Assembly: GCA_959606495.1 (NCBI GenBank)
Contig: CAUHJB010000004.1
Location: 12,813-76,812, forward strand
DNA: 64,000 nucleotides
Source: an uncultured Collinsella sp.
GTDB lineage: Bacteria > Actinomycetota > Coriobacteriia > Coriobacteriales > Coriobacteriaceae
Direction of reading: 5' to 3'
Shown: positions 1 to 64,000 of the stretch, piece after piece
How positions within the stretch are numbered: the first letter of the stretch is position 1
Layout: the number at the start of each line of letters is the position of its first letter
Translations under genes and position numbers: made by a program
Notes under the pieces: model-generated
Told to the model about the DNA's origin: nothing
What the model saw: the letters and a program-made list of their open reading frames with translations, nothing else
Databases searched by the model: none

Positions 1-25
1 TCGCTGCCTGACTTCACTCGAACAG

Positions 26-1075
26 GTGCGCGACATTCCGCGCATCATTCTCTTGGTGGTCTGTCCGGTTTCTGCCACACCCGACGTATCCCATCGCGTG
101 CACGAAATCGTTAATGCGCATCCCACACTTAAGGTCACCGTCGTTACTAATACTCAGGCTTCGCGTGTTGCCGACCGCGTGGCACAGATTGCGCCCAAAG
201 GCTCGGGCGAGTGCGTGAGCCTGCGCGGCTACGGCGCCATCCGCAACATGGGTCTTGCCTGCGCGGCGGTGCTGGGGCACGACGCGGTTGTGTTTTTGGA
301 TGACGACGAGACCGTCATCGATGCCGACTTTATGAAGCGTGCGACCTATGCGCTGGGCCAGCAGACGCGTCAGGGCCTGCCGATTTTAGTCAAGAGCGGA
401 TACTTTTACGATCGCGACGGGTCGCCGCTGGCTCCCACGGACAAAGTGGGCATTTGCCATCGCTGGTGGACCAAGCGTATCGAGTTCAATCGCTGGATGA
501 AAAAGGCGCTCTCGGGCACCCGCATCTCGCGCTCCAATTACGTATGCGGCGGCCTGATGGCCCTGCACGCCCGCGCCTTTACGCGTGTGGCCTTCGACCC
601 GTTTATCACCCGCGGCGAGGATCTGGACTACCTGTTTAACATGCGCATGTTCGGCTATGACGTGTGGTTCGATAACGAGTGGGCCGTGCGCCACCTGCCG
701 CCCGAGTCCGAGAAGCGCTCGCCGCGCTTTATGCAGGACGTGTACCGTTGGTACTACGAGCGGGCCAAGCTGACGTTCGCTGCGCACCAAAAGGAGCTCA
801 TTCCGGTTACGGCCGCATCGCTCATGCCCTATCCGGGTCCGTGGATCTCGCGCGAGCTCGACGACCGCGTGCGCAAGACCGCCATGGTTCGCAGCATGTT
901 TACCCGCGAGCACGAGGGGTATCTGCGCATCTGGCGTCATGGTATTGACGAGGCCAAGACCTATGCCCGCCAAAACGCCGCAAGCTACCTGCGTTTTCAG
1001 AGTTTCTGGCCCAAGATCATGGACGAACTTTGGCGCGACGCACAACTGATTAGCATCCTGGAGGGGGCTGAATGA
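26..1075 (+). CDS. Glycosyltransferase family 2-like protein (5' end may lie beyond the window edge)
   Basis: 349-aa ORF with a GT-A-like N-terminal strand (RIILLVVCPVS) and acidic motif VVFLDDDETVID. The frame stays open back to nt 2. The stop overlaps the next start (ATGA at 1072). Confidence 0.6.
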   Translation: MRDIPRIILLVVCPVSATPDVSHRVHEIVNAHPTLKVTVVTNTQASRVADRVAQIAPKGSGECVSLRGYGAIRNMGLACAAVLGHDAVVFLDDDETVIDADFMKRATYALGQQTRQGLPILVKSGYFYDRDGSPLAPTDKVGICHRWWTKRIEFNRWMKKALSGTRISRSNYVCGGLMALHARAFTRVAFDPFITRGEDLDYLFNMRMFGYDVWFDNEWAVRHLPPESEKRSPRFMQDVYRWYYERAKLTFAAHQKELIPVTAASLMPYPGPWISRELDDRVRKTAMVRSMFTREHEGYLRIWRHGIDEAKTYARQNAASYLRFQSFWPKIMDELWRDAQLISILEGAE

Positions 1076-2415
1076 TCGACCGCCGCGTCCAGCGCGATAA
1101 TTCAATTTCAATCTTTCGCATCATCGCCGTTGTCTGCGCCGTTTGCGTGTTGGCGTACTTTATCTTTGCCCTGGCGACTGGCATTGAGCCGATTGCTACG
1201 GTGATTGCCTGCGCGCTGCTGTGCATCTTCCTGTGCATCTTTATCTTTTTGACGCTCAATCCCGATTCGGTACGCTCCCAGTACACCGAGGAGACGCTCT
1301 CGGTTGCTTCGGCCATGCTCGAGGACATTAAGGGCGGTCTGACGCAGGAATCGGCGCTTTTGGTGTGCCGGCGTATCCTGCCCGAGACACGTGCCATGAC
1401 CGTTGCCATCACCGATGAGGGCAACGTGCTGGCCTGCGCGGGCGAGTTCGAGGAAAAGCTGCTGCCCGATTCGCCCATCCACACGCTTGCCACGCGCTAC
1501 GTCATTGAGCACGGCATCGTGCAGTCGTTCAACCGCGTGGTGGACGTGGTGGGTTCGGACGGTTCGCACAACCATGTTCCCGCCGGTATCATCGCGCCCA
1601 TCAAGGTGGGCGATCGCACCGTCGGCACGCTCAAGTTCTACTACAAGACCCCGCGCGCCGTAGACCGTACCCAGTACGCGCTTGCCTCGGGCTTTGCCGA
1701 GATCTTGTCCACGCAGCTCGCCATCCACGAGCTCGAGGTGCAAAAGGAACTCACGGCGCGCGCTGAGGTGCGTGCGCTGCAGGCGCAGATTAACCCGCAC
1801 TTCCTGTTCAACACGCTGAACACCATTGCATCGTTTACGCGCACCGACCCGTTGCGGGCCCGCGAACTGCTTCGTGAGTTCTCATCGTTCTATCGTGCCA
1901 CGCTCGACAACTCGGGATCGCTTATTCCGGTCTCGCGCGAGGTCGCACAGACCAAGCGCTACCTTACCTTTGAGAAGGCCCGCTTTGGCGAGGACCGCGT
2001 GCTTGCGACGTTCGATGTGTCCGAGGACGTGGAAGATACGCTGGTGCCGGCGTTCGTGATCCAGCCGATTGTCGAGAACGCCGTACGTCATGGTATGGGC
2101 GATGACGACGCCCTGAGGATCGACGTGACCGTTCACCAAGACGGCGAGGATGCAATCTTGATTGCCGTGGCCGATAATGGCGTGGGCATGGATGAGGGTA
2201 CCGCCGCCAGACTGTTTGACGAGCGCTCTGCCCGTCCCGACGCCAGCTCTCCCCAGGGTGGCGGCGCCGGTGTGGCCATGCACAATATTTCGGAGCGCAT
2301 CCATCGCTTTTATGGGCCGCACTCCTATACGCGTGTCGAATCGGCGCCGGGCAAGGGCACCAAAGTGCTCCTTCATCTTGATTTGTCAGAGAGCATCTTT
2401 GACATTCAAGAGTAA
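1072..2415 (+). CDS. LytS/YehU-type sensor histidine kinase (TM + GAF-like + His_kinase + HATPase)
   Basis: Hydrophobic N-terminus; LQAQINPHFLFNTLNTI phospho-acceptor box; VENAVRHG and DNGVGM ATPase boxes. Confidence 0.85.
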   Translation: MIDRRVQRDNSISIFRIIAVVCAVCVLAYFIFALATGIEPIATVIACALLCIFLCIFIFLTLNPDSVRSQYTEETLSVASAMLEDIKGGLTQESALLVCRRILPETRAMTVAITDEGNVLACAGEFEEKLLPDSPIHTLATRYVIEHGIVQSFNRVVDVVGSDGSHNHVPAGIIAPIKVGDRTVGTLKFYYKTPRAVDRTQYALASGFAEILSTQLAIHELEVQKELTARAEVRALQAQINPHFLFNTLNTIASFTRTDPLRARELLREFSSFYRATLDNSGSLIPVSREVAQTKRYLTFEKARFGEDRVLATFDVSEDVEDTLVPAFVIQPIVENAVRHGMGDDDALRIDVTVHQDGEDAILIAVADNGVGMDEGTAARLFDERSARPDASSPQGGGAGVAMHNISERIHRFYGPHSYTRVESAPGKGTKVLLHLDLSESIFDIQE

Positions 2416-2487
2416 AATAAAAGGCTACGGGCTCAACGTCATGCGACGGATGCCCGGCGTAGTTAGTTGACGAAAGGTTTTATCCCT

Positions 2488-3204
2488 ATGCTGCGTGCGA
2501 TGATTGTGGATGATGAGGCGCCGGCTCGCTCGGAGCTTCGCTTCCTGCTCGAGCAAACGGGCAAGATCGGCACGATCACGGAGGCGTCGAGCGTCCGCTC
2601 CGCCATCGAGATGCTTATGGAAAGTCGCGTGGATGTCGTGTTTCTCGATATCTCGATGCCCTGTGCCTCGGGCCTGCAACTTGCCGAGGCGCTGCATAAG
2701 CTCAAAAATCCGCCGGCGATCGTGTTTGTGACTGCGTATAGCGACCATGCGGTCGAGGCATTCGACGTGGATGCCGTCGATTATCTGATGAAGCCGGTCG
2801 AGGAAGCTCGCTTGGATCGCGCGATCGAGAAGGTCATGCAACGCGCCAAGCCGGTTACGGACAGCAAAGTGACCATCGAGCGTATCCCGGTGGAAAAGGG
2901 CGGCCGCAAGGTGCTCATTCCCGTGGATGACATCCGCTTTATCATGGCAAAGGACGATTACTCCTGCATCTATACCGTCGATGATCGCTTTTTGTCGACG
3001 ACCTCGCTGGCGCAGTTTGAGGCCAAGCTCTGCGACTTTGGCTTCTTCCGTGTTCACCGCCGCTATATCGTCAACCTAGCGTGCGTCACGGACGTTGAGA
3101 CGGTGCCCTCGGGCGCCATCCAGCTGGGCATTACGGGCGTCGACGAACGCGTGCCGGTTTCTCGCCGCCGCGTCGTGCCGCTCAAGAAGGCTCTGAGTCT
3201 CTAG
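2488..3204 (+). CDS. LytR/AlgR (LytTR) family response regulator
   Basis: Receiver motifs MIVDDE and DVVFLDISMP; C-terminal LytTR motif FFRVHRRYIVNL. ATG at 2488 chosen over the TTG at 2467. Confidence 0.85.
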   Translation: MLRAMIVDDEAPARSELRFLLEQTGKIGTITEASSVRSAIEMLMESRVDVVFLDISMPCASGLQLAEALHKLKNPPAIVFVTAYSDHAVEAFDVDAVDYLMKPVEEARLDRAIEKVMQRAKPVTDSKVTIERIPVEKGGRKVLIPVDDIRFIMAKDDYSCIYTVDDRFLSTTSLAQFEAKLCDFGFFRVHRRYIVNLACVTDVETVPSGAIQLGITGVDERVPVSRRRVVPLKKALSL

Positions 3205-3300
3205 CACACTGGCCCCGCAGCCCTGTAGACCCATCGTCTGCGGGGCCGTGGGGCCTTTTTTGTATGTATCTGCCGAATCGTTTTTTGCGGAAGGGATCCC

Positions 3301-3768
3301 ATGAACAGCGCAAGCGCCAAGCGCATCGACATCATCTCGGACACCCACGGCTATTTATCGCCTGCGCTCTTGGATGAGCTTGAGGGCGCAGACCTGATCA
3401 TCCACGCCGGCGACCTTACGTCAGAGATGGACTACGAGCACCTATGCACCATCGCCCCCGTGCGGGCCGTATTGGGCAACAACGATTACTACCGCGACTA
3501 CGGCCCCGATGTAGACCGTCTTGCGCTCTTTACCTACGAAGGCCTCAAATTCGCCGTAGCCCACTACCGCGAAGACCTTCCGGTGGGATCCGTAGACGTA
3601 GCCATCAACGGCCACACCCACGTAACCAAAGAAGCCCAAGTGGGCCGCTGCCTAGTCCTCAACCCGGGCAGCGCCAGCTATCCCAGAGGCACCCGAGGCC
3701 CCACCATGGCCAGAATGCTAGTAAAAGACGGCAAGATCCTAAGCACCAAGTTTATTGACCTAGACTAA
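3301..3768 (+). CDS. YfcE/MJ0936-family metallophosphoesterase
   Basis: Motifs ISDTHG, HAGDL, GNNDYY, NGHTH in a 155-aa ORF. Confidence 0.85.
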   Translation: MNSASAKRIDIISDTHGYLSPALLDELEGADLIIHAGDLTSEMDYEHLCTIAPVRAVLGNNDYYRDYGPDVDRLALFTYEGLKFAVAHYREDLPVGSVDVAINGHTHVTKEAQVGRCLVLNPGSASYPRGTRGPTMARMLVKDGKILSTKFIDLD

Positions 3769-3776
3769 CCGCAACA

Positions 3777-3813
3777 AAAACGGGGGATGCACAAGGCATC
3801 TCCCGTTTTTCTT
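3777..3813 (+). terminator. Rho-independent terminator after the phosphoesterase gene
   Basis: AAAACGGGGGATGC-ACAA-GGCATCTCCCGTTTTT hairpin plus T-run. Confidence 0.7.
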
Positions 3814-3927
3814 TGAGCCAAAGTAAGAAGTCCAACCAGAACAATCAGACCAACCCCGCCGAGGAGCACGCGGGCTAGCCGCGCAGCGGCGCACGCCCGC
3901 AAAACTGGTTGAATAATGTGACGGCAG

Positions 3928-4068
3928 GGAGGGTCTCCGGGGCTGGGGGCGGGGGTTAAGTTTGTCGCGAGTTCCGCACGCAAAGGAAAGCACTTAATGT
4001 GCTTTCCGTCTTGCGCAGGACTGTAGAGCAGCAAACTTAACCCCCGCCCCAGCCCCGGAGACCCTCCC
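3928..4068. repeat. Near-perfect ~36-bp inverted repeat with a nested inner hairpin
   Basis: GGGAGGGTCTCCGGGGCTGGGGGCGGGGGTTAAGTTT (3928-3963) against AAACTTAACCCCCGCCCCAGCCCCGGAGACCCTCCC (4033-4068), one indel. Inner hairpin GGAAAGCAC-TTAA-TGTGCTTTCC. Confidence 0.8.
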
Positions 4069-4097
4069 GGATGGCCCCAAAAATTTTTTCAAAAAAG

Positions 4098-4130
4098 TTG
4101 TTGCGCGCCGGACAGACTTCTGTGTATACT
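4098..4130 (+). promoter_or_regulatory. Candidate promoter for tRNA-Asp
   Basis: TTGCGC (4101-4106), 18 nt, then TATACT (4125-4130), about 45 nt upstream of the tRNA. By eye only. Confidence 0.3.
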
Positions 4131-4176
4131 AATCCCCGCAGCGCACGCGAGCGGAAACAAACGCGAACGTCTGCCT

Positions 4177-4254
<78 letters not shown>

Positions 4255-4262
4255 ACGCAATT

Positions 4263-4290
4263 AAAGCCACGTCTTCGGACGTGGCTTTTT
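4263..4290 (+). terminator. Rho-independent terminator after tRNA-Asp
   Basis: AAAGCCACGTC-TTCG-GACGTGGCTTTTT. Confidence 0.8.
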
Positions 4291-4424
4291 GCGTTTGATG
4301 CACTTTGTTTCGATAGAACGATCGCCCTGGCGCATCTTCGCCCAGAATCCCCGCCCCTTCGGGAACGCAAGTAAAATCTAATAAGCATATCTGTCTAAAC
4401 AACAGCTTTGTTGCGCAACACCTG

Positions 4425-4453
4425 TTCAACGAAGCAGGGGGTTAGGTTATACT
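4425..4453 (+). promoter_or_regulatory. Candidate promoter for the Rrf2/glycosylase genes
   Basis: TTCAAC, 17 nt, then TATACT (4448-4453). The same TATACTAA -10 recurs at 4125 and 22152. This would leave a ~150-nt leader. Confidence 0.3.
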
Positions 4454-4612
4454 AAATTGCACTGTGGGCCGCATCTGATGCATTTCGCTCCAAGCGCGGC
4501 ATTCAGTGGATATCCGATTTACCATTTGGATGTCCTGCGGTCATTTAGCGTCTCGACACAAGCTCGGCCCCGGAGCTCGTTCGAGCTGTTCGTATTCCTT
4601 GAAAGGGGAAAA

Positions 4613-5098
4613 ATGGACATATCGAGGAAGACTGATTACGCCCTTCGTATGTTGGCGATGCTTGCCGAGGATCCGGAGCGTTTGCTTTCTGTTCGCACCG
4701 CTGCCGAAGAGGTCAATGTCCCGTATTCGTTCGCCCGCTCGATTCAGCACGGTTTGGTCCAGGCCGGTATTGTGGAGAGCCTGCGTGGCGTCCACGGTGG
4801 CATGCGTCTCAAGGTCAGTCCGGACGACGTTACCATTCGTCAGGTCGTCGAGGCCGTTCAGGGCCCTATGGTTATGAATGATTGCACCGCACCCGATGGC
4901 GACTGTGCGCGCATGGGCACGTGCTGCTATCATCCCCTGTGGGCCGGAGCTCAAGCATTGATGCGCGACTACCTCGATTCCGTTTCGCTCGGCGACATCG
5001 TCGCTCACCGCCAGTTCCCGGCCGTCGATCCCAAGTTCGCCGACCGCGAAGCGTTTCCCGAGTACGCCACCTGTGCGTATACATGCCGGGAGGAATAG
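4613..5098 (+). CDS. Rrf2 family transcriptional regulator (Cys-rich, probable Fe-S)
   Basis: MDISRKTDYALRMLAMLA wHTH N-terminus; C-terminal cysteines CTAPDGDCARMGTCCYH; AAGGGGA SD before the ATG at 4613. Confidence 0.85.
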   Translation: MDISRKTDYALRMLAMLAEDPERLLSVRTAAEEVNVPYSFARSIQHGLVQAGIVESLRGVHGGMRLKVSPDDVTIRQVVEAVQGPMVMNDCTAPDGDCARMGTCCYHPLWAGAQALMRDYLDSVSLGDIVAHRQFPAVDPKFADREAFPEYATCAYTCREE

Positions 5099-5119
5099 CG
5101 CCGCATAAGGAGCATAGAT

Positions 5120-6025
5120 ATGATTCAGGACCCCTTTCGTTCGATGATTCGTTCGGAAGGGGTCCTGCGTTATCGCGACCTTCCGTGGCGCCGCACACGC
5201 GATCCGTACATCATTTGGCTTTCTGAGGTCATGCTGCAGCAAACGCAGGTGCCGCGCGTGGAGGCGCGCATGCCGGTGTGGCTCGATCGTTTTCCGACTG
5301 TGCAGGCGCTTGCCCAGGCCGCGCCTTCCGATGTTTTGGACGCTTGGCAGGGGATGGGCTACAACCGACGCGCTCTGGCGCTCCACAAGGCCGCCCAGCG
5401 CGTTATAGAGGACTGGGACGGGGAGTTTCCGCACGAGACACGTGACTTGGTCGCTCTTCCTGGTATTGGCCCGGCAACGGCGCAGGGTATCCGGTCGTTT
5501 GCATTTGATCTTCCGGGCGTGTATCTGGAGACCAACGTGCGCACGGTCTTTCTGCATCACTTCTTTCCCGATGTGCCGGCTGTTTCCGATCGCGAACTGG
5601 TGCCGCTGATTCAGGCGGCCTGTCCGGCGGCCCCCGGTGCGGCGCCCGACGAGATCGCTCCCTTCGCCGTGCCTCAAGACGATGCCGACACGCCGCGCGC
5701 GTGGTATTACGCGTTGCTGGATTACGGCGCGTATCTTAAAAAGATGCTGCCCAACCCGTCCAGGCGCTCGGCGGGCTATAGCCGTCAATCAAAGTTTGAG
5801 GGCTCGCGTCGCCAAAAGCGCGCGCATATCGTGCGAATGTTGCTGGCAGCGCGCGATGGCCAGCCGGCGGGGATTACGCTTGCTGACGCCGTGGGGGGCG
5901 TTAACGAGATGGAGACGGCGGCCGGTCGCGGGCCGGTCGAGTGCGAGCTTGTCGCGGGCATTCTAGCCGATCTGGAGCGTGAGGGCTTTTGCCGCTCCGA
6001 GGACGATCGTTGGCTGAGTGTGTAG
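5120..6025 (+). CDS. MutY-family HhH-GPD DNA glycosylase, divergent (no Fe-S cysteine motif)
   Basis: LSEVMLQQTQV and HhH LPGIGPATAQ motifs, AAGGAG SD. No CX6CX2CX5C motif, and ETNV where canonical MutY has DGNV. Confidence 0.7.
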   Translation: MIQDPFRSMIRSEGVLRYRDLPWRRTRDPYIIWLSEVMLQQTQVPRVEARMPVWLDRFPTVQALAQAAPSDVLDAWQGMGYNRRALALHKAAQRVIEDWDGEFPHETRDLVALPGIGPATAQGIRSFAFDLPGVYLETNVRTVFLHHFFPDVPAVSDRELVPLIQAACPAAPGAAPDEIAPFAVPQDDADTPRAWYYALLDYGAYLKKMLPNPSRRSAGYSRQSKFEGSRRQKRAHIVRMLLAARDGQPAGITLADAVGGVNEMETAAGRGPVECELVAGILADLEREGFCRSEDDRWLSV

Positions 6026-6123
6026 CCCGCTCGAATTTTAAGGTTTAGATTTTCGGCAGGGGGTACCATAAAATAAGGCCGCTCAAAGCCTATGGGCGGC
6101 ATGTATTGAAGGGAAGTACACCT

Positions 6124-6663
6124 ATGGATTTTGAGAGCTCCCAAACCAAGAAGAACCTTGAGACCGCTTTTGCCGGTGAGTCCCAGGCGCACACCAAGTA
6201 TCGCTACTATGCATCTAAGGCCAAAAAGGACGGCTACGTTCAGATCTCGAATATCTTTGCCGAGACGGCGGGTAACGAGTCCGAGCACGCCAAGCTGTGG
6301 TTTAAGTATCTGCACGATGGCGCCGTTCCCGGCACTCTGGATAACCTGCGCGATGCCGCCGCGGGCGAGAACTACGAGTGGACCGAGATGTACGACGAGT
6401 TTGCCAAGACCGCCGATGAGGAGGGCTTTGCCGAGATCGCCGCGAAGTTCCGCGGCGTCGCTGCTGTCGAGAAGGCTCACGAGGAGCGCTACAACAAGCT
6501 CGTCGAGCGCATTGAGTCGGGCGAGGTGTTTGAGCGCGAGGGCGTAAAGGTGTGGAAGTGCCTGAACTGCGGACATCTGCACGTTGGTGCCGAGGCACCT
6601 GAGGTGTGCCCGGTGTGTAACCACCCCAAGGCGTACTTTGAGGAGCAGGTGGTGAACTACTAG
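6124..6663 (+). CDS. rbr: Rubrerythrin
   Basis: Ferritin-like ExxH pairs ([23 protein letters not shown]) plus a C-terminal rubredoxin-type CLNCGH...CPVCNHP. Confidence 0.9.
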
Positions 6664-6683
6664 CGCTTGGCGCTGGCTGCTGC

Positions 6684-6771
6684 GGAGCGCAGGGCGGGGA
6701 AATACCTTTCCCTCTCGCTCACGGCTTCGCAGAGTCGCGCGAGGCAAAGGTATTTCCCCGCCTTGCGCTCC
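6684..6771. repeat. 26-bp-stem long hairpin downstream of rbr
   Basis: GGAGCGCAGGGCGGGGAAATACCTTT (6684-6709) pairs with AAAGGTATTTCCCCGCCTTGCGCTCC (6746-6771), one G-T. Confidence 0.8.
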
Positions 6772-6822
6772 GGCGTTGGGTCGTCGCGTGCTCGATACAG
6801 AAAAGCTGATAAAAAAGGTTGT

Positions 6823-6853
6823 GTGCCGCCCCTTTTTGGGGCGGCACGTTTTT
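6823..6853 (+). terminator. Rho-independent terminator
   Basis: GTGCCGCCCC-TTTTT-GGGGCGGCAC followed by GTTTTT. Confidence 0.75.
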
Positions 6854-7104
6854 GTGGGGTCCCGGTCTCCACAATTTTCGTCAAGCTATTGGTTAGATTT
6901 TGGTCAGTTGGCGTAAGGGTGGAAGGCCAAAAGATTGCTGGCGAAAAAAGCTCAGAGAAAGTGCTGGTAGGGGAGTTGTTGAGCTTTTTGACGGCTTTTG
7001 AGCAAAAGAAACTTTGTGGCTATTGCCGGCGATTGCGTTGTCGCGGTCATGGCGGTGCGGGATGCTGGTCGTAAGCGTCGAATGCTCCGATTTTGGAGGC
7101 CAGC

Positions 7105-7539
7105 ATGGATCTGTTTCTTGAGACTCCGCAGCAACAAGCTGAGCGCATGCTGCGTCAGCAGCAACGACTCATGGAGATGCAAATGCAAGGGGCGGCAGCC
7201 CAGCCCTTTGCGCAAAATGTCGTGCCCGCTGCTGTACCTGCGGCTGTGCCCGGGTGTGAATCGGCGCCAGAGGCCTATTCCGTACAGCAAGATTCATATG
7301 CGCAGGAGCTCGCGTTCGACAAACGCCGCGCGCGCCGCCGCCGTTTGGGCCAGCGCCTGCGCACATTGGCGATGATCGTGCTCATCCCGTTGGGGCTTGC
7401 GGCCATCTTTCTGGCGTCGTATGCCCTCACGTGCATCCTCAACGGCGCATCGCCCAACGAGGTGCTCCAACATCTGTCAGCCCTCGGCCAGCGCCTGGGT
7501 GACGTCATAACAACCATCCAGGTCGGTTGGGAAGACTGA
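7105..7539 (+). CDS. Hypothetical single-pass membrane protein
   Basis: GGAGG SD before the ATG at 7105. Gln/Ala-rich N-terminus, RRARRRR anchor, then TM segment MIVLIPLGLAAIFLASYAL. Confidence 0.5.
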   Translation: MDLFLETPQQQAERMLRQQQRLMEMQMQGAAAQPFAQNVVPAAVPAAVPGCESAPEAYSVQQDSYAQELAFDKRRARRRRLGQRLRTLAMIVLIPLGLAAIFLASYALTCILNGASPNEVLQHLSALGQRLGDVITTIQVGWED

Positions 7540-7657
7540 CGTTCGCCACCATTGGTCTTCTTGGATGCAAGGATTATCGCCACGAGTGGAATCCTTGCAT
7601 CTTGCGGGTCATGTCGTGCGACTAAATAGTATTATTGAAGATAAATAATAATAGCAA

Positions 7658-8239
7658 ATGAACGGAGGTGCTCGGTTGAATCTGACCTTTGAGGGATTCT
7701 TAAAAGGCTATTGCCGAGAGCTATCCGGACAGCAGTCACTGAGTTTTAGAAAGCTGGTTGAGCAGGCGACGACGGTTGCGCCGCGCGTGGCGGAGCCTCT
7801 GTTTTTGCTTGCTTTGGCGCAAGGAAAAGCCGAATACGTTCTGGGTTTATCCGAGGGCTCGTGGATGGAAGAGGATTACCGAGACGTTTTGTCCTTGTAC
7901 GGTCAAGCGGGTAACATAATATCTTTATGCGCCAAAAGTGAGCTTCCTAATCGTTATGCCAACGTTTGGCGTGCGTATAGAGCGGTGAAGGAAAAGCCGG
8001 TGGCGAACAGAAGGATCAACGCCCTGATGCGAAAAAGAATACTGGAAGCATTGGAGGAATCGGGCGTAACGCGCTATGGCCTCTGCCGTGCTCTGCACCT
8101 GAATAAAGGAAACGTATACGCATACTTGGCCGGCGATGACTCAAAGGTGAGCAGGGAGACGGCGCGTCGCATTATGGAATATGCGGAGGAGAGGGGCACC
8201 CAAGAAGGGGCCGGCCGCCCGGTGCGTGTGGCGGGGTAA
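7658..8239 (+). CDS. Hypothetical protein with a C-terminal XRE-like HTH
   Basis: Lower-GC ORF. HTH-like segment GVTRYGLCRALHLNKGNVYAYLAGD..VSRETARRI. Alternative TTG start at 7676 after GGAGGT. Confidence 0.5.
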   Translation: MNGGARLNLTFEGFLKGYCRELSGQQSLSFRKLVEQATTVAPRVAEPLFLLALAQGKAEYVLGLSEGSWMEEDYRDVLSLYGQAGNIISLCAKSELPNRYANVWRAYRAVKEKPVANRRINALMRKRILEALEESGVTRYGLCRALHLNKGNVYAYLAGDDSKVSRETARRIMEYAEERGTQEGAGRPVRVAG

Positions 8240-8290
8240 GATTAATCGCGGTTTTGATTGGTGCTCGTTTGGGTTTGTTGGGCGGAGTTT

Positions 8291-9646
8291 ATGTCTGCTA
8301 TTGATATTGTGCTTGTTGTGATCGCCTTGGTGGCGGTGGGGGTTGCTGTGGCTTGTGCCCTTCAGCTCAAGAGCCTGCGTGCCGAGCTGCGGGAGCGTGG
8401 CGACAGTAGCGCGGAAACGCTGGCAGCGCTCGAGCAGGCCAACAGCACGCTCGACACCCTGAACGTCGCGTTGGCCGAAACCCGCCGCACGGCAAATGCC
8501 ATCGCGCAGCAGCAGACGACCGACGCCGCCGTAGAGCAGCAGCGCTACCTGACCATTGCGCGCGAGTTCTCGCAGGCCGGCGACCGTATGGATGACCTGC
8601 GCCGCGAGACGGCCCAACAGCTTGGCGCCAACCGCGAGGGCATAGAGCACCGCCTGGACAAGGTGCGCGAGACGGTCGATGCCCAGCTGGGTGCTATCCG
8701 CAAAGACAACAACGTGCAGCTCGATCAGATGCGCGCGACGGTGGACGAGAAGCTCTCTCGCACGCTCAACGACCGTCTGTCGGCATCGTTTAAGCAGGTG
8801 AGCGACCAGCTCGAGGCCGTATATAAGGGCCTGGGCGATATGCAATCTATCGCCACCGGCGTGGGCGACCTTAAACGCGTGCTGGGCAATGTCAAGGCGC
8901 GTGGCATTTTGGGCGAGGTGCAGCTGGGCGCGATCCTGGCGGACATCCTTACGCCCGACCAGTATCTGGAAAACGTCGCCACCAAGCCCGGCGCCTCGGA
9001 GCGCGTTGAGTTTGCCGTCAAGCTGCCGGTAGACGAGGGAGACCCCGTGCTGCTGCCAATCGACTCCAAATTCCCGGGCGATGCGTATGAGCATCTGCTC
9101 GACGCTCAGGAGTCGGGCGATGCGGAGACCGTGGCGGCTGCGCGCAAGACGCTCGACACCATGGTCAAGCGCGAGGCAAAGGACATCTGCGAAAAGTACC
9201 TGAGCGTGCCCGCGACCACCAACTTTGGCATTCTGTTCGTTCCGTTTGAGGGCCTGTACGCCGAGGTCGTCACGCGCCCTGGGCTTATCGAGACCCTGGG
9301 CCGCGACTATCACGTCAACGTTGCCGGCCCCAGCACCATGGCGGCCATCCTCAACAGCCTGCAGATGAGCTACCAGACGTTTAGGCTGCAAAAGCGCACC
9401 GACGACGTGCTACGCGTGCTTTCCGCCGTCAAGGCCGAACTACCGCGCTATCAGGCGGCGCTGCGCCGCGCCCAGCAGCAGATCGAGACCGCGGGCAAAA
9501 CGGTCGAGGGCATCATTACCACGCGCACCAACGTCATGGAGCGCAAACTCAAGGACATCGACGCGCTGGAAGACGCGCGGGAGGCCGACGCGATTTTGGG
9601 CTTGGAGTCCGCAGACCTGCCCGCAGACCAAAAAGACGAGGACTAG
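8291..9646 (+). CDS. rmuC: DNA recombination protein RmuC
   Basis: N-terminal TM, long coiled coil, and an RmuC nuclease-like C-terminus (FGILFVPFEGLYAEV, HVNVAGPSTMAAILNSL). Confidence 0.8.
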   Translation: MSAIDIVLVVIALVAVGVAVACALQLKSLRAELRERGDSSAETLAALEQANSTLDTLNVALAETRRTANAIAQQQTTDAAVEQQRYLTIAREFSQAGDRMDDLRRETAQQLGANREGIEHRLDKVRETVDAQLGAIRKDNNVQLDQMRATVDEKLSRTLNDRLSASFKQVSDQLEAVYKGLGDMQSIATGVGDLKRVLGNVKARGILGEVQLGAILADILTPDQYLENVATKPGASERVEFAVKLPVDEGDPVLLPIDSKFPGDAYEHLLDAQESGDAETVAAARKTLDTMVKREAKDICEKYLSVPATTNFGILFVPFEGLYAEVVTRPGLIETLGRDYHVNVAGPSTMAAILNSLQMSYQTFRLQKRTDDVLRVLSAVKAELPRYQAALRRAQQQIETAGKTVEGIITTRTNVMERKLKDIDALEDAREADAILGLESADLPADQKDED

Positions 9647-9769
9647 CTGCATCTGACGGCGGGGCGCCGGCGCAAGCACGGCGCGGGCGCTTTTCGCATC
9701 GCGCTTGTCTGAAGTGCGCTTCAATGTGCAACAATGGCGTTTCGCCCTATCAGATGCGAAAGGAAGCCC

Positions 9770-11572
<1,803 letters not shown>

Positions 11573-11635
11573 GCGTCTCGGACGTGGGACAATTGTGCCC
11601 ATAAGTTTATTGTGCCGTTGAGCTGAGGAGTCGTT

Positions 11636-12301
11636 ATGCCACGCGAGACCAATGCCGCCAAGCGCGAGCGCGCCATCGAGGTGTGCGAGCGCCTCAACCG
11701 TCGCTATGGCCCGGTCGAGTGCTTTTTGGACCACGAGAATCCCTTCCGCCTGCTGATCGCGGTGCTACTCTCGGCGCAAACGACCGACGCGCAGGTCAAC
11801 AAGGTGACGCCGCGGCTGTTTGCCCAGTGGCCCACGCCCGAGGCCATGGCCGGGGCGAGCGTGGCTGACGTGGCAGACACCATCAAGTCACTCGGCTTCT
11901 ACAAGAGCAAAGCCAAGCATGCCGTCGAGGCCGCGCAGATGATCGTCGCCGACTATGGCGGCGAGGTACCGGCCGACATGAAGGAGCTTGTAAAGCTGCC
12001 GGGCGTGGGACGCAAGACGGCGAACATCGTGCTCAACGTGGGGTATGGCATCGTGGAGGGCATTGCGGTGGACACGCACGTCAACCGCATTGCGCACCGC
12101 CTGATGTTGAGTCCCAAGACGCATGCCAAGGAACCGCTCAAGACCGAGCAGGATCTGCTCAAGATTTTGCCGCACGAGTATTGGGAGTCGGTCAACCATC
12201 AGTGGATCACCTTTGGTCGCGAGATCTGCGACGCCCGCAAACCCAAGTGTGACGAGTGTCCGCTGGCAGATTTGTGCCCCAGCGTGCGCGTGGCGGGGTA
12301 G
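11636..12301 (+). CDS. nth: Endonuclease III
   Basis: LSAQTTDAQVN, HhH LPGVGRKTANIV, VDTHVNRI, and Fe-S motif CDARKPKCDECPLADLC. Confidence 0.92.
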   Translation: MPRETNAAKRERAIEVCERLNRRYGPVECFLDHENPFRLLIAVLLSAQTTDAQVNKVTPRLFAQWPTPEAMAGASVADVADTIKSLGFYKSKAKHAVEAAQMIVADYGGEVPADMKELVKLPGVGRKTANIVLNVGYGIVEGIAVDTHVNRIAHRLMLSPKTHAKEPLKTEQDLLKILPHEYWESVNHQWITFGREICDARKPKCDECPLADLCPSVRVAG

Positions 12302-12458
12302 GGCGGAACGCATCTTCGTCTGGCGTTTTTTGCGGGGCTGGGTTTGCCCTTGAGCCGGAGTCCTCTCCATGCGCTACCATGACAGACAATGTATTTGACG
12401 TACGACCCGCCGAGCTTGCCCCGGCGGGCTTTTGGCGTTGCGATGCCGGAGGAACAGC

Positions 12459-15400
12459 ATGCTCATTCACCGTATAGCCGCGCAGCTCTACACTGCCGAG
12501 GCGCTGCAGACCGTCGAGGCCGGGCTCGATTCTGGCGAGGACGTGACGCTGGCCGTGTCTCAGTCGGGTCGCACGCTTATGGCGGCCGCCCAGTTTGCGC
12601 GTCGTCCGCGCCCCACGGTCTACATCGTGAGTGGCGAGGATGCGGCCGATCGCGCCGCACGCAGTCTAGCCGCCTACGTGGGCCTGGCGCATGTGTGCCG
12701 TTTTCCCGAGCGCAAGGACTACCCCTGGCGCGAGCAGGCGCCCGACGACGCCGTGGTGGCGCAGCGCTGCGAGGCCCTGGGACGCATCGTGCGCGGGGAC
12801 AACTGCATCATGGTCGCCTCGGCCCGCGCACTGCTGCGCTGCGTGCCGCCGGTCGAGAGCCGCTACTGGGAGTCCACTACTTTTGCGGTGGGCGAGGAGA
12901 TTCCCTTTGACGAGGTGCCGCAGCGTCTGGTAGGCATGGGCTATACCAATGCCGGCGCCGTCGACGCGCCCGGCCTGTTCCGTGTGCACGGCGACACCGT
13001 CGAGGTGTTTCCCGCGCAGGAGAAGGCGCCCGTGCGCATTGAGTTTTTCGGCGACGAGATTGACCGCATCCGCCGCATGGTGAGCTCCACGGGCCAGACC
13101 ATCGGCAACGAGGACAGCATCGAGATCTTCCCCTGTCGCGAGCTCGCACTCACCGACGACGCCGTCCACAACATGCATGTGGCGCTCTACCGCGCCAGCC
13201 AGGACGACAGCAAGTTGGCGGCGCTGCTCGAGATGGTGGATGCGCGCATCGTCACGCCTGAGCTCGACCGCTTTTTGCCGGTGATGTACGGCCAAACCGT
13301 GAGCCCGCTGTCGCATGTGAGCGGCAAGGCGCTCGTGGTGCTGTCCGAGCCGCGCTCGCTGTTCGACGATTGCCTGCGCGCCTACGAGGATATCGAGGCG
13401 CGTGCCGGCGAGGCGGGGGTCGACCGTCTGGACGGCCTGTACGTGCGTGCCCAGCAACTCGACTTTGGTTCCCAGCAACGCCTGAACTACGTGAGCCTCA
13501 TCCGTGCCGGCGGTGCGGTGACGGCCGAGCTCAAGATTGAGCAGCCTGCCATCGCAGGCTCGGACAACCGTTTTATGACGCGCGTCCAGGAGGTCGTGGG
13601 CAAGCGCTATGCCTGCGTGTTTGCCATCCCCGACCGCGGTGCGCGCGAGTCGATGGAGCTCACCTTTGGCGACGAGGGCATTACCTTTGAGGAATCGCTG
13701 ACCGCGGCGCCCGAAAATGCCGGCGCTATCGGCGACCGCGTGCGCGTGGCAGCGGCGGATTCCGCCGACCGTGCCGCACGCCAGGAGGCCCATGCTTCCA
13801 TTCGCGAGCGTAAGGCCGACGCGCTCAACGCCCGCTCGCTCGAGGCGGGCGCCGCGCAGGCTGCCGCCGGCGCCGCCGTGCCCACCATCTCGCGCGGGCG
13901 CGTGACCTTTGTGGACGCTGCCCTGCCGCAGGGCGTGGTGGTGCCCGACGCCAATTTGGCTGTGTTCTCGATCGCCGACCTCAACGCTCGCATGGATGCC
14001 AACCGCGCGCGCAGCCGCCGCAAGGTTGACATTACGCAGATCACGTTCCCGTTTAAGCCGGGCGACTACGTCGTTCATGCCACCCACGGCATCGCGCTCT
14101 TTAGCGAGATTGCGCGCCAGGAAGTGGGCGGCAAGGAACGCGACTACTTTTTGCTGGAATATGCCGACGGCGACAAGCTCTACGTGCCGTTGGAGCAGGT
14201 CGACCGCATCACGCGCTATGTTGGCCCCGACGGCGACAAGCCGCGCCTGACCAGGCTCAACACCGCCGACTGGACGCGCGCAACCAACAAGGCGCGCAAG
14301 AACGCCAAAAAGCTGGCGTTTGACCTGGTCGATCTGTATACGCGCCGCTCTTCGATTACCGGTATCGCCTGCCCACCCGACACGCCCGAGCAGATTGAGA
14401 TGGAGCAGAGCTTTCCTTACGACGAGACGCGCGACCAGCTGGAGGCCATCGCCGACATTAAGGCCGACATGGAGGCACCCAAGCCCATGGACCGCCTGCT
14501 GTGCGGCGACGTGGGTTTCGGCAAGACCGAGGTCGCCCTGCGCGCGGCGTTTAAGTGCGTGGACTCCGGCCGCCAGGTCATGGTGCTCTGCCCCACGACC
14601 ATTCTGGCCCAACAGCACTACGAGACATTCTTTGAGCGTTTTGCCCCGTTTGGCCTGGAGGTCGAGGTGCTCAGCCGCTTTCGCACCCCGGCGCAGCAAA
14701 AGCGCGCACTCAAGGCGTTTGCCGAGGGCACGATCGATGTGCTGATCGGCACACACCGTCTGCTTTCGGCCGACGTGAACCCCAAGAACCTGGGCCTGGT
14801 GATCATCGACGAGGAGCAGCGCTTTGGCGTGCAACATAAGGAACAGCTCAAGAACCTGCGCGAGCAGATCGACGTGCTCACGCTTTCGGCAACGCCTATT
14901 CCGCGAACCATGCAGATGGCCACGAGCGGCGTGCGCGATATGAGCCTGATCACCACGCCGCCGACCGGGCGCCGTCCCGTGATCGTGCACGTGGGGGAAT
15001 ACGACCCCGACGTGGTGAGCGCGGCGATTCGCCTGGAGGTGGGCCGCGGCGGCCAGGTGTACTACGTGTCCAACCGCGTCAAGACCATCGACGATGCCGT
15101 GGCGCGCGTGCGCGAGGCCGCGCCCGAGGCGCGCGTGGGTGTGGCACACGGCAAGATGAGCCCGCGCGAGGTCGAGGACGTGATGATCGAGTTCGCGACC
15201 AAAAAGATCGACGTGCTCATCGCCACGACCATCGTGGAGAGCGGCATCGACAACGCAACGGCCAACACGCTCATCATCGAGGACTCGCAGCGTCTGGGTC
15301 TGGCACAGCTCTACCAGCTCAAGGGCCGTGTGGGCCGCTCGGCCACGCAGGCCTACGCGTACTTTATGTTCCCGGGCGAGCTGCCGCTCACCGAGGAGGC

Positions 15401-16091
15401 CACGGCGCGCCTGACCGCACTTTCCGAGTTCCAAGACCTGGGCAGCGGCATGCGCATCGCCATGCGCGACCTGGAGATCCGCGGCGCCGGTTCGCTTATG
15501 GGCGCCGAACAGCACGGTAACCTGTCGAGTGTGGGCTTCGACCTGTTTACGCAGATGCTGGGCCAGGCCGTGGCCGAGGCGCGCGGCGATGGCGATGCCG
15601 GCGTGGAGGCGGCGAGCGTGGGCATCAACCTGCCGGCCGACTACTTCTTGTCCGAGGAGTACATGCCGGCGGTGGACCAGCGCGTGCTCGTGTACCGCAA
15701 ACTCGCGGCGGCTGAGGACCTGGAGAGTGTCGACGAGGTGCAGGAGGAGACCGAGGCCGCGCATGGTGAGCTGCCGTTGGCGGGACTCAACCTGTTCAAC
15801 CGCGCGCGCATCCGCATTCGCGGCGAGCGCCTGGGGCTCGAGAGCGTCACGCTCAGCGGTGGGCGCATTACCTTCCTGGGGGTTGACGTTCCCAAGAAGG
15901 TAGCCTTTGAGTTCAAGAATCGCTATGGCGCGGTGAACTTCCCCAAGAGCCGCAAGCTGTCGGTGCCCTACAAGGCGGGCGCCGGTGCGGGCAGCGGCCT
16001 GGGCCGCGGTTTCGACGCCAACGACGGCACCGGCCCCGTGGCAGCCGCCCTCATGCTGCTGCAGCAATTGGGTGCAAGCGACGACGACTGA
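12459..16091 (+). CDS. mfd: Transcription-repair coupling factor
   Basis: About 1210 aa. CarD-like segment, helicase motifs GDVGFGKTEVALRA and DEEQRFGV, TRCF C-terminus. GGAGGA SD before the ATG at 12459. Confidence 0.93.
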   Translation: MLIHRIAAQLYTAEALQTVEAGLDSGEDVTLAVSQSGRTLMAAAQFARRPRPTVYIVSGEDAADRAARSLAAYVGLAHVCRFPERKDYPWREQAPDDAVVAQRCEALGRIVRGDNCIMVASARALLRCVPPVESRYWESTTFAVGEEIPFDEVPQRLVGMGYTNAGAVDAPGLFRVHGDTVEVFPAQEKAPVRIEFFGDEIDRIRRMVSSTGQTIGNEDSIEIFPCRELALTDDAVHNMHVALYRASQDDSKLAALLEMVDARIVTPELDRFLPVMYGQTVSPLSHVSGKALVVLSEPRSLFDDCLRAYEDIEARAGEAGVDRLDGLYVRAQQLDFGSQQRLNYVSLIRAGGAVTAELKIEQPAIAGSDNRFMTRVQEVVGKRYACVFAIPDRGARESMELTFGDEGITFEESLTAAPENAGAIGDRVRVAAADSADRAARQEAHASIRERKADALNARSLEAGAAQAAAGAAVPTISRGRVTFVDAALPQGVVVPDANLAVFSIADLNARMDANRARSRRKVDITQITFPFKPGDYVVHATHGIALFSEIARQEVGGKERDYFLLEYADGDKLYVPLEQVDRITRYVGPDGDKPRLTRLNTADWTRATNKARKNAKKLAFDLVDLYTRRSSITGIACPPDTPEQIEMEQSFPYDETRDQLEAIADIKADMEAPKPMDRLLCGDVGFGKTEVALRAAFKCVDSGRQVMVLCPTTILAQQHYETFFERFAPFGLEVEVLSRFRTPAQQKRALKAFAEGTIDVLIGTHRLLSADVNPKNLGLVIIDEEQRFGVQHKEQLKNLREQIDVLTLSATPIPRTMQMATSGVRDMSLITTPPTGRRPVIVHVGEYDPDVVSAAIRLEVGRGGQVYYVSNRVKTIDDAVARVREAAPEARVGVAHGKMSPREVEDVMIEFATKKIDVLIATTIVESGIDNATANTLIIEDSQRLGLAQLYQLKGRVGRSATQAYAYFMFPGELPLTEEATARLTALSEFQDLGSGMRIAMRDLEIRGAGSLMGAEQHGNLSSVGFDLFTQMLGQAVAEARGDGDAGVEAASVGINLPADYFLSEEYMPAVDQRVLVYRKLAAAEDLESVDEVQEETEAAHGELPLAGLNLFNRARIRIRGERLGLESVTLSGGRITFLGVDVPKKVAFEFKNRYGAVNFPKSRKLSVPYKAGAGAGSGLGRGFDANDGTGPVAAALMLLQQLGASDDD

Positions 16092-16147
16092 TGGGTCGAC
16101 GCTGCAAACGCTCCATTTGGGCAATCTGATCCCATCGAAAGGAAAGC

Positions 16148-17011
16148 ATGTTCGGGTACATCTATAAGAAAGATGCCGCTGCTATCGCGGTCATCTTGGC
16201 CTTTTGTCTGCTCGTCGGGTCTTTTTTCGATTACCAGATCTCGAGTGCGCTGTTTAACTCGTCTAGCCTGTTTGGCCGCTTTGTCGAGGCGGCCGGCGAG
16301 CTGCCGTTCGAGCTGACGGCGAGCGTCGCGGGCATTATGCTCGTGCGCTCGGCACGTCCCGATTCCAAGGCGAGCAAGTGGCTCGCCGCGCTGGGCGTTT
16401 TGATCAACGTGGGCCTGGTCGGCTACGAGATTATCGGATCGCTGCGCGTCGGCGGCAAGCTCATCGCGTTTCAGCTGGTACTGACGTTTACGCTGGTCAT
16501 TGCGGTTAACATTATTGCCTATCGCCTTACGCACGACACCGACCCCGACGAGCTCACGCGCTGGGCGTTGATGGTGCTTGCCGTGTGGGTCGCTCAGGCC
16601 ATCATCCTCAACGTGATCGTCAAGCCGCTGTGGTCGCGCCCGCGCATGCGCGTGATCGAGGTCACGCCGGGGCTCAATTTTCAGCCGTGGTGGGTGATCG
16701 GCAACCCCGACAAGTGGAGCTATATTGCGGCCGGCGTAATCAAGGACGGCTTTAAGTCGTTCGCGAGCGGACACACGGCGCATGCGGCGATCGGCCTTAT
16801 GCTCGCCGGGCTTCCCGCGGCGGCCTTTACGGAAAAGCCTTCGCGTCGCCGCGTGGTCTTTTGGGTCGCGGCCGTGGTCGCGGCGCTCGTCGCCTTTGGC
16901 CGTATCGTGATCGGTGCACACTTTTTGACTGACGTGAGCTGCGGCTTTGCCCTGGTGCTGGCGCTTGAGTGTCTTGCCGCGCGCGTTGCCTATCCGCACG
17001 GCGTACAATAG
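16148..17011 (+). CDS. PAP2-family membrane phosphatase
   Basis: KPLWSRPRMR, SGHTAHA, and GRIVIGAHFLTDV acid-phosphatase motifs; multiple TM segments. Confidence 0.8.
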   Translation: MFGYIYKKDAAAIAVILAFCLLVGSFFDYQISSALFNSSSLFGRFVEAAGELPFELTASVAGIMLVRSARPDSKASKWLAALGVLINVGLVGYEIIGSLRVGGKLIAFQLVLTFTLVIAVNIIAYRLTHDTDPDELTRWALMVLAVWVAQAIILNVIVKPLWSRPRMRVIEVTPGLNFQPWWVIGNPDKWSYIAAGVIKDGFKSFASGHTAHAAIGLMLAGLPAAAFTEKPSRRRVVFWVAAVVAALVAFGRIVIGAHFLTDVSCGFALVLALECLAARVAYPHGVQ

Positions 17012-17056
17012 CCCCACCTGAATCATCTGGTCGATACCTGGTAAGAGAGGATTGCC

Positions 17057-18082
17057 ATGCTCGCGTTTAACAACGACTATTCCCACGGCGCACACCCGGC
17101 GGTGCTGCAGGCGCTCGTCGACACCAATATGGAGCCGCAGCCCGGCTATGGTACCGATGCGTATACCGAGCGCGCCAAGCAGCTTATCCGCGAGGCCTGT
17201 CAGGCTCCCGATGCCGACGTATTTTTGCTGGTGGGCGGCACGCAGACCAACGCGACGGTGATTGACATGCTGCTCGCGCCGTACGAGGGCGTGGTTGCCG
17301 CCGAGACCGGCCACGTTGCCTGTCACGAGGCGGGCGCCATCGAGTTTGGCGGCCACAAGGTGCTCACCATCCCCGGCTACGAGGGCAAGATGCACGCTGA
17401 GGATCTCGAAAACTATATCCAGGTGTTCTACGAAAACGAGAGCTGCGAGCACATGGTGTTCCCGGGCGCCGTGTACGTGAGCCTGTCGACCGAGTACGGC
17501 ACGCTGTACTCCAAGGCCGAGCTGGCCGAGATTTATGCGGTGTGCCAGAAGCGCGAGATTCCGCTGTTTGTGGATGGCGCCCGCCTGGCCTATGCGCTGG
17601 CAGCCGATGAGTGCGACATTACCTTGCCCGAGTTGGCACAGCTGTGCGACGTGTTCTACATCGGCGGCACCAAGTGCGGTGCCCTGTGCGGCGAGGCCGT
17701 GGTGTTTTGCGGCATGCACGCTCCAGCGCATCCCATTCCGCGCATTAAGCAGCACGGCGCGCTGCTGGCCAAGGGTCGCCTGACGGGCGTCCAGTTTGAG
17801 GCGCTCTTTACCGACGGCCTGTATTTTGAGATTGGTCGCCAGGCGATTGAGACCGCTCAGGCGCTGCGTCGCGTGCTGCATGAGCGCGGTTACCAGTTCT
17901 TCTTGGAGACGCCGACGAATCAGCAGTTTGTGATTCTGCCCAACGAGGACATGGCGCGCATTCGCGAGCATGCCTCGATTGAGTACTGGGAAAAGTACGA
18001 CGAGACCCATACGGTGGTGCGCTTTTGCACCAGCTGGGCCACGGCGCAGGAGGACATCGACGCGTTGGCGGCTGTCCTGTAG
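17057..18082 (+). CDS. Threonine aldolase / beta-eliminating lyase family PLP enzyme
   Basis: FNNDYSHGAHPAVLQAL N-terminus and GGTKCGA lysine motif; 341 aa. Confidence 0.75.
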   Translation: MLAFNNDYSHGAHPAVLQALVDTNMEPQPGYGTDAYTERAKQLIREACQAPDADVFLLVGGTQTNATVIDMLLAPYEGVVAAETGHVACHEAGAIEFGGHKVLTIPGYEGKMHAEDLENYIQVFYENESCEHMVFPGAVYVSLSTEYGTLYSKAELAEIYAVCQKREIPLFVDGARLAYALAADECDITLPELAQLCDVFYIGGTKCGALCGEAVVFCGMHAPAHPIPRIKQHGALLAKGRLTGVQFEALFTDGLYFEIGRQAIETAQALRRVLHERGYQFFLETPTNQQFVILPNEDMARIREHASIEYWEKYDETHTVVRFCTSWATAQEDIDALAAVL

Positions 18083-18100
18083 GTTGATGTGATGACGAGG

Positions 18101-18145
18101 GGCCGCCCTGCGCCTGGGTTTGGCGCAGGGCGGCCTTTGCTTTTG
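18101..18145 (+). terminator. Terminator hairpin
   Basis: GGCCGCCCTGCGCC...GGCGCAGGGCGGCC followed by TTTGCTTTT. Confidence 0.65.
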
Positions 18146-18160
18146 AGGGGGAGGGGCTGT

Positions 18161-18751
18161 ATGCCCGAGATGTCCGAGCCGACGATTCGCCTGGCGACGC
18201 CCGATGATGCGCCGGCGTTGCTTGCCATCTATGAGCCGTATGTGCGCCAGACGGCGATTACCTGCGAATACGAGGTGCCGAGCGTTGAGGAGTTCGCCGG
18301 GCGTATTGAGCGTACGCTCAAGCGCTATCCGTATCTGGTGATGGAGTTGGACGGGCGCCCGGTAGGCTATGCCTATGTGAGTCCGCTCAACAGCCGCGAG
18401 GCATACGACTGGTCGGTCGAGACATCGATCTACCTGGCACGCGATGTGCGCCATGGCGGACTGGGTCGCAAGTTGCATGATGCGCTCAAGCAGTGCCTGA
18501 TCGCGATGGGCATCACCAACATGTGCGCGCTCATTGCCGTGCCGCACGACAAGGACGACGAGTACCTGACGCACAACAGCCAGGATTTCCATGCCCATAT
18601 GGGGTATCGCCTGGTGGGCGCCTTCGACCGCTGCGCCCAAAAGTTCGGTCGCTGGTACGACATGTGCTGGATGGAGCTGGTTCTAGCCGAGCGCGTCCCC
18701 AACCAGCCCAAACCAACCTGGTTTCCCGACCTCCCCAAACCTACCATTTAG
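18161..18751 (+). CDS. GNAT N-acetyltransferase (phosphinothricin acetyltransferase-like)
   Basis: IRLATPDDAPALLAIYEPYV and RHGGLGRKL acetyl-CoA motif. GGGGGAGGGG SD before the ATG at 18161. Confidence 0.8.
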   Translation: MPEMSEPTIRLATPDDAPALLAIYEPYVRQTAITCEYEVPSVEEFAGRIERTLKRYPYLVMELDGRPVGYAYVSPLNSREAYDWSVETSIYLARDVRHGGLGRKLHDALKQCLIAMGITNMCALIAVPHDKDDEYLTHNSQDFHAHMGYRLVGAFDRCAQKFGRWYDMCWMELVLAERVPNQPKPTWFPDLPKPTI

Positions 18752-18774
18752 GGACAGGTTTATTTTGGCAGGTT
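18738..18774 (+). repeat. Family B repeat, copy B1
   Basis: AACCTACCATTTAGGGACAGGTTTATTTTGGCAGGTT. Contains the TAG stop of the GNAT gene and the TTA (reverse TAA) stop of the convergent GntR gene. Confidence 0.8.
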
Positions 18775-19495
18775 AGCCGATGGGCTCGGTATATTTGGCG
18801 CGGTCGGTGCGTTGGATGCGCTTGGAGACATGGAGTGGGCGGCCGTCGGTGTCGTAGACGTAGTCGGTGATTAGGATTAGCGCCTGCCCGCGCTCGACGT
18901 TGAGCAAAAACGCCTCGTTTTGCGAGGCATAGCACACCTCAAAGGTCTTGTGCCCCTGTGCCGGCGCGCGATGGAATTCTTGACGCAGCGTCGCGTAGAG
19001 CGATCCGTTGAGGTCGCGATCGATGAGCGACCCAAAGCTTGGCGGCAGATACGTGGTCTCCAAGCACAGCGGGGCGTCGTCCAGATAACGTAGGCGGACA
19101 AGTTTGACGAGCTTGCTGCCCACGGCGGCGTCAAAGAACTTAGCTATGCTGCCGGCCGCCTTGGCAAAGCCCGAGTCCACGGTGCGCGTGGTGGGCTTCA
19201 TGCCCTGACCCTGGACCTGTGCCGTATAGCTCGAAAACACCAGGTTGTTCTCGTGGAGCGCGGGCGTGTCGGCCACAAAGGTGCCACGTCCGCGCTCGGT
19301 GCGCACCAGGCCCTCGTCAACTAACACCTTAAGCGCGTGGCGCACGGTGCTGCGCGACAGCCCCGATTCGTCCATGAGCTCCATCTCGGACGGCAGCTTG
19401 TCTCCGCGTGCGTAGGTGCCGGCGGCGATGCGGTCACGCAGCGTACTCGCCAGACGCTCGTATTGGGCCAAGTTCTTTTTTGACGAAGTGCTCAT
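18773..19495 (-). CDS. GntR family regulator, HutC/UTRA subfamily (paralog 1)
   Basis: N-terminal wHTH LPSEMELMDESGLSRSTVRHALKVLVDEGLV; UTRA-like C-terminus. Confidence 0.88.
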   Translation of the reverse strand: MSTSSKKNLAQYERLASTLRDRIAAGTYARGDKLPSEMELMDESGLSRSTVRHALKVLVDEGLVRTERGRGTFVADTPALHENNLVFSSYTAQVQGQGMKPTTRTVDSGFAKAAGSIAKFFDAAVGSKLVKLVRLRYLDDAPLCLETTYLPPSFGSLIDRDLNGSLYATLRQEFHRAPAQGHKTFEVCYASQNEAFLLNVERGQALILITDYVYDTDGRPLHVSKRIQRTDRAKYTEPIG

Positions 19496-19700
19496 GCGAA
19501 CAACCTGTATCTAACTTGTATGCTTACTGAACCAAGCATGTATCCAGCATGACAACAAAACCGCTGGTAATGGATTGTCGAAAACTTTACCAGCAAAATT
19601 TCTAAGACAAATATAGCATACAACTAGTCGACATAACCAAAACGTGTATGTAACTTGTATGCCATCGAGAGCATCAAACGAGAAGAAAGGCTGATGCACG

Positions 19701-20693
19701 ATGACTACTCAGGAACAGGTTAAGGACGTCGTCTCCCAGGTTTTGGCTGACAAGGCAGACAAGGGCGGCATCAAGCGCGTCGTGTGGATTGGCGCCGGCG
19801 GATCCAACGGCGGCAACTATCCTGCCCAGTACTTTATGGAGCACGAGGCCACGCAGGTCGTGAGCTCCAGTTACACCAGCAACGAGTTCGTGCATGCCAC
19901 CCCGGCCTACGTCAACGAGAACACCCTGGCCGTCGTCGTGTCCATGCGCGGCACCAAGGAGACCATCGTCGCCGCCCAGGTCGCCAAGGACCACGGCGCC
20001 AGCACCATCGCCATCTATGTTGACGAGTCCGGCCTCACCGAGGTCTGCGACTACAAGATCCAGTATGACAGCCTGGCCGTTGACGAGTCCTGCATGGGCC
20101 GTACCAACTCCGCCGTCGTGACCATGATCGCCATGGAACTCACGCAGCAGACCGAGGGCTATGCCGAGTACGAGACCGCTATGGCCGCTTTCGACCTGGT
20201 CGACCCCATCTATCGCAAGGCCGTCGAGTACACCCGTCCGCTCGCTGCCAAGTGGGCCGAGCAGAACGCCGACAAGCCCTGCATCAACGTCATGGCTCAG
20301 GGCCCGCTCTTTGGTGCCGCCTACGTCTTTAGCATCTGCAATGTGCAGGAGATGCTGCAGATCGACTCCTGCACCATCAACACCTGCGACTTCTTCCACG
20401 GCCCCTTCGAGATCCTGGACAAGCGCACCTCGCTGTTCCAGCTCATCAGCGTCGGCCGCAGCCGCTGCAACGACGAGCGCGGCATCCGTTTCGTCAACCA
20501 GTACGGTGGCGATCGCGTCTATCAGCTCGACGCCAAGGAGCTTGGCCTCAACGACATCAAGGACAGCGTGAGCGAATACTTCAACCACCTGATCTTTGCG
20601 CCGATCCTCAACAACGTGTACATGCGCGCGCTCTCTGCCGTCACCCACAAGGACTACATGACGCGCCGCTACATGTGGAAGCTCGATTACTAA
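19701..20693 (+). CDS. SIS-domain sugar-phosphate isomerase/deglycase, FrlB-like (paralog 1)
   Basis: Two SIS repeats (GAGGSNGG, SMRGTKETI). The C-terminal RRYMWKLDY is shared with the paralogs at 25021 and 32085. Confidence 0.8.
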   Translation: MTTQEQVKDVVSQVLADKADKGGIKRVVWIGAGGSNGGNYPAQYFMEHEATQVVSSSYTSNEFVHATPAYVNENTLAVVVSMRGTKETIVAAQVAKDHGASTIAIYVDESGLTEVCDYKIQYDSLAVDESCMGRTNSAVVTMIAMELTQQTEGYAEYETAMAAFDLVDPIYRKAVEYTRPLAAKWAEQNADKPCINVMAQGPLFGAAYVFSICNVQEMLQIDSCTINTCDFFHGPFEILDKRTSLFQLISVGRSRCNDERGIRFVNQYGGDRVYQLDAKELGLNDIKDSVSEYFNHLIFAPILNNVYMRALSAVTHKDYMTRRYMWKLDY

Positions 20694-20729
20694 GGGATAG
20701 AGCGGCCTAACAGCCCAATACTCCTCATA

Positions 20730-20797
20730 AGTTGCGGTGGAATAGTTCCTGTTGGGGGGGCGTGAGGCCTCTATTTGAGAACTATTTCACCGCAACT
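20730..20797. repeat. 19-bp inverted repeat flanked by a 9-bp direct repeat
   Basis: AGTTGCGGTGGAATAGTTC (20730-20748) against GAACTATTTCACCGCAACT (20779-20797). TAGAGCGGC at 20698 and 20800. Confidence 0.7.
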
Positions 20798-20917
20798 GCT
20801 AGAGCGGCACTTGGGGACGTTCCCTTTCTGCCGGCACCTGCGACACTCCCTGTGTCAAGAGTTTTCCCGTTCGCCGATTTCAGTCTTGATAAATGTATAT
20901 AACGACTATAACGTAGC

Positions 20918-22036
20918 ATGAAACATATTGGAAATAATACCGAGGAGGCTGCGTTGAAGAGAAGTAATGTGGGCTATGTGCTGGTGCTGATCGCCGCGCT
21001 TATGTGGGGCACCATCGGAATCTTTGTTAACGGAATATCGGCCCTGGGTGTTTCGTCTCAGAGCATGGCGGCCCTTCGTCTGTTGTCGGGTGCCGTCTTA
21101 ATGGCTCCGGTCTTGGTATTCATGGGCTGCCAGGGAGGTGCTCGTGAGGGAAAAGCCTCGGGTCCCATGGCACTGTTCAAGGCAAGTCCTAAAGAGCTCG
21201 TCCCCTGCGCACTTGTCGGTATCGTCGGTTTGGCCGTCGCCAACACCTGCTATTACGAGTGCATGGGCGAGGTGGGCATGTCCACGGCCTCGGTGCTGCT
21301 CTATACCTCGCCGGTGTTTGGCGTCATGCTCGGCCGCGTGCTTTATCGCGAGGGCGTGACCCCCAACAAGCTCGTCGCCATCATCTTTAACATTGTGGGT
21401 TGCGTGCTCGCGGTGACGAGCGGCGACCTGTCCGGTTTCCATTTCTCGACTTGGGGCGTCGCTTCGGGTGTGATCGCCGGACTTTGCGGTGCGCTGCTGG
21501 CTGTGTTTAGCCGCATGGCCACCAAGACGCTGCATCCGCTGGCGGTGACGTTTTGGGGCTTTGTCTTTGGCGGATGCTTTATGGCTGTGCTTTCTGCTCC
21601 GTGGTCCGATGTGGCCGCGGCAATGTCCCCGCACCTCATTCTGTTGTTCGCGGGCTTTGGCTTTATTCCGACGGCTCTTGCGTACATCTTCTATATGCAG
21701 GGCCTTTCGATGGATCTTGAGACGTCGAAGGTGCCGGTCGTGGCTTCGTTCGAAACCGTGGCGACCGTTCTGGTCGGTATTGGCATCTATGCCGAGTCCG
21801 CCGGCGCAATCAAGGTCCTGGGCATTGTGCTGGTGCTCGCCTCCATCGTGATCATGAACACCGACTTTTCCAAGCTGCGCAACAGCGCCATTGTCAAACG
21901 TATTGTCGAGAGCATGACCTTTAAGCCCAACGCGTGGTGGACGGAGAAATCGCAGGACATGGACCTGTTCCGCGAGCGCACGGGCATTGCGCTGGAGCCC
22001 ACCGTGCAGGAAAGCCCCTGGTACTTCGTGCGATAG
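20918..22036 (+). CDS. EamA/DMT family transporter
   Basis: Ten-TM profile typical of EamA duplication. No SD before the ATG at 20918. Alternative TTG at 20954 follows GAGGAGG. Confidence 0.75.
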   Translation: MKHIGNNTEEAALKRSNVGYVLVLIAALMWGTIGIFVNGISALGVSSQSMAALRLLSGAVLMAPVLVFMGCQGGAREGKASGPMALFKASPKELVPCALVGIVGLAVANTCYYECMGEVGMSTASVLLYTSPVFGVMLGRVLYREGVTPNKLVAIIFNIVGCVLAVTSGDLSGFHFSTWGVASGVIAGLCGALLAVFSRMATKTLHPLAVTFWGFVFGGCFMAVLSAPWSDVAAAMSPHLILLFAGFGFIPTALAYIFYMQGLSMDLETSKVPVVASFETVATVLVGIGIYAESAGAIKVLGIVLVLASIVIMNTDFSKLRNSAIVKRIVESMTFKPNAWWTEKSQDMDLFRERTGIALEPTVQESPWYFVR

Positions 22037-22219
22037 GGGATTGCGCGCGGCGTCCGACCTGGGGTTATCCAGCCAGCGCCGGCCAACCCAGCCCCAACGT
22101 TTCAAGTACGTTAAACCCGTCAACGGTCGATTTTCACCCGCGAACGGTCTTTATACTAATTAGCAATATAAGCAACGTATAAGACGTTATAATGACCATA
22201 ACGAAAAGGAGGAGGCAAG

Positions 22220-23143
22220 ATGAATCAGATCATTCTCGCATCTCATGGCGGCCTGGCCGCAGGCGCCAAAGACACGCTCGAGATGGTTCTCGGCGACGTG
22301 TCGAACGTCCACGTCGTGTCGCTTGCTCGTGACGACAAGGAGCCCATCACCAATAAGGTTGAGGCTATGATCGCCACGTTCAACGCGGACGACACCGTGT
22401 ATGTGCTAACCGATATGCTCGGTAGCTCGGTCAACAACAACATGGTCGAGCTTTCCAAGAACGGCACGAAGTTCACGGTTGTCAGCGGTTTCAACATCCC
22501 GCTGGCGCTCACGCTCGCTATGAGCCCCGCCCCCGTCAAGGGCGCCGAGCTCGCGGCCCTCATCAACGAGGCCCGCACCGGTCTGACCAACCCCAACGCA
22601 CCGGTCGAGGTCGCCGCGGCTCCCGCCAAGAAGGCTAAGGCGTCCCGTCACAGCTCCGGTCCCGCCAAGATCGTCCTCGCACGTCTTGACTACCGTCTGC
22701 TGCACGGCCAGGTCGTCTTTACCTGGACCACCAAGGTCCAGGCCGAGCGCATCATCGTCGTCGACAACGCTGCCGCCAACGATGACATCAAGAAGGGCGC
22801 TCTTAAGCTGGCCAAGCCCCAGGGCGTGCGCCTGAACGTCTTCACCGTCGAGCGTGCCCTCGCCAAGATGGACAAGCTCAACACCCTCGGCGAGCGCGTC
22901 ATGTTCGTCTTTGGCAACACGGCCGAGATGCTGCAGTTCTGCCAGGGCTACAAGCTCGACGCCATCAACCTGGGCGCCACCGCCAACCACGACGGTGCCG
23001 AGCAGGTCGGCGGCAAGGACAGCTCCGTCTTCCTCGACGCCACCCAGAAGGCCGACGTCAACCAGCTGCTCGACATGGGCATCAAGCTCTACGTCCAGCA
23101 GACCCCTACGTATCAGAGCGTCGACATCGACGCCAAGCTGTAA
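22220..23143 (+). CDS. PTS mannose/fructose/sorbose family EIIA-EIIB fusion
   Basis: EIIA N-terminus MNQIILASHGGLAAGA, Ala/Pro/Lys linker, EIIB IVLARLDYRLLHGQV. AAGGAGGAGG SD. Confidence 0.9.
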   Translation: MNQIILASHGGLAAGAKDTLEMVLGDVSNVHVVSLARDDKEPITNKVEAMIATFNADDTVYVLTDMLGSSVNNNMVELSKNGTKFTVVSGFNIPLALTLAMSPAPVKGAELAALINEARTGLTNPNAPVEVAAAPAKKAKASRHSSGPAKIVLARLDYRLLHGQVVFTWTTKVQAERIIVVDNAAANDDIKKGALKLAKPQGVRLNVFTVERALAKMDKLNTLGERVMFVFGNTAEMLQFCQGYKLDAINLGATANHDGAEQVGGKDSSVFLDATQKADVNQLLDMGIKLYVQQTPTYQSVDIDAKL

Positions 23144-23179
23144 TCAACCAGGCTTTTGCCTGACTGAAAGGAGAAGGGT

Positions 23180-23974
23180 ATGAATACGTTCATCAGTGCG
23201 GTGCTCGTCGGCCTCGTCGGCGTGTTCTGCATGTGGGACTCCCGCCTGCTCGGTCGTCTTAACTTCGAGCAGCCCCTCGTTGGCGCTACGCTCGTCGGTC
23301 TGCTGCTGGGCGATGTGCCCACCGGCCTTGCCGTCGGTGCCGCCGTCGAGCTCGTGTCCATGGGCCTGGTGCAGGTCGGCGCCGCCGTTCCGCCCGATAT
23401 GGTCCTGGGCGGCATCGTGGCCGCTGCCTTTGCATGCCTGACCGATGCTTCCGCCGAGACCGCCATGACGATCGCCATCCCGGTCGCCGTCCTGGGTCAG
23501 CTCCTCGGCATCGTGTTCCGTTCCATCATCGCCGCCCTCACTCATGTGGCAGATAGTGCGATCGATAACGGAAAGTTCAAGACCGCCTACCGTATGCACA
23601 TCTGCGCCGGCTCCGGTCTGTACGCCGTCATGTACTTCCTGCCGATCTTCCTCGCCGTCTTTGTTGGCACCGACCTGGTTCAGGCCATCGTCAACATGGT
23701 TCCCGAGTGGCTGTCCACCGGTCTTAACGTTTCGACCAAGATCATGACCGCCTACGGCTTGGCCCTGCTGCTCACCATGATGATCAAGAAGGGTATGACT
23801 CCGTTCCTGTTCATCGGTTTCCTGCTCGCCGCTTACCTCAACCTGTCCGTCATCGCGGTCGCTCTGATCGGTGTGTGCCTGGCTGTCGTCTTCATGGGCT
23901 TCAAGTTCAACGGTTCCCATGCAGCCGCCGGTGTCGATTCCGACTACGATCCGCTCGAAGACGACGAAGACTAA
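23180..23974 (+). CDS. PTS mannose-family EIIC
   Basis: Hydrophobic 264-aa protein following IIAB; AAGGAGAAGG SD. Confidence 0.88.
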   Translation: MNTFISAVLVGLVGVFCMWDSRLLGRLNFEQPLVGATLVGLLLGDVPTGLAVGAAVELVSMGLVQVGAAVPPDMVLGGIVAAAFACLTDASAETAMTIAIPVAVLGQLLGIVFRSIIAALTHVADSAIDNGKFKTAYRMHICAGSGLYAVMYFLPIFLAVFVGTDLVQAIVNMVPEWLSTGLNVSTKIMTAYGLALLLTMMIKKGMTPFLFIGFLLAAYLNLSVIAVALIGVCLAVVFMGFKFNGSHAAAGVDSDYDPLEDDED

Positions 23975-23987
23975 GGAGGAACACACT

Positions 23988-24821
23988 ATGGCAACCGCAA
24001 CCAAGGACGTGTCCCTGAACAAGAAGGTCAGCCAGTTCTTCTGGCGCTCCTGGGCCATCCAGGCCTCTTGGAACTACGAGCGTCAGATGAACATGGGCTT
24101 CCTCTACGGCATGGTTCCCACGCTCGATCGCCTCTATCCGGATGAGTCCGATCCCAAGCAGCTCGCTGCTAAGAAAGAGGCTTACCACCGTCACATGGCG
24201 TTCTACAACTGCACCCCGCAGACGAGCGCTTTCATCCTGGGCCTCTCCGCCTCCATGGAGGAGGAGTACGCCAAGGATCCCGAGAACTTCGACCCCGATT
24301 CGATCAACGCGGTCAAGACCTCCCTCATGGGTCCGCTTTCCGGCATCGGTGACTCCTTCTTCCAAGGCACCATCCGCGTTATCGCCTTTGGTCTGGGCGT
24401 TCAGCTGGCTCAGCAGGGCTCCATCATGGGCCCGATCCTGGCCATGCTCATCTCCATCGTCCCCTCTGTGCTGATCACTTGGTTCGCAGCCAAGATGGGC
24501 TATCAGGGCGGTCACGAGTACCTGAGCAAGCTTCAGGGCGGCGACCTCATGGAGAAGCTCATGTATGTCTGCGGCATCGTGGGTCTTATGTCCGTGGGCG
24601 GCATGATCGCCACACTGATCGGCGCCACCACCCCGCTGCAGTTCGCTGAGGGCACCGTCGTGATCCAGGACATCCTGGACGGCATGATGCCCCAGATGAT
24701 CTCCCTTGGCCTCACCGGCCTTATGTACTGGCTCATCAAGAAGAACGTCAATACCGGTTGGCTTCTCGTGATCGCCATCGTGGGCGGCATCGCCCTCTCC
24801 GCGGCCGGCATCCTGGCCTAG
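23988..24821 (+). CDS. PTS mannose-family EIID
   Basis: FFWRSWAIQASWNYERQMNMGFLY signature. AAGGAGGA SD before the ATG at 23988. Confidence 0.9.
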   Translation: MATATKDVSLNKKVSQFFWRSWAIQASWNYERQMNMGFLYGMVPTLDRLYPDESDPKQLAAKKEAYHRHMAFYNCTPQTSAFILGLSASMEEEYAKDPENFDPDSINAVKTSLMGPLSGIGDSFFQGTIRVIAFGLGVQLAQQGSIMGPILAMLISIVPSVLITWFAAKMGYQGGHEYLSKLQGGDLMEKLMYVCGIVGLMSVGGMIATLIGATTPLQFAEGTVVIQDILDGMMPQMISLGLTGLMYWLIKKNVNTGWLLVIAIVGGIALSAAGILA

Positions 24822-25020
24822 TCGCGACCAAGCGTCTAACCGCTTTCCCCCGGGGGCCTGCCTGGCATCCCATACCCCAGGCAGGCTTCCATCCCCAAAT
24901 GTGTCAAAGGGACAGTCCCTTTGTCGCATCCTCAACGGGCCGGCGATTCGGTCCAAATTACGGTAACCCTGCGTGCGTCCGGCAATGTGGCGCCGCAAAA
25001 AATCGAAAGGAATGTGTCAG

Positions 25021-26004
25021 ATGTACGAGATCGACCTTAACCTCCCTAAGCAGATCGTCGCTGACGTCCTGTCCAACCACGAGATCCACAGCGTCGCCTT
25101 CGTCGGCTGCGGCGCTTCCATGTCCGACCTTTACCCCGCCAAGTACTTCCTGGCCAACAACACGGACAAGCTGAACGTTCAGATCTTCACCGCTAACGAG
25201 TTCAACTACGACACGCCTTCCTGGGTCAACGAGCACACCTTCGTGATCACCTGCTCCCTCGGTGGCTCCACGCCCGAGACCGTCGAGGCCAACAAGACCG
25301 CCAAGAAGCACAACTGCCCGGTCGTCTCCCTCACCAACAAGGCTGGCTCCGCTCTGACCGTCGATGCCGACCACGTCATCGTTCACGGCTTCCACGCCAA
25401 CTACGCTGCCAAGTGCGAGAAGCCCGGCTATGCCATCGCTCTTGCTCTCGAGATCCTTCAGCAGACCGAGGGCTATGACCACTACGAGGACATGATCACC
25501 GGCCTCACCAACATCTTCGATCTCTGCGAGAACGCCGCTCAGCACTGCAAGAAGCTCGCCAAGAAGTTCGCCGAGGACTTCAAGGACGACAAGATGATCT
25601 ACTTCATGGCTTCCGGTGCCTCCGAGAAGATGGCTTATTCTCATGCCGCCTTCCTGTTCACCGAGATGCAGTGGATCGACGCCGCCGCCTACAACACCGG
25701 CGAGTACTTCCACGGCCCGTTCGAGGTTTCCACCGAGGGTAAGCCCTACGTCTTCTTCATGTCCGATGGCGCCACCCGTCCGATGGACGCCCGCGCCCTC
25801 ACCTTCCTTGAGCGCATGGGCGCCAAGGTCGCTCTGATCGACTCCAAGGACTACGGCCTGGCTGACGCCGTGCCCGCGAGCGTCGTCACCTACTTCAACC
25901 CGCTGCTGCACCTCGCCGTTATGCGCGAGTACGGCAACCAGATCGCCGAGGCCCGTCAGCACCCGCTGACCATGCGTCGCTACATGTGGAAGCTTTCCTA
26001 CTAA
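25021..26004 (+). CDS. SIS-domain FrlB-like protein (paralog 2)
   Basis: SIS motifs (GCGASMS, CSLGGSTPETV) and C-terminal RRYMWKLSY. Confidence 0.8.
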   Translation: MYEIDLNLPKQIVADVLSNHEIHSVAFVGCGASMSDLYPAKYFLANNTDKLNVQIFTANEFNYDTPSWVNEHTFVITCSLGGSTPETVEANKTAKKHNCPVVSLTNKAGSALTVDADHVIVHGFHANYAAKCEKPGYAIALALEILQQTEGYDHYEDMITGLTNIFDLCENAAQHCKKLAKKFAEDFKDDKMIYFMASGASEKMAYSHAAFLFTEMQWIDAAAYNTGEYFHGPFEVSTEGKPYVFFMSDGATRPMDARALTFLERMGAKVALIDSKDYGLADAVPASVVTYFNPLLHLAVMREYGNQIAEARQHPLTMRRYMWKLSY

Positions 26005-26104
26005 TCACAAGTAAGTAGACCTTACGGGTTGATTGAGAGGGGATGGGGTTTGCGCCCCGTCCCCTTTTTTGCTCTGGGGAGGGCGTGCCCGTCGCGCCGC
26101 AAAA

Positions 26105-26150
26105 CCCCAGATAAAACCTACCAAAATAAACCTGTCCCTTTTTGGCAGGT
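26105..26150 (-). repeat. Family B repeat, copy B2 (inverted orientation)
   Basis: CCCCAGATAAAACCTACCAAAATAAACCTGTCCCTTTTTGGCAGGT is the reverse complement of the 37802 copy. Abuts the HAD gene SD. Confidence 0.8.
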
Positions 26151-26158
26151 GGGAGGAG

Positions 26159-26794
26159 ATGCGTATGATCAAGGCAGTGCTGTTTGATATGGACGGCGTG
26201 CTGGTCGATACCGAGTGGTTCTACAACCGCCGTCGCGTGGCGTTTATGGAAGAGAAGGGGTTCCACTTTGACGAGATCCCCGATCTTTCGGGGTCTAACG
26301 AGCCTGCCATTTGGGAGGCGCTGGTGCCCGACGATGTTGAGCTGCGCGAGCGCCTGTGCGTGGAGTACAAGCATGTCTATAGCCCGGACCATCCCGTTCC
26401 GTATGCCGAGCTGCTCAACGAGCAGACGGAGCCGGTGATGCGTGAGCTGCACGAGCGCGGCGTGAAGTGCGCCATCGCGAGCTCGTCCTATCGCGAGTTG
26501 ATTGACGAGCTGGTGGAGATCGCTGGTATCGCCGACGTGCTGGACTACACCATCAGCGGTCACGAGTGCAGCGCGTTTAAGCCCGACCCCGAGATCTACC
26601 TGCGTGCCATGGAGGCACTGGGGGTGGAGCCTGCCGAGTGCCTGGTTATCGAGGACTCGCCGTTGGGTATCGAGGCCGGCAAGCGCTCCGGCGCCCGAGT
26701 CCTGGCGCTGCGTCCGCACGAGGGCGTCAACCTGGATCAGTCCGCCGCCGACGTTGTCATCGACAGCCTGACTGACATCCTACCTGCCATTTAG
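26159..26794 (+). CDS. HAD-superfamily phosphatase (beta-phosphoglucomutase-like subfamily)
   Basis: Motif I LFDMDGVLVDTE, IASSS, KPDPEIY, EDSPLGIEAG. Confidence 0.85.
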   Translation: MRMIKAVLFDMDGVLVDTEWFYNRRRVAFMEEKGFHFDEIPDLSGSNEPAIWEALVPDDVELRERLCVEYKHVYSPDHPVPYAELLNEQTEPVMRELHERGVKCAIASSSYRELIDELVEIAGIADVLDYTISGHECSAFKPDPEIYLRAMEALGVEPAECLVIEDSPLGIEAGKRSGARVLALRPHEGVNLDQSAADVVIDSLTDILPAI

Positions 26795-26838
26795 GGACAG
26801 GTTTATTTTTGTCAGGTTTTACCTGGGCAAATGCCGAA
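26779..26838 (+). repeat. Family B repeat, copy B3
   Basis: CCTACCTGCCATTTAGGGACAGGTTTATTTTTGTCAGGTTTTACCTGGGCAAATGCCGAA. Supplies the HAD TAG stop. Confidence 0.8.
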
Positions 26839-26840
26839 TT

Positions 26841-26880
26841 CGCCGTGAAGGGATCGCTCTCTTCACGGCGTTTTTCTTTT
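26841..26880 (+). terminator. Rho-independent terminator
   Basis: CGCCGTGAAG-GGATCGCTCT-CTTCACGGCG then TTTTTCTTTT. Confidence 0.8.
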
Positions 26881-26949
26881 GAGCGGTTTTACGCGGTCCT
26901 TCTGATGGTTGTCGAGAGAGGGTGAATTGAGGCGCCCTCTGTCGCTCCA

Positions 26950-26958
26950 TGCTACAAT
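26950..26958 (+). promoter_or_regulatory. Extended -10 element (TGcTACAAT) upstream of the YitT-like gene
   Basis: TGCTACAAT lies 46 nt upstream of the GTG at 27004. Confidence 0.4.
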
Positions 26959-27003
26959 CGCCGGCATGCCCCACAACCACATCTGCCTTCGAAAGGAGCC
27001 TGC

Positions 27004-28011
27004 GTGGCGAACGCCATCGATCAGCTCACGGACCGAGTGCTCGTGCTCGGCCGCCTCACCATCGTCCGCCGCACCATTACTGCCGTGGCGGTCACGATTT
27101 CCGCCGTTCTCCAGACATTTCTGATTCAGGCGTTCATTCGGCCCGCCGACCTGCTTCCGAGCGGTCTTACCGGCGTCGCGGTCCTGCTCGATCGTGTTAC
27201 CTCGCTCGGCGGCGTTCATATCGACATCTCGCTTGGCATGCTCGCGCTCAACATCCCCGTGGCGCTTCTGTGTTGGAGCGGCATCAGCAAGCGCTTCGTC
27301 ATCTTCTCGATGATGCAGGTCGTGCTCTCGTCGCTGTTCCTCAATATCTTTCACTTCGCCCCGTTTTTGGGCGACAAGATCATGCTCATCATCTTTGGTG
27401 GCGTGGTCTCGGGCCTGGGCGCCGCCATCGCGCTTAAGTCCGGCGCATCCACCGGCGGTACCGACTTTATCGCGCTGTGGGTCTCCAACCACACGGGTAA
27501 GACTATCTGGGGCGTCATCTTTGGTTTCAACTGCTTTATCCTGGCGATTTTTGGTTTTATGTTTGGCTGGGACAACGCAGCGTACTCCATCGTGTTCCAG
27601 TTTATTTCGACCAAGACCATCGACAGCTTCTATCGTCGCTACGATCGCGTGACGCTGCAGATCACGACGCGCAAGGCAGACGAGGTCATGACCGCCTATG
27701 TTGACCATTTTCAGCATGGTATTAGCTGCGCCGAGGTCATTGGCGGATACAGCCGCGAGAAGATGTACCTGCTGCATGCCGTTGTCTCGACCTACGAGAG
27801 CCAGGACATTATCAAGCTGGTGTGCGACATTGATCCCGGCGCCGTGATCAATGTGTTCCATACGCTCAACTTTGTGGGCGGCTGGTGGGGCGGTCATGTC
27901 GACGAGCCCATGCCCACGGCCGTGCCCGATCCCGACAAGCCCGCGCGCATGGCCAGCAGGCAGGCGCGCCTCATCGATCAGGACAGCCTGCAACAGGACG
28001 ACGGCAGGTAA
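27004..28011 (+). CDS. YitT-family membrane protein (DUF2179 C-terminal domain)
   Basis: Five or six TM segments, then a soluble domain (VTLQITTRKADEV...GGYSREKMYLLHAVV). AAGGAG SD before the GTG. Confidence 0.75.
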   Translation: MANAIDQLTDRVLVLGRLTIVRRTITAVAVTISAVLQTFLIQAFIRPADLLPSGLTGVAVLLDRVTSLGGVHIDISLGMLALNIPVALLCWSGISKRFVIFSMMQVVLSSLFLNIFHFAPFLGDKIMLIIFGGVVSGLGAAIALKSGASTGGTDFIALWVSNHTGKTIWGVIFGFNCFILAIFGFMFGWDNAAYSIVFQFISTKTIDSFYRRYDRVTLQITTRKADEVMTAYVDHFQHGISCAEVIGGYSREKMYLLHAVVSTYESQDIIKLVCDIDPGAVINVFHTLNFVGGWWGGHVDEPMPTAVPDPDKPARMASRQARLIDQDSLQQDDGR

Positions 28012-28115
28012 GGATTTGCTGTATGCGGTGTATCGTTTTATCATTATGAGGTAACATGAAACTAGACGTTATATACGTATTAGTTATTTCAATATTTCGA
28101 TAAGAGTGATTAGAT

Positions 28116-28835
28116 ATGCCTGCACCCAAAAATGCCCCGCTTTACCAGCAGATTTACGACGAGATCAAGGATGCGATCGAGAAAGGTGTTTATGCACCCA
28201 AGGAGCGTATTCCGTCCGAGCTCGAGCTAGCCGAGCAGTACGAGGTGAGCCGAATTACGGTGCGTCGCGCCGTCGAGGAGCTGTGCTCCGATGGCTACCT
28301 GGTTAAGCAGCAGGGCCGTGGCACCTTTGTTTCCACGCCGCACATCAATCGCCAATTTCACGCCTCGACGCTGCAGACGTTTACCGCGCTGTGTGCCGGC
28401 AACGGCATGAAGGCCGGTGCGCACGTAATCGATCGCCAGATTGTGCCGGCGCGCCAAAACGAGATGGAGTTCTTTGGCCTGCAGAAGGATGCGCTGCTGC
28501 TGCACATCAAGCGCGTGCGTACTGCCGACGGCGAGCCCATCTTTGAAGAGAACATCTTTGTGCCGTTTGACGCCTACCGTGAGCTGTTGACGGCCGATCT
28601 TGAGGACAAGTCGATTTTTGCCGAGGTCGAGCGTGTTGGCGGAACGCCGATTGTCTCGGTTGGTTACCGTACGGTCGAAGCCGTTCGCGCCAACGCCGAG
28701 CAGGCGGCTGAGCTGGGCATTGCTCCGCACGATCCGCTGCTCAACCTGCGCGCCGGCTTTATCGGACCCAATGGCGAGCCGGTCCTGATGGGTAAGCAGT
28801 ACTACGTGGGATCGCGCTACGTTATGGTCATGTAG
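28116..28835 (+). CDS. GntR family regulator, HutC/UTRA subfamily (paralog 2)
   Basis: LYQQIYDEIKDAIEKGVY..IPSELELAEQYEVSRITVRRAVEEL wHTH plus UTRA. Confidence 0.88.
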   Translation: MPAPKNAPLYQQIYDEIKDAIEKGVYAPKERIPSELELAEQYEVSRITVRRAVEELCSDGYLVKQQGRGTFVSTPHINRQFHASTLQTFTALCAGNGMKAGAHVIDRQIVPARQNEMEFFGLQKDALLLHIKRVRTADGEPIFEENIFVPFDAYRELLTADLEDKSIFAEVERVGGTPIVSVGYRTVEAVRANAEQAAELGIAPHDPLLNLRAGFIGPNGEPVLMGKQYYVGSRYVMVM

Positions 28836-28840
28836 CTCTA

Positions 28841-29005
28841 GTTGCGCGGTTTTCCAAACCGCGCAACGGCTCGACGCTACAAGCCCGCCAGAGCGGCAAT
28901 CTGCCTTTCAACTTCGGCGGCATGACCAGAAGATCAATGTCGCCTTGTTTCAAGGCACCTTGCTCGCTCTGGCGGGCTTTCGCTGACATTGCCAAAACAT
29001 CGACT
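28841..29005 (+). repeat. Family C structured element, copy C1 (candidate ncRNA)
   Basis: Shares conserved blocks and three covarying helices with 51471-51640. Confidence 0.7.
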
Positions 29006-29013
29006 ACCCGCAG

Positions 29014-29109
29014 AATGAGCGTGGATAATCTCCCGTTTTTGGCTCGGTTATGACCTCAAAGCGGGAGATTATCCACGCTCATCCGGAAAGTGTCCAAATA
29101 TCCACGCTC
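29014..29109. repeat. Family A repeat array A1
   Basis: GAGCGTGGATAATCTCCCG (29017-29035), its inverted copy (29062-29080), and a further inverted unit GTCCAAATATCCACGCTC (29092-29109). Confidence 0.85.
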
Positions 29110-29208
29110 GTTCCCTTCGGATTGCATCGCCCGTGGCCGGCAGCCGGGCGGCGCCGGTCCGCGTGGCGGCGTATAATCGGCGGCAGATGACTTGGACGTT
29201 AGGAAACC

Positions 29209-31182
29209 ATGACCGAAAGCATGCAGCAGATGGCGCTCGACACGCTCGGCGCCTATTTTGGCTACACCTCGTTTCGCCCGGGGCAGGACCGCATGGTCGA
29301 TGCGATCCTTGCCGGTCGCGACGCGCTGGGCGTTATGCCCACGGGCGCCGGCAAGTCCATTTGCTACCAGGTGCCCGCGCTCATGCTGCCCGGTATCACC
29401 TTTGTGGTGAGTCCGCTGCTGTCGCTTATGGAGGATCAGACCCGTGCGTTGCTCGCGGCGGGTGCGCGACCCAGCTATCTCAACTCCAGCCTTACGCCGG
29501 CTCAGCAAAATACCGTGCTCAAACGTGCTCGTGAGGGGCGCTACCAGCTTATGTACGTGGCGCCCGAGCGCCTGCTCGAGCCGCGCTTTTTAGCCTTTGC
29601 GCAGGAGGCCGCGGCGGACGGCGGCATCGGCGTGCCGCTCGTGGCCATTGACGAGGCCCATTGCGTGAGCCAGTGGGGCCAGGATTTCCGCCCCGCCTAT
29701 CTGCAGATTCGCGAGTTCATCGATTCCCTGCCGCGGCGCCCCATCGTGGCGGCCTTTACCGCTACGGCGACCGAGCGCGTGCGCACGGACATTCAGCAGA
29801 TGCTCGGTCTGCAAAACCCTGCGACGGTGGTGACGGGCTTCGATCGCAAGAACCTCTACTTTGGCTGCGAGGAGATGGGCGACAAGGCCAAGGCCGCGTG
29901 GGTGCGCGACTATGTGATCGCGCATTCGAGCGAGAGCGGCATCGTGTATTGCTCGACCCGCAAGACCGTCGATGCGCTGGCAGGAGAGCTTACCGAGGCT
30001 CTGGGCCCCAGCGGCATTCGCGTGGGCCGCTACCATGCCGGCATGGGTAATGACGCCCGCCGCCAAAGCCAGCGCGCCTTTATCGACGACGATATTCAGG
30101 TGATGGTTGCCACCAACGCCTTTGGCATGGGCATCGACAAGCCCAACGCGCGCTACGTGATCCACAACAACGTGCCCGAGAGCATCGAGGCCTACTACCA
30201 AGAGGCGGGACGCGCCGGCCGCGATGGCGATCCGGCCAGCTGTCACCTGCTGTGGAACGGAAACGATTTTCGAATGCGTCGCTTCTTGATCGACCGCGGC
30301 GATGCGGCCGACGAGGCGCTCGACGACGAGCAACGCGCGTGGGCGCTCCAAAATCGATATCGCCTGCTCAGCCAGATGGAGGGCTACTGCAATACCACCG
30401 GCTGTCTGCGCGAATACATGCTGCGCTACTTTGGCGACGAGGCTGCAGCCGAGCATGCGGCTGCGGGCGGCGCCGCCACGGACGACGCCGAGGGCTGCGG
30501 CAACTGCAGCAACTGCCTCACGCAGTTCGAGGTCGAGGACGTCACCGATATGGCCCGCGCTGCCGTGCGCTATGTGGCCACGCGACCCATGCGCTTTGGC
30601 AAGTCGCTCATTGCCGATGTGCTTCACGGCGGCAACACCGAGCGCATTCGCCAGATGCATCTGGACGAGGACCGCGGCTACGGTGAGCTGTCGAGCGAAT
30701 CGGTCGGGCGCATCAAGGACATCATCGGCCAGCTGTGCGGCCGCGGTTATTTGGCCACCTCGCAGGGGCAATACCCGGTCGTGGGGCTGGGACCGCGTGC
30801 CGGCGAGGTCGAGGACGAGGCGTTTGCCTTTACCGTTAAGCGCCGCGCGTCCAAGCGCAAGGCCTCGGCACGCGCCCGCCGTGCGGTGGATCTGCTGCGC
30901 GAGGAGGCCGAGCTGGATCAGCGCCCGCGCGTTGGCGACGATGCCGAGCTGTTCGAGCGCCTGCGCGCCCTGCGCAAGGAAATCTCGACCGAGCTCGAGA
31001 TGGCGCCGTACATGGTCTTTTCCGACAAGGCCCTGCGCGGCCTGTGCCGCCTGCGCCCGCAGACGCGCGACGAGCTTATCCAGGTCAACGGCATCGGCGA
31101 GAAAAAGGCCGACGCCTTTGGCGAGCAGTTTATGGCGGCGATTGAAGAGTTTGAGTCCGAGCATGCGCGGGATGGAGCGTAA
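29209..31182 (+). CDS. recQ: ATP-dependent DNA helicase RecQ
   Basis: PTGAGKS, DEAHCVSQWGQDFRPAY, RecQ-Ct zinc cysteines, C-terminal HRDC (FERLRALRKEIS..MVFSDKALRGL). Confidence 0.92.
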   Translation: MTESMQQMALDTLGAYFGYTSFRPGQDRMVDAILAGRDALGVMPTGAGKSICYQVPALMLPGITFVVSPLLSLMEDQTRALLAAGARPSYLNSSLTPAQQNTVLKRAREGRYQLMYVAPERLLEPRFLAFAQEAAADGGIGVPLVAIDEAHCVSQWGQDFRPAYLQIREFIDSLPRRPIVAAFTATATERVRTDIQQMLGLQNPATVVTGFDRKNLYFGCEEMGDKAKAAWVRDYVIAHSSESGIVYCSTRKTVDALAGELTEALGPSGIRVGRYHAGMGNDARRQSQRAFIDDDIQVMVATNAFGMGIDKPNARYVIHNNVPESIEAYYQEAGRAGRDGDPASCHLLWNGNDFRMRRFLIDRGDAADEALDDEQRAWALQNRYRLLSQMEGYCNTTGCLREYMLRYFGDEAAAEHAAAGGAATDDAEGCGNCSNCLTQFEVEDVTDMARAAVRYVATRPMRFGKSLIADVLHGGNTERIRQMHLDEDRGYGELSSESVGRIKDIIGQLCGRGYLATSQGQYPVVGLGPRAGEVEDEAFAFTVKRRASKRKASARARRAVDLLREEAELDQRPRVGDDAELFERLRALRKEISTELEMAPYMVFSDKALRGLCRLRPQTRDELIQVNGIGEKKADAFGEQFMAAIEEFESEHARDGA

Positions 31183-31184
31183 CG

Positions 31185-31940
31185 ATGGCAACCGACGATA
31201 AAACCGACCGCGCTGGCGTATCCGCCGTGCCGCTGTACCAGCAGGTCATGGACGACCTGAAGGGCGAGATCGCGCGCGGCGTGTACGCGGCCGGCTCGCG
31301 CATTCCTTCCGAGATGGAGCTCGCGAAGTCCTACGGCGTGGGGCGCATCACCGTACGCCGTGCCATCGAGGAGCTGTCGCGCGCGGGCTACCTCAACCGC
31401 CAGCAGGGGAGGGGCACCTTTGTATGCGCTCCCAAGCTCAAGCGCAAGATTCGCCAGAAGGGCGACGTCCAGAGCTTTACTGAGGGTTGTGCTGCCAACG
31501 ACATGGTGCCCGGAGCGCGCCTGGTATCGCGCACGGTGGTCGCGGCGACGCACGAGGATGCGGCGTTCTTTGGCGTGGAGCCCGGCTGCGAGCTTATCGT
31601 GGTCGAGCGCGTGCGCACGGCCGACGGCATCCCCGTCATGCTTGAGAACAACGCCTTTGTGCTCGCCGACCATCCCTACTTGCAGACGCTGGCCGATAAG
31701 GACCTCACCGATAACTCAATCTTTGCGCTCGTTGCCGAGCACTCGGGCCGCGCGCCGCTCAAGTCCGACCCCTGCACCGTGGAGATTGCGCTTGCCGATG
31801 CTCAGGTGGCCCCGCTGTTGGAGGTGCCGGTCGGCGAGCCGCTCTTTTATATGGAGGCGTACTTTACCGATGCGGACGAGCGGCCCTTGCTGCTCGGGCG
31901 CCAGAAGATAGTGGGCTCGCGCTACGTCTTCGACATCTAA
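31185..31940 (+). CDS. GntR family regulator, HutC/UTRA subfamily (paralog 3)
   Basis: LYQQVMDDLKGEIARGVY..IPSEMELAKSYGVGRITVRRAIEEL. Starts 2 nt after the recQ stop. Confidence 0.88.
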   Translation: MATDDKTDRAGVSAVPLYQQVMDDLKGEIARGVYAAGSRIPSEMELAKSYGVGRITVRRAIEELSRAGYLNRQQGRGTFVCAPKLKRKIRQKGDVQSFTEGCAANDMVPGARLVSRTVVAATHEDAAFFGVEPGCELIVVERVRTADGIPVMLENNAFVLADHPYLQTLADKDLTDNSIFALVAEHSGRAPLKSDPCTVEIALADAQVAPLLEVPVGEPLFYMEAYFTDADERPLLLGRQKIVGSRYVFDI

Positions 31941-32084
31941 CGTCCATAGATAGAACAACATAGAACAAATTTGCCGAGATGACTTCACGGGCGTCGTCGT
32001 GCGTGCTATAAATAGGACAACATAGAACGACCGCAGGTACGGGCTGTCGTCGTTTAAAGCCGCCCCACAAGGAGGAACATCAGG

Positions 32085-33053
32085 ATGAACGCACATGATC
32101 TGATTCAGGAAATCATCGAGCGCAAAGGCAAGATCGAGAACGTCTTTTGGATCGCCTGCGGCGGTTCGATGATCGACCTGATGCCGGCCAACGAGCTGCT
32201 CAAGCGCGAGGCCACCACGTTTACCTCGACGGTCTACACGGCGCGCGAGTTTTGCCTGATGGCCCCCAAGAGTCTTGGCGAGAAGTCGCTCGTCATCGCT
32301 TGCAGCCACAGCGGCAACACGCAGGAGGTCGTCGACGGCTGCGAGATGGCGCTGGCCGCCGGCGCCGAGGTCGTCGCCCTCACCGACTGCGAGGGCTCCA
32401 AGATCGATAACGGCAAGTGGACCACCTGGGTCTACCCTTGGGGCGAGGGCGTGTCGCAGGCCGAGGTGCCGCAGGGCATCGGCGCCCTGATCGCCGCCGA
32501 GCTGCTCGACCAGCAGGAAGGCTACGAGGCGCTCGCCGACATGTACGAGGGCCTTAAGCAGATGGATGTGCTGCTGCCCGCCGCCCGCGAGAAGGTCAAC
32601 GCCGAGCTGGGCGCCCGCTTTGCCGAGCTCTGCCAGCAGCACAAGTTCTTCTATATCCTGGGGTCCGGCCCCAACTTTAGCCAGACCTACGCCATGGCCA
32701 TCTGCTCGCTCATGGAGATGCAATGGCAGCACTGCTGCTACATCCACTCCGGCGAGTACTTCCACGGCCCGTTCGAGGCCACCGAGCCCGGCGTGTTCTA
32801 CTTTGTGCAGCTCGGATCGGGCGAGTGCCGCCCCATGGAGGAGCGCGCCCTTGCGTTCCTCAACACGCACACCGACACGATTATGGTGCTCGATGCGCTC
32901 GAGTACGGCGTGGGCGAGGTACCTGCCAGCGTGCGTTCGTTCCTAGAGCCGATCTTCTTCTACGCGATGAGCTGCGAGCTGCGTGCCGCCCGCGGCAAGG
33001 TGTTCGACCACAGCCCCGAGTTCCGCCGCTACATGGGCATCGAGCAGTACTAA
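32085..33053 (+). CDS. SIS-domain FrlB-like protein (paralog 3)
   Basis: ACGGSMIDL and CSHSGNTQEV SIS motifs, C-terminal RRYMGIEQY. AAGGAGGA SD. Confidence 0.8.
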   Translation: MNAHDLIQEIIERKGKIENVFWIACGGSMIDLMPANELLKREATTFTSTVYTAREFCLMAPKSLGEKSLVIACSHSGNTQEVVDGCEMALAAGAEVVALTDCEGSKIDNGKWTTWVYPWGEGVSQAEVPQGIGALIAAELLDQQEGYEALADMYEGLKQMDVLLPAAREKVNAELGARFAELCQQHKFFYILGSGPNFSQTYAMAICSLMEMQWQHCCYIHSGEYFHGPFEATEPGVFYFVQLGSGECRPMEERALAFLNTHTDTIMVLDALEYGVGEVPASVRSFLEPIFFYAMSCELRAARGKVFDHSPEFRRYMGIEQY

Positions 33054-33143
33054 GTACCGGGAATTATCTTTTTTGACGGGGTCTGCGCTGCGCGCGGGCC
33101 CCTTTTTTGCGTTGTGGCGGCCGGATTCGTGTCTGCGCGAAAA

Positions 33144-33325
33144 CGAAGGTGAATACTTTTCCGCGAAGTGAACGACCTATTTTGGACCCCCGAAGCATCC
33201 ACACTTTTTGGTGCCAAAACCGCAGGAAAAACTCGGCGAAACCGCAGGAAACGGCGTCTTAAAAGTGTCGATGCTTTGGGGGCTCGTTTTTGCTCGTTCA
33301 CTTCGCGGAAAAGTATTCACCTTCG
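33144..33325. repeat. 182-bp palindromic element with perfect 32-bp terminal arms
   Basis: CGAAGGTGAATACTTTTCCGCGAAGTGAACGA (33144-33175) is the exact reverse complement of 33294-33325. A second imperfect arm pair lies at 33185-33208 / 33261-33285. Confidence 0.9.
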
Positions 33326-33432
33326 ATTCGCAAGGGCACTGCGTGAGTCAAAAAAGCGGGCCGCACCGGGGATTTCCGGCGCGGCCCGCTTGGTATCGCG
33401 TTTAGATTCGCAAGGTTGCGGCAGCCTACGGC

Positions 33433-34410
33433 CTACTTTGCGTCGTAGGCCTCGGCATCCCACCAGTCGAGCTGGGCGATGTTGTCGCGGATGTGCTGGC
33501 AGCTCTTGTGGAAGCCCTCGAGCTCGTACTCGGACAGGTCGAGCGTGTAGACCTCCTCGACGCCCTCGGCGCCGATCACACACGGCAGGGACGTGAAGAT
33601 GCCCTCCTCGCCATACTGGCCGGTCATGAGCGTGGAGGCGGAAAGCACGGCGTGCTCGTTGTGCAGAACGGCAGCGCAGACGCGCGCGGCGGAGTTGGCG
33701 ACGGCGTACTCGGTGCACTGCTTGCCCTGGTAGGTCACATAGCCGCCCTTGCGCGCGAGCTCCTCGACCTCCATGTGGTCAAAGGCGTACTTGTCGGGGT
33801 TCTCGGCCTGAAGCTCGTTGAGGCTCTTGCCGGCGATGGTCGCGGCCTTAAAGGCAGCCAGCTGGCTAAAGCCGTGCTCGCCGATCATGTAGGCGTCGAT
33901 GGACTTGGGGCTCACGCCGACCTTCTTGGAGATCTCGGTGCGCAGGCGGGCGGAATCCAGACCGCAGCCCGAGCCGATGATCTTCTTGGGATCGTAGCCG
34001 GTCAGATGCCACAGCTCGGTGCACACGACGTCGCAGGGGTTGGAGATGCTCACGAAGATGCCGTCGAAGCCGGCGTCGACAATGCGCTTGGCAAAGGTGC
34101 GCGCGGCGTCGGTGGTAAAGAACAGCTCGCCGTCGCGGTTACCGGCGGCCAGCGCGACCTTGCCGGCGGCGTTGACGATGACGTCGCAGCAGGCCAGCTC
34201 CTCGTAGTGGTCGTAGCAGTTGACGATCTTGGTGTTGTACGGGACAAACGAAAGGGAGTCGCGCAGGTCCTGGACCTCGGACGTCACCTTGGCCTCGTTG
34301 ATATCGCACAGATACAGCTCGTCGGCAATGCCCTGCAGAAGCAGGCTGTTGGCGACATGTGCTCCTACGTGGCCCTGGCCGACCACACCGATCTTACGCG
34401 TCTGGTACAT
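33433..34410 (-). CDS. ldh: L-lactate/malate dehydrogenase family (probable L-LDH)
   Basis: KIGVVGQGHVGAHVA Rossmann motif and IGEHG catalytic-His motif. ATG at 34410 after AAAGGA. Confidence 0.85.
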   Translation of the reverse strand: MYQTRKIGVVGQGHVGAHVANSLLLQGIADELYLCDINEAKVTSEVQDLRDSLSFVPYNTKIVNCYDHYEELACCDVIVNAAGKVALAAGNRDGELFFTTDAARTFAKRIVDAGFDGIFVSISNPCDVVCTELWHLTGYDPKKIIGSGCGLDSARLRTEISKKVGVSPKSIDAYMIGEHGFSQLAAFKAATIAGKSLNELQAENPDKYAFDHMEVEELARKGGYVTYQGKQCTEYAVANSAARVCAAVLHNEHAVLSASTLMTGQYGEEGIFTSLPCVIGAEGVEEVYTLDLSEYELEGFHKSCQHIRDNIAQLDWWDAEAYDAK

Positions 34411-34621
34411 ATATGTATCCTTTCGGCCGAGTTTTTCGCGTCGAACCATTGTAGCCTCCTGCTATCACTTTGCCAGACTAAAGCGCCATAGATTTTTGGG
34501 ACATGCCGTAATCTCTACTTTTGGAGTGATTTGGGCCGCTGGCGGTGTCTCGGAGCGATGTACTCGCGCGGATGGGGCCGCTCGTTGTACCATAACTGCA
34601 ACTGACTCGTAAGGAGCATCC

Positions 34622-35548
34622 ATGCCCATTCGCATTCCCGACGCCCTCCCTGCCGCCGCGCAGCTCGAGAGCGAGAACATCTTTGTCATGACCGAGTACC
34701 GCGCGCTGCACCAGGACATCCGTCCGCTGCGCGTGCTCATCCTCAACCTCATGCCCACCAAGATCGCCACCGAGACGCAGATCATGCGCAAGCTCTCCAA
34801 CACGCCGCTGCAGGTGGAGGTGGACCTGCTGCGCACCAAAACGCACGAGGCCACCCACGTGAGCGCCGGCCACCTGGAGACGTTTTACCGCACGTTCGAC
34901 GACATCCGCGACATCCACTACGACGGCCTGATCATCACGGGCGCGCCGGTGGAGCAGATGCCGTTCGAGGAGGTCGACTACTGGCCCGAGCTCTGCCAGA
35001 TCATGGACTGGTCCACCACGCACGTGCACTCTACGCTGCACATTTGTTGGGGCGCACAGGCGGGGCTCTACCATCATTACGGTATCCAGAAGCACGACCT
35101 GCCGGCAAAGGCGAGCGGCGTGTTCGAGCATTATCTGGTGAAGCCGCAAAGCCCGCTGGTCCGCGGCTTCGACGACCGCTTCTATGCCGTGCATTCGCGC
35201 AACACCGATGTGCGCCGCGAGGACGTGGAGGCCGAGCCGCAGCTCGAGGTCGTGGCCGTGTCCGACGAGGTGGGGCTGTACATCGTCAAGTCGACCGACA
35301 GCCGTCGCTTCTTTGTCTTTGGCCACCCCGAGTACGATACCGACACGCTGCGCCTGGAGTACGAGCGTGACGTGAAGCGCGGACTCAACCCGGAGGTGCC
35401 GGCGCATTACTTCCCGGGCGACGACCCCACCGCCGAGCCGCGCAACGTCTGGCGCAGCCAGGCTCAGCTGCTCTACACCAACTGGCTCAACTATTACGTC
35501 TACCAGACCACGCCCTACGACCTGGCTCGCGCCGGCGAGGAGCACTAG
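34622..35548 (+). CDS. metA: Homoserine O-acyltransferase (MetA family)
   Basis: Classical [21 protein letters not shown]-terminus and [11 protein letters not shown] active-site Cys region. Confidence 0.9.
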
Positions 35549-35591
35549 GCCGCTGTCGTGGCTGTGGCTGCGGCCGTGGCCGCCGCGTGAC

Positions 35592-35706
35592 GAGCGTGGA
35601 AATCCGGACACACGAGCGTGGATAATCGGACGTTTGCAACGTGAGCGTGGATAATCTCCCGTTTTTGGCTCACAAGGGGTCTCAAAGCGGGAGATTTTCC
35701 ACGCTC
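35592..35706. repeat. Family A repeat array A2
   Basis: Direct units at 35592, 35614, and 35643, and an inverted unit at 35688-35706. Confidence 0.85.
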
Positions 35707-36003
35707 ATTTTTTCTGCAGCTGCCGTACCGTCGGCATCATCACACGTTGAGTACATGCGGACTACATCGCAAACTAGGTAGTTTCGAGCCACAGCATATT
35801 TTCTTTCAATGAAGTCGGTGGCTTTTGAGGCTCAAAATGTGGAGACAGGGACCTCTCGACAACCGTTCTACCTGCAGATATAAGCCATTGGCCTAAAACA
35901 TCCAAAACCGTCAGGCATTTGGTCAGCATCTGGACAGCATTTGGTCAGACTTCGCATGAAACCGTCTGGTACGTTTGCGCCGTTCCAAGAGTTTGGGGGC
36001 GAC

Positions 36004-36966
36004 ATGGCAAACATGACGGCGAATCAAAGACTCACAAGTCACATTGAAGCATGCGAGCAGCAGATGAGCTGCGTGTACGCGCGCACGACGGCGGAGGCAA
36101 AGCAGATTGAACGGCGGGTGGCGGCGGGAAGTCTCAAGGTGGTCATGCCGGGACTGTATGCGCATCCGGAATACTGGTCCGAGCTCAAGTTTCGGCAGCG
36201 TTATCTGCATCGGGTGCGGGCGCTTGCGCAAAAGCACCCCGACTGGACGTTTTGCTCCTATACGGCGGCCGTTGTCTATGGCCTTTCGGTTTCGCATGCC
36301 AATTTGACGCACATCCATATCGCCGCGATGCCGGCGCAATCGACGACGCCAGGCTCTCAAGTCGTTCGCCATCGGTATGCTTATCGGACACGGGCCAGCG
36401 AGATGGATATTGCCGTGACCGATATCGATCAAACGATTGCGGATTGCCTGGTCGATGCATCGTTTGTCGAAGGGCTGATCATTGCGGACTCGGCGCTCCA
36501 TGAGCAGCTTTTGTCGAATGAGCATCTTGTTGAGACGGTCGACAGGCTTGGCTTGAATCGTCGCGGTGTTGTGACGGCGCGCAGGGTCGCGCGGTGTGCC
36601 GACGGCTTGTCGGAAAACGGCGGCGAGTCCAAGGCGCGTGCGCTGATGATCGAGCACGGCTGGCAGGTTCCGGAGCTGCAAGTTGAGCTGTTCGATCCGG
36701 TTGAGCCGGGAAGGCCGTATCGCGTTGACTATTTGTGGCGCGTGGGTGACCGGTTGATTATTGGGGAGTTCGACGGATTCGTTAAAAGCGAGAAGGCGGC
36801 GGAGGAGGGCAAGCTCGCAAAGGCGCAATTTGACGAGCGCCAGCGTGAGTCGAGGCTTTCGATGCTCGATAACTGCAAGATTGTGCGCTTGTGCTGGGAT
36901 GACCTAAGGGATCCGACAAAGCTCGATCGTAAGCTCAAGGTTGCCGGCGTGCCGCGTGCCTGCTGA
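36004..36966 (+). CDS. Hypothetical protein with a C-terminal Vsr/DUF559-like endonuclease-fold region
   Basis: Lower-GC ORF. C-terminal pattern RVDYLW..IIGEFDGFVKSEK is typical of DUF559-like proteins. Confidence 0.55.
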   Translation: MANMTANQRLTSHIEACEQQMSCVYARTTAEAKQIERRVAAGSLKVVMPGLYAHPEYWSELKFRQRYLHRVRALAQKHPDWTFCSYTAAVVYGLSVSHANLTHIHIAAMPAQSTTPGSQVVRHRYAYRTRASEMDIAVTDIDQTIADCLVDASFVEGLIIADSALHEQLLSNEHLVETVDRLGLNRRGVVTARRVARCADGLSENGGESKARALMIEHGWQVPELQVELFDPVEPGRPYRVDYLWRVGDRLIIGEFDGFVKSEKAAEEGKLAKAQFDERQRESRLSMLDNCKIVRLCWDDLRDPTKLDRKLKVAGVPRAC

Positions 36967-36993
36967 GACGGTTACAGGGTGTTAGGCTGCACG

Positions 36994-37159
36994 AGCGTGG
37001 AAATCCGGACGGATGAGCGTGGGAATTTAGACGTGATTTGGTTGAGCGTGGATTTTCGGACACACGAGCGTGGATTATCGGACGTTTGAATAATGAGCGT
37101 GGATAATCTCCCGTTTTTTGCCCCCGAACAGGCCCAAAGTGGGAAATTGTCCACGCTCA
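36994..37159. repeat. Family A repeat array A3 (largest)
   Basis: Five direct units starting at 36994, 37016, 37045, 37067, and 37096 (spacing 22/29/22/29), plus an inverted unit at 37141-37159. Confidence 0.9.
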
Positions 37160-37186
37160 TTTTTGTGGGGTGCAGCGTGCCAGCCG

Positions 37187-37783
37187 TTAGGCGCTGATGA
37201 TGTGGGGTAGCGGCAGGTCGTGGGCGTCGGTGGGGATGTGGTCGACGCGCTGTTCGTCAAAGGCGATGCCGACGATTTGACATACGGGCGAGAGCATGGG
37301 CAGGTAGCGGTCATAGCAGCCGCCGCCGTAGCCTAGGCGCGTGCCGGTGCGGTCGAATGCTACGAGCGGCACGACGATCATGTCGAGAGCTTCGGCAGGC
37401 ACGATAGGGAAGCGGCTGCTGTCGATGTCCGTGGCCGCAAAGGCCCGCGTGGGGTGGGCGATAAACGGAGCCGCGTCCGCGTCGCCGGCAGCAACTGCCC
37501 GCATACACATGCGCTGGCCACAAGCTGCGGCGTCTGTTGCCGAGAGCATGCACGGATAGGCCACGCGCCAGCCACGTTTGGCGGCAGCTGCGGCAAACGC
37601 GGCTGAGTCGACTTCGGAACCCATCGCGGCATAGACGGCAACGGTGTGCGGCGCCGCGGCATCCAAGCGGCCCAGCAGCTCAACCAGCCGCGCACAGATA
37701 TCAGCAGACTTCGCCGCCCGCAAGTCCAAATCAAGAGCATCACGCCGAGCAATCACCGCCCGCCGCAACTCAGCCTTGTCCAT
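37187..37783 (-). CDS. 5-formyltetrahydrofolate cyclo-ligase
   Basis: MDKAELRRAVIARRDAL N-terminus, GYGGGCYDRYL motif, about 198 aa. Confidence 0.8.
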   Translation of the reverse strand: MDKAELRRAVIARRDALDLDLRAAKSADICARLVELLGRLDAAAPHTVAVYAAMGSEVDSAAFAAAAAKRGWRVAYPCMLSATDAAACGQRMCMRAVAAGDADAAPFIAHPTRAFAATDIDSSRFPIVPAEALDMIVVPLVAFDRTGTRLGYGGGCYDRYLPMLSPVCQIVGIAFDEQRVDHIPTDAHDLPLPHIISA

Positions 37784-37801
37784 CCCGGCTTCCTCTCCCA
37801 A

Positions 37802-37858
37802 ACCTACCAAAAAGGGACAGGTTTATTTTGGCAGGTTTTATCTGGGCAAATGTCGAAA
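37802..37858 (+). repeat. Family B repeat, copy B4
   Basis: ACCTACCAAAAAGGGACAGGTTTATTTTGGCAGGTTTTATCTGGGCAAATGTCGAAA. Confidence 0.8.
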
Positions 37859-37896
37859 CCACCACAAAGGTGCCTGTCCCCTTTGTGGTGGTTTTG
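37853..37896 (+). repeat. 43/44-bp hairpin-containing direct repeat, left copy
   Basis: TCGAAACCACCACAAAGGTGCCTGTCCCCTTTGTGGTGGTTTTG. Confidence 0.85.
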
Positions 37897-37911
37897 GCCC
37901 ATGCGTTAACG

Positions 37912-38241
37912 CTATAACGCCGCGGCGATTGCTTCGGTCACAAACTTATTGAGTGACTCGCCCTTTTTTGCCGCCGCCAGTGCTGCCTGCTTGTGAAGCT
38001 CGGAGCCTGTTCTCACATTGAACGAGCCCTTAAAAGCCCGCTCTGGTTCCTTGCCCTTTTCGGCACAAAACTCAAGGTAATCGTCGACGGCGTCGTGGAA
38101 GCATTGCTCCACTTCTTCAGCCGTGGAGCCTTCAAATACGATTGCATCCCTAATGCCGGCGACCATACCTGTTAGTACATGCTGCTCGGCATCGAACTCG
38201 ACTGGGGCGAAATAGCCCTTGTATGCCAAAACGTTACTCAT
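37912..38241 (-). CDS. hicB: HicB family antitoxin
   Basis: YKGYFAPVEFDAE..L.G...I.D...FEG.T..E N-terminal HicB fold, C-terminal RHH-like FNVRTGSELHKQAALAA. The start overlaps the hicA stop (ATGAGTAA). Confidence 0.85.
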   Translation of the reverse strand: MSNVLAYKGYFAPVEFDAEQHVLTGMVAGIRDAIVFEGSTAEEVEQCFHDAVDDYLEFCAEKGKEPERAFKGSFNVRTGSELHKQAALAAAKKGESLNKFVTEAIAAAL

Positions 38242-38497
38242 GACTGCCTCCGACATCCTGCAGAAATCGAACGATGTTTCGAATTGTCTCCGCTGTCAAT
38301 TCGTCAGATGGATGAGGCACGTGCATCACGAACATCCTGCCATCTGAGGGCCTGTAGAAGCGAACGCGCGATCCGGATGTCTTGCCTTTGCTGTCCATTT
38401 CAAAGCCATATGAGGCCATGACTTTTAAAAAATCGGCATACCGATACGTCGAAGGGCAGCTAAACAGTTGGGCGATGAGTTTATCGGCTCGAGTCAT
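38234..38497 (-). CDS. hicA: HicA family mRNA interferase toxin
   Basis: 87 aa. FLKVMASYGFEMDSKGKTSGSRVRFYR..MHVPHP is typical of YcfA/HicA. Confidence 0.85.
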   Translation of the reverse strand: MTRADKLIAQLFSCPSTYRYADFLKVMASYGFEMDSKGKTSGSRVRFYRPSDGRMFVMHVPHPSDELTAETIRNIVRFLQDVGGSHE

Positions 38498-38590
38498 CCC
38501 GCCTCACATTCTGCAACTATATTCTAGTTGCAATTTAGATCCGATGCAATCACCCATACTATAGAACATGTGTACGTATAGAACAAGTGT

Positions 38591-38633
38591 TCGAACCACC
38601 ACAAAGGTGCCTGTCCCCTTTGTGGTGGTTTTG
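38591..38633 (+). repeat. 43/44-bp hairpin-containing direct repeat, right copy
   Basis: TCGAACCACCACAAAGGTGCCTGTCCCCTTTGTGGTGGTTTTG, one indel relative to 37853-37896. Confidence 0.85.
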
Positions 38634-38643
38634 CTTGCTGTGG

Positions 38644-41600
38644 CTAGCCCAGCAGGTCGATGACGTTAAAGCCGGCGTTGCTCTTGGCGATGACGTCTCG
38701 GCCGCCAAAGACGCAGGTGGGCGACTCGGCTGCGATGCGCGTCACGTCGGCGCCGAGCGAGCGCAGCTCACCGGGCGTGGCGGCGAGCATCTGGGCGCGA
38801 CGCTCCTCGCGCGCATGCGGATCGAGCCCGGCCAGGTAGGTCGTGTTGCGGCGCTTGGTGAGCGCGTACGGCTTCACCGGCGCGTCCATGCCGCTCACGC
38901 AGCTCACGATAAAGCCCTCAAAGGCGGCTTCGTCGGGCTCAAAGCTGCCAAGCCATGCACCCGCGCGCTCCACGCGCTCAATCGAAGGATCGATCGCCGG
39001 GTCGCGGTAGGTGTAGAACGCCGCCTGACGCTCACCTGCCGCGCGGAATCCGCAGCCGTACGCCCCGCCCTTCACGCGGATCTCGTTCCACAGGTAGTCG
39101 TAGGAGAGCGCGTTGGCAGCCACGGCCCAAGTGCCTGTCACGTCAATGCCCAGGCGACGCGGGTCACACGCGCTTGCCGCAAAGCAGATGTCGCTGGGGA
39201 TCACGAAAGCCTCGTGGCGGTCGCACGGCGCCGGCACCACGAGCGCGTCGCGGCCGGCACCATCGCCCGCACCCAGCCCCAGGTCGCCCGCGGCATCCCA
39301 GTACGCGTCAAAGTCCTCGTCGCTGCCGGTAAAGCTCGCCATGCAGCCATCGGCCACAAAGATGCGGCCTGCCAGTTCGGTAAGCTTGGCGCGCAGGTCG
39401 TCCAGGCGCTCGTCAAAGTGGTCGAGCAGATCGCGCAGGAACAGGTAGAAGTCCACGCCCGAAAGCTGCTCGCGCACCACGGCCGAAGGCGAGCTGTAGC
39501 TCATCGCGCGACCGAGCGCCGCCGAGTGACCATTGTTGATAAAGCCCTGCTCAAGCCCAATGCGAATCTGCGTGAGCACGTCGCGCACGCGGTCGGCGTC
39601 GGCATCTGCCAAAAGCGTGCTCGACCATACCTCGCGCGGCAGACTCGCCAGTGCATCAATCTTCTCGGACAGGGCGCCGGCGCTCACCAGCAGGTAGGGG
39701 CGCACGCCGTCCACGTCGGGCTGGGTCATGACTTCGGTCGTAAAGCTCAAAAAGCCCAGCTTGCCAGCGAGCAAGTTGTCGAGTTCCTCGGCCGAGTGCT
39801 CGCGCGTGGGCAGCTGCTTAAGCAGGCGGCAGAGCAGCGTCACATAGGGCAGGTCCTCAAACGCGACGCAGCTCAGGTCGAAATACTGCATGGCGTAGGC
39901 CAGGCGGTTGGTAGGGATGTCGTGGCGCAGACAGGGGATGGGCGCGGTCGTGTCCACGACCAGCGGCGGTTCGGGGCGCGCCTCGCCAATGTCGGACACG
40001 CGCAGGCGCGGCAGCGTGGCCTTGTCCTCGGGCGTGTCCTCGGCTTCCTGCGCGGCACGCAGCGCGGCCGTGCGCTCGACCACGTCGACCAGCTCGGAAT
40101 CGGTCATGGCGTCGCGCTTGGCTGCCAGCTCGATGGCCTCGGCACCCTCCGAACCCTCGGCGGCGTCCACCGGCACCAGCTCGACGAGCGCCATGTGGTC
40201 GTTCTCCAGCACCAGCTCGCGCAGCAGGTCCTCAAAATAGCTGCCGTCCAGCTCGCTACGCAGCTCCTCGTACACCGGGCCGTACTTGAGCGCCAGCGTC
40301 GCGGCGTCGTCATCGTAGAGCCACGTGCTCAGCGCGTCGCACGCAATGGCCACGCCGTCGGCGATACCGTAGTCGCGCTGGCGCAGGTCGTATTCGTTGC
40401 TGCTGATGATGGCTTCCAGGCGCTCGCGCGGAACGCCATGCTCGCATAGGTCGCGGCAGGCGTCCTGGAACACGCGGCGCAGCTCGCGCGCCACGCCGGG
40501 CTGTGCGTTTTGCAGCATGATGAGCTCGTAGGGCTGCAGGCTCTCGGCCGCGGTGTAGCTCACCACGTTGCCGCCCAGGCCGGCGGCCAGAATGGCCTTC
40601 TTAACCGGCGCTTCGTTGGAGCCCAGCAGCGCCTCGAACAGGATGTCCGCCGCGATCGTGCGCTTGCGATCGAGCGCGCTGCCCAGCACCAGGCCCAGGC
40701 CCACCAGGGCGTTCTCGGGTGTGGTGGCCATCTCGACGCGCTTGTACTCGCAGGTCACGGGCGCCTGCACGTCCAGCGGATTGGGCGCCAGCGCGGACGG
40801 GTCCTCGCCGGCGGCGACGGCAGCGTCCATGCGGCGGCTCGCGGCACTCGGCTGCGACAGATAGCGCTCGTCCAAAAAGGCCAGTGCGCGGTCCACGTCC
40901 AGGTCGCCGTAGAGCGTGATGTAGGAGTTGGAAGGGTTGTAGTGGCGTGCGTGCGTGTCCAGGAACTGCTCGTAGGTGAGCGCCGGGATCACGCGCGGGT
41001 CGCCGCCGCTCTCGTGCGCATAGGCGGTGTCGGGATAGAGCGCGGCGTTGACGGCGTCGTCCAGCACGCTCATGGGGTCGGACAGCGCGCCCTTCATCTC
41101 GTTGAACACCACGCCGTTATAGCGCAGCGTGCCCTCGCGCAGGCTCGCGGAGCTGTCGCCGCCCTCGCCCTCGACGCTCTCCGGTAGGTCCAGCTCGTAG
41201 TGCCAGCCTTCCTGCTCAAAAATGGTGGGTTTGGTATAGATGGCCGGGTTGAACACCGCGTCCAGGTACACGTCCATCAGGTTGTACAGATCCTGCTCGT
41301 TGGTGGTGGCAACGGGGTAGATGGTCTTGTCGGGGTAGGTCATGGCGTTGAGAAACGTCTGCATGGAGCTCTTGATCAGGTCGACAAACGGCTCCTTGAC
41401 GGGGAATTTGGCCGATCCGCACAGCACCGAGTGCTCAAGAATATGGAACACGCCGGTGGAATCGGCCGGCGGCGTCTTAAAGCCAATGGCAAAGGCCTTG
41501 TTCTCGTCATCGCACGCCAGGTACAGCAGGCGAGCGCCCGAGGCGGTGTGGCGCAGCACGTAGGCGTCCGAGTCGAGCTCGGGCACGGTTTCGCAGCGCT

Positions 41601-41682
41601 CGACGGCAAAACCGTGGCAGGTGGTACCGGGTACCAGCAGCGCGGCAGCAGCGGCGCGCGGGTCGGTTGAGGTGGCGGACAT
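38644..41682 (-). CDS. M16C insulinase-family zinc metallopeptidase (PreP-like)
   Basis: HILEHSVLCGS (HxxEH), about 1012 aa. ATG at 41682 preceded by AAAGGAG. The track ORF extends to 41904 only by reading through a repeat array. Confidence 0.88.
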   Translation of the reverse strand: MSATSTDPRAAAAALLVPGTTCHGFAVERCETVPELDSDAYVLRHTASGARLLYLACDDENKAFAIGFKTPPADSTGVFHILEHSVLCGSAKFPVKEPFVDLIKSSMQTFLNAMTYPDKTIYPVATTNEQDLYNLMDVYLDAVFNPAIYTKPTIFEQEGWHYELDLPESVEGEGGDSSASLREGTLRYNGVVFNEMKGALSDPMSVLDDAVNAALYPDTAYAHESGGDPRVIPALTYEQFLDTHARHYNPSNSYITLYGDLDVDRALAFLDERYLSQPSAASRRMDAAVAAGEDPSALAPNPLDVQAPVTCEYKRVEMATTPENALVGLGLVLGSALDRKRTIAADILFEALLGSNEAPVKKAILAAGLGGNVVSYTAAESLQPYELIMLQNAQPGVARELRRVFQDACRDLCEHGVPRERLEAIISSNEYDLRQRDYGIADGVAIACDALSTWLYDDDAATLALKYGPVYEELRSELDGSYFEDLLRELVLENDHMALVELVPVDAAEGSEGAEAIELAAKRDAMTDSELVDVVERTAALRAAQEAEDTPEDKATLPRLRVSDIGEARPEPPLVVDTTAPIPCLRHDIPTNRLAYAMQYFDLSCVAFEDLPYVTLLCRLLKQLPTREHSAEELDNLLAGKLGFLSFTTEVMTQPDVDGVRPYLLVSAGALSEKIDALASLPREVWSSTLLADADADRVRDVLTQIRIGLEQGFINNGHSAALGRAMSYSSPSAVVREQLSGVDFYLFLRDLLDHFDERLDDLRAKLTELAGRIFVADGCMASFTGSDEDFDAYWDAAGDLGLGAGDGAGRDALVVPAPCDRHEAFVIPSDICFAASACDPRRLGIDVTGTWAVAANALSYDYLWNEIRVKGGAYGCGFRAAGERQAAFYTYRDPAIDPSIERVERAGAWLGSFEPDEAAFEGFIVSCVSGMDAPVKPYALTKRRNTTYLAGLDPHAREERRAQMLAATPGELRSLGADVTRIAAESPTCVFGGRDVIAKSNAGFNVIDLLG

Positions 41683-41772
41683 ATGCAGTCTCCTTTGACG
41701 CCCCAGCGGGGGCGAATCGAGTCGAATCCTCGAGAGTATACCCATATGGGGCCTTCGACCAATCTGCCGCAC

Positions 41773-41915
41773 GAGCGTGGATTTTCGGACACACGAGCGT
41801 GGAAATTCGGACGCCTGCCAAATGACAGTGGATTTTCGGACGAAATCGGCCGCCAAAAGCCCAAAAACCGTCCAAATATCCACTCTCGATATCCGACCGT
41901 TCATAATCCACGCTC
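41773..41915. repeat. Family A repeat array A4
   Basis: Direct units at 41773, 41796, and 41824, and inverted units at 41870-41887 and 41899-41915. Confidence 0.85.
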
Positions 41916-41951
41916 ATCCGCCGCCCGCACAACTCTCATATCTCATTCGTC

Positions 41952-42164
41952 TCTAATACGAGAGATAACAGATAGATGAGAGATAAATATGAGAGATAAC
42001 AATGCTGCAAAGAGACGGGCAACCATGGTATTGTCTCAATATAGATTGTTTTACCAGCAACAACATGTTTAAATGAAACAGATGACAGACATCTTATCTC
42101 TCATCTTTCACTCATATCTAATACGAGAGATAACAGAAAGATGAGAGATAATTACAAGAGATAA
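41952..42164. repeat. Iteron-like GAGAGATAA array including a 35-bp direct repeat
   Basis: TCTAATACGAGAGATAACAGA(T/A)AGATGAGAGATAA at 41952-41986 and 42117-42151. Perfect 9-mers at 41960, 41978, 41991, 42125, and 42143, one inverted at 42094, and a variant at 42156. Confidence 0.85.
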
Positions 42165-42220
42165 CTGAGAGACGAGGGGAATCCGTCTGCAGCATTCTCC
42201 GCAGGACCGAGCGAAGGGAC

Positions 42221-43693
42221 GTGCAGATGAACGAAAACGAGCTGGCCGGTTTGCTCGAGTCTTTAAAGCGCATGGGTTCGGATGACTTTAGCGTCGAAGT
42301 AAAGGAGAGCGCCACGACGCTTTCCCGCGACGTATGGGAAACGGTCAGCGCTTTCGCAAACACCGCCGGCGGCATCATCGTACTCGGAGTGAGCGAGCGC
42401 GCGGGTTTTGTCCCAGTTGCAAACTTTGAGACCGAGAAAGTGCTCAACCAATTCGTGGCGGGCATGGGCGATGCCGGCGGTCGCGGAAAGCTGGCCAATC
42501 CGCCCAAATACACCATTGAGCGCGTGGAGCTCCAGGGCACCGTGGTTCTAGTCATCGCGATTGAGGAGCTTGACCCGTCGAGCAAGCCTTGCTATGTCAT
42601 AGAGCGGGGCGCTCAAGGTGGCAGCTACAAACGCATCGATGATAAAGATGTCCCGCTTTCGTCGACCGAGGTTTTGGCACTGTCGTCATATGAACGGACG
42701 AGTCCTAGCGATCGCGATGTGGCGCCCGGCACGAGTGTGGGCGATCTCGACGAGTCGCTGGTCGACCGCACGATAGAGCGTGCCTATTCGTTGACGCCTC
42801 GAGCGATGCGCGGTGCGGCGGACAAGAAGACAAAGATGGAGCGTCTGAATTTCCTCGACTTCCAGGGCAATGTTACCAAGGCCGGCCTCCTTACCGCGGG
42901 CATTTACCCTCAGCAGTTCTATCCCAAGCTCTTCATTGATGTGGCTGTCCACGTGGGAACTCAAAAGGGAGCTGCGGGGCCACTAAGGTTTATGGACCGC
43001 ACAGTCTGCGAGGGCACCCTAGGCGAGATGATTTCGGATGCCGTCGCAGCTGTCGCCAAAAACCTGCGCCGCATCTCGACCGTCCAAGGCGTCTCGCGTA
43101 TCGACTCGCTGGAGATCCCCGAGGAGGTCCTGCGCGAGGCAGTCGCCAACGCGGTTATCCACAGGGAATACGGGGATCGGTTCTGTGGACAATCGATTGC
43201 CGTCGACGTCTTTGACGATCGTGTCGAGGTGACGAATCCTGGCGGCCTTTACGGGGGAAAGACTCGCGAGAACTTGTTTGACGGCAGCTCCCGATGCCGT
43301 AACGCGACGCTCGTGAAACTCATGTCGATTGTCCCGCTTCCGGATGGCGCAGGTTCGCCGGCTGAGGGCAATGGCTCGGGCATCCCGATGATGATCGATG
43401 CCATGCGCGCGCATGGTCTGGCCGAGCCCCTGTTCTGCCCGGGGTTCGATCGGTTCAAGGTCGTACTTTGCCGTTCAAAGATCGAGCCGGTCGATCATGG
43501 CGGGGGCTTAATTGTGACGGCACTCAAACACTACGGCGAGCTGGGGACGCGTGAGCTGGCAAAACGCACGGGGCTTACAATTTCCCAGGTTAGGTCGCGC
43601 GTCAACGCGCTCATTGCTCAAGGCGAGCTTGAGCCCACGGCGCCGTCGACAAGCCGCAACCGCAAATATCGACTGTCAGAGCGCGTGGAATAA
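42221..43693 (+). CDS. Schlafen/AlbA_2 domain + HATPase_c_4 + C-terminal wHTH protein
   Basis: AlbA_2-like N-terminus (VEVKES...VSAFANTAGGIIVLGV), VLREAVANAVIHREY ATPase-like box, and a C-terminal wHTH (TRELAKRTGLTISQVRSRVNALI). An ATG at 42227 is also possible. Confidence 0.75.
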   Translation: MQMNENELAGLLESLKRMGSDDFSVEVKESATTLSRDVWETVSAFANTAGGIIVLGVSERAGFVPVANFETEKVLNQFVAGMGDAGGRGKLANPPKYTIERVELQGTVVLVIAIEELDPSSKPCYVIERGAQGGSYKRIDDKDVPLSSTEVLALSSYERTSPSDRDVAPGTSVGDLDESLVDRTIERAYSLTPRAMRGAADKKTKMERLNFLDFQGNVTKAGLLTAGIYPQQFYPKLFIDVAVHVGTQKGAAGPLRFMDRTVCEGTLGEMISDAVAAVAKNLRRISTVQGVSRIDSLEIPEEVLREAVANAVIHREYGDRFCGQSIAVDVFDDRVEVTNPGGLYGGKTRENLFDGSSRCRNATLVKLMSIVPLPDGAGSPAEGNGSGIPMMIDAMRAHGLAEPLFCPGFDRFKVVLCRSKIEPVDHGGGLIVTALKHYGELGTRELAKRTGLTISQVRSRVNALIAQGELEPTAPSTSRNRKYRLSERVE

Positions 43694-43793
43694 ATGCGTT
43701 AGTGGACGAGGCGACCCAATAATCGACCCTCGATTGGCGCCCACTAAGGTAAAGCGGTTGTTGCCCAGTCGACGGTGATGCTAAAGACTCGGC

Positions 43794-44285
43794 TTACGCC
43801 GGCATGGCCCCGAACCCGTCCATCAAGAACAGCCTAAGAACCAGCTTGATGACATTTCCCGGTTTGACTTCAGCCGTGCCAAAGACGCTGCGCTCGGCGA
43901 GCTCGCTGCAGTATGCGTAGATATCGCGGATAAGGTCCGCGCCCGAAAGCGTAAACATGTAGCCTGCGTCCGAAAGCGCATTGGGCGCGGCGGGCAACTT
44001 GGCCATGTGACAAAAGGTCAACAGGTCGGGCGCCATAGCGTCTTGGTAGCCAAGATGGCCGCCGTCTTCTTGTGCGGCGAGTTCCAGCTGGCGTACTCGA
44101 TCCAGCGCCGCTGCCAGCACAAAGCTCGGTGTGGGCGCATTGACGTCTTCCGTGTTCGCCACGAGTTTGCCCGCCGCCTGTGTGACAAGCCAGGCGACCT
44201 CGCGCTGGCAACGCACGGCCTTGCGCGTAACCGGCTTGATGGACGAAGAAGAAACGCTCCCCTTAGGCGGATTCGAAGCAGCCAT
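43794..44285 (-). CDS. Hypothetical protein (163 aa)
   Basis: Plausible helical composition. GGGAGGG SD 5 nt before the ATG. Competing frames are Arg-rich junk. Confidence 0.5.
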   Translation of the reverse strand: MAASNPPKGSVSSSSIKPVTRKAVRCQREVAWLVTQAAGKLVANTEDVNAPTPSFVLAAALDRVRQLELAAQEDGGHLGYQDAMAPDLLTFCHMAKLPAAPNALSDAGYMFTLSGADLIRDIYAYCSELAERSVFGTAEVKPGNVIKLVLRLFLMDGFGAMPA

Positions 44286-44296
44286 AAGACCCTCCC

Positions 44297-44866
44297 ATGA
44301 ACAATCCGGCCCAACAAGCCCGGATGAAACACGTGCTACATCAGTATACAGGGGAGTGGGGTAGCGGGGTACAAGCGCGCCAGCGGCAAACCGAGAGCAT
44401 CAACAATGTGCCTCCGCTCTATTTGGACGATGGTACGTGGGTCATTAAGTACTCGGTTCAAGCGCCGGGTACCGTTGGTTTTCGAGACCAGAATTACAAC
44501 CGTAAAATGCTCAACTGCATGGAATGTGACGTCCCAGTCGGAGTCATATTTGCAACCGAGGTGGGCTATAAGGTGCTCGGCCTTGCGTTTGTTGAGCGGT
44601 TCGAGCCCGAAAACGGATGGTTTGTTCTGCACGGTCCTGTTCATAAAGGCGGACCGGACCCTCGTTTTGCGCCCGACATGAGTTATCTGAAGCACATACC
44701 CGTCGATATTGAGTTTGCCGGACAGGGTGCGACCGACGATGAAATTTGGTTTTGGCGGTCTTTTAAGATCGTGTTGTTTGATCGGATCGCGTGGCGATGC
44801 AATCTCGCGCCCGCCCGCCGGTGCATGCTCTTCCTGATTTGCATAGCGAGAGGGGAGCGTGTATGA
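44297..44866 (+). CDS. Hypothetical protein, possible SRA/PUA-like beta-barrel domain
   Basis: NRKMLNCMECDVPVGVIFA...YKVLGLAFVERFEPENGWFVLHG resembles the SRA-YDG pattern. No SD (leaderless?). The odd Arg/Cys/Leu C-terminal tail may be degenerate. Confidence 0.45.
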   Translation: MNNPAQQARMKHVLHQYTGEWGSGVQARQRQTESINNVPPLYLDDGTWVIKYSVQAPGTVGFRDQNYNRKMLNCMECDVPVGVIFATEVGYKVLGLAFVERFEPENGWFVLHGPVHKGGPDPRFAPDMSYLKHIPVDIEFAGQGATDDEIWFWRSFKIVLFDRIAWRCNLAPARRCMLFLICIARGERV

Positions 44867-45147
44867 GCTGGCGAGGCGATATTGCGATGGGGAAGTACGG
44901 AAAACTGCCGTGTGCTCTTATCGACAACAATATGTTTCCGAGCGTAGAGGTTGATTGCGGGTCGTTTGTCGTCGCCTGCCCTTGCTGCGGCTCGCAAATA
45001 CCGTGTCTCGACATTCGGTTCATCGATGCGCGCGACAGGCTCAGCGACGAAGTGAGAAAACGGACAGGCGTTCATATGCCGGTGTATCCGGAGAAATGCC
45101 CTGTTTGTGGCCTCGATATCGTGTACGACGCCGGCGACGAGGGATAG
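44863..45147 (+). CDS. Small zinc-ribbon protein (94 aa)
   Basis: GAGAGGGGAG SD, ATGA overlap with the upstream ORF, and CPCCG...CPVCG cysteine pairs. Confidence 0.55.
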   Translation: MSWRGDIAMGKYGKLPCALIDNNMFPSVEVDCGSFVVACPCCGSQIPCLDIRFIDARDRLSDEVRKRTGVHMPVYPEKCPVCGLDIVYDAGDEG

Positions 45148-45185
45148 GTGATGCGGAGGAGCTGACTGTGAAGGCCTCTCCGTCC

Positions 45186-45872
45186 CTACAAATAAATCCC
45201 CTCACCGAGCTGCTTGTGGAACTCGGCGTGATGGTCGCGTGCCCAGGTAAAGAGCGCCTGGTCAAAGTCGGTGCGCGCGGCCGGGGCGCCAAAGACGCCG
45301 GCAACTTCGACGCGTACAAACTCCAGTGCCGGCAGCTTGTTGATGGCAGTGAGGGCAAACGGGGACGAGGGCTCCTCGAACAGATAGCGGCTGCCTTGCA
45401 GCGCGTTGCAACTGGTGCACGTGTTGCCGAGCGACGGGGCTTTGGAGGCTCGCGTGCCTACGGGCTTGTAGCCGCAGCGCTTAGAAAGATAGTCGCGGAT
45501 CTCGCCCGGCACGCAGCCAAGAGCGGGCACGATGGCGAGTGCGTTGGCGTTGGCCGTGTCGATGGCAATGTGCCCGGCTTCGTTGGGCGCGTGCGCGATG
45601 GCGATGCCCTTGTCGTCATCGGTTCGGTAGGGAATGCCGAAGGCCGCGACCGAGGTCTCTTTGTGACACTTCCAGCACTCGCGCTTGCCCAGTACTAGAT
45701 ATATATACGGCGCTGAGGGGTCGGATCGGTCAACACCGGGCAGCCACTCGGCAAAGGGCTCGGGGTTGACGCCGCTGGGTACATACCAGATCTTCTTGGT
45801 CCGGTCCCATTTGGCGCCCAGCGCCTTGGCTTCTTCTTTGTGCGAAAAGGGGACATCGAGCTCGGTGCGCAT
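45186..45872 (-). CDS. DUF5710-like N-terminal domain protein with a Cys-rich C-terminal region
   Basis: LDVPFSHKEEAKALGAKWDRTKKIWYVP motif; CWKC and CTSC pairs. AAGGAG SD before the ATG at 45872. Confidence 0.6.
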   Translation of the reverse strand: MRTELDVPFSHKEEAKALGAKWDRTKKIWYVPSGVNPEPFAEWLPGVDRSDPSAPYIYLVLGKRECWKCHKETSVAAFGIPYRTDDDKGIAIAHAPNEAGHIAIDTANANALAIVPALGCVPGEIRDYLSKRCGYKPVGTRASKAPSLGNTCTSCNALQGSRYLFEEPSSPFALTAINKLPALEFVRVEVAGVFGAPAARTDFDQALFTWARDHHAEFHKQLGEGIYL

Positions 45873-46161
45873 GGCGGCTCCTTGGTGCTGCAGGTGCGAG
45901 TGGCTCAAGGATACCGCAGGGCGCAGGCATCGCGGCGTTTTGTTGAGAAGTTGCGGCGCGGACTGCTTGGTTACGCCGTTAGATAAATTGGCAAGTAGAT
46001 GGTCGGCTTTTGACCAGTTGGGCGGTTGGAGCAGCTTGCGGCGCAGTTTTCTGCCTGGCTATTGTTGCTGTTGGGGTATTGAATTTGTTTGGCAGCCATT
46101 CGTCAGGTGAATTGATGTTACGTTGCGATGACGGTTGGAGCTGCCAACGGATTTGGCGACA

Positions 46162-46200
46162 TAAAACAAAACAGCCCAGAGGACATAGCCTCTGAGCTGC
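46162..46200 (-). terminator. Rho-independent terminator of tRNA-Val
   Basis: On the minus strand: CAGCTCAGAGG-CTATGT-CCTCTGGGCTG then TTTTGTTTT. Confidence 0.75.
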
Positions 46201-46207
46201 GAACATT

Positions 46208-46282
46208 TGGTGGGCGTTAGAAGATTTGAACTTCTGACCTCTTCCGTGTCAGGGAAGCGCTCTCCCCCTGAGCTAAACGCCC
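46208..46282 (-). tRNA. tRNA-Val (anticodon GAC), CCA encoded
   Basis: Hand-folded. Acceptor GGGCGTT/AACGCCC; anticodon stem CTTCC/GGAAG with loop CTGACAC; T-loop TTCAAAT. Confidence 0.9.
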
Positions 46283-46571
46283 GATCAAGGGTGCGCAAGC
46301 GCGCAAGGGATAATATAACGGAGCCTGAACTCGGTGGCAAGAACATTTTTAAAAATCGCTTACATTGTGGAATTCGGGGGCTTTGTCATATCCATTTCAA
46401 AAGAGCCTGCTGCCGCGATTTGGCTGTCGCATAATGCAAGGCCATTGCGGTATCGAGCTATGGAAAGACGCCTGCGGAATTGTCCTACCGATAAGCGGAC
46501 AAGCCTCCAGCTGGTGACTTCGCCGTGGTAAGGTAAGCCGAATTGTTTCTAGGCTGTTTCGGGGGAGTGGA

Positions 46572-47594
46572 ATGAGCAAAGAGTGTGTCGAGCAGGTCGA
46601 AGGCACAGGGGCTTCGGTGCCGATGACCGATATATCGAACATTGATGTGCCCGAGGGCACCGACGAGCTCAGCCGCAACACCCGTCGCGCCTGGCGCGAG
46701 CGCCTTAACGATGCGTCGTCGCGCAAGATGATCACGGGCGTCTTGGCTACGCTGGTGGGCGGTTCGTTTTGGGGCTTCTCGGGCACCAGCGCGAGCTTTC
46801 TGTTCGATATCTACCACGTCGACACCTTGTGGCTTATGAGCGTGCGTCAGATTCTCGCCGGTCTACTCTTTATGGCCGTGGTTGTTACGCGCGACCGCGA
46901 GCGCCTGATTAAGCTCTGGACCACACCCGCCGATCGCAAGCAGCTGCTGCTCTTTACCGCCTTTGGCCTGCTGTTCAACCAGTTTTGCTATCTTTCGGCC
47001 GTGCGCCTGACGAACGCCGGAACCGCGACGGTGCTCCAGTGCCTGCAGCTCGTTATCATCATGGGCTACGCCTGCGTGACCGGTCGCCGCATGCCGCGTA
47101 CTCGCGAAGTCGTCGGCATTGGCCTGGCTCTGGGTGGAACCTTTTTAATCGCCACCGGCGGCGACCCCACCAGCCTGAATATCTCGACGCTTGGCCTGGC
47201 AGCAGGTCTTATGTGTGCGGTCAGCGCCGCGTGTATGGCGGTGATTCCCGCCAAGATCCTGCCCGAATACGGTAGCCCCATCTTCACGGGCTCGGCAATG
47301 CTCACGGCGGGCGTGGTCTCATGTGTCTTCGTGCAGCCCTGGGCGCATATGCCGGCGCTCGATGCCGCCGGTATCGAGGCGCTCGCGGTGTTCGTGGTTA
47401 TCGGCTCGTTTTTTGCTTACATGCTCTATATGCAGGGCGTTAAGGACATCGGCTCGGTGCGTGCGAGCCTCATCGGAACTGTGGAGCCGGTTTCGGCGAC
47501 CATCACCAGCGCCGTTATGCTGGGCACGGTGTTTTTGCCGACCGACCTTATCGGCTTTGCCATGATCATCGTGATGATGTTCCTCACGGTGTAG
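46572..47594 (+). CDS. EamA/DMT family transporter (second copy)
   Basis: Ten-TM EamA-type profile behind a ~55-aa hydrophilic N-terminus. The true start may be internal. Confidence 0.75.
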   Translation: MSKECVEQVEGTGASVPMTDISNIDVPEGTDELSRNTRRAWRERLNDASSRKMITGVLATLVGGSFWGFSGTSASFLFDIYHVDTLWLMSVRQILAGLLFMAVVVTRDRERLIKLWTTPADRKQLLLFTAFGLLFNQFCYLSAVRLTNAGTATVLQCLQLVIIMGYACVTGRRMPRTREVVGIGLALGGTFLIATGGDPTSLNISTLGLAAGLMCAVSAACMAVIPAKILPEYGSPIFTGSAMLTAGVVSCVFVQPWAHMPALDAAGIEALAVFVVIGSFFAYMLYMQGVKDIGSVRASLIGTVEPVSATITSAVMLGTVFLPTDLIGFAMIIVMMFLTV

Positions 47595-47743
47595 CTGGCG
47601 CCGCCGCCAAGACAGAAAAGGTGTTGTGCCGCATTTTCGCCAATTGACGTCCGTGTCTGGAGTTTAGCTGTCGATGCTCAAAATGCCATAAACTAGTAAC
47701 GTTATGGATTTTTTCATTGCGACTCAATTGCGAGGATTTCTTT

Positions 47744-50056
47744 ATGGCTGGTAATCACTTTAAGGGCAGCGATAACGGCCGTCCTGCAGTTCCGCCGCGT
47801 CCGAACGGGGCTGGTAAGGCCGGCACGCCGGGCGGCGCTGGACAGGGCGGTTCCAGTAAGCGCGTGTCCCCGGGCGAGACGGCGATGTTTACCGCTCTGT
47901 ACGAGCAGTCTCAAAAGGCGAAAAAGACCGGCCGTGCAAGAGGGAATGTCTTTGCGGGCGGTGCAACCTCCGCGTCGCAGCCGAGCGGGGCTCCTTCGGT
48001 ACCTGCGAACAACGCAGGTGCTGCCAACGCCGCAAATGCCGCCGGCAACGTTAATGCCGGCAAGGCCGCCAACAATACTCCCTCTGCCGGTGGCGCGGGG
48101 CTTACGGGTAACCTTGGCACGATTTACACCGGTGCCTCCGAGACTGGCACGTTCGCCCGCCTGGATGATAGCGGTGCCGAGTTTGCGGGCTCGGGTTCCA
48201 AGGAAGATTATTACGATTTTGGCTTGAACTACGGTAGCGACGCTTCGTCGAGTTCGACCTCTGACGGTCTGGTCCGTCATCGCCATCGCAAGGGCGAACG
48301 CAAAAAGCGTCACACCGGCGCCATTATTGCCGCTGTAGTCGCGGTGCTTCTCGTTGCGCTTGGCGCAAGCGGCTTTATGCTGCTTAACTCGGCAAAGACC
48401 GTAAAGAGTGAAGCGAAGGAGGCCGTCGAGATTGTCGGTGGCCTTAAGGACAAGGTCACGTCGGGCGATTTTTCGACGCTGCCTGACGACGCGAAGAAGA
48501 TTGATGAGCTTTGCGACAGCATGAAGGCGGAGACCTCGAGCCCGCTGTGGACGGCGGCTTCGTTTATCCCGGTGTATGGCAGCGACATCAATGCGGCCCG
48601 CACCATGATCGACGCCCTGTCCGATGTCTCGAGCAATGCGCTGGTTCCCATGGCCGATAACCTTTCGCAGGCCACGCCCGGCAAGCTGTTTCAGGACGGC
48701 ATGATTAACGTGTCCGCGCTGCAGGCGGTCGCCGATTCGCTTTCCAGCAGCTCGAAGGTGTTCAAGAGCGCCAACGAGAAGATCCAGGGCATTGGCGATA
48801 CTCATATTTCCCAGGTGACCGAGCTGGTCGATAAGGCCAAGGACGGCTTTGCCACCCTCAACGGCGCGGTTGACGCGGCGGAGAAGGTCGCCCCCGTCCT
48901 TCCGCAGATGCTCGGCGCCAACGGCCAGACGCGCAACTACCTTGTGTACGCCATGAACAACGTCGAGATTCGTGCCTGCGGCGGCTTTGGCGGTTCGCAG
49001 GGCCTGATTTCGGTCACCGACGGCCAGATGTCGATTGGCGAGTTTGTTCCCCGCATTGGACTCAGCGAGGATGAGGCAGTCGAGAGCGTCGACGAAGAGG
49101 ATGAGGCGCTGTTCGGCAACCACAGTAACCTGTACAACTCGGGCAATACCTATTCGCCTGATTGGCCCCGCAACTCGCAGCGTGTCGCAGCCCTGTGGAA
49201 ATCTCAATATGGCCAGGACGTTGACGGCGTCGTGGGTATCGACCCGGTGTTCCTGCAGTATCTGCTGGGCCTGGTCGGTAACGTGTCGCTGCCCGACGGA
49301 ACGGTTGTCGACGGCACCAACGCCGCAAAGGTCCTCATGCACGATGTGTACTGGAACTATCCGGTCGAGGAGTCGGACGGCATCTTTGCATCCGTCGCCA
49401 GCGCTGCCTTCGACAAGATCCTTGGCGGTATCGGCGATGTCGATGTTACGAAGCTTGTCAGCGCCGTTGAGCGCGGTGCCGAAGAGGGCCGCCTGATCGC
49501 GTGGATGAAAAACGATGACGAGCAGAACGCTATCAAGGAGATGAACATCGACGCCTCGCTGCCCGATCCGGATGACCCGAGTGAAGATCCCGTTGCTGGT
49601 GTCTACTTTAACAACCTGAGCTTCTCCAAGCTCGACTGGTACCTGAATGCCGATACGCAGATTGGCCAGGGCATCAAGAACGGTGACGGCACATGCTCGT
49701 ATCGCATCACCGTTACCCTGACGAACATCATGACGCAGGAGGAGGCCGGCAAGCTGCCCGACTACGTCGCGGCGAGCGCGCCCGATGCCGCGCGCGACGA
49801 CGAGCGTCTGAATGTCTCGTTGTTTGCCCCGACGGGCGGCAACATTACTGATCTGACCGTCGAGGGCACCCAGTTTGGTCTTGGCGCCGCTACGTGGCAT
49901 GGAATCCCCTTCTATTCGGGCACCGTTGACCTGCATGCTGGCGAGACGACGACGATCACATATACGCTGACCACGTCAGCCGAGGCGGGGGACAAGCCGC
50001 TTACGCTGCGTCAGACTCCTACATGCCAGGCGGCTCGCGACAGCGCGTCGGCGTAG
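47744..50056 (+). CDS. DUF4012-domain membrane-anchored extracellular protein
   Basis: Disordered Gly/Ala/Asn-rich N-terminus, one TM (IIAAVVAVLLVALGASGFMLL), and the typical DUF4012 segment NNVEIRACGGFGGSQG. Confidence 0.75.
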   Translation: MAGNHFKGSDNGRPAVPPRPNGAGKAGTPGGAGQGGSSKRVSPGETAMFTALYEQSQKAKKTGRARGNVFAGGATSASQPSGAPSVPANNAGAANAANAAGNVNAGKAANNTPSAGGAGLTGNLGTIYTGASETGTFARLDDSGAEFAGSGSKEDYYDFGLNYGSDASSSSTSDGLVRHRHRKGERKKRHTGAIIAAVVAVLLVALGASGFMLLNSAKTVKSEAKEAVEIVGGLKDKVTSGDFSTLPDDAKKIDELCDSMKAETSSPLWTAASFIPVYGSDINAARTMIDALSDVSSNALVPMADNLSQATPGKLFQDGMINVSALQAVADSLSSSSKVFKSANEKIQGIGDTHISQVTELVDKAKDGFATLNGAVDAAEKVAPVLPQMLGANGQTRNYLVYAMNNVEIRACGGFGGSQGLISVTDGQMSIGEFVPRIGLSEDEAVESVDEEDEALFGNHSNLYNSGNTYSPDWPRNSQRVAALWKSQYGQDVDGVVGIDPVFLQYLLGLVGNVSLPDGTVVDGTNAAKVLMHDVYWNYPVEESDGIFASVASAAFDKILGGIGDVDVTKLVSAVERGAEEGRLIAWMKNDDEQNAIKEMNIDASLPDPDDPSEDPVAGVYFNNLSFSKLDWYLNADTQIGQGIKNGDGTCSYRITVTLTNIMTQEEAGKLPDYVAASAPDAARDDERLNVSLFAPTGGNITDLTVEGTQFGLGAATWHGIPFYSGTVDLHAGETTTITYTLTTSAEAGDKPLTLRQTPTCQAARDSASA

Positions 50057-50093
50057 GGTTTTTCTGGTAGCGCAGATAATCGAGTACCATTTT

Positions 50094-50126
50094 GGGGCGG
50101 ACAGGCAATCTGTTCGCCCCTATTTT
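50094..50126 (+). terminator. Rho-independent terminator
   Basis: GGGGCGGACAG-GCAAT-CTGTTCGCCCC then TATTTT. Confidence 0.75.
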
Positions 50127-50139
50127 GTAAGGAGAGCGC

Positions 50140-51471
50140 ATGAAGTACTTTGGCACCGACGGCTTTCGCGGTGAGGCTAACGTTGGGCTGACGGTAGAGC
50201 ACGCTTATAAGATTGGCCGTTTTGTGGGCTGGTATTACGGCGCCAACCGCGAGCGCAAGGCGCGCGTCATCGTGGGTAAGGACACGCGTCGCTCGAGTTA
50301 TATGTTCGAGGCGGCGCTGGTGAGTGGCCTGGTCGCGAGCGGTGCGGACGCCTATATGCTGCACGTGATCCCCACACCGGGTGTAGCGCATCAGACCGTG
50401 GAAGGCTGCTTCGATTGCGGCATCATGATCAGCGCGAGCCACAACCCGTTTTGCGATAACGGCATTAAGCTCGTCAATAGCGACGGTTTTAAGATGGACG
50501 AGGACGTACTGGAGCTCATCGAGGACTACGTCGATGGCAAGAGCGAGGTGCCGCTGGCCACGGGCAACCACATCGGCGCCACGGTGGACTACATGCAGGG
50601 CCGCAACCGCTACATTGCCTCGCTCATCGCCAGCGCGAACTTTTCGCTGCAGGGCGTCAAGATCGGCATCGACTGCGCCAACGGCTCGGCGTCCTCGGTG
50701 GCCAAGCCGGTGTTCGACGCGCTGGGCGCCGACGTGCGCGTGATCAATGCCGCGCCTGATGGTTTTAACATCAACGTCGACTGCGGCTCCACGCATATGG
50801 AGCGTCTGCAGCGCCACGTGGTGGAGCAGGGCTTGGACGTGGGCTTTGCCTATGACGGCGATGCCGACCGCTGCCTGGCCGTGGACGAGCGCGGCCGCGT
50901 GGTCGATGGCGACCAGATCCTGTACGTGTGCGGCGTGTACCTGAACAAGCACGGTCGCCTTTCGGGCGGTACCGTGGTTCCGACGATTGCCAGCAACTTT
51001 GGCCTGATCAAGTCGTTGGAGCTTGCCGGCCTAAGTGCCGTGACCAGCGGTGTGGGCGACCGTCACGTGTATGCCAAGATGCGCGAGAGCGGTTACAGCC
51101 TAGGCGGCGAGCAGACGGGCCATACGATCTTTGGCGATATCGAGCGCACGGGCGACGGCATTATGACCTCGCTGCGCGTGATGGAAGTGATCCGCGCCGA
51201 GCGCGAGACGCTCTCGCAGCTCACGGCTCCGTGCAAGCTGCTACCGCAGGTGCGGGTGGCCGTGCGCGTGGCGGACAAGGACGCCGCGCTCGAGAACATG
51301 GGCGTGCAGAACGCCATCGCCGAGGCCGAGGCTGCGCTGGCAGGCGAGGGTCGCGTGCTCGTGCGCAAGAGCGGAACCGAGTCGGTTATCCGCGTGCTGG
51401 CCGAGGCGCCCGACCAAGCATCCGCCGATGCCGCCATGAAGCGCATCGCCAACGCACTCGAGGCTCTGTAG
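50140..51471 (+). CDS. glmM: Phosphoglucosamine mutase
   Basis: MKYFGTDGFRGEAN N-terminus, SASHNPFCDNGIK phosphoserine loop, DGDADR metal loop. Confidence 0.93.
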   Translation: MKYFGTDGFRGEANVGLTVEHAYKIGRFVGWYYGANRERKARVIVGKDTRRSSYMFEAALVSGLVASGADAYMLHVIPTPGVAHQTVEGCFDCGIMISASHNPFCDNGIKLVNSDGFKMDEDVLELIEDYVDGKSEVPLATGNHIGATVDYMQGRNRYIASLIASANFSLQGVKIGIDCANGSASSVAKPVFDALGADVRVINAAPDGFNINVDCGSTHMERLQRHVVEQGLDVGFAYDGDADRCLAVDERGRVVDGDQILYVCGVYLNKHGRLSGGTVVPTIASNFGLIKSLELAGLSAVTSGVGDRHVYAKMRESGYSLGGEQTGHTIFGDIERTGDGIMTSLRVMEVIRAERETLSQLTAPCKLLPQVRVAVRVADKDAALENMGVQNAIAEAEAALAGEGRVLVRKSGTESVIRVLAEAPDQASADAAMKRIANALEAL

Positions 51472-51640
51472 TTACGCGGTTTTACCAAACCGCGTAACTG
51501 CTCGACGCTGCAAACGCCCCTAAGCGGCAATCTGACGTTCAATTTCAAGGGCGCGACCAGAAGGTCAGCGCCCTTTCATTTCACGTTATCTTGCTCGCTT
51601 GGGGTCGTTTTCTCTGACGTCGCCAAGACATTAGCGTCAA
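51471..51640 (+). repeat. Family C structured element, copy C2 (candidate ncRNA)
   Basis: Begins inside the glmM stop codon (TAGTTACGCGG). Same architecture as 28841-29005. Confidence 0.7.
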
Positions 51641-51757
51641 CGAGCTACTCATTGGGGACAGTCTTTGCCGATTGGCCGGTTTGCTGGCCGGATGGGCAAG
51701 GACTGTCCCCAACTGCCGGCAGAAAAGGAACGTCCCTAACTGCCGGCCTTCAAGGCC

Positions 51758-53332
51758 TTACAGCTGATACAGCGTGGTGAACTTGTCCTGCAGGTAGCTG
51801 CAGTAGTAGCGGGCGTCAAAGGCCATGCCGCACGCGCCCTTGATGAGCTCCGGCGCGTCCTTGGCGCGGCCCCACTGCCAAATGTGCCCGCCGAGCCAGG
51901 CGCGGACGGGTGCCAAGTCGCCGCTCGCGCAGGCGCCGTTGAGGTCGACACCGTCGCGGCACATGGCCGGCACAAACATGGCATCGTAGGCGCTGCCCAG
52001 CGCATAGGTGGGGAAGTAGCCAAACGAGCCGCCGCTCCAGTGCGTATCCTGCAGGCAGCCGTGCGTGTCGTCGGGAACGGGAATGCCCAGGTACTCGTTC
52101 ATAAAGCGGTTCCAAAGCGCGGGGATGTCCTTGGCCGTGGCCTCGCCGGCAAACAGCATGCGCTCGATCTGGTAGCGCACCATAATATGCAGCGGGTAGG
52201 TGAGCTCGTCGGCCTCGGTGCGGATCAGCGACGGCTGAGCGATGTTCACGGCGTGGTAGAGCGTGTCCTCGTCGACGTCGCCGTAGACCTCGGGTGCGTG
52301 GCGGCGCAGCACCTCGAGCAGCGGTCCCATAAAGGCGCGGCTGCGACCCACGGTGTTCTCGAAGAAGCGGCTCTGGCTCTCGTGGATGCCCATGGAGGTG
52401 CCACCCTCAAGACAGGTGCGCGCATAGGCAGGATTGACGCCCAGCTCATACATGGCGTGTCCCGCCTCGTGGATGATGCTGTAGACGTTGGAGATGCAGT
52501 CGTCCTCGTAGATGTGCGTGGCGATGCGCGCGTCGCCCACCGAGAAGCCCTCGCTAAACGGGTGCTCGGTAAAGGCAAGCGTGGTGTCGTCCAGGTTCAG
52601 GCCGACAAGCTTCATCAAGTCGAAGCTCATGGCGCGCTGGGCAGCCTCGGGCACGTGGGCGTGCAAAAAGTCGGCAGCCGGCTGCTGGCCGCGCTCGCCG
52701 ATGGCGTGCACGAGCGGCACGACCGTGGCCTTGACCTCATCGCAAAACGCATCGAAGCTCTTGGCGGAAAGCCCGCGCTCGTACTGGTCGAGCCAAACAT
52801 CGTACGGATCGCGCTTGGGATCCATGAGCTCGGCCTGATATTTGAGCTTGTCGACAATCTTATCCACATAGGGCTCAAAGCTCGCCCAGTCGTTGGCCGC
52901 CTTGGCCTTGTGCCACACGGCATCGGCCTCGCAGGTGAGCCTGGTCCAAGCCTCGGCCTCCTCGGTGGGAATGACGCTCGCCTCGCGCTGGTCGCGGCCG
53001 AGCACGCGGATCTCGTTGAGCAGTTGCGGGTCGTCGATCTTGCCGCCGGCGACCGTCTCGCGTGCCAGCGAGCGCACCAGCTCGACAGACTTTTTGCTGG
53101 TCAGCAGCTTGTGGTGCTCGCCGGCAAGGGTGCCCATGGCGTCGGCGCGCGCTGCGGCGCCGTTGGCGGGGGCAATGGTCGCGCCGTCAAACTCGGCAAT
53201 CTTGAGCAGGTACTCGCGGGTCCACAGCTTGCTCTCGAGCTTGCGGAACTTCTTAACAGCCTTATCGACCTTCATGCCCTTGGGTGCCTTGCCGCCGGCA
53301 GCCTTGGCCTTCTTATCGAGTTTCTTTCCCAT
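51758..53332 (-). CDS. M32 carboxypeptidase (Taq-like)
   Basis: HEAGHAMYE (HExxH), TEHPFS, GIHESQSRF motifs. ATG at 53332 after AAGGAT. Confidence 0.88.
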   Translation of the reverse strand: MGKKLDKKAKAAGGKAPKGMKVDKAVKKFRKLESKLWTREYLLKIAEFDGATIAPANGAAARADAMGTLAGEHHKLLTSKKSVELVRSLARETVAGGKIDDPQLLNEIRVLGRDQREASVIPTEEAEAWTRLTCEADAVWHKAKAANDWASFEPYVDKIVDKLKYQAELMDPKRDPYDVWLDQYERGLSAKSFDAFCDEVKATVVPLVHAIGERGQQPAADFLHAHVPEAAQRAMSFDLMKLVGLNLDDTTLAFTEHPFSEGFSVGDARIATHIYEDDCISNVYSIIHEAGHAMYELGVNPAYARTCLEGGTSMGIHESQSRFFENTVGRSRAFMGPLLEVLRRHAPEVYGDVDEDTLYHAVNIAQPSLIRTEADELTYPLHIMVRYQIERMLFAGEATAKDIPALWNRFMNEYLGIPVPDDTHGCLQDTHWSGGSFGYFPTYALGSAYDAMFVPAMCRDGVDLNGACASGDLAPVRAWLGGHIWQWGRAKDAPELIKGACGMAFDARYYCSYLQDKFTTLYQL

Positions 53333-53464
53333 ACCATATCCTTGATCTCGCAGGCCGAGCGCCACGGATGGGCGCGCGGCCAGTTTGCACAGCTACCTGC
53401 CTTGTACCCAGCGCGAACAAAACGGAACGCGGCGATACGCGCACGCAATGTGGTATCCTATAGC

Positions 53465-53752
53465 CCAATGCGTTGACGGAGAGGGTTTTGCCCGCCGCGT
53501 CGCCGGCAAGAGAGGGAAGGTCATGGGCTGCAAGCCTTCCTGCGGCGGCAAGGGCCAAGCGTTCACTCCCGAGCAGCGACCTCAACGGGCGCGCGGCCAG
53601 CGGCGGCGATGTCCCCAGTAGGGAAGCCGTGAGCCTCGCGACAAGGGGCAAAGAGTGGGCACGGCGGGCCAGACATCCGCCGGGTCAAACAAGGTGGTAC
53701 CGCGGAATTCAACCGTCCTTGGGCAATGCACATGCCCGAGGACGGTTTTTTG
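53465..53752 (+). promoter_or_regulatory. T-box leader (Phe specifier) with an intrinsic terminator
   Basis: T-box sequence AAGGTGGTACCGCG at 53691-53704. Terminator AACCGTCCTTGGG...CCCGAGGACGGTTTTTT (53711-53752). Candidate specifier TTC-A at 53562-53565 just before the stem I closing helix. Confidence 0.8.
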
Positions 53753-53836
53753 TTACCGAACCGGGCCGCGTTTTCGCAACGCCAAGCGGCGCCAGCCGCC
53801 CCGGCAAGCGGATGCGCGAGAGACGAAAGGGAAGAC

Positions 53837-54913
53837 ATGAGTCTGATTGATGATCTGGTCAAACTCGAGGAAGAGGCCAAGGAGCTCGTCGCAGGCGCCG
53901 ATGACGCCGCCAAGCTCGAGGCTGCGCGTGTTGAGCTGCTCGGTCGCAAGGGTCGTATCACCGGCTTGATGCGCATGATGGGCAAGCTCGCCCCCGAGGA
54001 TCGTCCCGTGATGGGCAAGCGCGCCAACGAGATGCGCCAGCTGATCGAGGGCATGCTCGACGAGCGAAACACCGAGATGAAGGCCGCCGCCCTCAAGCGC
54101 GCACTCGAGCACGACGCCGTCGACATCACGCTGCCGGGCATCCGTCCGCAGATCGGCCACCAGCACCTGATCAAGCAGATCATCGAGGAGGCCGAGGACA
54201 TCTTCTGCGGCATCGGCTACACCGTCGAGTCCGGTCCCATGGTCGACACCTCCTACTACAACTTCACCGCGCTCAACGCTCCCATGGATCACCCGAGCCG
54301 CTCGGCCCGCGATACCTTCTACGTGGTCGACAACAACCCCGGCAGCGTCGCGCACCCCGAGGCTCACGCCCACGGCGAGTCCGACGTGCTGCTGCGCACC
54401 CAGACTTCGGGCGTGCAGATCCACACTATGGAGTCGCAGAAGCCGCCCATCTACATGATCTGCCCGGGCACCGTCTACCGTCCCGACACGGCCGACGCCT
54501 GCCACCTTCCGCAGTTCAACCAGATCGAGGGCCTGGTCGTCGACGAGGGCATCACCTTTGGCGACCTGAAGGGCACGCTCGACTACTTTGTTAAGTGCAT
54601 GTTTGGCGAGGATCGCAAGACGCGTTACCGCCCGCACTTCTTCCCCTTCACCGAGCCCAGCTGCGAGGTGGACGTGAGCTGCCACGTGTGCGGCGGCAAG
54701 GGCTGCAACTTCTGCAAGCACAGCGGCTGGATCGAGATCTTGGGCTGCGGCATGGTCGACCCCAACGTCCTGATCAACTGCGGCATCGACCCCGAGAAGT
54801 ACACTGGCTTCGCCTTTGGTATTGGCGCCGAGCGCGTCGCGGCCCTGCGCTACGACCTGCCGGACCTCAGAACGCTCATGACGGGCGATATGCGCTTCTT
54901 GAACCAATTTTAA
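53837..54913 (+). CDS. pheS: Phenylalanine--tRNA ligase alpha subunit
   Basis: Class II motifs (HPSRSARDTFY, FFPFTEPS, GFAFGIGAERVA). AAAGGGAAG SD before the ATG at 53837. Confidence 0.93.
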   Translation: MSLIDDLVKLEEEAKELVAGADDAAKLEAARVELLGRKGRITGLMRMMGKLAPEDRPVMGKRANEMRQLIEGMLDERNTEMKAAALKRALEHDAVDITLPGIRPQIGHQHLIKQIIEEAEDIFCGIGYTVESGPMVDTSYYNFTALNAPMDHPSRSARDTFYVVDNNPGSVAHPEAHAHGESDVLLRTQTSGVQIHTMESQKPPIYMICPGTVYRPDTADACHLPQFNQIEGLVVDEGITFGDLKGTLDYFVKCMFGEDRKTRYRPHFFPFTEPSCEVDVSCHVCGGKGCNFCKHSGWIEILGCGMVDPNVLINCGIDPEKYTGFAFGIGAERVAALRYDLPDLRTLMTGDMRFLNQF

Positions 54914-55093
54914 GTTGACCTGTCCCGGCGGCTTCCCGAGCCACCGCACCTTGCCTTTCAATCGTCGGTTGCGTACCTAAGTACGCGGCCCTCCTCTTTC
55001 AAGGCAATCTGCGGCACCTCGGAAACCCGTCTCCGTAGCTGGAGTTTTCCGTCTGTTTAATGCAGGCGTTACAGATGAAAGGAGACCAGTTAG

Positions 55094-57547
55094 ATGCGCG
55101 TTTCTTACGACTGGCTCAAGACCATGATCGATATTCCGGAGGATCCCAAGACCCTTTCGGACGAATATATCCGTACCGGCACCGAGGTCGAGGCGATCGA
55201 CACCGTGGGCGAGTCCTTCGACCACGTGGTGACCGCCAAGGTGCTCACCAAGACCCCGCACCCCGATAGCGACCACATGTATGTGTGCTCGGTCGACGTG
55301 GGTGACAAGAACCTCGATGCCGACGGCAATCCCGCTCCGCTGCAGATCGTCTGCGGCGCGCAGAACTTCGAGGCCGGCGACCACATCGTCACGGCCATGA
55401 TCGGCGCAGTTCTGCCCGGCGACGTCAAGATCAAGAAGAGCAAGCTTCGCGGCGTCGTGTCCATGGGCATGAACTGTTCCGCACGCGAGCTCGGCCTGGG
55501 CGGCGACCACTCCGGCATTATGATCCTGCCCGAGGATACGCCCTGCGGCATGCCGTTTGCCGAGTATGTGGGCTCGAGCGACACCGTGCTCGACTGCGAG
55601 ATCACGCCCAACCGCCCCGACTGCCTGTCCATGATTGGCATGGCCCGCGAGACCGGTGCCATCTTCGACCGCGATTTCCACGTTGAGCTGCCCGTCATCA
55701 AGGCGGAGACCGGCCGCGCGACCGACGACGAGCTTTCGGTCGAGATTGCCGACGAGGGCCTGTGCGACCGCTATGTCGCCCGCATCGTGCGCAACGTGAA
55801 GGTCGGCCCGTCGCCCGACTGGATGGTCAAGCGCCTCAACGCCCTGGGCGTGCGCCCGCACAACAATATCGTCGACATTACCAACTATGTGATGATGCTC
55901 ACCGGTCAGCCGCTGCACGCCTTTGACCTGGACACCTTTGCCGAGCGCAATGGCCACCGCCGCGTGGTGGTTCGCGCCGCCCAGCAGGATGAGAAGTTCA
56001 CGACGCTCGACGGCGAGGAGCGTACGCTCGACGCCGGCATGGGCCTTATCACCGACGGCGAGCGCCCCGTGGCGCTGGCCGGCGTTATGGGCGGCATGGA
56101 TTCCGAGATCGAGGACGATACCGTCGACGTGATGGTCGAGAGCGCCTGCTTCAACGCCGGTCGCACCTCGCACACCAGCCGTGACCTGTCGCTGATCTCC
56201 GACGCCTCCATTCGCTTTGAGCGCCAGGTCGACGAGACCGGCTGCGTGGATGTCGCCAACGTTACCTGCGCGCTTATCGAGGAGATCGCCGGCGGCGAGG
56301 TCGCCCCCGGCTATGTGGACGTGTTCCCCGCGCCCAAGACCATCGACAGCATTAGGCTGCGCCTGGCCCGCGTGCATGCCATCTGCGGTGCCGACATCGA
56401 GCCCGACTTTATCGAGCGTTCGCTCACCCGTCTGGGCTGCACCGTCGAGCGCGACGGCGAGGACTTTATGGTCACCCCGCCGAGCTTCCGTCCCGACCTG
56501 CCGCGCGAGATCGACCTGATCGAGGAGGTCCTGCGCCTGTGGGGCATGGGCCGCGTGACGGCGACCATCCCGGCTGCCAAGAACCACATCGGCGGCCTGA
56601 CCCGCGAGCAGAAGCTCACCCGTAAGGTCGGCGAGATCCTGCGCGCCTGCGGCCTCAACGAGACCACGACCTTTGGCTTTGCCGCCCCGGGCGACCTGGA
56701 GAAGATTGGCATGTCCACCGAAGGCCGCGGCTGCCCCGTGGTGCTCATGAACCCGCTGGTGGCCGAGCAGACCGAGATGCGCCGCTCGCTGTTGCCAGGC
56801 CTGCTGCAGTCCGTTGCCTATAACGAGGCCCACGGCACGCCCAACGTGCACCTGTACGAGGTCGGCAGCCTGTTCCACGGTCGCGAGAACGCCAGCCTGC
56901 CCAAGGAGACCAAGTCCGTGGCGGGTGTGCTCTCGGGCCAGTGGAGCGAGCAGTCCTGGAACATGAAGTACCGTAAGCTGCGCTTCTTCTTTGGCAAGGG
57001 CATTGTCGAGGAGCTGCTCGCCCAGCTGCGCATCGAGAAGGTTCGCTTCCGTCCCGTCGAGGGCGAGGGCTACGCTTTCTTGCAGCCGGGTCGTGCGGCC
57101 GAGGTTCTGTCCGGCGGAACCGTGCTGGGCTGGGTCGGCGAGATTCACCCCGAGGCGCGCGAGGCGATGGGCATCGATGAGGTCGTCGTTGCCTTTGAGC
57201 TCGACTTGGACAAGCTGATCAAGGGCGCCCGCAACCAGGAGAACTACCGTGAGTTCTCGCAGTACCCGGCCGTTGAGCACGACCTTGCCATTGTGGTTGA
57301 CAACTCCGTGACCTGTGAGGATCTTGAGCGCCGCATTACGAGCGCCGGCGGTAAGTTGCTCGAGGGCGTGCGCCTGTTCGACGTCTACCGCGATCCCATC
57401 CGCATCGGAGCGGGCAAAAAGTCCATGGCCTTTGCGCTTACGTATCGCTCCGACGACCACACGCTTACCAGCGAAGAGGTCGAGAAGGCGCACCAGAAGA
57501 TTGTCACCAAGGTGTGCAAGGGCGTAAACGGCGAAGTCCGCTCGTAA
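55094..57547 (+). CDS. pheT: Phenylalanine--tRNA ligase beta subunit
   Basis: MRVSYDWLK N-terminus, tRNA-binding, B3/4, B5, and FDX-ACB regions; 817 aa. Confidence 0.93.
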   Translation: MRVSYDWLKTMIDIPEDPKTLSDEYIRTGTEVEAIDTVGESFDHVVTAKVLTKTPHPDSDHMYVCSVDVGDKNLDADGNPAPLQIVCGAQNFEAGDHIVTAMIGAVLPGDVKIKKSKLRGVVSMGMNCSARELGLGGDHSGIMILPEDTPCGMPFAEYVGSSDTVLDCEITPNRPDCLSMIGMARETGAIFDRDFHVELPVIKAETGRATDDELSVEIADEGLCDRYVARIVRNVKVGPSPDWMVKRLNALGVRPHNNIVDITNYVMMLTGQPLHAFDLDTFAERNGHRRVVVRAAQQDEKFTTLDGEERTLDAGMGLITDGERPVALAGVMGGMDSEIEDDTVDVMVESACFNAGRTSHTSRDLSLISDASIRFERQVDETGCVDVANVTCALIEEIAGGEVAPGYVDVFPAPKTIDSIRLRLARVHAICGADIEPDFIERSLTRLGCTVERDGEDFMVTPPSFRPDLPREIDLIEEVLRLWGMGRVTATIPAAKNHIGGLTREQKLTRKVGEILRACGLNETTTFGFAAPGDLEKIGMSTEGRGCPVVLMNPLVAEQTEMRRSLLPGLLQSVAYNEAHGTPNVHLYEVGSLFHGRENASLPKETKSVAGVLSGQWSEQSWNMKYRKLRFFFGKGIVEELLAQLRIEKVRFRPVEGEGYAFLQPGRAAEVLSGGTVLGWVGEIHPEAREAMGIDEVVVAFELDLDKLIKGARNQENYREFSQYPAVEHDLAIVVDNSVTCEDLERRITSAGGKLLEGVRLFDVYRDPIRIGAGKKSMAFALTYRSDDHTLTSEEVEKAHQKIVTKVCKGVNGEVRS

Positions 57548-57559
57548 TCTTTGCTGTTC

Positions 57560-57654
57560 GGAACCCGCCCCCTGCGGGGTTTTCACGGCAACGTCCTCGC
57601 CACTTCGCGGCTGCGGGATGTTGCCTTAGAAAACCCCTCTCGGGGGCGGGTTCC
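57560..57654. repeat. 95-nt three-segment imperfect hairpin downstream of pheT
   Basis: GGAACCCGCCCCC/GGGGGCGGGTTCC, GGGGTTTT/AAAACCCC, GGCAACGTCC/GGGATGTTGCC. Confidence 0.75.
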
Positions 57655-57873
57655 TGCGTTAACCTTGTTGCGAGCGGACCGCACCTTCTTCCGGGTGACC
57701 GGAAAGTTGGGAGTGCATGGGCCCTTTATTGGGCGGTGCGTGGACCTGGGCTAATAACGTACGTATTGCAAGGGCGTGCTGCGTTGTGGGCGGTGCGCCT
57801 TTTTGTTAGTATGCAGAGTCGGTGTTACGGATTGTTGGAAACGTAACACACAACGTTCTGATTGAGAGGGCTC

Positions 57874-58959
57874 ATGCATATTCCCGATAATTATCTGTCC
57901 CCGCAGACCGATGCCGTTATGGCGGTGGCGATGGTGCCCGTATGGGTTCACTGCATCAAGAAAGTGCGCGCCACGCTCGATCGCGAGCATATGGCCTTTC
58001 TGGGTATTTGCGCTGCGTTCTCCTTTTTGCTCATGATGTTCAACGTGCCGCTGCCCGGCGGCACCACTGGTCACGCCGTCGGCGGCGCGCTCATCGCGCT
58101 GCTGCTAGGCCCGGAGGCCGCGGCCATCGCGGTTTCGGTCGCGCTGGCGTTGCAGGCGCTGCTGTTTGGCGACGGCGGTATCCTGTCCTTTGGCGCCAAC
58201 TGCTTTAACATGGCCTTCGTGCTGCCGTTTGCCGCTGCTATCGTGTTCCGTGCGCTCAACAGCCGTTTGCACGACAAGAGCTGGGGCACCTCGGTTTCGG
58301 CCATCGTAAGCGGCTGGGTCGGCCTGTGCCTGGCGGCCCTGTGCGCGGCGGTCGAGTTTGGTATTCAGCCCATGCTCTTTACTAACGCTTCGGGCGCGCC
58401 GCTGTACTGCCCCTTCCCGCTGTCCATTGCCATTCCGGCCATGATGATTCCGCATATGTTGGTTGCCGGCGTGGTCGAGGGCGTGGCGACTGCCGCGATC
58501 TACGGCTTTATCAAGAAGACGGCGCCGAGCGTTATCGTCGGGCCCGAGGCCGTCGATGGCCAGCTTGCTGCCGAGGGCACAACCGCCAAGAAGACCTCGC
58601 TGGTCCCCACGCTCATCCTGGTCGCCGTGCTTGTCGTGGCTACGCCGCTCGGCTTGCTTGCCACCGGTGACGCCTGGGGTGAGTGGGACGCCGAGGGCGC
58701 CGCGATCGCCGTTCAGGAGGCTGGTGACGACAGTCTGCAGGCTTCGGTCGGTCTCGACACTCCGACCTTTGCCGATGCCCTGCCCACGGGCGATTATCTG
58801 CAGGCCTATTCCGAGGAGCAGGGCCTTGGCTTTGCCGGCCAGGCCGCGATGTATATTCTTTCGGGCGTGATTGGCGTGGCGGTGCTCACCATCGCATTCC
58901 GCCTGGTCTCGCTGACGGTCAAGGAAAGCGGTGCTCATGGCAATAGCCGAGCTGCCTAG
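57874..58959 (+). CDS. cbiM: ECF transporter CbiM/NikM-family substrate component fused to a PDGLE-like C-terminal domain
   Basis: Starts MHIPDNYLS (the conserved Met-His N-terminus). Extra TM plus GDAWGEWDAEG in the C-terminal ~130 aa. Confidence 0.8.
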   Translation: MHIPDNYLSPQTDAVMAVAMVPVWVHCIKKVRATLDREHMAFLGICAAFSFLLMMFNVPLPGGTTGHAVGGALIALLLGPEAAAIAVSVALALQALLFGDGGILSFGANCFNMAFVLPFAAAIVFRALNSRLHDKSWGTSVSAIVSGWVGLCLAALCAAVEFGIQPMLFTNASGAPLYCPFPLSIAIPAMMIPHMLVAGVVEGVATAAIYGFIKKTAPSVIVGPEAVDGQLAAEGTTAKKTSLVPTLILVAVLVVATPLGLLATGDAWGEWDAEGAAIAVQEAGDDSLQASVGLDTPTFADALPTGDYLQAYSEEQGLGFAGQAAMYILSGVIGVAVLTIAFRLVSLTVKESGAHGNSRAA

Positions 58960-59773
58960 TTGGCTTGCGGTCGAGCAGCGTTACGAGCCCGCGGGGGCTC
59001 GGCATCGTGTGATGCAAAAGAACGTCCTGCACCTGGCGAGCCTGCTTGAGCGGGTTCGCCTGGGTGGAGGCGCGAACAAGGGCGGGTCGATGGTCGACCG
59101 CGCCCTTTCTTGCGTTTCGGCTCCGGTGCGCCTGGTGGGGATGTTCGTTTGCGTCCTGTGCGTGTGTCTGACGCAGAGCCCGCTGTACCTCATGTTGATG
59201 GCGGCCATCGCGCTGGTGCTCGTTGCCGTGCGCCCCGCACGCGGGCTGCGTGCGACCTTTGTACCGGCGCTCGGCGCCACGGGGCTTGCGGTGGTTCTGG
59301 CACTGCCTGCCCTGCTGCTAGGCGCGTCTGCCACGGGCGCCATGCTCAAGATTGCACTCAAGACGTTCATTAACGTGTCGCTGGTGCTGGGCGTTTCGTG
59401 GACGCTCACCTGGAGTCGCATGTCGGCGGCGCTTAAGATGCTGCGCCTGCCCGACGAGGTCATCTTTACCTTTGATATGGCACTCAAGCATATCGAGGTG
59501 CTGGGACGCACGGCGCACGATCTGTGCGAATCGGTCATGCTGCGCAGCGTTGGCCGTGCGCCTGAGGGATTTTCGCGTACCGATTCGATCGCGGGTATCA
59601 TGGGCATGACCTTTATCAAGGCGATGGAGTGCAGCCACGCGATGGACGAGGCTATGCTCTGCCGCGGCTTTGCCGGTGCGTACCCGGCGCCCGGGCGGAG
59701 CGGCTTTGGCTGGCGCGATGCGGTTTATGCGGCCGTCGTGGTGCTGCTCGCCGTGTTGTGCGTGGTGCTGTAG
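58937..59773 (+). CDS. cbiQ: ECF transporter transmembrane (T) component CbiQ
   Basis: Hydrophobic 278-aa protein. Overlaps the cbiM end. AAGGAAAG SD. Confidence 0.75.
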   Translation: MAIAELPSWLAVEQRYEPAGARHRVMQKNVLHLASLLERVRLGGGANKGGSMVDRALSCVSAPVRLVGMFVCVLCVCLTQSPLYLMLMAAIALVLVAVRPARGLRATFVPALGATGLAVVLALPALLLGASATGAMLKIALKTFINVSLVLGVSWTLTWSRMSAALKMLRLPDEVIFTFDMALKHIEVLGRTAHDLCESVMLRSVGRAPEGFSRTDSIAGIMGMTFIKAMECSHAMDEAMLCRGFAGAYPAPGRSGFGWRDAVYAAVVVLLAVLCVVL

Positions 59774-59793
59774 CGCGGGCGGCCGAGCCGTCG

Positions 59794-60588
59794 ATGTGGA
59801 TAGGGAAGGGCGACGTTTTGGCAAACGATACGAATGGCGTGATGGGCGCGAGCGGTGCTACTGGCGCCAAGAGCGTGCCGCTCATCGAGTTTCGCGACGT
59901 GGTGTTCTCCTATGCGGGGCATACGGTTGTCGATGGTGTGTCGCTGCAGGTCGATCGTGGTGAACTCGTTGCCCTGCTTGGTCCTAACGGTTGTGGCAAG
60001 ACGACGATCATGCGCCTTATTAACGGCCTTGAGCTTACGGACGCGGGTGCGTACCTGTTCGATGGGCGCGTGGTCGATGCGGCATATCTCAAGGATTCCG
60101 CAGCCGCTCAGCGTTTTCATCAGCGCGTGGGCTTTGTGTTCCAGAATGCCGACGCCCAGCTGTTCTGTGCCACGGTGGGCGAGGAAGTTGCTTTTGGTCC
60201 CGCGCAGATGGGGCTGCCGACAGACGAGCTCGAGCGCCGCGTCCGCGATGCCATGGAGCTGTTCCAGGTTGCCGATCTGGTCGATGCCTCGCCCTATCAG
60301 CTTTCGGGCGGGCAAAAGAAGCGCGTTGCGCTGGCGGCAGTCGTATCGATGAACCCCGATATCCTAGTGCTCGATGAGCCCACCAACGGGCTCGATGAGG
60401 ACTCGTGCGACATCGTAGTCAACTTTTTGCTGGCCTACGTTGCTGCCGGTAAGACGGTTTTGATGAGTACGCACCATCAAGATTTGGTGCGCCGCTTGGG
60501 GGCCCGTGCCATCTATATCGATCGATATCACCATGTGGTCGAGGCGCCTTCGCCGTCGTATGGAACCGAGAGCGGTGCTGCGGAATAG
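59794..60588 (+). CDS. cbiO: ECF transporter ATPase CbiO
   Basis: Walker A GPNGCGKTT, signature LSGGQKKRVA, Walker B ILVLDEPTNGLD. Start uncertain: ATG at 59794 or TTG at 59818. Confidence 0.85.
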   Translation: MWIGKGDVLANDTNGVMGASGATGAKSVPLIEFRDVVFSYAGHTVVDGVSLQVDRGELVALLGPNGCGKTTIMRLINGLELTDAGAYLFDGRVVDAAYLKDSAAAQRFHQRVGFVFQNADAQLFCATVGEEVAFGPAQMGLPTDELERRVRDAMELFQVADLVDASPYQLSGGQKKRVALAAVVSMNPDILVLDEPTNGLDEDSCDIVVNFLLAYVAAGKTVLMSTHHQDLVRRLGARAIYIDRYHHVVEAPSPSYGTESGAAE

Positions 60589-60656
60589 TTGCTGCGTAGA
60601 GGATGCGTAGCCGCCCGCGCGGCTTTGCCGTGATGGTATAGTTATCCAGGTTTTTT

Positions 60657-61517
60657 ATGGGGGTGGCTATGCCAAGCTGGAACATTCATATCGCTCAAAC
60701 GGAGCGCTTGCTGACACGTGCTAGCGTGCTTGCCGATAGCGTGCGCGACCGCAATGCCTTTTTGTTTGGCTGCGTGGTTCCGGACATCTTTGTGGGCTAT
60801 ATGGTTCCTGGCATCGCCGATCCCATCCCGTACCGCATCACGCACTTTGCTAAGCCCGAGCCTATCCCCAAACCACGCGAGCACGAGTTCTGGGATACCT
60901 ATGTGACGCCGCTGCTTAAAAGTTCGCCCACCGGTGCGCCAGCCGCGGCGACCTCGATTATCGAGGAGCGCGAGCGACTGAACCGCGTGCACTATCCCCA
61001 GCGCTACAAGGATGCCGAGCCGGTTGCCGGTCCCGGCGCCTGTGAGTTCTCGCTTGCGTCCGAAGATGTGGCGCAGTCGCTGCTCGATTTAACGCTGGGC
61101 GTCTGGTCGCATCTGGTGGCCGATACCGTATGGAATACGCGCGTGAATCAGTACCTGGAGGCGCACGGCGGCAAGCCGTGCGAGGAATTCCGCATTAAAA
61201 AGCAGGGCGATTTTGACTGGTTTGGTAAGACGCTCGGCATTGTTTCCATCCCGCGTGCGACCGATCGTCTGTATACCGCTGCGGCACGTTTTGGGCAGTA
61301 TCCCATCCATAAGGAGTATGTGCTCAAGACCATCGGCGTTATGCACGAGATTGTGCGCGAAAACCCCGGTGAGCCCGATCATCCGCCATACCGCCTGCTA
61401 ACTGAGGAGTTTTTCGATGCAACGTTTACCGAGGTCATCGAGCTGACCGAGGTGGGCTTTGCGACTCGCGTTGCCGCTTCTGACGTCCCCGCAGTCCCTC
61501 TGATCACTAGCTGCTAG
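60657..61517 (+). CDS. Hypothetical protein (possible zinc-dependent phospholipase C-like fold)
   Basis: N-terminal SWNIHIAQ...FLFGCVVPD..ITHF His/Asp pattern. Assignment is weak. Confidence 0.45.
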   Translation: MGVAMPSWNIHIAQTERLLTRASVLADSVRDRNAFLFGCVVPDIFVGYMVPGIADPIPYRITHFAKPEPIPKPREHEFWDTYVTPLLKSSPTGAPAAATSIIEERERLNRVHYPQRYKDAEPVAGPGACEFSLASEDVAQSLLDLTLGVWSHLVADTVWNTRVNQYLEAHGGKPCEEFRIKKQGDFDWFGKTLGIVSIPRATDRLYTAAARFGQYPIHKEYVLKTIGVMHEIVRENPGEPDHPPYRLLTEEFFDATFTEVIELTEVGFATRVAASDVPAVPLITSC

Positions 61518-62595
61518 CTGGCCGGCTTGACGGCTTGACGGCGAACAGCTCATCCCAATCGACCAATAGCTTCCGCCGCAGGGCATCTTCGGTGGTGCGT
61601 TCCTGATCGGTCTTTGGGATGTAGGGGAGCCCTGCCTTTTTATGGATGAGTTCGGCGATGTTGTTAAAGCTCTTCGTGTCTTTGATTTGCTCATAGGTTA
61701 TCTGGATAACGTCATAGCCCATGCTTGTGAGGGCGGTGGTGCGCTTGGCATCGGAGAGACTTGCGGCTTCGCCATCGTGGGCGGAGCGGCCTTGGCATTC
61801 CAAGATGACGCCCATGCTGTCGGTGTTGCTCTCGATGAGGATATCGGCGTAGCAGCAGGTTTTGTCATACAGTGAGCGCGCGGCGTCGCTGAGTGGGATG
61901 CGCACGTTGTTTGCGATGTTGATGCCCATGCCGCCCTCGTTGCGGGGGAGCGAGACAAGCATGGAGGTCTGTACTTCGAAGGGCGAGGCGGTCTGCCCCG
62001 TCATGTGCTCGGCCGCCCAGCGCAGTTGTTTAACGCCGCGCAGGCCTGCAGCCTGCTTGGCGAACGCGGCGATATCCGCCGCGCTGAGGAGCGGCGGGCG
62101 CTTCCACAAATTGGTGTCATTGCCCTTGGTGTCGACAACACGCTCCCAACCGCAGTTGGGTGGAATGAGCTTAAGCGAAATGGCTTCATCGAGTTGTTGT
62201 TGCGTTCGCTCGCAGGGCGTAAACACTGCAAAGGAGCCGCACATCTCGTAGCAAGCCATGAGTAACTGGTTGCGTGAGACCTGCGTAGCAAGGCTGAGCA
62301 GCGTAAACTCGGGCGACGTGACATCAAATCCATGTTCAGTTTGCCTAAACGACCCGGGAGGCGGCTCTTGGGTCAGGAGGTGCGATTTAAACAGGCTTCG
62401 CGACCCGGATTGTGCTCGAGTGAATACAAGCCTGTGAAGCGGTGCATGAAGCAGGTCTTTTACAACTGCATGACTTCCGAGGCCGCAACATCTGCGATCC
62501 ATATTGCCAAGGCTAATGGCGGGGTAAAGCCCTAATACCTGCGGCGGGATACGGTGATAGTAAAAAGCGGATTGACCGCATAGCGTCAGGTCCAT
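61507..62595 (-). CDS. Hypothetical protein with a C-terminal Vsr/DUF559-like endonuclease-fold region (second copy of this type)
   Basis: Lower-GC ORF. AGGAGGA SD before the ATG at 62595. C-terminus YADILIE...GVILECQGRSAH...YDVIQITYEQI. Confidence 0.55.
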   Translation of the reverse strand: MDLTLCGQSAFYYHRIPPQVLGLYPAISLGNMDRRCCGLGSHAVVKDLLHAPLHRLVFTRAQSGSRSLFKSHLLTQEPPPGSFRQTEHGFDVTSPEFTLLSLATQVSRNQLLMACYEMCGSFAVFTPCERTQQQLDEAISLKLIPPNCGWERVVDTKGNDTNLWKRPPLLSAADIAAFAKQAAGLRGVKQLRWAAEHMTGQTASPFEVQTSMLVSLPRNEGGMGINIANNVRIPLSDAARSLYDKTCCYADILIESNTDSMGVILECQGRSAHDGEAASLSDAKRTTALTSMGYDVIQITYEQIKDTKSFNNIAELIHKKAGLPYIPKTDQERTTEDALRRKLLVDWDELFAVKPSSRPASS

Positions 62596-62647
62596 GATAT
62601 CCTCCTGGTCGAAATGTGCTTTTGGACCGTGCGATGCCAGCGTCAAT

Positions 62648-62773
62648 TCGGAAGTATGCGGCAAAATCTGAACCCTGTGAGCAGACCTGGCTTTTGAGGC
62701 CAGTTTATCAGGCATTTTGTTGCGAAAAAACGGGGTGTGCTCGGAGGTCTCAGAATTTGCCGCATACTTCCGA
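62648..62773. repeat. 24-bp inverted repeat pair
   Basis: TCGGAAGTATGCGGCAAAATCTGA (62648-62671) against TCAGAATTTGCCGCATACTTCCGA (62750-62773); 23/24 complementary. Confidence 0.8.
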
Positions 62774-62950
62774 AAACGCGGTCGATCTAGCTCTTGCTAA
62801 AACGATTTAGCAGCGTCGGGTAAGGTGTGGTTTCGCCATCGGGCGAACACTTTTAGCGCTTGGGACTTTATTTTTGGGCCTCGAAAGGTGGATTTCGCGC
62901 TTTTGGTAAAGAAATGGGTGCGTGTTTTGCCGTGTGCCGGCATTGACACA

Positions 62951-62987
62951 GAAAAAGGGCCCGGAAGGCGAAGCCTTCCGGGCCCTT
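62951..62987 (-). terminator. Rho-independent terminator of pyk
   Basis: AGGGCCCGGAAGGC-GAA-GCCTTCCGGGCCCT with a T-run on the minus strand. Confidence 0.8.
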
Positions 62988-63016
62988 TGCAATGCAAACA
63001 TGCTTGCAAGTACGAC

Positions 63017-64000
63017 TTAACGCACCTGAGCGACGTAAGCGACGTTGGTCGAGGAGACCTTGTCCTCGAGCTGGACGCTCATGCGGGGATCGCCGGCGGT
63101 AGCGACGGTCAAATCGCCAGCCTCGACGTAGCCGAGCTCCTTAGCGGTCTCGATCGCCTTGACGATCGTGCCGTTGACGGTGCCCTGGGTAATCTCGGCC
63201 TGATGCGGGATAACGCCCCAGTACATAATCATCTGCTGGACGGCCCACTCGTGGCGGGAGAACGCGCAGATCGGCATGTTGGGACGGAAGTGCGAGATCA
63301 GGCGAGCAGTACGACCGGTGGTCGTCGGCACGGTGATGCACTTGGCGCCAACGGTGGTGGCCATGTTCACAGCGGACATACCCACAACGTTGTTGACGAC
63401 GCGGGTGCCGTGAGCATCGGCCGGAACCTCGAGCGGAGCGTGGGCCGGGAGGTACTTCTCGGTCTCGAGAGCAATGCTGGCCTGCATCTTGACGGCCTCG
63501 ACCGGGTACTTACCGGCAGCGGACTCGCCGGACAGCATGACGGCGTCGGTGCCGTCATAAATGGCGTTAGCAACGTCGGCAACCTCGGCGCGCGTCGGGC
63601 GCGGGTTCTGCTGCATGGAGTCGAGCATCTGCGTAGCGGTGATAACGGGCTTGTAGGCCGCGTTGCACTTGGCGATGATCTCCTTCTGGATGTGCGGAAC
63701 GAGCTCGGGCTTGATCTCGATGCCCAGGTCGCCACGGGCGACCATGATGCCGTCGGAAGCCTCGAGAATCTCGTCGAAGTTCTCGACGCCCAAGGCGCAC
63801 TCGATCTTCGGGAAGATCGTCACGTGCTCGCCGCCGTTCTCGCGGCAAAGCTCGCGGATGCCGCGGACGGACTCGCCGTCACGGATGAAGGAAGCGGCGA
63901 TGTAGTCGATGTTCTCGGTCAGGCCAAAGAGGATGTCCTGACGATCGCGCTCGGTGATGGCGGGCAGCGAGATGTTGACGTTGGGCATGTTGACGCCCTT
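63017..64000 (-). CDS. pyk: Pyruvate kinase (C-terminal part; the 5' end lies beyond the window)
   Basis: Internal PK motifs (IFPKIE, MVARGDLGIEI, ATQMLDSM, DAVMLSGESA). The frame is open to the window edge. Confidence 0.9.
   Translation of the reverse strand, partial: KGVNMPNVNISLPAITERDRQDILFGLTENIDYIAASFIRDGESVRGIRELCRENGGEHVTIFPKIECALGVENFDEILEASDGIMVARGDLGIEIKPELVPHIQKEIIAKCNAAYKPVITATQMLDSMQQNPRPTRAEVADVANAIYDGTDAVMLSGESAAGKYPVEAVKMQASIALETEKYLPAHAPLEVPADAHGTRVVNNVVGMSAVNMATTVGAKCITVPTTTGRTARLISHFRPNMPICAFSRHEWAVQQMIMYWGVIPHQAEITQGTVNGTIVKAIETAKELGYVEAGDLTVATAGDPRMSVQLEDKVSSTNVAYVAQVR

Follow-up and report, generated by a model that had tools for sequence, protein, structure and literature searches.

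Two segments of about 165 nt, one behind the gene of a GntR/UTRA regulator and the other behind glmM, resemble each other and can be folded into several helices, which raises the question of whether they are copies of a structured RNA, of a repeated DNA sequence or of both, and also of why each of them begins at a stop codon. They lie in the window, a stretch of 64,000 nucleotides from an uncultured Collinsella sp. Within the human gut, Collinsella is an abundant genus of very high diversity, and to our knowledge almost no non-coding elements have been described in it. The element is no unique regulatory RNA but belongs to a previously undescribed family of hairpin-forming interspersed repeats of about 170 nt in Collinsella, and its folded single strand is under selection.

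Copies of the element in the window

Copy 1 occupies positions 28841 to 29007 of the + strand (nhmmer profile-HMM match at 28839-29003, score 167.7), downstream of the GntR/UTRA regulator ORF (28116-28835, by Pfam), which ends with a TAG at 28833-28835. The context of the junction is TAG CTC TAG (28833-28841, + strand), in such a way that a second in-frame TAG (28839-28841) follows the stop codon of the gene, and its G at 28841 opens the element. From 5' to 3', the copy is composed of helix 1, a linker, a long hairpin, a U-rich CGCTG motif and a tail, all of them on the + strand. Helix 1 (28841-28867) is a 12-bp hairpin, GTTGCGCGGTTT / AAACCGCGCAAC, closed by a TCC loop, and the conserved linker GGCTCGACGCTACAA (28868-28882), with the family consensus nnnYCGACGCTGCAA, is the junction where modules reshuffle. 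The long interrupted hairpin (28883-28977) contains a variable outer helix, a bulged T, two 2x2 loops (TC/CC and TC/TC), an AAC/GTT helix and a variable inner helix, and carries at its apex a mini stem-loop, GACC-AGAA-GATC (28924-28935), which is near-invariant across the family as GACCAGAAGGTC. The motif TTTCGCTG, with a short U-tract and a second CGCTG, and the variable tail complete the copy (28978-29007); the CGCT/GAC junction of the tail is the insertion point of IS110 elements in other genomes.

Copy 2 (51471-51640, + strand; nhmmer match at 51469-51634, score 161.0) directly adjoins its upstream gene, the GlmM-type mutase ORF (50140-51471); the G of the TAG stop codon (51469-51471) is at the same time the first base of helix 1. 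This helix, GTTACGCGGTTT / AAACCGCGTAAC with a TACC loop, covers 51471-51498 (+), and the long hairpin (51514-51608, +) has outer and inner helices of the B type, with one C-T mismatch and one U-G pair in the outer one, and the same loops and apex as copy 1. Both copies share 78% identity over about 165 nt, and a 40-nt pattern derived from them has only these two sites in the window, where shuffled sequences predict none. A third, truncated copy without helix 1 (16089-16129, +) comprises the linker and the 5' arm of the long hairpin, begins at the stop codon of mfd/TRCF (TGA, 16089-16091), and has intact orthologues at two other loci (L091 and L063).

The sequence coordinates thus bear out the original prediction of two copies that start at or just after a stop codon of the + strand, and the arms of the outer helices lie exactly where they had been placed (28883-28895 with 28965-28977, and 51515-51526 with 51596-51607). 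The supposed 13-nt apical loop GACCAGAAG(A/G)TCA actually folds into a 4-bp stem, GACC/GGTC, that is closed by an AGAA tetraloop and bears one bulged A, one of the four pairs being a C-A mismatch in copy 1. Likewise, the blocks GGCAATCTG and TTGCTCGCT, taken before as single-stranded, are mostly paired (GCAA/TTGC, with the bulged T), in such a way that only the two 2x2 pyrimidine loops, TC/CC and TC/TC, stay unpaired. The folding energy of each copy is -86 to -88 kcal/mol, compared to around -49 in shuffled sequences (z = -9.6 and -9.8), and z-scores near -9.6 were found for either strand of both copies.

The 3' side of the element is usually taken by small hairpin repeats of other families, of the GGGGAC types or the GAGCGTGGATAATCTCCCG type, and the GGGGAC-type repeats follow it in many loci. 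Both are present in the window: an unstranded hairpin of the GAGCGTGGATAATCTCCCG... type (families D8 and D10) lies at 29016-29081 behind copy 1, with further ones at 35642-35708 and 37094-37160, and an unstranded GGGGAC-type hairpin at 51652-51712 behind copy 2. They build mosaic repeat clusters, and are separate from the element.

Family, covariation and turnover

A 20-base pattern of the element matches at least about 100 contigs when one genome per species is considered, nearly all of them from Collinsella or Coriobacteriaceae. A profile-HMM search in 0.92 Mb of Collinsella loci detected 105 full copies plus fragments at no less than 26 genomic sites, and in the 0.9 Mb of C. aerofaciens NZ_OY725717.1 the element is present at 8 places; the copy number is about 9-30 per Mb. 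As regards phages and plasmids, no phage record matched, the sole match labelled as a plasmid is a 0.9-Mb replicon of C. aerofaciens, and IMG/VR yielded one true copy, whose upstream gene is that of the chromosomal copies in one locus cluster (cluster 3). Six weak IMG/VR matches lie within a probable phage structural gene, as read by eye, and were discarded as chance.

The element has no match in Rfam and none to the ends of known IS or MITE. At the gathering score, the Rfam scan of the window returned two tRNAs only, and scans of both copies against Rfam 15 with E values up to 10 gave sub-threshold chance matches, among which RF01700 (Collinsella-1) was absent; the best of them, mir-39 with an E value of 0.014, falls on the neighbouring hairpin and not on the element. 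Literature searches on Collinsella repeats and on the apical sequence yielded nothing relevant.

The alignment comprised 85 distinct copies, from which RNAalifold derived a consensus of 51 pairs. Its order is the 12-bp helix 1, the linker (CGACGCTGCAA), the long hairpin of about 95 nt, (T)TTTCGCTG and a tail that exists in multiple versions. Compensatory changes were found in 29 of the 51 pairs, and standard pairs fill 97.9% of the cells, compared to 86.4% in shuffled alignments and 29-44% when the partners were slid. The number of cells changed on both sides reached 472, against 146 ± 8 after shuffling and 12-49 after sliding, and none of 500 shuffles attained the observed pairing or covariation values. 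Helix 1 is paired in 99.5% of its cells, with compensation in 6 of 11 pairs, and the outer helix has at least six mutually compensated versions, ACCCGCCAGAGCG, ACGCCCCTAAGCG and AGCCATCTGGTGG among them. Even within the orthologous copies behind glmM, compensated changes are visible (GTTACG/CGTAAC, GTTGCG/CGCAAC and GCTACG/CGTAGC).

Other features are constant in every subfamily, namely the two bulges (a T and an A), both 2x2 loops (TC/CC and TC/TC), the AAC/GTT helix and the apex GACC-AGAA-GGTC. The presence of fixed mismatches beside freely compensating helices shows that selection sees a folded single strand and not duplex DNA. The original claim of selection on structure, based on stems that vary while remaining paired and on loops that are kept, is therefore strongly confirmed, and the additional copies collected as a check do not break the helices. 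Beyond them, a third hairpin in the tail had no consistent fold, and an extension of helix 1 into the stop codon showed no covariation with the 3' flank.

The same prediction held that the element is not just a duplicated repeat, and this is only half right: there is selection on the fold, but the element is also an interspersed repeat family with at least 26 sites. Paralogous copies share around 75-80% identity and orthologous ones 90-98%. In six of nine orthologous sets, the element diverges at 0.19-0.57 of the rate at four-fold sites of the adjacent gene. Element and synonymous distances are correlated in three of five sets and uncorrelated in the other two, so that gene conversion or re-insertion could mimic constraint.

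There are also signs of turnover. Presence or absence differs between species at three loci, and three orthologous sites that appeared empty contain other repeats or leftovers of helix 1 instead of a clean empty site. Nested or partly duplicated copies occur at two loci (L029 and L050), and at L029 and L105 a full element is enclosed between both arms of an older helix 1. Helix 1 with the linker alone, and the linker with the long hairpin alone, are found too, and the types of helix 1 and of long hairpin are mixed in differing combinations, which points to exchange at the conserved linker. In the loci examined, neither a mobilising enzyme nor a terminal inverted repeat nor a target duplication was found at the element.

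The element also serves as a target for others. An IS110-family element interrupts its tail at CGCT/GAC in two genomes, with CT at both junctions, and a second IS110 element is inserted within a GGGGAC repeat beside the C. aerofaciens tyrS copy. A role as IS110 bridge RNA or seekRNA was rejected, as nearly all copies are without a nearby recombinase and IS110 interrupts the tail and does not carry the element.

Placement at stop codons and the strand under selection

The position relative to the upstream gene was counted in 90 copies, as the distance between a same-strand ORF of at least 60 codons and the first G of helix 1. In 85 of them the element is in sense orientation and begins between -1 and +19 nt relative to the stop codon upstream; the distance does not exceed 7 nt for 78 copies, and for 35 this G also forms the last base of a TAG stop. 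Copies lacking helix 1 and divergent relatives likewise begin 0-10 nt past stop codons. The upstream genes form 26 unrelated clusters with no common functional theme; those read by eye from C-terminal peptides include glmM, GntR and tyrS, and further ones for an IleRS-like protein, a sigma factor, DAHP synthase, a DEAD-box helicase and LivF. Copies in opposite orientation were found 2-5 kb apart, which means that the orientation follows the gene and not the replichore.

The first G has TA in front of it in 48 of 85 copies, and in 13 of these 48 the TAG so formed is not the stop of the gene, which assigns TA(G) either to the element itself or to the target that it prefers. Invariance is limited to the first G; the three positions on its 5' side differ between copies (TTA, CTA, GTA, GGG, TTC and others), and no pairing between them and the 3' flank was detected. 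The stops beside the element are TAG, TAA and one TGA, the background in genes without it being 47% TAG, 41% TAA and 11% TGA. Avoidance of TGA was dropped as evidence of targeting, having in mind that TGA makes up only about 10-11% of the stops in these genomes. Moreover, a stable hairpin begins no more than 7 nt after the stop in about 14% of the genes that lack the element, so short 3' UTRs are normal in these genomes.

We know of no described bacterial repeat family with such an anchoring at the stop codons of dozens of unrelated genes. That a mechanism and not an accident lies behind this anchoring seems to us rather doubtful, and it could take two forms. One possibility is a mobile unit with its own TAG that is delivered to ORF ends. 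The other is a 3'-UTR module whose first hairpin would be opened by the terminating ribosome while one factor reads the invariant loops and apex, in such a way that translation termination would be coupled to the fate of the mRNA. If the anchoring were indeed mechanistic, it would represent a new way for a repeat to find harmless sites.

Ordinary terminators, where present, lie downstream of the element, implying that its sense strand is made as part of the upstream mRNA, within the 3' UTR and where the transcription unit ends. Hairpins that resemble terminators and carry a T-run were identified downstream of it at 9 of the 26 loci, and five or six of these hairpins are convincing. The downstream genes are convergent in around half of the loci, and in the others a gap of about 100 nt or more separates the element from the start of the gene. 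Behind the G+C-rich outer stem, 74 of 85 copies carry (U)UUUCGCUG, an arrangement with a stem of about 45 bp and a short tract of 3-4 U. The terminator scan called none at either copy of the window, and neither a promoter nor a processing signal was found in these two copies.

Concerning the strand, the alignment contains 4236 Watson-Crick cells, 65 G:U (25 of them from two misaligned columns, so around 40 are left) and 32 A:C. Once the two alignment artefacts are removed G:U is no commoner than A:C, so that wobble pairs point to neither strand. Folding with RNA parameters gives the antisense strand the more stable long hairpin in 78 of 79 copies, since on that strand the fixed loops are converted into tandem G-A, and the tail is slightly more stable on the sense strand. 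T accounts for 4 of the 8 nt after the outer stem in sense and for 2 of 8 in antisense, and divergent relatives show the sense-strand apical loops CTAA, GTAA, GCAA and ATAA. Of the original proposal of a candidate structured RNA, the conserved fold is upheld; RNA rather than single-stranded DNA as the selected form is not, there being no excess of G:U.

Function, mobility and the alternatives

The explanation that we favour, with a probability of around 50%, is that the element is a Collinsella-specific, non-coding and non-autonomous repeat family of about 170 nt that works like REP/BIME and ERIC. Such a repeat would spread probably through a single-stranded DNA route and, once behind a gene, would serve, or be tolerated only, as a very stable 3'-UTR hairpin. 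The hairpins (about -63 kcal/mol for the long one) together with UUU(U)C could constitute a 3'-end barrier or a weak terminator, and the barrier would shield the upstream mRNA from 3' exonucleases. As helix 1 would begin within the footprint of the terminating ribosome, termination may be affected too. The invariant loops and apex would imply one specific partner, putatively an enzyme that copies the element as folded single-stranded DNA, an RNA-binding protein or an RNase. The TA found before the first G in about half of the copies suggests that the element often supplies the TAG that ends the gene, which would be harmless at ORF ends. Several data count against this explanation. Invariant internal loops and an invariant apex would be superfluous in a plain exonuclease block or terminator, and the short U-tract (3-4 U), the lack of a G:U excess and the higher stability of the antisense long hairpin (78/79) also go against it.

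The family marks the 3' ends of dozens of housekeeping genes per genome, and if its hairpins set mRNA 3' ends or stability, the expression of many core genes would be shaped at once. It is also a landing pad for IS110-family elements that is kept folded by selection. In practical terms, it is a clean marker of the genus and a source of mis-called small ORFs and assembly breaks.

A purely selfish DNA is clearly less probable. Its hairpins would be single-stranded structures recognised by a transposase or a recombinase, such as a Y1/HUH enzyme of the IS200/RAYT type. Compensation would then maintain mobility, transcription in the 3' UTR would be incidental, and the position at stops would result from the choice of target plus the element's own TAG. 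G:U and A:C are equally rare, as they should be when both strands, or DNA, are what counts; the fixed bulges and mismatch loops are similar to the extrahelical bases on which enzymes acting on single-stranded DNA rely; and CGCTG flanks the long hairpin on both sides. Copies that are multiple, polymorphic, nested and modular, and the enrichment of TA before the first G even where the TAG is not the gene's stop, fit with such a unit. Y1 transposases are also present in Collinsella, namely an IS200-type TnpA (in L054) and a RAYT-like protein (L022, 4503-5471; PF01797), the latter being the sole one in the 0.92 Mb of loci. However, this RAYT-like gene is flanked by a different repeat family, CCTGCCAAAAAGGGACAGGTTTATTTTGGCAGG, arranged as 54-nt inverted repeats, which supports that Collinsella has a REP-RAYT-like system, but with another repeat. 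A link between the element and RAYT or IS200 was rejected on this ground, the IS200 of L054 being an unrelated neighbour. In addition, the left flank is without a conserved tetra- or pentanucleotide, dead insertions would not be expected to diverge more slowly than synonymous sites, as the orthologous copies do, and sequence targeting cannot explain sense placement within 7 nt of the stops of 26 unrelated genes.

This strictly sense placement, with helix 1 in the footprint of the terminating ribosome, would fit a specific regulatory RNA, either an sRNA derived from the 3' UTR or a docking site for an RNA-binding protein or an RNase, which would couple termination to mRNA fate. The invariance of apex and internal loops amid variable helices, the constraint at orthologous loci and the GNRA-type apical loops (GUAA, GCAA, in sense) of divergent relatives, also just past stop codons, are consistent with it. 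We nevertheless regard it as improbable, given that there is no G:U signal, that the upstream genes share no functional theme and that neither promoter nor processing signals were found in the two window copies; furthermore, the repeat-like turnover fits a mobile element better.

A site for site-specific recombination, similar to attC or dif and with helix 1 as the crossover palindrome, is very unlikely. The fixed orientation directly after ORF stops, the structure kept with varying sequence and fixed bulges, the foot of helix 1 (GTTRCG...CGYAAC) and the full elements between the arms of an older helix 1 at L029 and L105 recall such sites, but the copies are dispersed behind housekeeping genes and not in cassette arrays, the order of the core sites is reversed with respect to attC, normal copies have no second helix 1 at the 3' end, and no integrase was seen beside any copy. 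Finally, a small minus-strand protein (ORF 28828-28995, 55 aa) or a read-through extension of the upstream gene can practically be dismissed, because the open minus-strand frame of copy 1 has stops or frameshifts in B- and C-type copies, the frame after the TAG that is open through copy 2 (by eye) meets a helix 1 loop whose length varies by 1 nt between copies, which rules out read-through, any one frame stays open in 29 of 82 copies at most, and the compensatory changes in the helices alter the peptide freely. A recoding signal (SECIS, PYLIS or read-through) was rejected as well, since TAG, TAA and one TGA are all used and no open frame is conserved.

Comparison with known systems

The element lacks the defining features of REP, MITE, IS200/IS605-derived elements and attC sites. 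The likeness to REP/BIME lies in being extragenic hairpins in 3' UTRs near stop codons that are clustered with small palindromic units in a mosaic and act as landing sites of the IS110 family. REPs stabilise the upstream mRNA, and those proximal to the stop can disturb translation termination. By contrast, the unit here is a composite of around 170 nt and a REP an imperfect palindrome of 20-40 nt; helix 1 alone (27-28 nt) would fit the size of a REP, but is tied to the linker and the long hairpin in 105 copies. The GT(A/G)G head of REPs is missing in the element, its copies amount to about 9-30 per Mb whereas REPs are present by hundreds per genome, its orientation is strictly sense whereas REPs alternate, and the RAYT-like gene found in the 0.92 Mb of loci is flanked by the other repeat family.

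ERIC and the Correia elements of Neisseria are, like the element, long imperfect palindromes (about 100-150 nt) co-transcribed with neighbouring genes, and as RNA hairpins they alter mRNA stability or processing. They have terminal inverted repeats and TA target duplications and occur in both orientations. In the element, on the contrary, the orientation is fixed, the outer arms vary by compensation, the arms of the long hairpin differing between subfamilies through compensatory change, and the ends are not inverted repeats, no duplication being seen. As for the MITE criterion, the 5' end (GTTACGCGG...) has no inverted counterpart in the 3' end (...GGCGTTGCC), and the TA that precedes 48 of 85 copies has no matching TA or repeat at the variable 3' end, clean empty sites being absent. 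Elements of the PATE type, derived from IS200/IS605, were discarded because there is no conserved tetra- or pentanucleotide at the left flank, helix 1 begins right where the element does and no hairpin recurs consistently in the 3' tail.

The attC sites of integrons share with the element the location directly 3' of ORF stops, the fixed orientation and a folded single strand conserved by structure with fixed extrahelical bases. They differ in that the element is found behind housekeeping genes, without cassette arrays or an integron integrase nearby, and in that the core sites of attC read RYYYAAC ... GTTRRRY, the reverse order of GTTRCG...CGYAAC in helix 1. The bcr1 repeats of the Bacillus cereus group are also chromosomal, of about 150 nt and specific to one lineage, and they are reportedly transcribed, with an RNA fold kept via compensatory changes; however, there is no sequence relationship, and a short target duplication has been described for them, without abutment to stop codons. 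The family is new, and its stop-codon anchoring and strict orientation set it apart within a class, that of REP/BIME- and ERIC-like elements, which is already familiar.

Element copies at stop codons

A truncated copy of the element (the hairpin repeat of about 170 nt found behind stop codons) begins at the TGA stop codon of mfd/TRCF and lacks helix 1 (window positions 16089-16129), and it passes directly into the following gene's ribosome-binding site. This remnant has intact orthologues in L091 (on the minus strand, 5419-5286) and in L063 (482-615), in both of which the apex, the apical stem-loop of the long hairpin, differs (GCGTAC-GCAA-GTACGC).

Three paralogous genes of the window (20349-20693, 25663-26004 and 32715-33053) have common 3' ends (...RRYMWKLDY stop). 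In six other Collinsella species the element is found at the stop codon of the orthologue of the 20349-20693 gene, and at the corresponding window site other repeats are present in place of the element. Among about 560 heuristic genes from the window and the fetched loci, TAG accounted for about 50% of the stop codons, TAA for about 40% and TGA for about 10%, proportions that are unusual given the G+C-rich genome.

Neighboring repeat families

A separate hairpin family (GAGCGTGGATAATCTCCCG ... CGGGAGATTATCCACGCTC) was detected at 29016-29081, 35642-35708 and 37094-37160, one of its copies directly following copy 1 of the element (28841-29007), and short direct GAGCGTGGA-type repeats accompany this family; the set as a whole also takes in 35585-37084 and 41766-41813. 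Hairpin repeats of the GGGGAC type (GTTGGGGACGTTCTT..., GGCACTTGGGGACGTTCC...), present at 51652-51712 and at many loci, occupy the stretch that separates the element from the following gene or terminator, and jointly make up BIME-like mosaics. A+T-rich direct repeats with a GAGAGATAAC-like unit (family D4) lie at 41933-42176.

Insertion sequences and a RAYT-like gene

Collinsella repeats are targets of IS110-family insertion sequences (PF01548 and PF02371; L004 about 300-1830, L051, and L121 2745-3857). The tail of the element hosts one such insertion, which splits TTTCGCT/GAC and shows CT at each of its two junctions, and a GGGGAC hairpin repeat adjoining the C. aerofaciens tyrS copy hosts another.

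In L022, inverted 54-nt copies of a repeat, CCTGCCAAAAAGGGACAGGTTTATTTTGGCAGG, flank a RAYT-like Y1 transposase gene (PF01797), the whole arrangement lying at 4329-5620. Three copies of this repeat lie in the window (18734-18774, 26777-26817 and 37797-37837). The gene and its repeats look like a REP-RAYT system, in this case in an actinobacterium.

Follow-up and report, generated by a model that had tools for sequence, protein, structure and literature searches.

BIMEs in Enterobacteria and BOX elements in Streptococcus pneumoniae are intergenic mosaics of short motifs, which carry a variable number of internal modules between pairing ends and differ among strains; BIMEs interact with the host factors IHF, gyrase and Pol I. 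REPIN-RAYT systems comprise tens to hundreds of copies dispersed over a genome. To our knowledge, repeats of the REP type and their enzymes have been described mainly from Proteobacteria and a few other phyla, the enzyme always being a HUH tyrosine transposase. Theta plasmids such as pSC101 and pPS10 hold iterons together with an inverted-repeat operator, and one protein reads both, the direct copies as monomer and the inverted ones as dimer. AbiEi proteins bind paired repeats cooperatively. REP units are defined as short imperfect palindromes of 20-40 bp that bear a GTAG or CGTC tag (PMC3733652), and RAYTs follow a logic in which a single-copy gene is flanked by its own, clade-specific repeat type (PMC3337134). 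Actinobacteria are not among the phyla for which the survey in PMC3733652 reports GTAG REPs, and nowhere does its text use the word.

Here we describe repeat arrays, denoted family A, from the actinobacterium Collinsella. The window, i.e., the whole 64-kb stretch of DNA that was analysed, is Collinsella chromosome with ordinary chromosomal genes (recQ, metA, 5-formyl-THF cyclo-ligase, M16 peptidase, LDH, GntR regulators). Family A is best explained as a set of modular intergenic repeats that form hairpins, are specific to Collinsella and resemble a REPIN/BIME system. We propose that its units are recognition sites of a protein and that the most likely partner is the product of X341, a gene located between two of the arrays; we give this reading a probability of roughly one half.

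Results

Family A arrays in the window

A loose pattern of the family A unit matched the window 18 times against 5.4 expected matches, and none of 100 shuffles reached 18. A weight matrix trained on other genomes only returned 17 strong matches (18-29 bits), all inside four clusters, and 2 weak matches elsewhere; shuffled windows yielded 2.3 weak matches. The 64-kb window contains 17 strong 18-bp units plus one partial unit in four intergenic clusters (Table 1) and none elsewhere, and the exact 9-mer occurs 16 times, with 15 occurrences within the four sites. A chance origin of these arrays is excluded. The spacings of 22, 29, 22 and 29 bp in array 3 make up a 51-bp super-period. A preliminary description of this DNA had recognized both the spacing and the super-period, but the true unit starts lie one base earlier than it placed them; the same grammar, which it had reported for three further intergenic sites, was recovered in arrays 1, 2 and 4.

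Table 1. Positions of family A arrays and of X341 with its leader boxes in the 64-kb window
Feature	Position	Strand	Architecture or content	Parts and surroundings
Array 1	29017-29109	-	D-29-H-63-h read on the - strand	D unit 29092-29109; hairpin arms 29062-29080 and 29017-29035; between the GntR/UTRA regulator gene and recQ
Array 2	35592-35706	+	D22D29H63h	Units 35592, 35614, 35643 (+) and 35689-35706 (-); starts 43 bp past the metA stop, ends 297 bp before the X341 start
TTTGGTCAG boxes	35910-35948	+	GTCAGCATTTG x3.5	X341 leader, 60-95 bp upstream of X341
X341	36004-36966	+	320 aa; candidate partner protein	Bracketed by arrays 2 and 3
Array 3	36993-37158	+	D22D29D22D29H63h	Direct units GAGCGTGGA-WWW-TCGGAC starting at 36993, 37015 (degenerate, GAGCGTGGGAATTTAGAC), 37044, 37066 and 37095 (+ strand); inverted unit 37141-37158 (-) faces the last direct unit, 3 positions differing between the two; starts 27 bp past the X341 stop, its end lies 29 bp short of the stop of the convergent 5-formyl-THF cyclo-ligase gene
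Array 4	41773-41915	+	D22D29D63d28d; hairpin of D-type arms, partly degenerate	Divergent spacer between the M16 peptidase gene and the Schlafen/AlbA_2 gene

Folded as single-stranded DNA, three of the four hairpins reach -20 to -28 kcal/mol, with z scores against shuffles between -6.7 and -9.7 (array 1, -9.7 at -28.3 kcal/mol; array 2, -8.5; array 3, -6.7), and the hairpin of array 4 is weak (z -2.3). The genes around the four sites stand in tandem, tandem, convergent and divergent orientation, i.e., without the preference for convergent gene ends that had been considered for these repeats.

Array 1 is adjoined by a very stable hairpin module of about 100 nt at 28881-28985 (aagcccgccagagcg...cgctctggcgggctt; RNA MFE -63 kcal/mol for 28871-29012). 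Of 131 Collinsella loci, 18 contain copies of this module, frequently next to family A arrays. Between array 4 and a gene with Schlafen/AlbA_2, HATPase_c_4 and wHTH domains (42221-43693), six copies of GAGAGATAA (five on the + strand, one on the - strand) lie within longer inverted repeats at 41960-42151 and are possibly the operator of that gene. The region 42221-46282 is a strain-variable island comprising the Schlafen/AlbA_2 gene, two family-less ORFs and a DUF5710 gene and ending in tRNA-Val (46208-46282); in other strains it is replaced by a GntR-mannose PTS operon, or by restriction-modification and MutH-like genes. A HicB antitoxin gene occupies 37912-38256; syntenic strains have HicA and HicB, HicB alone, or neither, and some carry an extra YD-shell/RHS-like gene in this region, before the M16 peptidase gene. 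Two pairs of long ORFs without Pfam family, at 4541-6747 (415 and 320 aa, about 290 bp from tRNA-Asp at 4177-4254) and 53753-57586 (402 and 869 aa), have a lowered third-position G+C (0.62-0.67) and are possibly acquired DNA.

Array grammar and hairpin pairing across genomes

The grammar was derived from about 130 related loci with 176 arrays of at least two units, or 205 clusters when single units are counted. The unit consists of GAGCGTGGA, three A/T bases and either TCGGAC (D) or TCTCCC (H), and an array strings together n direct units and ends in one or, in some cases, two inverted units. In the 176 arrays, direct units follow each other at 22 bp (132 times) or 29 bp (179 times) and at almost no other value, leaving spacers of 4 and 11 bp; for the inverted pair, an outer span of 63 bp was counted 143 times. 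The base element D-29-H-63-h measures 93 bp; its closing hairpin of two inverted units, 26 bp apart, measures 64 nt. Extra direct units come in steps of 51 bp (22+29), and their number differs among strains.

Computed with one consensus per site, conservation amounts to 1.65-1.73 bits/position in the units versus 0.77 in the 11-bp spacer and 0.96 in the loop. The terminal palindrome is indeed conserved across sites, yet it is not the most conserved part that it had been taken for, its 1.65-1.73 bits/position being matched by 1.69 in the direct units. Among 31 distinct hairpins, 93% of the cells are paired and nine pairs have changed on both sides. The covariation score is 0.166 vs 0.061, 0 of 500 shuffles reach 0.166, and slid registers collapse. 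Where both arms became GAGAG/CTCTC, the neighbouring direct unit stays GAGCG; hence the two arms change in step, as expected of a real hairpin or cruciform, and the unpaired direct units would most simply be kept by a sequence reader such as a protein. Between sites, the loop is found in either orientation with respect to the direct unit. A flip-flop of the hairpin was considered and dismissed: no clear flip was found within one orthologous site, and the apparent case in L083 is a reversed locus.

Distribution and strain polymorphism

Scanning species-representative genomes for the unit, we found at least 120 stretches, and nearly all of the matches listed belong to Collinsella or unnamed Coriobacteriaceae; the other taxa among them are represented by a few single chance matches. 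Clustering of the flanks gave at least 12 distinct chromosomal contexts genus-wide, including positions downstream of pdxT, beside thrE, inside a cluster of tRNA genes that precedes tuf, and in the interval from an RpiR regulator gene to pyrE. The units are thus not restricted to the window and recur in many Collinsella genomes. In a 0.9-Mb record of C. aerofaciens, family A occupies only 2 places.

The sites vary among strains. Between X341 and the cyclo-ligase gene there are 1, 2 or 3 of the 51-bp super-units, depending on the strain. Array 1 is present in the window and in L003 and is absent or a stub in other strains, the stub of three strains representing a CGTGG microhomology deletion. 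The architecture of array 4 differs between strains, and some family A arrays have been lost without replacement in certain strains. The GntR-recQ spacer is a strain-shuffled mosaic of other repeat modules, and this shuffling together with microhomology loss is comparable to the behaviour of BIMEs. The strain-specific mosaic has at least 4 modules; in L001-L010 (e.g., L004 4453-4826), the spacer holds a second palindromic family, TAGTCRTTGGGGACGTTCTT...AAGAACGTCCCCAATGACTA, also as direct copies, which has 76 unit matches in 48 loci and none in the window.

Looking at the genes next to the arrays, we found a SoFic-type Fic gene (PADLOC E 2e-106) bracketed by family A, an XRE-type gene bracketed at the RpiR-pyrE site in other strains, and a Schlafen/AlbA_2 gene bracketed in L028; a like gene adjoins array 4 in the window. 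Family A therefore often borders strain-variable single genes of defence type. Such bracketing cuts both ways, as it could provide portable homology for the exchange of cassettes or could mirror general accessory-gene surroundings.

X341, the gene between arrays 2 and 3

X341 matches no Pfam or NCBIfam family. Residues 3-153 match the AbiEi models of PADLOC (E 5.7e-8), and the best PDB match of an AlphaFold model built on 65 homologues (pLDDT 92.9) is Rv2827c (1zel; Foldseek probability 0.97), which has an AbiEi-type fold. The C-terminal part is matched by PD-(D/E)xK nucleases (XisH, OkrAI, the R2 endonuclease domain, AddAB, Bax1 and TnsA); since all Foldseek E-values are >1e-3, the nuclease assignment denotes a fold class only. 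Invariant residues of the family are D162, E208, S209, R212, Q226, D242, E255, G258 and R281. On these models, X341 is predicted to combine an AbiEi-like winged helix at the N terminus with a PD-(D/E)xK nuclease-like domain at the C terminus. The preliminary description had stated that the window contains no gene for a dedicated protein of the repeats. This is probably wrong: X341 lies between arrays 2 and 3, has AbiEi-type and nuclease-like domains, and possesses homologues that are bracketed by repeats.

The X341 family comprises 2,434 clusters at 50% identity (E<=1e-30). Within 1.15 Mb of array-bearing loci X341 is its sole member, and it is a single-copy gene at one fixed locus across many Collinsella species. 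The TTTGGTCAG boxes in its leader are shared with the homologues in L135 and L137, where they likewise lie upstream; more distant homologues lack them. They are a possible operator of X341 itself; an operator of the whole family was rejected, as the boxes are common to the closer homologues only.

Repeats around X341 homologues

An exact-protein look-up of MetA, which led to human gut metagenome contigs and an NCBI assembly, provided the syntenic comparison set. The order metA-array-X341-array-cyclo-ligase is found in seven of ten strains with identical MetA; in the other three (L002, L003 and L006), metA and the cyclo-ligase gene are 24-43 bp apart without any array. No allele with an array but without X341 was found at the metA site among about 40 species-level loci. 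Array, X341 and array are present or absent as one block. In L003 and L006, arrays at other sites persist though X341 is missing at the metA locus. GGCGGCG is a possible target-site duplication of the metA insertion, neither convincing nor robust.

Ten further loci carry family members of 34-58% identity. The metA site of L135 holds a 58%-identical homologue between arrays that are built of another unit, GAGGGGGCCAAAAGTCCC, and have 28/63/28 geometry; aligned in register, this unit and the family A unit GAGCGTGGATAATCTCCC are identical at 11 of 18 positions. Altogether, five loci (L135, L137, L167, L168 and L170) have one and the same lineage-specific hairpin family upstream and downstream of the X341 homologue. 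Flanking arrays of lower identity occur in L141 and L142 with periods of 91 and 52/104 bp, whereas among the 11 loci flanking repeats were weak in L139 and not found in L166 and L169. A uniform BLAST test detected flank-to-flank similarity for 6 of 11 X341 family members versus 1 of 17 non-adjacent genes (Fisher p=0.007); adjacent genes of these loci showed it in 3 of 18 cases. L167 and L168 also contain other repeat families, which do not flank the homologue. Homologues reside at different loci in different lineages, and Bifidobacterium has one as well (P0105).

The L135-type unit is also dispersed away from genes of the X341 family. In gut metagenome contigs (L143-L164, e.g., L147 2774-5470), L135-type arrays with 28/63/28 geometry bracket a Peptidase_C69 gene. 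As family A brackets SoFic on the same contig as L135-type arrays, the two repeat types coexist in one genome. Further unrelated repeat families were noticed in other Coriobacteriia (L167 6590-6791; L168 633-735 and 6760-6862), among them an array GCCAC...CAGTCAGATGTTAACGG with a 41-42-bp period and a perfect palindrome with 45-46-bp arms that occurs twice, 6 kb apart.

Comparison with known element classes

At gathering score, Rfam 15 recovered two tRNAs only from the window; at E<=10, the arrays gave sub-threshold matches to generic hairpin (miRNA) models only. Neither among 34 of the roughly 50 candidate ORFs of the window, which were searched against Pfam (the other 17 or so lie mainly at 12.4-26.8 kb and 57.9-64 kb), nor beside the arrays did we find a transposase or a RAYT/IS200-like gene, for which a search had been advised. 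No IS matching family A was found, and its units are part of no IS, so they are not fragments of a known terminal repeat. In IMG/VR, the hairpin arm had 3 single chance matches in coding DNA and the direct unit none, and the only plasmid match is a mislabelled 0.9-Mb Collinsella record; phage and plasmid origins were rejected. Literature searches found nothing on intergenic repeats in Collinsella, on the 9-mer, or on AbiEi combined with DUF559.

CRISPR arrays have repeats of 23-50 bp and unique spacers of similar length, usually with cas genes. As the preliminary description had argued from the short spacers, family A is not CRISPR: spacers measure 4 and 11 bp, arrays end in an inverted copy, and no cas genes were found among the scanned ORFs of the window. 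The attC sites of integrons are imperfect palindromes that carry R''/R' core sites (RYYYAAC...GTTRRRY), bracket cassettes and are served by the tyrosine recombinase IntI. The arms of family A end in GAGCG...CGCTC and lack the GTTRRRY core, and no integrase was found among the scanned ORFs of the window or in the loci; attC and CALIN were rejected. Plasmid iterons adjoin a rep gene, an A+T-rich region and DnaA boxes at one origin; they were dismissed in view of many chromosomal sites between housekeeping genes and because no rep gene was found. T-runs behind the hairpin are confined to the metA site, one other site and part of the X341/cyclo-ligase site, and a terminator scan was not enriched over shuffles; intrinsic terminators, which are G+C-rich hairpins with a trailing T-run, were rejected. 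Reading D plus H as a promoter gives TGGACA-17-GATAAT at site 1 only and is inconsistent across sites.

Discussion

Several features of family A and X341 recall REPIN-RAYT systems (PMC3337134, PMC3733652): a pair of inverted units with a variable spacer forms a hairpin, copies are dispersed between genes, units are conserved while the spacer drifts, and single-copy X341 is flanked by its own repeat type, which differs by gene clade. However, the unit GAGCGTGGAWWWTCGGAC lacks both self-complementarity and a GTAG or CGTC end, further direct units join it at a fixed spacing of 22/29 bp, copies apparently number roughly ten and not hundreds, the host is an actinobacterium, and X341 is AbiEi-like plus PD-(D/E)xK-like and not HUH-Y1, with no Pfam match to Y1_Tnp. 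Family A/X341 is not a member of the REPIN-RAYT family, as its unit is no tagged palindrome and its protein no HUH-Y1 transposase (PMC3733652). The REP/BIME analogy drawn earlier holds for a multi-site, intergenic and strain-variable element among shuffled modules, but not in the strict sense of a REP with palindromic unit and tag. With BIMEs and BOX, family A shares the modular mosaic, the variable internal module, stem-loop ends, intergenic position and strain polymorphism; the sequences are unrelated, and family A differs by its strict helical-scale spacing and by a candidate dedicated protein.

Like plasmid iterons, family A places direct repeats of about 18-22 bp at 22-bp spacing beside an inverted pair that shares their core, but it occurs at many chromosomal sites, without a rep gene or an A+T-rich unwinding region, and its inverted units are 26 bp apart instead of adjacent. 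As in IS200/IS605, a gene is bracketed by subterminal hairpins of the same orientation and hairpin-only copies exist elsewhere; in contrast, Y1 TnpA and TnpB are missing, the ends are arrays of variable number, and the gene is single-copy at a fixed locus. AbiEi of type IV toxin-antitoxin systems is approached by the N-terminal domain of X341, which matches AbiEi models and the structure of Rv2827c. X341 has no AbiEii toxin partner, though, its C-terminal domain is nuclease-like, and the repeats flank the gene on either side and recur far from it instead of being confined to the promoter.

For the function of X341 and family A, we infer the following. The 18-bp unit would be the recognition site of a sequence-specific protein; two inverted units with an outer span of 63 bp form the 64-nt hairpin or cruciform, and one direct unit 29 bp upstream completes the 93-bp base element. 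The 51-bp steps in which direct units come and go may reflect slippage or unequal exchange. The AbiEi-type winged helix of X341 would bind the units, its PD-(D/E)xK (Vsr/DUF559-like) domain might nick or cut at them, and such cutting could let the elements be copied or recombined. Near-identical arrays may thereby act as portable homology around strain-variable genes of defence type (X341, SoFic, Schlafen/AlbA_2). The apparently low copy number, far below that of classical REPINs, counts against the link to X341, as do the three of 11 homologue loci with weak or no flanking repeats, the persistence of arrays in L003 and L006, the Foldseek E-values of the nuclease part and the doubtful target duplication at the metA site. 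Tentatively, one can go further and regard X341 as representing a large, unnamed AbiEi-like winged-helix plus PD-(D/E)xK family of dedicated partners of lineage-specific hairpin arrays; this would be a second, non-HUH replicator or recombination system of REPIN-RAYT type, and in gut Coriobacteriia its arrays would be the handles by which single-gene defence cassettes are exchanged. We hold this extension possible rather than probable.

Because several repeat families occur in many spacers, the association with X341 could in part express a general liking of the repeats for accessory-gene surroundings. Pursued to its end, this would make family A orphan REP/BIME-like repeats, selfish or neutral and without any tie to X341, spread by another enzyme or by recombination and slippage alone and piling up in permissive spacers of accessory genes. 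Such a scenario would fit the brackets around SoFic, XRE-type and Schlafen/AlbA_2 genes, the adjoining housekeeping genes (pdxT, thrE, tuf/tRNA), the unrelated repeat families in the same spacers and the decay of arrays via microhomology deletion instead of precise excision, and REPs of the CGTC type have been reported without a dedicated transposase (PMC3733652). Still, we regard it as rather unlikely, given that flank-to-flank repeats are enriched around X341 homologues relative to other genes of the same loci (p=0.007), that the additional repeat families of L167 and L168 do not flank the homologue, that the metA site has no array-only allele, and that the geometry is kept while the unit sequence changes together with the protein. 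A classical mobile element, in which array-X341-array is autonomous, the arrays are its ends and solo arrays are miniature non-autonomous derivatives, appears improbable. X341 is fixed as a single copy at one locus in many Collinsella species, the ends of the arrays are undefined and their unit number varies, a clear target duplication is missing, a solo array corresponds to one end and not to two fused ends, and no known transposase fold was found; these points stand against the all-or-none block with empty sites of 24-43 bp, the differing loci of homologues by lineage and the same-orientation hairpins at both ends, as in IS200/IS605, which the element would explain.

Conserved units, variable positions occupied by A/T only and fixed spacing would also suit cis-acting binding-site arrays of the host for a chromosomal protein, i.e., a nucleoid or insulator factor or DnaA. 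The DnaA box consensus is TTATCCACA / TTWTNCACA. The reverse complement of the hairpin arm, which reads TTATCCACG, equals 8 of 9 positions of the E. coli box, and the variant GAGTGTGGAAAATC reads TTTTCCACA, a perfect relaxed DnaA box; the direct units, however, agree with the box at no more than 6-7 of 9 positions, a 9-bp box does not cover the most conserved bases (GAG, TCGGAC), and the unit of the sister lineage differs and has no DnaA-like core. With arrays that vary among strains and are sometimes lost without replacement, a host factor is very improbable. Least credible to us are RNA-level elements, whether terminators, mRNA 3' stabilisers or a small RNA encoded by the arrays. T5-6 runs do follow arrays 2 and 3, both just past stop codons, the hairpins are very stable, and REPs play such roles in other bacteria (PMC3733652). 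Yet a T-run follows the hairpin at a minority of sites, the terminator scan was no richer than shuffles, unpaired direct units are as conserved as the arms, site 4 lies in a divergent promoter region, and Rfam gave no match.

Returning to units as protein recognition sites with X341 as partner, family A and X341 may constitute a new partner pair resembling REP repeats and their transposase, since X341 is bracketed by arrays and its relatives elsewhere lie between their own repeat versions. An abundant actinobacterium of the human gut would then combine unusually strict repeat spacing with a candidate partner of a quite different protein class. The strain-variable number of units could be of use as a marker for typing. 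Should the link prove real, it would give a testable function to thousands of "hypothetical" AbiEi-like nuclease genes, add a second, independent case of co-evolution between a gene and its repeats, and suggest a mechanism by which single-gene phage-defence cassettes are swapped between Collinsella strains.

What the first reader, a model, noticed from the sequence alone, without database searches (positions are those of the whole stretch)
41931..46207. Lower-GC islet next to the 3' end of tRNA-Val carrying five uncharacterised genes: candidate novel (defence-like) module
Between the M16 peptidase upstream region and tRNA-Val(GAC), composition drops visibly and codon usage looks different.

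The segment contains:
- an iteron-like repeat field;
- a Schlafen/AlbA_2-HATPase_c_4-wHTH protein (42221-43693);
- a 163-aa unknown on the opposite strand;
- a 189-aa protein with an SRA/PUA-like pattern;
- a translationally coupled 94-aa zinc-ribbon protein;
- a DUF5710-like Cys-rich protein.

None has a housekeeping assignment. tRNA 3' ends are classic island integration sites. AlbA_2/Schlafen and SRA-like modified-base readers are recurrent in anti-phage islands. No integrase or att duplicate is visible, so this may be an old, fixed insertion.
Basis: partly seen in the sequence, partly recalled or inferred. Interest (0 to 1): 0.72.

Follow-up and report, generated by a model that had tools for sequence, protein, structure and literature searches.

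The report
Decayed restriction gene in swap slot
This low-GC stretch of a Collinsella aerofaciens genome is a variable restriction-gene site whose modification-dependent (SRA-HNH) nuclease has been gutted by two deletions in this strain, so it is an ordinary, largely dead defence locus rather than a new five-gene system.

Summary
The segment has the lowest GC of any 4.3-kb stretch in the window. The five ORFs, the tRNA-Val(GAC) 3' end and six GAGAGATAA repeats are all present, and the domain calls for A and E are confirmed.

The interpretation as one novel five-gene module integrated at the tRNA is not supported. Eighty Collinsella loci show a mosaic:
- A (AlbA_2/HATPase_c_4/wHTH), B and E (DUF5710 plus a Cys-rich domain) recur at this position around different slot cassettes. 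A and the A-M16 interval are themselves variable.
- The slot at window ~44362-45180 is swapped between strains. It holds either a 363-aa SRA-HNH Type IV restriction endonuclease plus the 94-aa zinc-ribbon orphan D, or a Sau3AI/MutH-like Type II R-M pair. Deletion stubs of both also occur.

In this window, "C" (189 aa) is a chimeric remnant. One deletion removed the promoter, the start codon and the first ~108 codons. A second removed codons 223-363, which include the whole HNH domain. The overlap with D's start codon is a by-product of that second deletion.

A good model of the intact sister allele (pLDDT 87) matches TagI, VcaM4I and SRA domains.

No integrase, att repeat or empty site was found. 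A, B, D and E are under purifying selection, and their function remains unknown.

The parts
41933..42165 (.). Repeat field: two 68-nt direct repeats (41933-42000 and 42098-42165) carrying six GAGAGATAA motifs and partial inverted copies. They flank a ~100-nt AT-rich spacer that contains a TTGTTT-N17-TTAAAT promoter-like site reading toward A.
   Evidence: Repeats and counts come (6 observed, 0.08 expected). The field stays directly upstream of A when a PTS operon separates A from the M16 gene. It is highly conserved across loci, and both units persist in L019 and L071 where A is replaced. The promoter-like hexamers are my reading of the sequence. An operator function is inferred.
42221..43693 (+). 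Gene A: a 490-aa AlbA_2 (Schlafen-like) + HATPase_c_4 + winged-HTH protein of the COG2865 type. Function unproven.
   Evidence: Pfam gives HATPase_c_4 at 4.5e-21, SLFN_AlbA_2 at 4.5e-13 and HTH_24 at 3.5e-4. PHROG 12156 matches full length at 1.6e-46. PDB matches are 2kyy and 3lmm. PADLOC gives only domain-level hits to pAgo-associated models. dN/dS is 0.105.
43794..44285 (-). Gene B: a 163-aa lineage-specific orphan that forms the left flank of the swap slot.
   Evidence: No hit in four libraries. dN/dS is 0.17 with no internal stops in 22 alleles. It is present beside every slot state. Sources annotate it as a hypothetical protein of Collinsella aerofaciens.
44362..45180 (.). Swap slot, the cassette region exchanged between strains. 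Here it holds the decayed Type IV cassette (C remnant + D).
   Evidence: The same left and right boundaries are seen for the intact C+D cassette (L018), the Type II R-M cassette (L006) and the R-M stub (L004). Slot sizes are 904, 877, 992, ~1747, ~3100 and 330 nt.
44297..44866 (+). ORF 'C' (189 aa): a chimeric pseudogene remnant of a 363-aa SRA-HNH endonuclease gene. Only 44402-44743 (aa 36-149) is homologous to the parent, at its residues 106-219. The N-terminal 35 aa come from a short ORF in the conserved flank. The last ~40 aa are read-through into the former intergenic region.
   Evidence: Three collinear blocks align to L018, with ~390-nt and ~430-nt gaps. Junction 1 has a CGATGTGCC microhomology. 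The parent has HNH_2 at aa 250-299. One search gives the residue mapping. dN/dS is 0.64 among decayed alleles against 0.128 among intact ones.
44863..45147 (+). Gene D: a 94-aa CxxC...CxxC zinc-ribbon orphan, the second gene of the Type IV cassette.
   Evidence: D is present in every locus that has a C-type cassette (intact or deleted) and absent from R-M cassette loci. dN/dS is 0.17. The Cys pairs are conserved in the 47%-identical L071 allele, and the start codon is confirmed by upstream stops. Homologues are all at least 63% identical; where a source names them they are Collinsella. Two distant C homologues examined lack a D-like gene.
45186..45872 (-). Gene E: a 228-aa protein with an N-terminal DUF5710 domain and a C-terminal four-Cys domain. 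It forms the right flank of the slot.
   Evidence: Pfam DUF5710 at 2.7e-21. The family alignment has invariant CxxC...CxxC and LQG. dN/dS is 0.31. No PDB relative was found. Only the DUF5710 part is found in viral contigs. Distant homologues neighbour GmrSD, LlaJI, NERD-HRDC, an SF1 helicase and an A-like protein.
46171..46200 (-). Terminator-like hairpin directly after tRNA-Val.
   Evidence: 12-bp stem followed by a T run.
46208..46282 (-). tRNA-Val(GAC) with an encoded CCA. It marks the right boundary of the variable region.
   Evidence: ARAGORN. Rfam tRNA at 70 bits. A promoter-like site lies at 46340-46312. It is 100% identical in all loci that reach it.

Best explanation
The segment is a strain-variable accessory region of the Collinsella aerofaciens complex. 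It lies between the M16C (PreP-like) peptidase gene and tRNA-Val(GAC).

Its core is a swap slot for restriction genes, flanked by two conserved orphan genes: B on the left and E on the right. In sister genomes the slot holds one of two cassettes.
- A 363-aa Type IV (modification-dependent) restriction endonuclease, followed by the small zinc-ribbon protein D. Its SRA domain would flip out and read a modified cytosine, and its C-terminal HNH_2 domain would cut nearby.
- A Type II R-M pair: a C5-cytosine methyltransferase with a MutH/Sau3AI-like endonuclease.

In this window the Type IV gene has been inactivated by two internal deletions.
- Deletion 1 occurred between CGATGTGCC microhomologies. 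It removed the gene's upstream region, start codon and first ~108 codons, including the family-invariant Tyr105 and Asp107 region of the SRA fold.
- Deletion 2 removed codons 223-363, which include the whole HNH nuclease and the stop codon.

This locus most likely provides no restriction in this strain.

Gene A sits behind a conserved array of GAGAGATAA repeats that probably act as operator sites. A, B, D and E are intact and under purifying selection, but their roles are unknown.

Shown: the anatomy, the deletions, the allelic cassettes, the fold of the intact allele, and the selection signatures. Inferred: the base-flipping and cleavage mechanism, the loss of function, and the operator role of the repeats.
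For: Taxon and synteny: the M16 protein is 96-98% identical in 80 Collinsella loci. A, B and E are at the same position in most of them.

Deletions: window 44200-44412, 44394-44744 and 44744-45200 align to L018 7473-7261, 6868-6515 and 6086-5630. One search shows the junction sequences.

The intact parent gene:
- L018 6090-7181 encodes 363 aa with HNH_2 at 8e-11.
- The full-length gene has no stop codons in 16 loci plus the divergent L071.
- A phmmer search of the SRA-containing N-terminal part found 171 clusters, mostly 300-360 aa.
- Of 71 members scanned, 62 carry HNH_2 and 3 hit SAD_SRA.
- The family profile hits the VcaM4I HNH at 1.3e-8 and, weakly, TagI.
- The AlphaFold model of the intact allele has pLDDT 87.
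- Foldseek's top hits are TagI (SRA-HNH, 6e-6), VcaM4I, the SUVH5, KRYPTONITE and UHRF1 SRA domains, and ScoMcrA.

The window copy keeps only parent residues 106-219.

Other decayed alleles:
- Independent deletion alleles with other end points occur in L017, L032 and L074.
- Deletion-1-only, deletion-2-only and frameshifted forms are in the protein database.
- dN/dS of the retained core is 0.128 among intact alleles and 0.64 among decayed ones.

The alternative cassette:
- It has the same boundaries as the Type IV cassette.
- Its genes hit DNA_methylase at 1.7e-53 and MutH at 3.7e-30, and PADLOC MTase_II at 6e-152 and REase_II at 1e-96.
- It is present in 8 loci.

A, B, D and E have dN/dS of 0.105, 0.17, 0.17 and 0.31.

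The role of SRA as the specificity module of Type IV enzymes is established knowledge (PMC7641849).
Against: - No experiment shows that the intact allele cuts modified DNA. The fold match to whole-chain targets has low TM scores (0.24-0.31) because the domain arrangements differ. Only the SRA-domain targets reach a target-normalised TM of about 0.5.
- The 189-aa frame is open in all 10 window-type alleles, and their dN/dS of 0.64 rests on very few substitutions. A residual function of the fragment is therefore not excluded.
- D stays under purifying selection even where C is dead, so the cassette is not entirely inert.
- Whether A, B and E have anything to do with restriction is unknown.
The age and origin of the islet are therefore open.
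Confidence: 0.8

Rival explanations
1. A, B, C, D and E form one novel, co-functioning anti-phage module that entered as an island at the 3' end of tRNA-Val and is now fixed.
For: - GC is the lowest in the window.
- The segment lies next to a tRNA 3' end.
- AlbA_2-type and SRA-type domains are present.
- A distant E homologue lies directly beside an A-like protein and a LlaJI-type endonuclease.
Against: - C and D are exchanged as a unit for a Type II R-M cassette while A, B and E stay.
- A is absent or replaced in some loci (L019, L032, L071) where B and the C-D-E genes remain.
- C is a deletion remnant without a nuclease.
- There is no integrase among the ORFs. There is no copy of the tRNA 3' end elsewhere in the window. 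No locus has tRNA-Val next to the M16 gene.
- PADLOC finds no system proteins for B-E.
- There is no DNA similarity to phages or plasmids.
Confidence: 0.07
2. The truncated C has been domesticated. The C-terminal SRA fragment and zinc-ribbon D are kept as a non-nucleolytic modified-DNA sensor or regulator, perhaps feeding into A.
For: - The reading frame is open in all 10 window-type alleles, and two other deletion alleles also keep an ORF across the same core.
- D is under purifying selection in these genomes.
- All three deletion designs spare the same core and D.
Against: - The fragment lacks the N-terminal half of the SRA fold, including family-invariant Tyr105 and near-invariant Asp107, Gly76, Ile77 and Pro80.
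- Its own promoter, RBS and start codon were deleted.
- The tail is out-of-frame read-through.
- Constraint is relaxed relative to intact alleles (0.64 against 0.128).
- Many further frameshifted and truncated versions circulate. That is the signature of decay.
Confidence: 0.08
3. The islet is not about defence at all in this strain. A is an ordinary autoregulated transcription factor controlling neighbouring genes. B and E are lineage-specific genes with unrelated roles. The restriction cassettes merely use a permissive intergenic site.
For: - A has a wHTH and a conserved operator-like array in its promoter.
- E has near-native GC3 of 0.77.
- The same interval also accepts PTS sugar operons and pilin/PilZ genes in sister genomes. 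It is therefore a general accessory-gene hotspot.
Against: - Four distant E homologues examined with informative neighbours all sit beside nuclease or helicase genes of defence type: GmrSD, LlaJI, NERD-HRDC and an SF1 helicase.
- A's only PADLOC hits, though domain-level, are to pAgo-associated proteins.
- This rival overlaps with the main explanation rather than contradicting it. The main claims concern C and the slot.
Confidence: 0.25

Closest known systems
TagI-type SRA-HNH Type IV (modification-dependent) restriction endonucleases (PDB 6ghs). Related PUA-HNH enzymes are VcaM4I (EVE-HNH, 6yex) and ScoMcrA.
   Same: The intact sister allele has the same two-module design: an N-terminal SRA/PUA-like reader and a C-terminal HNH_2 nuclease. 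TagI is the top Foldseek hit, and SRA domains of SUVH5, KRYPTONITE and UHRF1 follow. The HNH part aligns to VcaM4I at 1.3e-8.
   Different: Sequence similarity of the reader domain to Pfam SAD_SRA is below detection in most members (3 of 71). There is an extra N-terminal helical region. The subfamily is small, at 171 clusters.
Sau3AI/MutH-like Type II R-M system (C5-MTase + REase)
   Same: This is the alternative occupant of the same slot in 8 sister loci. Pfam gives DNA_methylase and MutH; PADLOC gives MTase_II and REase_II.
   Different: It is not present in this window. Only its mutually exclusive allelic relationship to the Type IV cassette is relevant here.
Variable restriction loci with allelic cassettes between conserved flanks, such as the E. 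coli immigration control region and the birth and death of R-M genes in Helicobacter and Neisseria (from general knowledge, not tested here)
   Same: Conserved flanks, alternative restriction cassettes with identical boundaries, and frequent inactivation by deletion or frameshift.
   Different: The flanking genes here (B, and E with DUF5710) are uncharacterised orphans. The locus also abuts a tRNA gene and accepts metabolic cassettes further left.
COG2865-type AlbA_2/HATPase_c_4/HTH proteins ('RecG-like helicase' or 'putative transcriptional regulator' annotations; PDB 3lmm, 2kyy)
   Same: Gene A has the full three-domain architecture and matches PHROG 12156 end to end.
   Different: No member has a demonstrated function that I could find. 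The conserved GAGAGATAA array upstream is specific to this locus.

Membership tests
SRA-HNH Type IV restriction endonuclease | SRA/PUA-like modified-base reader fold | tested here: not met
   The intact sister allele meets it: its model (pLDDT 87) matches TagI and SRA domains with probability 1.00. The window's copy keeps only parent residues 106-219 and loses invariant Tyr105 and the N-terminal half of the fold.
SRA-HNH Type IV restriction endonuclease | HNH nuclease domain | tested here: not met
   HNH_2 lies at aa 250-299 of the 363-aa sister protein. The window has a ~430-nt deletion covering codons 223-363. Pfam finds nothing in the 189-aa ORF.
SRA-HNH Type IV restriction endonuclease | Cleavage dependent on modified cytosine | not testable with these tools
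   This needs enzyme assays or plasmid and phage challenge.
tRNA-integrated genomic island | Integrase or recombinase gene at the tRNA-proximal end | tested here: not met
   No such ORF lies in 41931-46207. Pfam hits of the five proteins contain no integrase or recombinase domain.
tRNA-integrated genomic island | Direct repeat of the tRNA 3' end (attL/attR) | tested here: not met
   The 25-nt tRNA 3' end occurs only once in the 64 kb, allowing up to 3 mismatches. The only short match to the tRNA is a 14/15 hit to its middle, inside gene B (D15). That is at chance level.
tRNA-integrated genomic island | Empty site in relatives (tRNA-Val directly next to the M16 gene) | tested here: not met
   In the loci that reach both genes, the window type (4.5 kb) is already the shortest interval. 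More distant genera were not retrieved, so ancient insertion is not excluded.
tRNA-integrated genomic island | Atypical base composition | tested here: met
   GC of 0.572 is the lowest of all 4277-nt windows. GC3 of C and D is 0.60-0.65, against 0.73-0.86 for most neighbouring genes.
Known anti-phage systems in PADLOC-DB v2 | Protein-level match of the module's genes to system models | tested here: not met
   B, C, D and E have no hits. A has only partial domain-level hits to pAgo-associated models, the best at 1.5e-9.
AlbA_2/HATPase_c_4 (COG2865-type) proteins, for gene A | SLFN_AlbA_2 + HATPase_c_4 domains above Pfam gathering scores, plus a C-terminal HTH | tested here: met
   50.2 bits against a 25.3 cutoff and 75.1 against 26. 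HTH_24 scores 20.5, just under its 21.9 cutoff.
Iterons of a plasmid or phage replication origin, for the repeat field | Repeats adjacent to a cognate Rep initiator gene or an AT-rich unwinding element of a replicon | tested here: not met
   The repeats are real, but no Rep gene is nearby. There is no plasmid or phage similarity. The array sits in the promoter region of A in all loci.

The most novel reading that the evidence does not exclude
A, B and E are not passive flanks. They would be an uncharacterised conserved platform associated with restriction cassettes. In particular, the E family (DUF5710 plus a four-Cys domain) would be a previously unrecognised partner, regulator or anti-MGE component that travels with restriction and nuclease genes in unrelated bacteria. 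Its neighbours elsewhere include GmrSD, LlaJI, NERD-HRDC, an SF1 helicase and an AlbA_2-HATPase_c_4 protein. In this reading, A acts through the GAGAGATAA array as the locus's sensor or regulator.
Probability: 0.12. Interest if true: 0.6.

Novelty: new member of a known kind. Interest (0 to 1): 0.3.

Why it matters
The locus is a clean natural example of how restriction genes turn over in an abundant human gut bacterium. One chromosomal slot holds a methylation-dependent nuclease in some strains and a cytosine methyltransferase with its nuclease in others. In many strains, including this one, it holds deletion scars of either.

This helps explain strain-level differences in phage and plasmid susceptibility in Collinsella. 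It also warns that the 189-aa 'hypothetical protein' is a pseudogene fragment.

Three items remain for follow-up:
- the small, uncharacterised SRA-HNH subfamily (171 clusters);
- its zinc-ribbon companion D;
- the DUF5710 protein E, which repeatedly neighbours restriction genes.

None of these amounts to a new kind of system on present evidence.

Tried and rejected
1. An AlphaFold model from a shallow 7-sequence alignment of close homologues gave pLDDT 34 and was discarded. It was replaced by a 71-sequence alignment from the exhaustive HMMER search.

2. Direct phmmer of the 363-aa protein against PDB found only the HNH part.

3. L084 at first looked like a divergent species with an empty slot, because its E is only 68% identical. 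It proved to be an error-prone assembly of the same complex, with frameshifted M16, EamA and E genes. Its 'empty' slot is a deletion stub of the R-M cassette, identical to L004.

4. I tested whether D is a general partner of SRA-HNH enzymes. Two distant C homologues have no D-like gene. D homologues are all at least 63% identical. D is therefore lineage-specific.

5. A profile of the E family against PDB gave nothing credible. A viral-contig scan found only the DUF5710 domain.

6. Rfam found nothing but the tRNA. The promoter and terminator scan was at background level, apart from the tRNA's own signals.

7. Distant-mode DNA searches against phage and plasmid collections found no match.

8. 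The search for an att copy of the tRNA 3' end found none.

9. The literature on AlbA_2/HATPase_c_4, COG2865 and DUF5710 gave no functional study. It gave only a 'RecG-like' HHpred remark (PMC7641849) and Rep_3-DUF5710 fusions in Acinetobacter plasmids (PMC11233732).

10. No C5-methyltransferase homologue is present in the 64-kb window. I therefore could not test whether loss of the Type IV enzyme is linked to a methylase gained elsewhere.

Full report
**What is at the coordinates**

The window comes from the Collinsella aerofaciens complex. The M16C peptidase encoded at 38644-41676 (minus strand) is 96-98% identical to proteins encoded in 80 Collinsella contigs.

- A (42221-43693) carries SLFN_AlbA_2, HATPase_c_4 and a winged HTH.
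- E (45186-45872) starts with DUF5710.
- B, C and D match nothing in Pfam, NCBIfam or PADLOC, and nothing significant in PHROGs.

The segment's GC of 0.572 is below every 4277-nt window sampled across the 64 kb (median 0.607). GC3 is lowest in C (0.60) and D (0.65), and near native in E (0.77).

The repeat field is real. GAGAGATAA occurs six times in 41960-42151 and nowhere else in the window, against 0.08 expected. The copies sit within two 68-nt direct repeats.

**Comparative anatomy**

I mapped the five proteins, tRNA-Val and the neighbouring genes onto the 80 related loci. A, B and E sit at the same place in most loci that reach far enough. The interval is a mosaic.

- *Left of A.* Some genomes carry an extra ~5-kb PTS/GntR operon between the M16 gene and A. 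Others carry a larger sugar-utilisation block, and A-E are then out of view.
- *Between B and E.* There is a slot of sharply varying size: 904, 877, 992, ~1747, ~3100, 330 and ~4000 nt.
  - With ~1747 nt (16 loci) the slot holds a 363-aa gene followed by D.
  - With ~3100 nt it holds a C5-cytosine methyltransferase and a MutH/Sau3AI-like endonuclease. Pfam gives 1.7e-53 and 3.7e-30. PADLOC gives MTase_II at 6e-152 and REase_II at 1e-96. This pair is present in 8 loci.
  - Both cassettes have the same boundaries, at window positions ~44362 and ~45180.
  - The 330-nt 'empty' slot (L004, L084) is a deletion stub of the R-M pair.

**What 'C' is**

The window aligns to the intact locus L018 in three collinear blocks. 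The 189-aa ORF is therefore a patchwork.
- About 35 codons come from a short ORF in the conserved flank.
- 114 codons correspond to parent residues 106-219.
- About 40 codons are read-through.

The read-through ends at the TGA that overlaps D's ATG. The apparent translational coupling is an accident of the second deletion.

*Deletion 1* (L018 ~7261 to 6868) lies between CGATGTGCC microhomologies. It removes the parent gene's upstream region, start codon and first ~108 codons.

*Deletion 2* (L018 6515 to 6086) removes codons 223-363 and the stop codon. The lost part contains the HNH_2 domain (aa 250-299; 8e-11).

Other strains carry different deletion pairs: L017 and L032 share one pair, and L074 has another. 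The protein database holds deletion-1-only, deletion-2-only and several frameshifted versions. The gene is therefore lost repeatedly.

Selection agrees with this. dN/dS of the shared core is 0.128 among intact alleles and 0.64 among the window-type alleles. The latter rests on few substitutions.

**Identity of the intact gene**

Of 71 members scanned, 62 carry HNH_2 and 3 reach Pfam SAD_SRA.

Their profile hits the HNH of VcaM4I at 1.3e-8. It hits TagI weakly, across both domains.

An AlphaFold model built on this alignment has mean pLDDT 87. Its best PDB matches are:
- TagI, the SRA-HNH modification-dependent endonuclease;
- VcaM4I (EVE-HNH);
- the SRA domains of SUVH5, KRYPTONITE and UHRF1;
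- ScoMcrA.

The intact allele is thus a member of the known SRA-HNH class of Type IV restriction enzymes. In that class the SRA domain flips out and reads modified cytosine and targets cleavage (PMC7641849).

The window's copy, however, lacks the N-terminal half of that fold, including family-invariant Tyr105 and near-invariant Asp107, Gly76, Ile77 and Pro80. It also lacks the whole nuclease.

**The other genes**

D (94 aa) is a real gene.
- Its start is fixed by upstream stops in sister loci.
- Its two CxxC pairs are conserved in a 47%-identical allele.
- Its dN/dS is 0.17.
- It always accompanies the C-type cassette and is absent with the R-M cassette.
- Two distant C homologues have no D-like gene, and D has no relatives below 63% identity. 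It is a lineage-specific companion of unknown role.

A, B and E are under purifying selection, with dN/dS of 0.105, 0.17 and 0.31. Sources call them 'hypothetical' or 'DUF5710 domain-containing'.

The repeat array stays directly upstream of A even when a PTS operon separates A from the M16 gene. It is strongly conserved. Both 68-nt units persist where A is replaced by a PilZ-domain gene. Its position on either side of a promoter-like TTGTTT-N17-TTAAAT suggests operator sites. That role, and A as the binding protein, are inferences.

**E's neighbours elsewhere**

The few distant E homologues with usable context sit beside:
- a GmrSD Type IV enzyme and an IS1595 transposase (L083);
- an SF1 helicase (L085);
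- an A-like AlbA_2-HATPase_c_4-HTH protein and a LlaJI-type endonuclease (L086);
- a NERD-HRDC protein (L087).

DUF5710 alone is common in viral contigs. It is fused to Rep_3 initiators in Acinetobacter plasmids (PMC11233732).

This is guilt by association from four contexts. It motivates the 'novel case' but does not establish a role.

**Island hypothesis**

The evidence does not support integration at the tRNA.
- There is no integrase.
- There is no second copy of the tRNA 3' end.
- There is no DNA similarity to phages or plasmids.
- No related locus has tRNA-Val next to the M16 gene. The window type is already the shortest interval seen.
- The tRNA has its own promoter-like site and terminator-like hairpin.

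The composition shift is concentrated in the exchangeable C/D cassette. The region is better described as a long-standing accessory-gene hotspot with a restriction slot than as a tRNA-integrated island. An ancient event cannot be excluded, because genomes outside the complex were not retrieved.

**Verdict**

The locus is defence-related and the SRA call was right. But it is a mosaic rather than one module, its active component belongs to a known enzyme class, and in this strain that component is a deletion scar.

Interest is modest. The orphan partners D, B and E and the repeat-guarded A are the only parts that might hide something new.

Noticed in passing
window 37912-38497 (minus strand): A HicA/HicB toxin-antitoxin pair lies just downstream of the M16 gene (Pfam). 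Its GC is low at 0.50-0.53. It is present in many sister loci but absent in others whose contigs extend far enough, such as L002, L022 and L024. This is a second small accessory insertion flanking the peptidase gene.
   Followed up: partly
window 41764-41841 and 41905-41920: A second repeat family: three tandem ~27-nt copies of CACGAGCGTGGATTTTCGGAC-like sequence, plus an inverted partial copy (D2 and I12). It lies between the likely M16 start codon and the GAGAGATAA field, inside the spurious N-terminal extension of the long M16 ORF. It may be another operator array.
   Followed up: no
L005 4774-9519, L019 4975-9720, L025/L043 400-7730: Sister genomes carry different PTS (mannose-family) sugar operons with GntR-type regulators inserted between the M16 gene and the repeat field or A. 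The interval is a general accessory-gene hotspot, not only a restriction site.
   Followed up: partly
L019 850-4595; L071 4711-6498: In loci lacking A, the space behind the repeat field holds a PilZ-domain protein and pilin/flagellin-like proteins with class III-type signal peptides.
   Followed up: no
window 47717-50056 (plus strand): The 779-aa protein downstream of the EamA transporter falls into two main allele classes among sister loci: ~96-100% identical or ~73% identical, with one locus at 88%. This points to a second polymorphic, possibly surface-exposed, gene next to the islet.
   Followed up: no
window 44297-44361, and the same place in L018, L006 and L004: A short ORF beginning MNNPAQQARMKHVLHQYTGEW lies in the conserved left flank of the slot in every cassette state. 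It runs 44 codons in L018 and ~29 in L006. In the window it supplies the start codon of the chimeric 189-aa frame. Whether it is a real leader peptide is unknown.
   Followed up: no
L084 (GCA_037022285.1 contig JBAMEH010000830.1): The M16, EamA and E genes are all broken into frameshifted pieces in this assembly. Protein P0117, derived from it, therefore looks misleadingly divergent at 68% identity.
   Followed up: yes
window 44141-44155 vs 46235-46249: A 14/15-nt direct match links the middle of tRNA-Val and the inside of gene B (D15). It does not include the tRNA 3' end, and its strength is comparable to other chance pairs in the region. I judge it to be chance.
   Followed up: partly
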